Origin: Deferribacterales bacterium
GTDB taxonomy: Bacteria; Chrysiogenota; Deferribacteres; Deferribacterales; Geovibrionaceae
Length of the DNA: 21,856 nucleotides
Reading direction: 5' to 3'
Assembly (NCBI GenBank): GCA_050251945.1
Contig: JBFWLW010000020.1
Span: 1 to 21,856, forward strand
Shown: one piece after another, positions 1 to 21,856 of the stretch
Layout: every line of letters starts with the position of its first letter
Numbering within the stretch: position 1 is the stretch's first letter
Program-made: the position numbers and the translations under genes
The notes under the pieces: model-generated
The model's database searches: none
Seen by the model: only the letters and a program-made list of their open reading frames with translations
Told to the model about the DNA's origin: nothing

Positions 1-23
1 TATAGTCAATAGGAGCAGAGACA

Positions 24-2843
24 ATGAGTATCAAAGAAAGACTTTTAGATAAAGCGAATGTGTCCCGCCGTACGTTCCTTAAGGGAGCGAGCGTAGCGGG
101 AGCTACTGCGGCACTTTACGGCTGCGGCGGTGGCGGCGGCGGCAAGACCTACATGGAAGAGGACGAAACCGTCGAGGTACCCAGTATTATAGACGCAACA
201 ATTGTAAAAGGTTCAACACCCCACAACTGCGGCGGACGCTGTGCAAGCAAATATTATATCAAAGACGGCGTTGTTAAAAGAATCGTGACAGACGAAGGCA
301 CTGAAAACAATGCTCTCGGCACAACTTCCAACGATCCCCAGAGACGTTCATGCGTACGCTGCCGTTCAAGAAGACAGTGGTTCTACCGTAATGACCGCGT
401 TCTCTATCCCCTGAAACAGACAGGAACCAGAGGCGATGTCAACGGATTCGTGAGAATTACATGGGAACAGGCTTTCAGCGAAATAGGTACTAAACTTAAA
501 AACGTAGTCGATACATACGGCGCACAGTCTCTGCACTGTGTGTATGCATCTGCGGATTCAACAGGCTGGTCAGGTGCTGCTGTAAACAGACTTTTCAACC
601 TGCTCGGCGGTTCACTGCCTTACAGAGACGACTATTCATGGCCGGCTCTCGACCACGTTGCAACATTTACGGAAGGCGCAGGCTATATTCCTGAAGGAAA
701 CAGCAGAGGCGACGTTGTAAATGCAGAACACGTTTTCCTCTGGTCATACAACGGACTTGAGGCGATCTGGGGGACACAGTCAGGATGGTATCTGACACAG
801 GCACGCGACAGCGGAATCCCCATGACAGCCATCGACACCAGAGTATCGAAAACTGCGGCTACAATAGCCGATGAACTTGTTACCATCGCGCCTACAACAG
901 ACGCCGCACTCATTCTCGGTATGCTGCACTACCTGCTGACAGACAGAATGGCAGACCTTGACGTTACCTTCATCAAAGCACACCTTCACGGTTTCTTTGA
1001 CGATCCCTCTGCAACTTCATACCAGTCGTCTGTTGCCGCAGGAACATACGTTGTACCCAACGGAGCATCGCTTTCAGCGTTCGTAATGGGTAACGTTCTC
1101 CACGCACAAAACGGCGCGGCATCAATATACCCCGACACAATAGGATATAACGTTAACACCTCCGGCACTCTCACCGATCCGCTGGCAGGAAAACGTGCTC
1201 CTATCTACGGTCAGACACCTAAAACACCTGAATGGGCATCGGCAATAACAGGCGTTTCCGCTGATAAAATACGCGATCTGGCAGACACACTGCTTGACAA
1301 AAACTGCTCCATCTGGAACGGTTCGGGCTTCCAGCGCCACTCTGAATCCGAGCAGGCTGTATGGCTTCTCAGAGTTCTTTCCGTTGTCACCAAAAACTTC
1401 GGCGCCGCAGGATGCAGCTACGGTATGCAGCCTTGGAGCTGGGTATCGGGTCCCGGAAACGGCATGAGTGTGTCAAACCCCGTTTCATCAACTCTGGCAT
1501 CAGTTCTTTATGATTCCACAGAGATGACCACAACAGCTTTCTATGCAAACGGCACCAGCAATTCAATCCCTGTTTTCACATGGCTTGATGCTCTTGAAAA
1601 CGGCGGTACCGGTCAGTCAAGATGGAACGACGGTCAGATCAAAGCTCTCCCTGTCGGTATCAAATGTATATTCAACTTTGCCGGCAACGTTCTTGCGAAC
1701 CAGTCAGGCGACGTTAACCTTGCTAAATCCATTCTTGCAGATACAACAAAAGCTGAACTGCTCGTTACATGCGAACACTTCATGACATCATCCGCCATGA
1801 TGTGCGACTACGTTCTCCCCGGCACAATGCAGATGGAGAAACCCGGCGCATCTACAGGCTGGTTCAGTGAAGAAGTTCTCAGTGTTCCAGGCGTACTTGA
1901 TGTACCCGGCGAAGTCAAATCGGAATACGATATCTGTGCAGGTATCGCAGAAGTGCTTGGAATCGGAACTGACTACACCGAAGGCAAAACAATGGAAGAC
2001 AGACTTGCCGCAGGATGGGCTGCCGGTTCTTTTGATATCACTTATGAAGAATTCAAAGAAAAGGGTATATGGAAACCCACTCTGCCTATCACCATCACTT
2101 ACAAAGCTTTCAGGGACGACCCTGCAAATAACCCGCTCAGCACTCCCTCAGGTAAATTCGAGGCCTACGCTCAGTGGATGATGGAAGACTATCAGGCACG
2201 TCATTACGACAACCTTGACAGCTACGGCACACTTGAGAACGCAGGCGTTATCATGGATGCAAAACGCCCCGCAGGTTCAACTTCCATGAGATTTGTGTAC
2301 CCCATCCCCATGTACATCCCCGCTGTTGAGGGAAGACATGCAGACGGAACCCACCCCGACCTGCTCCAAAGGGAAGCCGCGGGCTACACATACACCATGC
2401 ACACATGGCACATGATGTATCGTTCACACTCAACACTTAACAGTGTTGCATACCTGGACGAAAACTATAAAAAGGACATCAACGGCAACGCTGCTTTCCT
2501 TCCGGAAACCAGAACACCTGCTGACGGTAAAGCCATTGCAACGTGGGAAGACGGTGTTTATGAACCTGTATGGGTAAGCCCCATCGACGCCGCGACTCTT
2601 GGTCTTGAAACAGGCGACAGAGTGCTCATCGAAAACGACAGAGGCAAAATATACGCTTCCGTTGTCGTAACACAGCGCGTTCCCCAAAAAGTTCTCTACA
2701 TCGGACAGGGTTCATGGCACAGCAAAGAGAGCGGCATCGACGTAGGCGGATGCGCAAACACACTTACTCATGCACGTCCCTCAAGGATATGTCAGGGTAT
2801 GACGCTGGCAAACGACTGCCGCGTGAAGATCACTAAGGCTTAA
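24..2843 (+). CDS. DMSO reductase family (bis-MGD molybdopterin) oxidoreductase catalytic subunit, DmsA-like, Tat-exported lipoprotein; substrate unknown
   Basis: 939 aa. Tat motif SRRTFLK; lipobox LYG-C34; FS0-type region HNCGGRC...SCVRC; DRVLYPLK; Ser ligand motif DDYS205W aligning to DmsA GDYS; KTPEWA; TPSGKFE; RSHST; C-terminal molybdopterin dinucleotide-binding domain (GDRVLIENDRG...ANTLT). RBS AGGAG at 11-15. Confidence 0.93.
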   Translation: MSIKERLLDKANVSRRTFLKGASVAGATAALYGCGGGGGGKTYMEEDETVEVPSIIDATIVKGSTPHNCGGRCASKYYIKDGVVKRIVTDEGTENNALGTTSNDPQRRSCVRCRSRRQWFYRNDRVLYPLKQTGTRGDVNGFVRITWEQAFSEIGTKLKNVVDTYGAQSLHCVYASADSTGWSGAAVNRLFNLLGGSLPYRDDYSWPALDHVATFTEGAGYIPEGNSRGDVVNAEHVFLWSYNGLEAIWGTQSGWYLTQARDSGIPMTAIDTRVSKTAATIADELVTIAPTTDAALILGMLHYLLTDRMADLDVTFIKAHLHGFFDDPSATSYQSSVAAGTYVVPNGASLSAFVMGNVLHAQNGAASIYPDTIGYNVNTSGTLTDPLAGKRAPIYGQTPKTPEWASAITGVSADKIRDLADTLLDKNCSIWNGSGFQRHSESEQAVWLLRVLSVVTKNFGAAGCSYGMQPWSWVSGPGNGMSVSNPVSSTLASVLYDSTEMTTTAFYANGTSNSIPVFTWLDALENGGTGQSRWNDGQIKALPVGIKCIFNFAGNVLANQSGDVNLAKSILADTTKAELLVTCEHFMTSSAMMCDYVLPGTMQMEKPGASTGWFSEEVLSVPGVLDVPGEVKSEYDICAGIAEVLGIGTDYTEGKTMEDRLAAGWAAGSFDITYEEFKEKGIWKPTLPITITYKAFRDDPANNPLSTPSGKFEAYAQWMMEDYQARHYDNLDSYGTLENAGVIMDAKRPAGSTSMRFVYPIPMYIPAVEGRHADGTHPDLLQREAAGYTYTMHTWHMMYRSHSTLNSVAYLDENYKKDINGNAAFLPETRTPADGKAIATWEDGVYEPVWVSPIDAATLGLETGDRVLIENDRGKIYASVVVTQRVPQKVLYIGQGSWHSKESGIDVGGCANTLTHARPSRICQGMTLANDCRVKITKA

Positions 2844-2857
2844 CAGGGAGGAACCAG

Positions 2858-3478
2858 ATGTCAACCAAACAGATGGCATTTTACTTTGACCAGAATAGAT
2901 GTATGGGCTGCCACGCATGCGTGGTCGCCTGCAAGGACTGGAACGACGTTAAACCCGGACAGGCGAGATGGAGAAGACTCTCTAACGAAGAGGTCGGAAC
3001 CTTCCCTGACGTTAAGGTATTTAACCTCGTAATGTCCTGCAACCACTGCGCAAACCCCGCATGTACGGCGGCTTGTCCTGTGGGAGCGATATACAAGAGA
3101 GAAGAGGACGGCATAGTAATAGTCAACCGCGATATCTGTCAGGATATCAGAGCTTGCCTTGTTGCATGCCCCTACGGCGCGCCCCAGTTCGGCGACGACA
3201 CCAGCGAACCGACGAAAGAGTCAAGCTGGGCAGTTGATCACCCTATGCAGAAATGCACAATGTGCTGGGACAGGCTTGCGGAAGGACTTCTTCCCGCATG
3301 TGTTGCGGCATGTCCTCAGCGTGCGCTTGACTTCGGTACAGCGGCTGAGATAGCGGCGAAATACCCGACTGCAGTCCGTACGGTTGTCGGTTTCCCCGAC
3401 ACTGACAAGGATGCCAACGGCAACACGCTGAAATCAGGCGATACTGTTCCCTCTATTTTCTTCAAACCGAAAAATTAG
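2858..3478 (+). CDS. dmsB: DmsB/NrfC-type four-cluster 4Fe-4S electron-transfer subunit
   Basis: CMGCHACVVACK, SCNHCANPACTAACP, CQDIRACLVACPYGAP, KCTMC...PACVAACP; immediately follows the catalytic subunit with RBS GGAGG. Confidence 0.9.
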   Translation: MSTKQMAFYFDQNRCMGCHACVVACKDWNDVKPGQARWRRLSNEEVGTFPDVKVFNLVMSCNHCANPACTAACPVGAIYKREEDGIVIVNRDICQDIRACLVACPYGAPQFGDDTSEPTKESSWAVDHPMQKCTMCWDRLAEGLLPACVAACPQRALDFGTAAEIAAKYPTAVRTVVGFPDTDKDANGNTLKSGDTVPSIFFKPKN

Positions 3479-3498
3479 AGTAACTGCCTTATAACGTT

Positions 3499-3536
3499 AA
3501 ATGTGCGGCGCGGAGGCGCTCTTGCGTCGCACATTT
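3499..3536 (+). terminator. Stem-loop after dmsB (terminator or mRNA-stabilising hairpin)
   Basis: AAATGTGCGGCGCGGAG...CTCTTGCGTCGCACATTT, imperfect stem with G-U pairs, followed by T-rich sequence. Confidence 0.65.
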
Positions 3537-3654
3537 CCATTACATTTTTTATGGAATTATGGTCGTTATTTTACCTTGATTTAACCGAACAAGGGTTAGA
3601 TTTTATCAAACATGGATGCTGACATCGAAACACAAAATTATTAAAGGCGTATTT

Positions 3655-4965
3655 ATGATAATTGACATTAACAGGAATTCTCTTGACCGGATAATAAATG
3701 ATGATTTCAGAAACGATGCGGAAAGATATGTCCGCATCTATGATGAATTTATGTCTGCTGTCAAGGATTCGGGAATCGACACAGCCGGGCTTCAATCCTC
3801 AACAGGTTTTACATATGAATATTTGGCGGAGAACGTGTCCGGAGTCGAGTGTTCTGGCTTCGGGCACAGCCTTCGTTACGGCGAAGTATCGCCCGCCTGC
3901 GCCGATTGCCGTACGGGACTTACGTCCATGACGGTATTCCATACACTTAAATGCAACAGAGACTGTTTTTTTTGTGCAAACATGAATCAGGATGATTATG
4001 ATCACTACCTCGAGAACGAGAACGATGCGTTTCAAGAGGTGTTGGACGCAGATGGGGGATTCGGTTTTACGTCTATAGCACTGACCGGGGGGGAACCCCT
4101 TCTGCTGCCCGACAAAGCCATAGAGTTCTTTGAAAAATGCAGGGCGAAATATCCGGAAGCTCACCTGCGGCTCTATACCAACGGGGACTTCCTCACCCCC
4201 ATGCTTGCGACAAAGCTCACGAACGCCGGACTGAACGAAGTCCGTATCAGCGTTAAGGTTGAAAGCGACGATTACCCCGCCGATACCGTTGAGGTCATCC
4301 GTTCCGTTGCCGGAATAATACCCGCTGTGATGGTGGAGATGCCTGTTATCCCCGGAACGCTTGAAACAATGAAAAAGCTCTTCGTTGAACTTGATGCTGC
4401 CGGAGCAGACGCCATCAATATCCTTGAATTCCTCTATCCTTGGGTAAACTCCGAAAAGTATGCCAACAGAGGCTTTAAGGTCAAGGAGAGACCATACCGC
4501 GTCCTTTACGATTACGGCTATGCAGGCGGATTGCCTGTCGCCGGAAGCGGTGAGGAGTGTGTTGAACTCCTTAAATTTGCAGCGGAGAAAAAACTCTCCA
4601 TGCGTGTGCATTTCTGCTCTCTGGAAAATAAGCTCACTTCACAGATATTCATCCAGAACAGCAGTGTTCTGCTTACCGATCACGAAGTGATGTCCCCAAG
4701 GGATTTCTTTATAAAATCCGCAAGGGCATACGGCAGCAACGCTCTTAAGGCTCAGAAGTACCTGTCCTCAAAAGGTATTGAGCATGTTACCAGCGGAATC
4801 ATAACTGAGTTCCATCCCAAATACATATCAGAGATAAAAGGGCTGACCGAAGTAGCCGTTACATACAACGTAGTCGAGTTTGATGAAGAGAACCGGAAGG
4901 TTGTTCGCGAGGTCAAGATAGACCTTGTTAAGCCTGAAGAATTTGATTACGAAACAGACATATGA
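3655..4965 (+). CDS. Radical SAM Fe-S protein of unknown function (COG2108-like)
   Basis: CNRDCFFC (CX3CX2C), ALTGGEPLL, LYTNG; extra N-terminal CADC and late HFCS motif. ATG 3655 preceded by AAGG is preferred over the ORF-track start at 3616. Confidence 0.85.
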   Translation: MIIDINRNSLDRIINDDFRNDAERYVRIYDEFMSAVKDSGIDTAGLQSSTGFTYEYLAENVSGVECSGFGHSLRYGEVSPACADCRTGLTSMTVFHTLKCNRDCFFCANMNQDDYDHYLENENDAFQEVLDADGGFGFTSIALTGGEPLLLPDKAIEFFEKCRAKYPEAHLRLYTNGDFLTPMLATKLTNAGLNEVRISVKVESDDYPADTVEVIRSVAGIIPAVMVEMPVIPGTLETMKKLFVELDAAGADAINILEFLYPWVNSEKYANRGFKVKERPYRVLYDYGYAGGLPVAGSGEECVELLKFAAEKKLSMRVHFCSLENKLTSQIFIQNSSVLLTDHEVMSPRDFFIKSARAYGSNALKAQKYLSSKGIEHVTSGIITEFHPKYISEIKGLTEVAVTYNVVEFDEENRKVVREVKIDLVKPEEFDYETDI

Positions 4966-4973
4966 GGTGAAGC

Positions 4974-5657
4974 ATGGACGTTATTGAACTGGCAAACATA
5001 CACAAAGGGCGCAACGTTGCGTTCAATGTATTCTCGAAAGTTTTTTTAGATGTTCCGTCGCCGGAAACAGACAAGTTCTTTACCGACACGGCAAAACACA
5101 TTGAATCCATAGCAATGGCATCCTGCAATTCCGACTTCCAGAACGGCGCAGGACTTCTTAAGACAGTATACGGCAATGCAGGCTATGAGAACACGGATAT
5201 GGAATCAACCCGCCTCCTCAGAAGCAGGGATTTCACAAAACTGTTCGCACTGAACACAATCCCGCTTTATGAGTCTGTATATACTTCTCCTGAAAAACTG
5301 CTGAAACAGGATGCATGGAGCGAAGTAAAAGTTTTCTATTACAGCAATTTCTTTAAACGTATTGACGGCGACAAGACCATAGAGGATCATATTTCTCTGG
5401 AGCTTCAGTTCATGGGTCTTCTCAGTAAAAACATAGCTGAGTGTATCGAAACAGAAAAATTTGAAGCCGCCGAAACCATAATGACGACTCAGAGCGATTT
5501 TTATAAAAGCCATATGCTCCGCTGGGCGCCTCAACTCTGTACCAAGGTCATTGCAGAGGCGGAAAAGCTCAACACACTTTTCTATCCCGCATATGCGTAC
5601 ATGATGAGAGGATTCCTTACGGAAGATTCCGCTTTCCTTGCAGAAATGATGGAGTGA
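4974..5657 (+). CDS. TorD/DmsD family redox enzyme maturation chaperone
   Basis: IPLYESVY and EDHISLELQFM motifs, HMLRWAP; lies in a molybdoenzyme operon. Confidence 0.9.
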   Translation: MDVIELANIHKGRNVAFNVFSKVFLDVPSPETDKFFTDTAKHIESIAMASCNSDFQNGAGLLKTVYGNAGYENTDMESTRLLRSRDFTKLFALNTIPLYESVYTSPEKLLKQDAWSEVKVFYYSNFFKRIDGDKTIEDHISLELQFMGLLSKNIAECIETEKFEAAETIMTTQSDFYKSHMLRWAPQLCTKVIAEAEKLNTLFYPAYAYMMRGFLTEDSAFLAEMME

Positions 5658-5660
5658 TAT

Positions 5661-6656
5661 ATGGGGATTGTTGACGGACTGGTCGGCAGACTAAACGAAT
5701 GTATGGTGACAGACAGCGCCGCCTGTGCAAAGGTGCGGCACAAGCTGTCCAAATGTTCAGCATGCATGGACGTCTGCAAAAACGGCGCAATCCGTATAAC
5801 ATCCGCCGGAGGGAAGGTTCTTGTGGACTGGGACAGATGCAATGCCTGCGGGCAATGCGCCGCCGTATGTCCGAACAGGGTCTTTTCAATGAAGCTGACC
5901 GACGTTGGGAAGCTTATTGTAAATATAAAGCAGCAGATAGCCCGGGACGGGGAATGTATAATCTCCTGTAGAGACGATGCAGACACAGCACACATTCGTT
6001 CCCTGTCCTTTGCTGACAGACAATTACTTGTTAAAACCGCAGTCATGGGAGCCGGAAAGATAACTTTGCGGCAGGGGGATTGCGGCAAATGTTCAAAGGA
6101 CTGCCTCAGAACTGTCGGACAGGAAGCTGAGGCGGCAAACCGTATATTTGAACTGGCTCAGCAGCCTGTTCGCGTCGTTCTGGACGACCCGTCTGAAAAG
6201 AGACCTACTGCCGCCGACAGGCTCAAAAACAAAGGAGAAAGCATCTCCCGCCGCGAGTTCTTCGGTTTCATGCGTACAAAAGCGCGCCGGACCATCGGCG
6301 AAACACTCTATTCACTTGCGGAAAATGAAAAAGACAGAAAACGTACCGTTTTGTCGTCAGACAGGGACGGGCTTGACAGTTATATTTCAAATTTAAAATG
6401 TTTAGGCAGCGATAAGCTCATCAACAGAATGAGGGGGGAGGGCCTTTTGATGAGCGTTGACATAAATATAGACAAATGTACCAGATGCGGCATATGCGCA
6501 AGGGTATGCCCCATGTCGGTTTTTACTGTTTCAAAGGACGTGGTGAAGGGCAGAGAGGTAACCACTGCTGTCACGGCAGACGCAGACCTTTGTTCCGGCT
6601 GCGGTGTGTGCGTTACTGCATGTATGTCCGAAGCCCTGAAAGTATATAAATTATAG
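5661..6656 (+). CDS. Polyferredoxin / 4Fe-4S dicluster domain protein
   Basis: CSACMDVC, CNACGQCAAVCP, CGKC, CTRCGICARVCP, CSGCGVCVTAC; internal SRREFF. Confidence 0.85.
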   Translation: MGIVDGLVGRLNECMVTDSAACAKVRHKLSKCSACMDVCKNGAIRITSAGGKVLVDWDRCNACGQCAAVCPNRVFSMKLTDVGKLIVNIKQQIARDGECIISCRDDADTAHIRSLSFADRQLLVKTAVMGAGKITLRQGDCGKCSKDCLRTVGQEAEAANRIFELAQQPVRVVLDDPSEKRPTAADRLKNKGESISRREFFGFMRTKARRTIGETLYSLAENEKDRKRTVLSSDRDGLDSYISNLKCLGSDKLINRMRGEGLLMSVDINIDKCTRCGICARVCPMSVFTVSKDVVKGREVTTAVTADADLCSGCGVCVTACMSEALKVYKL

Positions 6657-7094
6657 CATCTTACGCATCGGCACCATGGGCGACAGGGAGTATCCTTGCC
6701 GTCTGTAAAATCTCTGTCCGCCTGTGTTGTCGCTGTCAGTGAGAAGGGTGATGCGCATGCATCCTGCTTCTTTCGCTAATTCTTCCGCTTTTTGTATTAT
6801 CAGCGAGCCGACTTCTTTCCCGCGCATTTCAGGCAAAACCACCATATCTTCAAGTATTGCGGCGCGACCGCCTAAAAAAGTGCTCACAGTATAAAGTATG
6901 TTCACCATTCCGAGGATTTTTCCGTTATCTTCCGCTTTAACTATGAAACCGGCAGACGGGTCGGATATGATCTGTTTCAGACCTTCCGCTTGCTTATCGG
7001 CATCCGGAGTAAAATCCGCCTCCTGCATAAACAGAATACCGAGAAGTTCGCATAAAGCGGGTATATCTTTCAGTTCGGCTTTTGAAATTTCCAT
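6651..7094 (-). CDS. GNAT family N-acetyltransferase
   Basis: LEDMVVLPEMRGKEVG (motif A), N..GQRFYRRQGY; convergent with the ferredoxin gene, 6-bp overlap. Confidence 0.9.
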   Translation of the reverse strand: MEISKAELKDIPALCELLGILFMQEADFTPDADKQAEGLKQIISDPSAGFIVKAEDNGKILGMVNILYTVSTFLGGRAAILEDMVVLPEMRGKEVGSLIIQKAEELAKEAGCMRITLLTDSDNTGGQRFYRRQGYSLSPMVPMRKML

Positions 7095-7239
7095 AGGGTA
7101 ATTTTACATAAAATAAGATCTATGTACACAAAAAACATATTGACCATAGCTTTTTATGCTGTATATTAAACAATCATTTAATTCCTTCGGTGGCACGGGC
7201 AGTTTCCGTGGTGTATAATGGTTTCAGAGGTAAAAAAGC

Positions 7240-7827
7240 GTGAAAACTGCCTGCGAAGCTTGCGGACTAATTATAGATATTGAAGACGACAGCGAAGGAT
7301 ATACACTGGTATGTCCGCGATGCTCCAATGTCATAAAAGGGCGAAGCAGTATGCTTTATTCTCTTGTGTTCAGTCTTTCCGCGGTTTTTCTTATGTTTCC
7401 CGCAATGCTTTATCCCTTCCTTAAAATACGCATCAACGATTCACTGCTCACAGCGACACTTTTTGAAAGCGTGGCAGCTTTAAACAGCGAAGGGTATGTT
7501 CCGGCAGGCATAGCCGTATTTCTTACGGCGTTTCTGATACCGCTTCTATATCTGATTCTCATTTCATATGTTTCTCTGGAATCTGTAAGCGGTCTGGAAC
7601 TGCCGTTCTCCAAGCCGCTGGCGCATTTTATACATAAACTGCACAGGTGGCATATGGTTGACGTGTTTCTTGTGGGGATACTGGTGAGTGTTGTTAAGCT
7701 GGTTGATATGGCGGACGTATCCTTCGGCACGGGTTTTTATCTGCTGTCTGCCATCTGCTTCTTTCTGATAACGGCGGAGATATATTACGATTCAAAGGTT
7801 TTCTGGAGGCGGTATGACAGACATTGA
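7240..7827 (+). CDS. pqiA: Paraquat-inducible protein A (PqiA/LetA) N-terminal half
   Basis: GTG start after GAGG; CEAC...CPRC zinc-ribbon; hydrophobic segments; WHMVDVFLVGILVSVVKL. Confidence 0.9.
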   Translation: MKTACEACGLIIDIEDDSEGYTLVCPRCSNVIKGRSSMLYSLVFSLSAVFLMFPAMLYPFLKIRINDSLLTATLFESVAALNSEGYVPAGIAVFLTAFLIPLLYLILISYVSLESVSGLELPFSKPLAHFIHKLHRWHMVDVFLVGILVSVVKLVDMADVSFGTGFYLLSAICFFLITAEIYYDSKVFWRRYDRH

Positions 7828-8410
7828 CAGCGGCGTGATACTCTGCAAAGAGTGCGGAACGCTGAACCGGTCGGAAGATGATGCTGCCGAATGCCGATGC
7901 TGCGGAGGAACTATACACCGAAGGACGAAGGACAGCCTGAGCCGGACGTGGGCGCTGTCCATAACGGCGCTGATACTCTATATCCCTGCGAATCTGTACC
8001 CTATAATGGATGTGCAGATAATGGGGGAGAGTTCCAGAAACACTATATTGGGCGGTGTCATACAGTTCTTTCAGCACGGAATGTACTTCATCTGTGCGGT
8101 GGTCTTTGTCGCCAGTTTCGTTGTGCCGCTGTTCAAGCTTTCTGCAATTTTTTATATCCTTCTGACTCTCAGAAAGGGCAGGAAGCTCTCTAACAGGCGA
8201 AAGACCAGACTTTATTCGATAGTTGAACTGATCGGCAAGTGGTCTATGCTCGACGTGTTCGTCGTGTGCATCATGGCAGGGCTTATCAATGTGGGATATT
8301 TGCTGAAAATAACGGCTGGCGTGGGGATAGTTTATTTTGCGTCGGTGGTGATAATAACGATGCTTGCATCCAACAGTTTTGATACCAGACTTATATGGGA
8401 CAAACGGTGA
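7814..8410 (+). CDS. pqiA: Paraquat-inducible protein A (PqiA/LetA) C-terminal half
   Basis: CKEC...CRCC; SLSRTWAL..LYIPANLYPIM; GKWSMLDVF; FDTRLIWD; own RBS GGAGG; overlaps the upstream half by 14 bp. Confidence 0.92.
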   Translation: MTDIDSGVILCKECGTLNRSEDDAAECRCCGGTIHRRTKDSLSRTWALSITALILYIPANLYPIMDVQIMGESSRNTILGGVIQFFQHGMYFICAVVFVASFVVPLFKLSAIFYILLTLRKGRKLSNRRKTRLYSIVELIGKWSMLDVFVVCIMAGLINVGYLLKITAGVGIVYFASVVIITMLASNSFDTRLIWDKR

Positions 8411-8413
8411 TAT

Positions 8414-11341
8414 ATGGAAAAGACGGACAAGGCAGTAAAGATAAAAAAACGGAGATTTCCGCTGATATGGCTTACGCCTATTCTGGCGCTGGGAATAACG
8501 GCGTGGCTCCTTTACAACGGTTACATCAATTCCGGGAAAGAGATACGGATACAATTCGAGTCTGCGGCGGATATCGTTGTCGGTAAGACCCAGTTGAAGT
8601 ACAAGGGTATCCCCGTCGGCCGGGTGATTGATCTTGAGATAGCAGACAGCATGGACAAGGTGAACGCCGTGGTGAAGCTTGACAAAAGGGCAGAACCCAT
8701 TGCTAAAGAGGGGATGATGTTCTGGATAGTTAAGCCGCGGGTGAGTATCAACCAGATAACAGGGCTTGAGACCATAATGTCAGGAACGTACATAGAGGTA
8801 AAACCGCCCGTTAAAACTGTTGAAGAGCTGAAAAATCTGAAAGATCAGTATTTTTTCATAGGGCTTCTGGAACCTGCCGCGGCGGATATTCCTGCGGATT
8901 CGGTGATGGTCACTCTGCATACTGACAAGGATATGGGGATTTACAGCGGCATGCCTTTGTATTTCAATAACATAAACGCGGGGCGCATACTCAGCGTCCG
9001 GTATGACGAAAATAAGCGGGCGTATGACGTAATGGCGTCCGTTAACCGTGATTACGGAAAATATATCAACAGCGATACGAAATTCTGGAACATCAGCGGA
9101 TTTGAAATGAAGCTTGATTCCGCCGGACTTTCGGTGGAGCTTTCACAGCTTAACACTCTTTTTCAGGGCGGTGTGGCGTTTGATTCGTCGAAACGTACGG
9201 AAAAAGCACAGCCGCTTTCAGGATATGAAATTTTCTCCGACTACACATCTACGCTCCTGTCTCCTGAAACCATAAAGATAGTAATGTCCGAGTGTTACGG
9301 CATGAAAGAGGACAGAACTCCGGTTATGTATAAAGGATTGCAGGCGGGTATTGTGGAAGGGCTTGAGATAGACGGAAAACAGCAGTGTGTTGCATCTGTC
9401 AAGCTGGACAAAAGATACGGATATCTCGCCGCGAAGCACAGCCGCTTTGTTGTGGAACAGACGGAGGTTTCAACCGAAGGGCTGAAGAACCTGTCAACTT
9501 CACTGCTGGGTGTTTTCATCAATGTTGAGGCTGGCGGCGGCGAAAAAACATACGCCTTTAAATTGTCGGACACCCCTATATTTCAGATTCCCGCCGATTC
9601 TTTCCGTTTCCGCGTAGCGGGAGCGCAGGCGAAAGAGGGCGCCGGCATATATTTTCAGGGTGTGCGCATCGGTATGATAACGGCAGTTTCCCTCAAGGGG
9701 CGCAACACCGAATATGATGCCGTAATATTTCCGCCTTATAAAAAACTTGCGGTTTCAGGACTTTACCTCTGGAAACCGGATATGTTCAGCATATCTGCAG
9801 GCGGACAGGGTGTCAGTGTCGGCGGAAACGTTCTGCAATCGGTGCAGGGCGGCATAACAGCCGGATTTTTCGGCAATACGTCCGCATCGCCTCTGGCGCA
9901 GGGCAGGGTTGTGAAGCTTTATGAAAACGAGACACTGGCGCGCAGAGCCTCATTGACAGCTCAGGGCTGCACGGAGATACGTCTGGCAGCGCAGTCAGTG
10001 TTCGGACTGGATAACGGAGCGCCTGTTTTCTATAAAGGGACACGTGCCGGAGAGATAGCTTCTGCGGATGTTTCGCAGAAGGGGGTACGCATCGCGGTTC
10101 TGATATATCCGGAATATGCAAAGACGCTGAACGGCAGAGCTGTTTTCTGGAAGAACGGCAGGGCTGACCTCAGTCTTGGCGCTTCCGGTCTGCGTGTGAC
10201 AACTCCTTCGGTCACGGAACTTTTATCCGGCGGACTGTCGTTCGACACTGTCGCCGATGCACCGTTTACAAAGGAATACGTCGTATACGAAAGCTTTGCT
10301 GATGCAGAAAAGGCTGTCAGACAGCTTATTGCCGGCAGAATCATACGTCTTGCCGTGACAGATTCCGTACCGCCTGCCGAGGGTACCCCTGTGTATTTCA
10401 GAGGCATCAGAACCGGGGAAACAGGCGAAGCCGGATATGACAGTGTTTCCGATTCAGCTTATGTGACCGTATTGATAGATAAAAAATTCGCAGATACCGT
10501 AAAACCTTCCACCAGATTTTACAGAGGCGGCAACGTGACCGTATCTGCCGGAAAACAGGGCATAAAGGTGAGTACCGAACCTGCCATGAACTATGTCACC
10601 GGAGCGGTGTATTATGACACTTTCGGTTCGCCGGCAGTTGCCAAAAAACTTTATGCGGACAGGGATGCGGCGCAGATACCCGATTATTCCACGGCATATG
10701 TCCTTATAGGCGGTGCCGCGCTTAAAGACGGTGCGGATGTGGTGTGTGACGGTGCGAAGATAGGATATGTTGACGAAATATCTGACGGCAGGGCGAAACT
10801 GCTGATATATACCAAATACAAAAAGTATCTTGCCGACGGAGCTATGTTCTGGATCGAGGATGCCAGAATATCTTTGGATGGTGTTAAAAATGCCGACGCG
10901 GCTCTTTTCGGGGCGAAACTCGCCATGTCGAAAGGCACCGGACAGCCAAGAACCGAGTTTTCGCTGTCCGACAGATACACTGCCATGAAAGGACTGCACA
11001 TTGTTCTTACAGCGGATTCCAGACATTCCGTTGACGAAGGTTCGCCCGTTTATTACAAACAGGTTCAGACAGGCTCTGTTGAGTGGGTGCGCCTTTCAGA
11101 TGATGCGCAGCAGGTTGAGATAGGTGTTTTCATCGACGCAAAGAACGCAAATTTAGTGAGGACTAATACTGTGTTCCGCTCTGTCAGCGGTATAGAGGCG
11201 GAGTATGGGCTGTTCAAAGGTGTTAAGATAAAGACAGGAACGGTTAAAACCATTGTCAAGGGCGGACTGGAATTCACCACAGATTTTTCATCCGGTCAGC
11301 CGCTTAAAGATGGTGATGTGCTTAAACTCAAGAATCAGTAA
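8414..11341 (+). CDS. Multi-MCE (MlaD) domain lipid transport protein, LetB/YebT/PqiB family
   Basis: N-terminal TM (IWLTPILAL); eight repeats of the G-x-P-V-x-Y/F-x-G-x-x-x-G-x-V/I MCE motif, most followed by (T/M/V)xFW-like and GG(I/L/V)xF-like motifs; follows pqiA genes; no pqiC downstream. Confidence 0.9.
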   Translation: MEKTDKAVKIKKRRFPLIWLTPILALGITAWLLYNGYINSGKEIRIQFESAADIVVGKTQLKYKGIPVGRVIDLEIADSMDKVNAVVKLDKRAEPIAKEGMMFWIVKPRVSINQITGLETIMSGTYIEVKPPVKTVEELKNLKDQYFFIGLLEPAAADIPADSVMVTLHTDKDMGIYSGMPLYFNNINAGRILSVRYDENKRAYDVMASVNRDYGKYINSDTKFWNISGFEMKLDSAGLSVELSQLNTLFQGGVAFDSSKRTEKAQPLSGYEIFSDYTSTLLSPETIKIVMSECYGMKEDRTPVMYKGLQAGIVEGLEIDGKQQCVASVKLDKRYGYLAAKHSRFVVEQTEVSTEGLKNLSTSLLGVFINVEAGGGEKTYAFKLSDTPIFQIPADSFRFRVAGAQAKEGAGIYFQGVRIGMITAVSLKGRNTEYDAVIFPPYKKLAVSGLYLWKPDMFSISAGGQGVSVGGNVLQSVQGGITAGFFGNTSASPLAQGRVVKLYENETLARRASLTAQGCTEIRLAAQSVFGLDNGAPVFYKGTRAGEIASADVSQKGVRIAVLIYPEYAKTLNGRAVFWKNGRADLSLGASGLRVTTPSVTELLSGGLSFDTVADAPFTKEYVVYESFADAEKAVRQLIAGRIIRLAVTDSVPPAEGTPVYFRGIRTGETGEAGYDSVSDSAYVTVLIDKKFADTVKPSTRFYRGGNVTVSAGKQGIKVSTEPAMNYVTGAVYYDTFGSPAVAKKLYADRDAAQIPDYSTAYVLIGGAALKDGADVVCDGAKIGYVDEISDGRAKLLIYTKYKKYLADGAMFWIEDARISLDGVKNADAALFGAKLAMSKGTGQPRTEFSLSDRYTAMKGLHIVLTADSRHSVDEGSPVYYKQVQTGSVEWVRLSDDAQQVEIGVFIDAKNANLVRTNTVFRSVSGIEAEYGLFKGVKIKTGTVKTIVKGGLEFTTDFSSGQPLKDGDVLKLKNQ

Positions 11342-11351
11342 CAATGCAAAT

Positions 11352-11388
11352 CCCCCCCTAAGTCCCCCTTTTATAAAGGGGGACTTAG
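11352..11388. repeat. Perfect 14-bp stem-loop (CCCCCTT/AAGGGGG-type palindrome), probable terminator between convergent genes
   Basis: CTAAGTCCCCCTTT-TAT-AAAGGGGGACTTAG (11358-11388), preceded by a C7 run. Confidence 0.75.
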
Positions 11389-11392
11389 AAGC

Positions 11393-11536
11393 CAGGTTGT
11401 TGACAAATTTGTTAAAAGTTAATGAGATTGCTGCGTCAGCCTATACAGCTTCCTCACAATGACAGCAATTTACGTCTTCGCGAGGAGCGCATGCGACGAC
11501 GCGATCTCACATTTTACTGACTTTGTCGTCAGTCTG
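11393..11536 (-). mobile_element. MITE-like palindromic dispersed repeat, copy 1 (144 bp)
   Basis: Imperfect terminal inverted repeats CAGGTTGTTGACAAA / TTTGTCGTCAGTCTG. Reverse complement matches 21575-21716 (56/63 identical over the first 63 nt by manual alignment). No ORF. Confidence 0.8.
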
Positions 11537-11552
11537 GAGCGGGATCTATTAT

Positions 11553-12731
11553 CTAGTGATGTTTTGTTTCAAGATTAAAGAACTTCTCCGCCGAGAAATA
11601 CAGCAGGAAGAACACTCCGAAACCGAACAGATAAACAAGCCATTCCGTTGCGGAAGGGCTGTAAAGTCGCATCCCGACAAAATCCGTTACAACACCCGCG
11701 CCGAAGAATCCGCCGCGCATGGGAGGAAGCTGTCCGGCGACTATGAAGTCGTATCTGGTGAAGAACAGACCTATAAGATAGATGAAACCTGCAAGGGCAT
11801 ATCTGCCGACGCTTCCGCGCGCAGTAACTATCAGTATCAGCGGTATCGCCACCGCAAGAAGCATCTCGCCGACCCAGAAGTTCAGCGCCAAAGGTCCCTT
11901 CACAAGGGCAACCGCCGCAGTGTATGCGTCTCCGCCGCCTATAAACAGTGACGAGAGAAGCTTCCAGAGATAGAGAAGCATCATCACTCCTATTCCGCCG
12001 CCCATAAGCCTGCCGAGAGATACCATGGATTTGCTTACCTCTTCTGCGAGCTTGCCCTTATACATCACATAATGCACGAGGATAAGGAGAGCCGCTCCGG
12101 CGGTAACGCCTGAAACCACGAGGAATATGGGGAAGTATATGCCGTGAAACCACTGGCGGGCGCTCAGCGAACCGAACACATAGCCTAGGTTGCTTGTGGC
12201 GAGAACTCCCACCAGAAGTGCGAGAAAACCCGCGATAGCCGCGAGCTTGCGGCTTGTATCAGTCTGGTTGGATCTGAACACAAGGAACAGCTCAACAGCC
12301 AGTATGCCAAGCTCTATGCCGTAGAAAGTACCCATCCAGAAAATAGGTGCCGACATATTGGGCGTGAGCATCATATGAAGCATTTTTACGGGACTTCCGA
12401 CTTCCATAAGAATCTGTGTGAAGCCCGCAAGAAGAACTATGGTCGCAAGCACGACTATGCGCCTGCCAATGGGTTCGTACTGTTTGAACCCGAACGCGTG
12501 GGCAAGTCCGCCTATGAAGGCGATGCCCGTTGATATTATAACAAAGTAGGCATAGGTGGCTATCAGAAGCCCCCATGGGATCATACGGGTAACGCCGTAG
12601 CTCTCCTCATGCCCTTTCACAAACACCGATATTACGCCGTATCCGCCTGCTATGCAGAGCAGCAGCCCCAATATCATAAAAAGCAGAGCGGGCATCATGG
12701 CGTTTCTGGTTTCTGTATTTTCAGACATCAT
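11553..12731 (-). CDS. NrfD/PsrC/DsrP family polytopic quinol-interacting membrane subunit
   Basis: PWGLLIATYAYFVIIS.G, EVGSP, SAPIFWM, RYDFIVAGQ, YSPSATEW; about 10 hydrophobic segments. Confidence 0.9.
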   Translation of the reverse strand: MMSENTETRNAMMPALLFMILGLLLCIAGGYGVISVFVKGHEESYGVTRMIPWGLLIATYAYFVIISTGIAFIGGLAHAFGFKQYEPIGRRIVVLATIVLLAGFTQILMEVGSPVKMLHMMLTPNMSAPIFWMGTFYGIELGILAVELFLVFRSNQTDTSRKLAAIAGFLALLVGVLATSNLGYVFGSLSARQWFHGIYFPIFLVVSGVTAGAALLILVHYVMYKGKLAEEVSKSMVSLGRLMGGGIGVMMLLYLWKLLSSLFIGGGDAYTAAVALVKGPLALNFWVGEMLLAVAIPLILIVTARGSVGRYALAGFIYLIGLFFTRYDFIVAGQLPPMRGGFFGAGVVTDFVGMRLYSPSATEWLVYLFGFGVFFLLYFSAEKFFNLETKHH

Positions 12732-12737
12732 TTCCTC

Positions 12738-13427
12738 CTAAACGTCCTGCGTGTAATAAACGTTGCAGAGTGTTCCCTCTTCCGGTTTCAGAGTGTGGTA
12801 TGCCACAGCTTCTTTCATTATCTTTGAAACCTCGGATTCAGGGTCTGCAAGGTCGCCGAATATTCTGGCGTTCTTATAGCAGGATTCCACACATGCCGTG
12901 GTTTTACCCTCTTTGAGCCTTGGCAGGCAGAAGGTGCATTTGTCAACCGAGTGGATGTTTTCGTTGTAGTATCTCGCGTCGTAAGGACAGGCGAGCATAC
13001 ATGTTTTGCATCCCATGCATTTGTCCTGCCTGATGAGAACTATGCCGTCTTCTTCGCGTTTAAAGCTTGCCCTTGTGGGGCATACCTTGACACATGGCGG
13101 GTTGTCGCACTGGTTGCAGAGAACGGGAAGCCATGTCATTTTTGACGAATAGCTCTGCGCTCTGGCTGTGTAGAGCACTTTTGTTCTGTAAAGCTCGGGG
13201 TCTTTGGGGACGTTCCAAGCTGCTTTGCACGCAACCTCGCAGGCTTTGCAGCCGATGCATCTGTCCTGCACGATTATCATTGCGTAGTTATGCTTCTTTT
13301 CGGGTTTTCCGCTTGTTGTGGTTTCAAACGGATCCCATTCGTATTTATTATCGAAAACGGCAGGCATGGGCAGAAACGAATAGAGCGTTATCGTACCCAG
13401 ACCTTTCACAAAATATCTTCTGTTCAT
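12738..13427 (-). CDS. NrfC/PsrB family 4Fe-4S dicluster protein with Tat-like N-terminus
   Basis: NRRYFVK; CIGCKACEVAC, LCNQCDNPPCVKVCP, CMGCKTCMLACPY, KCTFC...ACVESC; RBS AGGAG. Confidence 0.92.
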   Translation of the reverse strand: MNRRYFVKGLGTITLYSFLPMPAVFDNKYEWDPFETTTSGKPEKKHNYAMIIVQDRCIGCKACEVACKAAWNVPKDPELYRTKVLYTARAQSYSSKMTWLPVLCNQCDNPPCVKVCPTRASFKREEDGIVLIRQDKCMGCKTCMLACPYDARYYNENIHSVDKCTFCLPRLKEGKTTACVESCYKNARIFGDLADPESEVSKIMKEAVAYHTLKPEEGTLCNVYYTQDV

Positions 13428-13446
13428 GGTTTTAGCTCCTTAAGAA

Positions 13447-14226
13447 TTATTTTTTGACAAATCCGGGAGCTTTCGGAACGTTCTTACCGTGGCAGTCGGC
13501 GCAGTTGTATTGTGCGGTGGTGCCGACCTCCTTGCCTCCTGTCCAGGCAGGATGTTCTGCTATCTCTTTGTCGTCGTGTATCCTGTTGAGATACTGAACG
13601 ACCTTATATGCAACAGAGGCTGATACACGTGCGCATCTGTCCTTTCTTTCAGGACTGCCGAGGGCTTTGTCTGCCTTCTTCATCCATTTGCTGACGGAAA
13701 CGTGGCAAAGCGGGGAATTGCTCACTGTGTGTTCGATGCTGTCCTTGTTTGCCTGCGGGTCTTTGGGAACGTAGATGGGCATGTTCGCATGGCTGTACCA
13801 GTTGAACGTATCGGAAACCACCGTGTGTGTGCGGTCTTCCCACGTCGGTGGACCGACAATAAGGCTTACTACAACGGATGCGCCGTTGACAGATCCGCAG
13901 GTTGTACCCCAGCTTGCGATACCGCCTTCAAATATGGCGAATGATTCAACGGGAAACGATTTGTAAGGTTCGCCTACTTTTTTTGCAAGCTGATCGAAAA
14001 TTGAAAACATAACTGTTCCGCCGCAGCCGAGGTTATACCATTGTTTGTAGGCTATCTCAGCCGTTTCTGCCGGGTCGAGTTTTACATAAGGCCAAGGCCA
14101 TGTCTTGGCAAGCGGTTCTTCGTCCGAAGCCTCTGCTGAGCTTACGGCGAATTTTCCGGCAAAAGCACCCGCGCCCAAAAGCGCCGCCTTTGCCAGAATG
14201 TCTCTGCGGGATATCTTTGCATCCAT
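13447..14226 (-). CDS. Split-Soret cytochrome c-like protein (C_GCAxxG_C_C family) with Tat signal and C-terminal CXXCH
   Basis: SRRDILAK; WPWPYVKLDP; GCGG, WGTTCGSVNG, SPLCHVSVSKW, ERKDRCAR; C-terminal CADCH; RBS GGAGG. Confidence 0.85.
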   Translation of the reverse strand: MDAKISRRDILAKAALLGAGAFAGKFAVSSAEASDEEPLAKTWPWPYVKLDPAETAEIAYKQWYNLGCGGTVMFSIFDQLAKKVGEPYKSFPVESFAIFEGGIASWGTTCGSVNGASVVVSLIVGPPTWEDRTHTVVSDTFNWYSHANMPIYVPKDPQANKDSIEHTVSNSPLCHVSVSKWMKKADKALGSPERKDRCARVSASVAYKVVQYLNRIHDDKEIAEHPAWTGGKEVGTTAQYNCADCHGKNVPKAPGFVKK

Positions 14227-14244
14227 AATTAAACCTCCGAATGA

Positions 14245-14270
14245 ATCGTTATATAAAATTTTATATAACG
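14245..14270. promoter_or_regulatory. Putative ModE-type operator (perfect 24-bp palindrome at 14247-14270)
   Basis: ATCGTTATATA-AAATTT-TATATAACG matches the ModE consensus CG(C/T)TATATA-N6-TATATA(A/G)CG; ends about 20 bp upstream of the 14226 start codon. Confidence 0.65.
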
Positions 14271-14280
14271 CAAGATGCTT

Positions 14281-14310
14281 AAAAAAATTACGGTTATGTG
14301 GGCATAACCG
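14281..14310 (-). terminator. Intrinsic-terminator-like hairpin upstream of the cytochrome operon
   Basis: Minus strand CGGTTATG-CCCA-CATAACCG-TAATTTTTTT. Confidence 0.5.
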
Positions 14311-14535
14311 CTTATAGAAAGCTTCATAATGGACTGTATATATATCTTTGTATATTCCGTCAATACAATATTGTTAGAGATATGACCGGAGAAATCCCTG
14401 TATTTTTCAGAGTTTTTACAACATCATGTCAACTATGACCAATATAAGAATTGTTTTTAGAGAAAAATAACGAAAAAATCGTAACTTCTTAATGATACTA
14501 AAACTATCTTAAAGAAAGTGTTAAGAAACTCCGCG

Positions 14536-14584
14536 CGGCTCGCGAAGACACGGGTTATGCTTCGCGAACCGGAGGCGAAGCGTC
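14536..14584. repeat. REP-like hairpin downstream of hsp20, related to the MITE internal unit
   Basis: CGGCTCGCGAAG...CTTCGCGAACCG stem; contains CTCGCGAAGAC, the exact reverse complement of GTCTTCGCGAG at 11474-11484. Confidence 0.55.
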
Positions 14585-14590
14585 AAATTG

Positions 14591-15133
14591 TTATGATGCG
14601 CTTTTTATTTCCACGCGCCGGACATCAGTCTTTTGCGTTGGTTTTCTGGGTATGGTGACCGTCAGCACGCCTTTTTTAAAAGCGGCAGATACATTTTCAC
14701 GGTCAGCATCCTCAGGCAGTGAAAGCATTCTGCGGAACGAACCGTATGACCTTTCGATCCTATAGAAGCTGTTGTCTTTGGATTCTGATTCCTGTTTCTT
14801 CTCACCCTTAATAACAAGGGTGTCGCCGGCAATTTCAAGCTGGATATCCTTTTCTTCCACTCCGGGTATTTCAACTGTCACCGTGTACTGCTTTTCAGAT
14901 GCAGAAAGATCAAGGGTGGGCTTGAAAAGTTCTGCCGCAGAAACTTTGCCGAGACCGAAGGGATGCACCCCGAAGCCTTTGAAAGCCTGATCAAAAATTT
15001 TATCCATTTCGTTGTGGAGCTGCTGAAGAGGGCTTTGAATCTGTTTTTCATCCATTGCAAACGGCATCGGTTTGCCCGCTTCCTCTTCTTCTTTGTTGAA
15101 CCAGTTCCAAGGGATGAATTTTTTAACGTCCAT
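14591..15133 (-). CDS. Hsp20/alpha-crystallin small heat shock protein
   Basis: PTLDLSASEKQYTVTVEIPG, ERSYGSFRRMLSLP, AAFKKGVLTVTIP; RBS AGGAGG. Confidence 0.95.
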   Translation of the reverse strand: MDVKKFIPWNWFNKEEEEAGKPMPFAMDEKQIQSPLQQLHNEMDKIFDQAFKGFGVHPFGLGKVSAAELFKPTLDLSASEKQYTVTVEIPGVEEKDIQLEIAGDTLVIKGEKKQESESKDNSFYRIERSYGSFRRMLSLPEDADRENVSAAFKKGVLTVTIPRKPTQKTDVRRVEIKSAS

Positions 15134-15205
15134 GGTCTACCTCCTGTTATTTTCCCTTTTTATGGTTGTTTTACGGTGTTCTGCGCCCATGATTATAAAT
15201 TTATG

Positions 15206-15226
15206 TTTGAGTCTTGGCGTGTCAAG
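15206..15226 (-). promoter_or_regulatory. HAIR-like (HspR) operator overlapping the hsp20 -35 box
   Basis: Minus strand CTTGACA-N7-ACTCAAA versus HAIR CTTGAGT-N7-ACTCAAG (11/14); contains TTGACA with TAAATT 16 bp downstream. Confidence 0.55.
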
Positions 15227-15262
15227 TATTTTTAGCTGACGAGATGCATGTGTGGCGGTAAA

Positions 15263-15955
15263 CTATTCGGAATAGATCATTTTAACGGTCATGCCGCCGT
15301 CGATGGTGATGTTCTGTCCTGTGATAAAACCGGAATTGATGATAAAGTCAACGGCAAGGGCTATATCGTTTGGAGTGCCGACACGTCCGGCGGGGTGCTG
15401 TGCGCTGTCTGTCTCCGCTGGGAGGCAGTTTTCGTCTGTGTTTATCCAGCCGGGGCTGATGCAGTTAACCAGAATATCAGGACCCAGGCTTACCGCGAGA
15501 GAATGTGTCAGAGCCGCTATGCCGCCTTTTGACGCGCTGTAGGCGAAGGTGTCCGGCTCAGACTGGAAAGCTCTGGTGGACGAGATGTTTATGATGTGTC
15601 CTTGTTCCATTGCCTCCGCTGCGTATTTGGCGAAGAGGAACGCTCCGGTGAGGTTAACGTCAATAACCCTCTGCCAGTCAGCCAGCGTGATTTTGCTCAG
15701 GCTCAGCCGTTTCGGCGAAGCAATGCCTGCGTTGTTTACCAGCACGTCAAGTTTTCCGCATTTTTCAATACAGTCTTTAACGGCGGATTCGTCAGAACAG
15801 TCGGTTTCGATGAATATCGCGCCTGTTTCTCTTGCAGTTCTTTTTCCGCAGGGGTCGATATCTGCAATGAACACACGGTGTCCTTTAGCTGTCATAAATC
15901 TGACGATACCTTTACCGATGCCCTTTGCTCCGCCTGTGACAAGTATGCTTTTCAT
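15263..15955 (-). CDS. Short-chain dehydrogenase/reductase (SDR)
   Basis: TGGAKGIG, NNAG, YSASK, SPGWI; start reassigned to MKSILVTGG (15955) because the Rossmann motif normally lies at the N-terminus. Confidence 0.93.
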   Translation of the reverse strand: MKSILVTGGAKGIGKGIVRFMTAKGHRVFIADIDPCGKRTARETGAIFIETDCSDESAVKDCIEKCGKLDVLVNNAGIASPKRLSLSKITLADWQRVIDVNLTGAFLFAKYAAEAMEQGHIINISSTRAFQSEPDTFAYSASKGGIAALTHSLAVSLGPDILVNCISPGWINTDENCLPAETDSAQHPAGRVGTPNDIALAVDFIINSGFITGQNITIDGGMTVKMIYSE

Positions 15956-16017
15956 ACGGCGATGATACGGTATTGCGGGTGCCATTGACAAGGTTTATTA
16001 TTTTTTATGAGGTAAGT

Positions 16018-17397
16018 ATGTTTAAAACTTTTTTTATATATCTGCTTTTTCCGTGTGCAGTTTTCGCGGCTCAGTTCACTGGTACCGGATTCGGGAAAAC
16101 ACAGGATGAGGCGCGCATAAACGCCCTTGCCGACCTCTCCGCTCAGCTTATTGTTCAGGTTCATTCAGAAATGGCTGTTTCGGAGAATATCTCCGGAGAA
16201 AAAGAGGGACAGAGAAGCGTTCACGCCGTTTCCGACGTTCCTTTGCTGGGCGCGCAGATATCTTATGCGGCAGATACGAAACAATATGAGGTGAAGGCTG
16301 TTCTGGATTCAGAAAAGAGTCTGCCGATGTATGAAAAAACGCTGAAAGACCTTGCTTCGCAGATTCGCGCTGCGCTTGCTCAAACAGACGGAAAGACCGG
16401 ACAGTCCGCAATAGAAACTCTGGAAAAGGCGTATGCGCAGGCTGACACCTATGAAAAGGCATATGCGGTCTCACAGCTTCTGGGAAGCGCTATTGAAAAG
16501 GATTCAGGTTTCTCCGGTGCCGCTATATCGGAGCGTCTGACAGCTTTACAGAAGACTGCCATGAACCTTGAGGAAGCAGTTTATATACTTACCGGAAACG
16601 TGGTTCAGAAAAACATTTATGTTCTTCCGCCGTCTGCACCTTCAAGCAGTGAGGTGACGCCTTTCGCGGAGGCTGTTCAGGCTGTGATAGAGGGCGGGGT
16701 CAATTCAGTTGACAATCCTTCCGCCGCTGACTACAGGATGAGCGGGGAATATACCGTTCAGGGCAAAAACATTCTGCTTACGTACAGGCTGATAAAAATT
16801 GAAGACGGTACGTCTGTTGCCGCAAGAACCGTCAGGCTGGCTCCATCGGCATTTGCAGGGCTTGATTATGTCCCGAAGACCGCTGATTTTGATAAACTCC
16901 TTAAGAACGGAATAGCCGTTTCAAAAGATTTCCGCGTTGACGTTTCAACGAACAAAGGGAGCATGAATCTTTTGTTCAAGAATGCCCAGACGGTGGAGAT
17001 ACTCGTTAAAACCTCCGAACCAGCTTATATTTACGCTGTGGGGCATACCCTTAAAAAGACCGAAAGGTACACTTATCTTCTTGAGTTTCAGCAGGCAGAA
17101 GGGACAAGACGCTTCGTGCGGTTCATAAACGCGGACGATGCGAACAAATGGGTCAGCCTTGGCGAGTTCACGGTGACAAAGCCGTTCGGAGTTGAGAGTA
17201 TACAGATAGTCGCATCCTCAAAAGACCCGATGTCACTCATACCTTACAGCCGTAAAGATACCGACACAGGGCTTTATGTTGTCAATACCGATCCCGCAAA
17301 AGCTGTTTCCACGATGCGTGCGCTTATCAATACGGGAATAAGAAAAGAGCAGGAAAAGGTTGCCGAGGCGGTGCTTACATTCACCACCGCGCAGTGA
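16018..17397 (+). CDS. Exported protein, LPP20-like N-terminus and DUF4384-like C-terminus
   Basis: Signal peptide MFKTFFIYLLFPCAVFA after GAGGT RBS; GFGKTQDEARINALADLS (LPP20-like); C-terminal VEILVKTSEPAYIY...PFGVESIQIVAS. Domain calls are from recognition, not a search. Confidence 0.65.
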   Translation: MFKTFFIYLLFPCAVFAAQFTGTGFGKTQDEARINALADLSAQLIVQVHSEMAVSENISGEKEGQRSVHAVSDVPLLGAQISYAADTKQYEVKAVLDSEKSLPMYEKTLKDLASQIRAALAQTDGKTGQSAIETLEKAYAQADTYEKAYAVSQLLGSAIEKDSGFSGAAISERLTALQKTAMNLEEAVYILTGNVVQKNIYVLPPSAPSSSEVTPFAEAVQAVIEGGVNSVDNPSAADYRMSGEYTVQGKNILLTYRLIKIEDGTSVAARTVRLAPSAFAGLDYVPKTADFDKLLKNGIAVSKDFRVDVSTNKGSMNLLFKNAQTVEILVKTSEPAYIYAVGHTLKKTERYTYLLEFQQAEGTRRFVRFINADDANKWVSLGEFTVTKPFGVESIQIVASSKDPMSLIPYSRKDTDTGLYVVNTDPAKAVSTMRALINTGIRKEQEKVAEAVLTFTTAQ

Positions 17398-17441
17398 GGT
17401 TAATTAACTTTTGTAACCTGATATAAATATTAACAAAATCG

Positions 17442-17492
17442 TTGAACAATCACAATGATGCTCCTATCTTAATTAAACAGTAGTATAACTGT
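17442..17492 (+). promoter_or_regulatory. Putative sigma70 promoter with downstream palindromic operator
   Basis: TTGAAC-N17-TATCTT (17442-17470), then ACAGT-N6-ACTGT (17477-17492). Confidence 0.4.
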
Positions 17493-17513
17493 AAAATTCA
17501 GTCAGGAGGAATC

Positions 17514-18251
17514 ATGTCTGACAAAATGTTTATTTCACGTCGAAAGTTCCTTAAAACAACGGGGATTACGGCAGGACTGGCAGCAGTTGGAGGCAGTCTC
17601 ATTGCTTTTGAGACAGCAGAAGCAAAGGGGAATGATGCCCATGACGCGCACACCGCAGCATCAAAAAACAGCGGTATACCCAGAGCGAGGATGTTCTTTA
17701 CGAACGTTCTGGATTTCAACATACTTTCCGCGGCCGCAGAGAGAATTTTTCCGAAGGACGAACTTGGACCCGGTGCAGTTGACCTTGGAGTTCCGTATTT
17801 CATCGACCACCAGTTGGCAGGAGCATACGGGTATAACGCAAGGGAATATATGGTCGGACCCCACTTTGAAGGTGCGCCGACACAGGGCTATCAGACGCCG
17901 CTTCTGAGGAAGGATCTTTTTCTTCAGGGTATCGCGGCAATCAATAAACAGGCTAAAACACAGTATAAAATGGACTTTCCCGACCTGTCCCCGGCACAGC
18001 AGGACGACATTCTTAAAATGTGCGAAAAGGGCGACATCCGGACGGAAGGCTTTAAATCATCCTTTTTCTTCTCTGTTTTTAAAGGTGCAGTCATTGCAGG
18101 TGTCTATGCAGACCCCATGTACGGCGGCAATGCGGACATGAGCGGGTGGAAAATGAAACAGTACCCGGGCGCAAGAATGGCGTACACAGATATTATCGAC
18201 AGCGACAAGTTCGAGAAAATCGAACCGGTTTCGCTTGCTGATATGATGTAG
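17514..18251 (+). CDS. Gluconate 2-dehydrogenase subunit 3 family protein (Tat-exported)
   Basis: SRRKFLK; AAAERIFPKDELGPGAVDLGVPYFIDHQL; ADPMYGGN..GWKM..YPG. Confidence 0.92.
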   Translation: MSDKMFISRRKFLKTTGITAGLAAVGGSLIAFETAEAKGNDAHDAHTAASKNSGIPRARMFFTNVLDFNILSAAAERIFPKDELGPGAVDLGVPYFIDHQLAGAYGYNAREYMVGPHFEGAPTQGYQTPLLRKDLFLQGIAAINKQAKTQYKMDFPDLSPAQQDDILKMCEKGDIRTEGFKSSFFFSVFKGAVIAGVYADPMYGGNADMSGWKMKQYPGARMAYTDIIDSDKFEKIEPVSLADMM

Positions 18252-18261
18252 GGGGGATTAA

Positions 18262-19971
18262 ATGGCTAAAATTCTTAACAAAACAGATGTAGTTACTGTC
18301 GGTGTCGGATTTACCGGCGGCGTTATAGCCGCTGAATGTACCAGAGCAGGGCTGAACGTCGTGGGACTTGAAAGGGGCGGTTACAGAACCGTTGACGATT
18401 TCATGGAGATACACGACGAATGGCGCTATGCAATTAACTATGGGCTAATGCAGGATCTTTCAAAAGAGACCATAACGTTTCAAAACAACAGAGGCATGCG
18501 CGCACTGCCCATGCGCCAGCTCGGTTCTTTCCTCCTCGGCGACGGTCTCGGCGGAGCCGGAGTACACTGGAATGCAATGAATATCCGTTTCTTCCCATAC
18601 GACTTTGAGATTAAGACAAAAACCAAAGAACGTTACGGCAACAAGCTTTCAAATGATTATCTTCTTCAGGATTGGGGACTGACCTATAACGAGATAGAGC
18701 CTTATTACACAAAATTCGAGTATGCCATAGGGACTTCCGGCGAAATGAAAAGCCCGTTCGACGGCAAACGTTCCAAACCTTATCCCATGAAACCGCTGGT
18801 TAAAACAAAGATACTTTCAAAATTTGAAAAGGCGGCGCAACAGCTCGGATGCCACCCGTATATGACGCCTGCCAGCATCTGTTCCGACGCTTACACGACG
18901 CCATACGGAGAGGAACTCAACGAATGTCAGTACTGCGGTTACTGCGAACGTTTCGGCTGTGAATACGATGCGAAATCAAGCCCGATCAATACGCTTATAC
19001 CTGTTGCGCAGAAGACAGGAAAATATGATCTGCGCTGTAATGCCAACGTTGTAGAAGTGCTTAAAAAAGGCGATAAAGTGACAGGTGTTAAGTACGTGGA
19101 TGCCCTTACAGGCGAGGAATACATTCAGCCGGCCGATATTGTTGTTCTTTGCAGTTTTGTCATGAACAACGCTAAACTTCTTATGCTCTCTAAAATAGGC
19201 GAAATGTACAACCCCGAAACAGGAAAAGGCACTCTTGGCAGAAACTTCTGCTATCAGGTGACACCCGGGGCAACGGGATTTTTTGACGAGCAGATGAACG
19301 TTTTCGCAGGAGCGGGAGCGCTTGGGGTGAGCTTTGACGACTATAACGGAGACAACTTTGATCACTCCAAACTTGATTTCATCCACGGCGGTCTTATAAC
19401 CATGCTTAACGCGGGTTCAAGGCCCATCGGTTCAAACGCAGTGCCGAAAGGAACCCCGTCATGGGGTGCAGAGTTCAAAAAAGCCTCTGTTTATAACTTT
19501 ACAAGGGCGCTCGGCGCCAGCGCACAGGGAGCCTCCATGCCCCATAAAGATAATTTCCTTTCGCTGGACGATACCTATAAGGACGCCTATGGACTCCCTC
19601 TGCTGAAAATGACATATAATTTCACAAAGCAGGACAGGGCGATGTTCGCATATCTTGGCGAAAAGGTTGAGAACCTGTTCATGGCAATGGGGGCGAAATC
19701 CGTAAGCTCGAAACCGAACGGTGAAAATTACAACATCGTACCCTATCAGTCCACCCACATTACGGGCGGAACCGTTATGGGCAGAGACCCTAAAGACAGT
19801 GTTGTGAATAATTACATGCAGCACTGGGATGCTGACAACCTGTTCGTCGTCGGTGCAGGGAACTTTCCCCACAACGGCGGATGCAACCCCACGGACACAG
19901 TCGGCGCTCTTGCATACAGATGTGCTGAAGGTGTTCTCAAATATAATAAAAAATCCGCATCACTTGTATAA
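18262..19971 (+). CDS. GMC family oxidoreductase, gluconate 2-dehydrogenase flavoprotein-like
   Basis: VGVGFTGG...LERG FAD motif; GGAGVHWN; CQYCGYCERFGC; YQSTHITGG; NPT. Confidence 0.93.
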   Translation: MAKILNKTDVVTVGVGFTGGVIAAECTRAGLNVVGLERGGYRTVDDFMEIHDEWRYAINYGLMQDLSKETITFQNNRGMRALPMRQLGSFLLGDGLGGAGVHWNAMNIRFFPYDFEIKTKTKERYGNKLSNDYLLQDWGLTYNEIEPYYTKFEYAIGTSGEMKSPFDGKRSKPYPMKPLVKTKILSKFEKAAQQLGCHPYMTPASICSDAYTTPYGEELNECQYCGYCERFGCEYDAKSSPINTLIPVAQKTGKYDLRCNANVVEVLKKGDKVTGVKYVDALTGEEYIQPADIVVLCSFVMNNAKLLMLSKIGEMYNPETGKGTLGRNFCYQVTPGATGFFDEQMNVFAGAGALGVSFDDYNGDNFDHSKLDFIHGGLITMLNAGSRPIGSNAVPKGTPSWGAEFKKASVYNFTRALGASAQGASMPHKDNFLSLDDTYKDAYGLPLLKMTYNFTKQDRAMFAYLGEKVENLFMAMGAKSVSSKPNGENYNIVPYQSTHITGGTVMGRDPKDSVVNNYMQHWDADNLFVVGAGNFPHNGGCNPTDTVGALAYRCAEGVLKYNKKSASLV

Positions 19972-19978
19972 TGTCTGT

Positions 19979-20007
19979 GCGGGCGGCGTAAGCGCCGTCC
20001 GCTTCTT
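19979..20007 (+). terminator. Rho-independent terminator after GMC gene
   Basis: GCGGGCGGCG-TAAG-CGCCGTCCGC followed by TTCTT. Confidence 0.7.
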
Positions 20008-20090
20008 ATATCCGTTTCAATCCAATTGACTGTTTTATTTCCGCTGATAATGCGGTAACATACGCGATCAATAAACCATAAGGATATCGC

Positions 20091-20807
20091 ATGTATCAAA
20101 AAGTAACAGTCATCAACAAGACCGAGCACGCGAATCTTAAATTCATGCAGCTTAAGGATATGGAACACGCTGTTAAAACTGCGAACGTTCCGCTCACCAT
20201 CGGCGAATTTTACGCCGCATGCAAAAGCCAGCCCATACTTTTTGTAAAATCCGGCGAAAATATGCTTCCTACTGCACTTCTCGGCATTAAAAACGACGAA
20301 AACCTTTTTATCAACGCCGAAAAAAACTGGATGCCAACGGAATACTGCCCTTTTTTCATTAAAAGATATCCGTTCATTTTTGTGAACGTACAGGACAGGC
20401 TTACCCTTGCATATGATACCGACAGCCTCAGCGCGAACACGGAAACCGGGGAAACGGTATTTGACGAGAATGGAGAGCAGACTGATTTCATAAAGAAGAT
20501 ACTTGATTTTATGAACAAATATCAGGCGGATTCCGAAGTTTCCGCTGCTTTCGGAAAGGAGATGGAAGAGCTTGAACTGTTTGAACCGTTCGAGATAACC
20601 ATGAACGTCGGACCGAACAAATATCAGATAAACGATTTTCACATCATCAGCGAGAAAAAATTTAACGAAATGCCCATGGAAAATAAGACTGTGCTCATTG
20701 AAAAAGGATTCTACAGCCTTGTTCTTGCGCATCTTCTTTCGCTTTCCAATATGGAAAAACTCGCTGTACTGGAAAGCATGAGACTTGCAGGAGCTAAAAA
20801 TGCGTAA
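20091..20807 (+). CDS. sapC: SapC family protein
   Basis: VPLTIGEF..ACKSQPILF, ALLGIKNDENLFI, YCPFFIKRYPF, AHLLSLSN. Confidence 0.88.
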   Translation: MYQKVTVINKTEHANLKFMQLKDMEHAVKTANVPLTIGEFYAACKSQPILFVKSGENMLPTALLGIKNDENLFINAEKNWMPTEYCPFFIKRYPFIFVNVQDRLTLAYDTDSLSANTETGETVFDENGEQTDFIKKILDFMNKYQADSEVSAAFGKEMEELELFEPFEITMNVGPNKYQINDFHIISEKKFNEMPMENKTVLIEKGFYSLVLAHLLSLSNMEKLAVLESMRLAGAKNA

Positions 20808-21543
20808 ATTACTAATCGCAACCGTACTTTGTATGGCTGTTTTTTCAGCCTATGCCGCAGAACCCACAGAGCAGGAACTGGTCATTTTCACCGCATGGAA
20901 GTATAAAGCGGATTATACCGAACAGCCGCCGGAAGCCAAGGAAGAGATTTATAAAGAATATTCCATGGTTTCGGCAGTTGCGCCGAAAATACTTGCCGAG
21001 GGGCTTGCGAACGACGTTGACTATAAAGTTGCGGCGGAGACAATAGCCTTTGAGATATGGATGAAAAAATATACCGACGGTCTCACCATATCCGACGAAG
21101 ACCTTAAAAAGCTGTATGAGGCGAGAGACATAAATACTTCTCCCGCTTACAGTCTTCACAATATACTCGTTAAAGACGAAAAAACCGCCGATGCCGTAAT
21201 CAAATCTTTTGCGGCAGTTAAAGACAAAAAAGCCTTTACGGCAAAATTTGAGAGCACAGCCAAAGAAAAATCACAGGATTTTATCACCAGAGAGAAGGGC
21301 GGAAACGTCGGCTGGGTTGAGCTGAACAGGCTTGAGAAGTCTTTACAGGAAGCTCTTAATGATAAAAAAGCAGGGGATATCTTCAAAAGCAGCGCAGGAA
21401 ACAACGGATGGCAGATAATCTATGTAGACGATTACAAGCCTTCCAGAAAAGCTTCTTTTGAAGAGGCGAAACCGATGCTGACCAACATCTATAAGCAGGT
21501 TGAACTGGGCAAAAAAATAAAGTCCATGACTGAAGGTCAATAA
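20800..21543 (+). CDS. Periplasmic PpiC/parvulin-type peptidyl-prolyl isomerase-like chaperone
   Basis: Signal peptide MRKLLIATVLCMAVFSAYA after AGGAG; NILVKDEKTA, AKEKSQD..KGGNVGW, SFEEAK; overlaps sapC by 8 bp. Confidence 0.85.
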   Translation: MRKLLIATVLCMAVFSAYAAEPTEQELVIFTAWKYKADYTEQPPEAKEEIYKEYSMVSAVAPKILAEGLANDVDYKVAAETIAFEIWMKKYTDGLTISDEDLKKLYEARDINTSPAYSLHNILVKDEKTADAVIKSFAAVKDKKAFTAKFESTAKEKSQDFITREKGGNVGWVELNRLEKSLQEALNDKKAGDIFKSSAGNNGWQIIYVDDYKPSRKASFEEAKPMLTNIYKQVELGKKIKSMTEGQ

Positions 21544-21552
21544 AACATAAAA

Positions 21553-21574
21553 CCCGCCCCTTAAAAGGCGGCTT
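21553..21574 (+). terminator. Short hairpin after the PPIase gene
   Basis: CCGCC-CCTTAAAA-GGCGG, directly abutting the MITE-like element. Confidence 0.4.
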
Positions 21575-21716
21575 CAGACTGATGACAAAGTCAGGAAAAT
21601 CCGAGATCGCGTCGTCGCATGCAGTCCTCGTGAAGACAAAAAACCGTCTCTGCGAGGAGCATGGCTACGAAGCAGTCTCATTGGATTTCATCAAAATTGA
21701 GTTTGTCAATAACCTG
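21575..21716 (+). mobile_element. MITE-like palindromic dispersed repeat, copy 2 (142 bp)
   Basis: TIRs CAGACTGATGACAAA / TTTGTCAATAACCTG; inverted homolog of 11393-11536; two head-to-head internal units at 21603-21637 and 21646-21679. Confidence 0.8.
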
Positions 21717-21731
21717 AGCCAGCCCCTGAAA

Positions 21732-21856
21732 TGAACTGTCCCCCATTTTCCGGACAGTAAAAAAAGCCCCGGGCTAAGAATTAAGATGATGTCGGTATCC
21801 AGCCGGCGTCATCTTTTTTAATGTCCACTGTGGTCTTTCTTCATTATAATACCGGA
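21732..21856 (-). mobile_element. IS3-family insertion sequence, right end (truncated by window edge)
   Basis: Terminal TGAACTGTCCCCCATTTTCCGGACAG (TG-starting IS3-like IR) with the transposase C-terminus pointing toward it. Confidence 0.85.
21774..21854 (-). CDS. IS3-family transposase OrfB C-terminal fragment (partial, not in the ORF track)
   Basis: Manual translation RYYNEERPQWTLKKMTPAGYRHHLNS*, matching the YN..R.....L...TP..Y tail of IS3/IS150 integrase-core transposases. Confidence 0.85.
   Translation of the reverse strand, partial: RYYNEERPQWTLKKMTPAGYRHHLNS

What the first reader, a model, noticed from the sequence alone, without database searches (positions are those of the whole stretch)
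11553..14226. Split-Soret-cytochrome / NrfC / NrfD operon: a Psr-like quinol redox module with a Mo-free head subunit
Seen: three co-oriented genes with 19- and 6-bp gaps. Known: NrfC/NrfD-type pairs normally wire the quinone pool to a molybdoenzyme (PsrA, TtrA), a hydrogenase or a multiheme cytochrome. The Desulfovibrio split-Soret cytochrome c is a heme c/Fe-S protein of unresolved function. Here it occupies the catalytic-subunit position, suggesting a three-subunit periplasm-facing oxidoreductase and a physiological partner for this orphan family. Alternatively the module could feed electrons to the anchor-less DmsAB or GMC enzymes nearby.
Basis: partly seen in the sequence, partly recalled or inferred. 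Interest (0 to 1): 0.75.

Follow-up and report, generated by a model that had tools for sequence, protein, structure and literature searches.

The report
Molybdenum-repressed, molybdenum-free respiratory module
Three genes put a little-understood heme and iron-sulfur protein on the wiring of a sulfur-respiring molybdenum enzyme, behind a DNA switch that should shut them off when molybdenum is present, so they look like a spare respiratory enzyme for molybdenum-poor conditions.

Summary
The operon is real: S (259 aa, PF09719, fold of split-Soret cytochrome 1H21), C (16-Cys Fe-S protein) and D (10-helix NrfD), with gaps of 19 and 6 bp.

Two corrections. S keeps one of the two heme motifs, so it is a mono-heme relative, not a split-Soret cytochrome. 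The nrfCD linkage is narrow: S-C-D in Geovibrionaceae, S-C in Desulfurella, none in the other loci sampled.

It is present at 15 of 15 S-C(-D)-type promoters across two phyla, against 0 of 599 background regions. It abuts the ribosome site, so it should repress.

D nests among anchors of PsrA/PhsA-type molybdoenzymes. C groups with Desulfurella PhsB-like subunits. All 8 Geovibrionaceae carriers keep psrABC. A predicted S2-C complex got weak support.

Best reading: a Mo-starvation, Mo-free head that replaces PhsA/PsrA on a menaquinol conduit. Mo-repression is likely (about 0.8); catalysis of thiosulfate or polysulfide reduction is inferred (about 0.45). I found nothing like it in the papers searched.

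The parts
14245..14272 (.). ModE-type operator: 9-bp inverted repeat with a 6-bp spacer, core 14247-14270, 20 nt before the S start codon
   Evidence: Perfect palindrome; only match in the window, 0 expected; 18 of 20 defined positions of the published ModE consensus; top site of the genome
14234..14238 (-). Ribosome binding site GGAGG, 7 nt before the ATG of S
   Evidence: Sequence; same spacing to the box in relatives
14290..14311 (.). Second inverted repeat with ModE-like half-sites and a short spacer; role unexplained
13447..14226 (-). S: twin-arginine leader; invariant Cys68, Cys110, Cys174, Cys198 (putative Fe-S site); His175; one CxxCH (242-246); mono-heme relative of split-Soret cytochrome c
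   Evidence: The Tat motif SRRDILAK was read by eye; Pfam TAT_signal did not call it
12738..13427 (-). C: NrfC/PsrB/PhsB-type protein with 16 Cys (four [4Fe-4S] clusters) and its own twin-arginine leader (NRRYFVK, by eye)
   Evidence: clade with Desulfurella PhsB-like subunits, support 99/98
11553..12731 (-). D: NrfD/PsrC-type quinone-reactive anchor with 10 hydrophobic helices
   Evidence: fold of ActC and PsrC; nested among psrC anchors
11416..11545 (.). Multicopy palindromic repeat element after D; not specific to the operon
   Evidence: 148 blastn pieces in the genome
11358..11388 (.). 14-bp perfect hairpin between the convergent pqiB and D; likely terminator

Best explanation
S-C-D is a periplasm-facing menaquinol oxidoreductase made when molybdate is scarce. 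With Mo, ModE sits on the operator next to the ribosome site and represses it, while psrABC (and, in Desulfurella, phsAB) do the job. Without Mo, electrons pass from menaquinol at D through the four [4Fe-4S] clusters of C to an S dimer. There a heme c (His246 plus His175) and a four-Cys iron site replace the Mo centre of PhsA/PsrA and reduce an S-S substrate, thiosulfate or polysulfide. Shown: genes, motifs, the conserved operator, the ancestry of C and D, co-occurrence with psrABC. Inferred: repression (about 0.8), a three-subunit complex (about 0.75), direction and substrate (about 0.45 overall).
For: (1) The box matches the published ModE consensus (PMC545781, PMC2700814). In the own genome it outscores the sites at modE-modABC and at a second modA: 33.6 against 27.6 and 27.2 bits. 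A full-length ModE with a TOBE domain is present.
(2) All 15 S-C-D, S-C and contig-end promoters scored carry it (18-34 bits), 13 of them 16-22 nt before the ATG. Controls at 15 bits or more: 0 of 599 background regions, 0 of 6 di-heme paralogs, 1 of 22 psrA-type promoters. It is the best site of D. acetivorans and of G032.
(3) Twenty nucleotides cannot hold a sigma-70 promoter, so activation is excluded by geometry; modA and modE have the same geometry.
(4) Seven S-linked D form one clade (98/97), sister to psrC of genus g3 (98/94).
(5) Eleven S-linked C and three Desulfurella PhsB-like subunits form one clade (99/98). That Mo enzyme has no anchor gene and best fits PhsA. D. amilsii PhsAB is likewise anchorless and thiosulfate-induced (PMC6378623). 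Desulfurella has a single stand-alone NrfD that both heads could share.
(6) All 8 Geovibrionaceae carriers keep psrA beside a D paralog.
(7) S2 + C prediction: weak support, score 0.58, best control 0.00, runs agree in at least 95% of contacts, partner pLDDT at least 86. The mark was reached by 116 of 157 solved and 2 of 215 mismatched pairs, but at 0.60 or under by only 18 of the solved pairs and by both mismatches. The PDB searches found no solved complex of this pair.
(8) Hints of sulfur chemistry: YeeE transporter in 7 of 72 unlinked loci, TusA in 5 loci, rhodanese after S-C in L025, and an in-frame TGA at the Cys68 position in one homolog.
Against: No activity, expression or binding was measured. 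The only studied family member is described as an electron carrier, was reported as more expressed on nitrate than on sulfate (as cited in PMC5701242), and gave little phenotype when mutated in D. alaskensis (10.1101/005694). Most mono-heme S genes have neither C-D nor the box: box in 8 of 72, 2 of 30 and 0 of 30 unlinked loci. In L060, L071 and L210 a boxed S (box 60-77 nt upstream) is followed by related NADH-linked genes, of which L071's carries a molybdopterin domain; this does not fit simple Mo-sparing. Desulfurella has only a short ModE without the Mo-binding domain. psrA mostly lacks a box, so a reciprocal switch is not general. D has Ala128 where other NrfD proteins have a quinone-site Ser (PMC8076601), though its psrC relatives share this. 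The motif matrix was trained on mod-gene sites found with the window's own pattern, and the 15 promoters include near-duplicates, so they are not independent.
Confidence: 0.45

Rival explanations
1. A Mo-repressed electron relay without catalysis. S is a carrier, like NhcA or ActA, that moves electrons between the menaquinone pool and other Mo-free periplasmic cytochromes or enzymes when Mo enzymes fail.
For: The family is known as an electron carrier. Class III cytochromes lie next to S in 4 loci. The genome is rich in multiheme cytochromes. Di-heme tail-anchored paralogs pair with cytochrome b in 8 loci of 3 phyla.
Against: C and D were both recruited from PhsA/PsrA-type operons. It leaves the sulfur-transfer neighbours and the TGA at Cys68 unexplained.
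Confidence: 0.3
2. A Mo-acquisition device. As a ModE-regulon member like modABC, the module uses redox chemistry to free molybdate or tungstate, for example from thiomolybdate in sulfidic water, or it binds the metal.
For: Most other boxed genes are uptake genes: modA, TonB receptors, ABC binding proteins. modE-like genes lie near S in 5 of 72 unlinked loci, with modA in 3, and next to S-C-D in L103 and L107.
Against: No Mo-binding domain in S, C or D. The ancestry of C and D is respiratory.
Confidence: 0.12
3. The module works in the opposite direction, as a Mo-free dehydrogenase (sulfide, sulfite or another donor to menaquinone) that stands in for a Mo/W donor enzyme.
For: NrfCD modules run both ways (Qrc, Soe, Hyb; PMC8076601). 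Boxed S genes precede NADH-linked genes, one with a molybdopterin domain, in three loci.
Against: C has Thr142 where QrcC has a Tyr needed for quinone reduction, and its relatives are Psr/Phs-type (position assigned by motif, not by structure).
Confidence: 0.08
4. One reading: the module supplies electrons to the anchorless DmsAB-like or GMC enzymes in the window.
For: Both lie within 9 kb in the window; G034 keeps the arrangement.
Against: No GMC gene in the 10-12 kb flanks of G026, G032 or G028, and no Mo-enzyme gene in those of G032 or G028; G026 has two Mo-enzyme genes 4-7 kb away. Three DmsA-like paralogs have their own small multiheme gene upstream. Repression by Mo would remove the module when DmsA is active.
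Confidence: 0.05

Closest known systems
Polysulfide/thiosulfate reductase PsrABC / PhsABC
   Same: Order head - 4x[4Fe-4S] - NrfD anchor; D nests among psrC anchors; C groups with PhsB-like subunits; D folds like PsrC 2VPW and ActC
   Different: No molybdopterin subunit; the head is 259 aa with heme c; C has its own Tat leader; a ModE operator in repressing position
Split-Soret cytochrome c, Desulfovibrio desulfuricans (1H21, NF047622)
   Same: Fold (Z 26.7, rmsd 3.8, 210 aligned), four Cys, Cys-His pair, last CxxCH, Tat-type leader
   Different: Lacks the first CxxCH and the C-terminal His seen in most di-heme forms; below the family cut-off; linked to nrfCD and a ModE box
MccACD, NhcABCD, NrfABCD (cytochrome heads on NrfCD)
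   Same: Mo-free head on an NrfC/NrfD pair (PMC8076601)
   Different: Their heads are multiheme cytochromes unrelated to PF09719; none of the complexes in that review has a Soret-type head (0 hits)
MccSep polysulfide reductase (PMC13510729)
   Same: Precedent that heme plus Cys/Sec can reduce polysulfide without Mo (abstract)
   Different: Pentaheme tetramer; no relation to S was found or tested
Cofactor-sparing isoenzymes; alternative nitrogenases
   Same: Logic: the cofactor represses the cofactor-free enzyme. The B12, Ni and Fe cases are in PMC545781; ModE/MopA repression of anf/vnf is recalled
   Different: Here it would apply to a respiratory Mo enzyme, with a non-homologous catalytic subunit

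Membership tests
Split-Soret cytochrome c (NF047622 / 1H21) | Two CxxCH heme motifs per monomer | tested here: not met
   One motif in S; two in 1H21; 119 of 120 close homologs have one
Split-Soret cytochrome c (NF047622 / 1H21) | Score above the equivalog cut-off | tested here: not met
   153 against 400 bits
Split-Soret cytochrome c (NF047622 / 1H21) | Split Soret band; homodimer with Fe-S centre | not testable with these tools
   Needs spectroscopy
C_GCAxxG_C_C family (PF09719) | Pfam score above gathering; four conserved Cys; 1H21 fold | tested here: met
   40.6 against 27 bits; Cys68/110/174/198 invariant
PsrABC / PhsABC (CISM molybdoenzymes) | Mo-bisPGD catalytic subunit in the operon | tested here: not met
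   No PF00384 gene in S-C-D
PsrABC / PhsABC (CISM molybdoenzymes) | Four-cluster Fe-S subunit | tested here: met
   16 Cys conserved
NrfD/PsrC family | PF03916, 8-10 helices, ActC/PsrC fold | tested here: met
NrfD/PsrC family | Quinone-site acidic residue and Ser; gate Arg | tested here: inconclusive
   Glu110 and Arg326 present; Ala128 in the Ser position in all 33 rows, psrC included; assigned by motif spacing
ModE regulon | Consensus operator at the promoter; ModE gene in the genome; same motif at mod genes | tested here: met
ModE regulon | Mo-dependent binding and repression | not testable with these tools
   Inferred from position only
Thiosulfate/polysulfide reductase (activity) | S-S reduction by quinol | not testable with these tools
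   Inferred from the ancestry of the partners and from neighbours

The most novel reading that the evidence does not exclude
S is a new class of Mo-free thiosulfate/polysulfide reductase (heme c plus a Cys4 iron site, with selenocysteine in some homologs). It plugs into the same Fe-S/anchor wiring as PhsA/PsrA and is switched on by Mo starvation: the alternative-nitrogenase strategy applied to anaerobic respiration, and the first catalytic role for the split-Soret/PF09719 family.
Probability: 0.4. Interest if true: 0.92.

Novelty: new variant of a known kind. Interest (0 to 1): 0.8.

Why it matters
The split-Soret family has lacked a function since the 1990s. This locus gives a condition (Mo-free medium), a regulator (ModE), partners (NrfCD) and candidate substrates, all testable in cultured Desulfurella acetivorans or Seleniivibrio. 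It may also explain why mutants and proteomes in ordinary Mo-replete media showed nothing. Mo is scarce in sulfidic waters (established knowledge), where sulfur respirers live, so a Mo-free back-up for Psr/Phs would matter for the sulfur cycle and for ideas about respiration in Mo-poor ancient oceans. Even if S is only a carrier, it adds a new head to the NrfCD family and a respiratory operon to the ModE regulon.

Tried and rejected
Family-wide nrfCD linkage: rejected. The surveys saw only the best 80 of 373 loci and 30 loci each from 28 of 251 and 42 of 151 genomes, with 1.5-kb flanks. Bacillota and archaea were not sampled.

Expression: no RNA holder listed. Two guessed-RNA runs gave only 151-bp pieces on the three genes, one across the C-D junction, which shows no single transcript. 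The promoter scan was at chance level, 5 against 4.5.

Pattern hits with 3 mismatches are partly chance: the reversed control gave 9 against 8 in G026 and 6 against 4 in G070. I relied on the stronger sites and on the matrix.

Reciprocal ModE activation of psrA: only 1 of 22 promoters (G032, 262 nt upstream).

Sequence searches of the PDB with D, the D profile and the cytochrome b found nothing useful. Weak fold hits of S to serine dehydratase, PrpD and CyuA (Z 4.3-5.4) are within noise.

Literature: 10 searches found no paper linking split-Soret or PF09719 to nrfCD or ModE. The library lacks most subscription papers, including the original split-Soret papers. Two ids were not held, so a 2011 comparative-genomics review and the original ModE-element paper were not seen. 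Two supplements of PMC6378623 had no hit. RegPrecise-type regulon tables were not available. Earlier scan findings: none.
Full report
OBSERVATION. The three minus-strand ORFs and the 19- and 6-bp gaps are as described. I call them S (14226-13447), C (13427-12738) and D (12731-11553). The nearest titled record is a Seleniivibrio genome, 99% identical in S. Downstream lie a multicopy repeat (148 blastn pieces in the genome) and a 14-bp hairpin facing the convergent pqiB.

S. It hits PF09719 and, among solved structures, only 1H21. It has a twin-arginine leader (read by eye; Pfam did not call it), invariant Cys68, Cys110, Cys174, His175 and Cys198, and one CxxCH at 242-246. 1H21 has two CxxCH motifs. 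S aligns with the second and lacks a stretch holding the first. Of 120 close homologs 119 have one motif; of 121 full-length distant representatives 85 have two. S scores 153 against a cut-off of 400 on the split-Soret model. So it is a mono-heme branch of the family. That the Cys4 site binds an iron-sulfur centre rests on the title of 1H21 and on recall. One di-heme homolog has an in-frame TGA at the Cys68 position (SECIS not tested), and the family is listed among selenoproteins (PMC9312934, table passage).

C AND D. C has 16 cluster cysteines and a 40-residue twin-arginine leader that psrB lacks. D has ten hydrophobic segments and folds like ActC (TM 0.83) and PsrC. By motif spacing it keeps the acidic quinone-site residue (Glu110) and the gate Arg326, but has Ala128 for the conserved Ser; all 33 aligned relatives, psrC included, share this.

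LINKAGE. In the own phylum 10 of 68 genomes have the family. The mono-heme type is in 8 genomes of one family. Six have S-C-D intact; in two, S sits at contig ends. Two metagenome contigs add S-C-D. Four Desulfurella genomes have S-C without D. Elsewhere the link is absent: of 61 loci with at least 2 kb downstream, C follows in 4 and D occurs in 2, all in these two groups. It is 0 of 30 in Desulfobacterota and 0 of 30 in Nitrospirota samples. Unlinked S genes have mixed neighbours, among them YeeE in 7 of 72 loci, modE-like genes in 5 of 72, TusA in 5 loci and class III cytochromes in 4.

ORIGIN. D's relatives are almost all anchors of A-B-C operons whose A subunit best fits PhsA, below its cut-off. 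The seven S-linked D form one clade (98/97), sister to the psrC of genus g3 (98/94) (33 rows). The own genome has a complete psrABC with a 57% identical anchor, and all 8 carriers keep psrA beside such an anchor. C groups (99/98) with the Fe-S subunit of an anchorless Tat Mo enzyme of Desulfurella (61% identity), not with the local psrB. Within that clade the branching is open, so the direction of the duplication is not shown. D. amilsii has an anchorless PhsAB that is 8.3-fold more abundant on thiosulfate than on sulfur (PMC6378623, passages); I equate it with this operon by description only. Each of 3 Desulfurella genomes tested has one full-length NrfD gene, standing alone, 32-33% identical to D. 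Two heads, one with Mo and one without, may share it.

THE OPERATOR. A repeat search showed a perfect palindrome 20 nt before the S start, unique in the window with 0 expected. It matches 18 of 20 defined positions of the ModE consensus given in PMC545781 and PMC2700814 (passages). The genome has modE-modABC with such a box and a second modA with two. In five other genomes the motif marks modA, modC and modE genes, among others. A matrix built from 14 mod-gene sites ranks the S site first in the genome (33.6 bits). It scores all 15 S-C-D, S-C and contig-end promoters at 18-34 bits; 13 lie 16-22 nt before the ATG, L103 at 62 nt, and L239 at about 23 nt after correcting a mis-set start. Controls at 15 bits or more: 0 of 599 background regions, 0 of 6 di-heme paralogs, 1 of 22 psrA-type promoters. 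The training sites were found with the window's own pattern and the promoters include near-duplicates, so these counts overstate independence; the conservation across two phyla remains. The box also precedes 8 of 72 unlinked S genes, 2 of 30 in the Desulfobacterota sample and 0 of 30 in Nitrospirota. No promoter fits between box and ribosome site, so I infer repression by Mo-loaded ModE. Desulfurella has only the short ModE form, so how it senses Mo is open.

COMPLEX. Two copies of S with C, with heme and 2Fe-2S riding along, scored 0.58 against a best control of 0.00, with at least 95% contact agreement and partner pLDDT of at least 86. The verdict is weak support. The mark was reached by 116 of 157 solved and 2 of 215 mismatched pairs, but at 0.60 or under by only 18 solved pairs and both mismatches, and these counts hold only roughly for own alignments.

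MECHANISM. Most likely: menaquinol at D, four clusters in C, then the Cys4 iron site and heme of S, where the Cys174-His175 pair could couple the two (inference). S would reduce an S-S substrate in place of PhsA/PsrA when Mo is lacking. A heme enzyme with Cys and Sec can reduce polysulfide (PMC13510729, abstract). Against it: no activity data; the studied family member looks like a carrier (PMC5701242, 10.1101/005694, PMC8359318; passages); most S genes lack both box and partners; and three boxed S genes precede related NADH-linked genes, one with a molybdopterin domain. Rivals: a Mo-repressed relay (0.3), Mo acquisition (0.12), a donor dehydrogenase (0.08), feeding DmsAB or GMC (0.05).

KNOWN OR NEW. 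A review of NrfD complexes has no Soret-type head (PMC8076601, passages). A Deferribacterota paper treats the local nrfD operons as candidate polysulfide reductases and does not mention S (PMC11896075, passages). Other papers seen as passages: PMC11492766, PMC13490349, PMC13059093; one section of 10.1101/2023.11.02.564894. Ten searches found no link of this family to nrfCD or ModE. The original split-Soret papers and regulon databases were not available and may bear on this, as may supplements I did not open.

VERDICT. A real, lineage-limited module: a new head on a known NrfCD conduit, under a conserved ModE operator. It works like PsrABC but is not a member, and S belongs to PF09719 but not to the split-Soret equivalog. 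Interest 0.8; probability 0.4 that it is a new Mo-free sulfur reductase.

Noticed in passing
G000:C3:52037-53771 (L111); L113, L114, L115, L117, L218, L237, L238: A second module: a di-heme split-Soret-like protein with a C-terminal membrane tail ending in a conserved His, followed by a cytochrome b (PF01292). Seen in 8 loci of 3 phyla, without a ModE box. The tail recalls hydrogenase small-subunit anchors (recalled). It is a second route from this family to the quinone pool.
   Followed up: partly
L108, L116 (G066, G067): Di-heme S, then a YeiH-type membrane gene (PF03601), then genes that read like dsrAB and dsrC/M/K, in two Deferribacterota genomes of family f8 (the dsr names were read from the sequence, not scanned).
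   Followed up: no
L291 (G278:C27:200017-200808); also G388:C8: In-frame TGA at the first conserved Cys of a di-heme homolog, a candidate selenocysteine; a second homolog has one TGA inside its match, position not examined.
   Followed up: partly
G000 C3:81111, C1:74120, C4:226952, C7:131850, C4:128335; L253, L254, L259, L267, L270, L272: Other ModE-like boxes before a lipoprotein-TonB receptor cluster, TonB receptors, phosphonate-type ABC binding proteins and unknown genes: possible new Mo-uptake systems.
   Followed up: partly
L266 (G032:C9:119841): A strong ModE box 262 nt upstream of psrA in one genome, possibly activating.
   Followed up: partly
window 24-6656: DmsA-like Tat protein with a lipoprotein-type Cys after the leader (by eye), then DmsB, a radical SAM protein, a TorD-like chaperone and a polyferredoxin; no anchor seen. 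Three paralogs in the genome are preceded by small 5-6-heme cytochromes.
   Followed up: partly
L060, L071, L210: ModE-boxed S followed by related NADH/FAD/Fe-S genes; the 1040-aa copy in L071 carries a molybdopterin domain.
   Followed up: partly
L103:8201-8587, L107:7892-8266: Short ModE-like helix-turn-helix gene convergent with D in two genomes.
   Followed up: partly
P0256, P0263, P0283, P0363, P0370: Di-heme homologs fused to C-terminal domains that look like secretion-sorting or Ig-like tails, hinting at surface-exposed forms (by eye).
   Followed up: no
window 11416-11545 and about 21571-21682: REP-like palindromic repeat family, 148 blastn pieces in the genome.
   Followed up: partly
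L107:2111-4981: A CRISPR-like repeat array and cas-like genes directly upstream of S-C-D in G028 (by eye).
   Followed up: no
L240 (G077:C18:1062959-1063218): A decayed S remnant before the rhodanese gene in one Desulfurellales genome, with no C gene found there.
   Followed up: no
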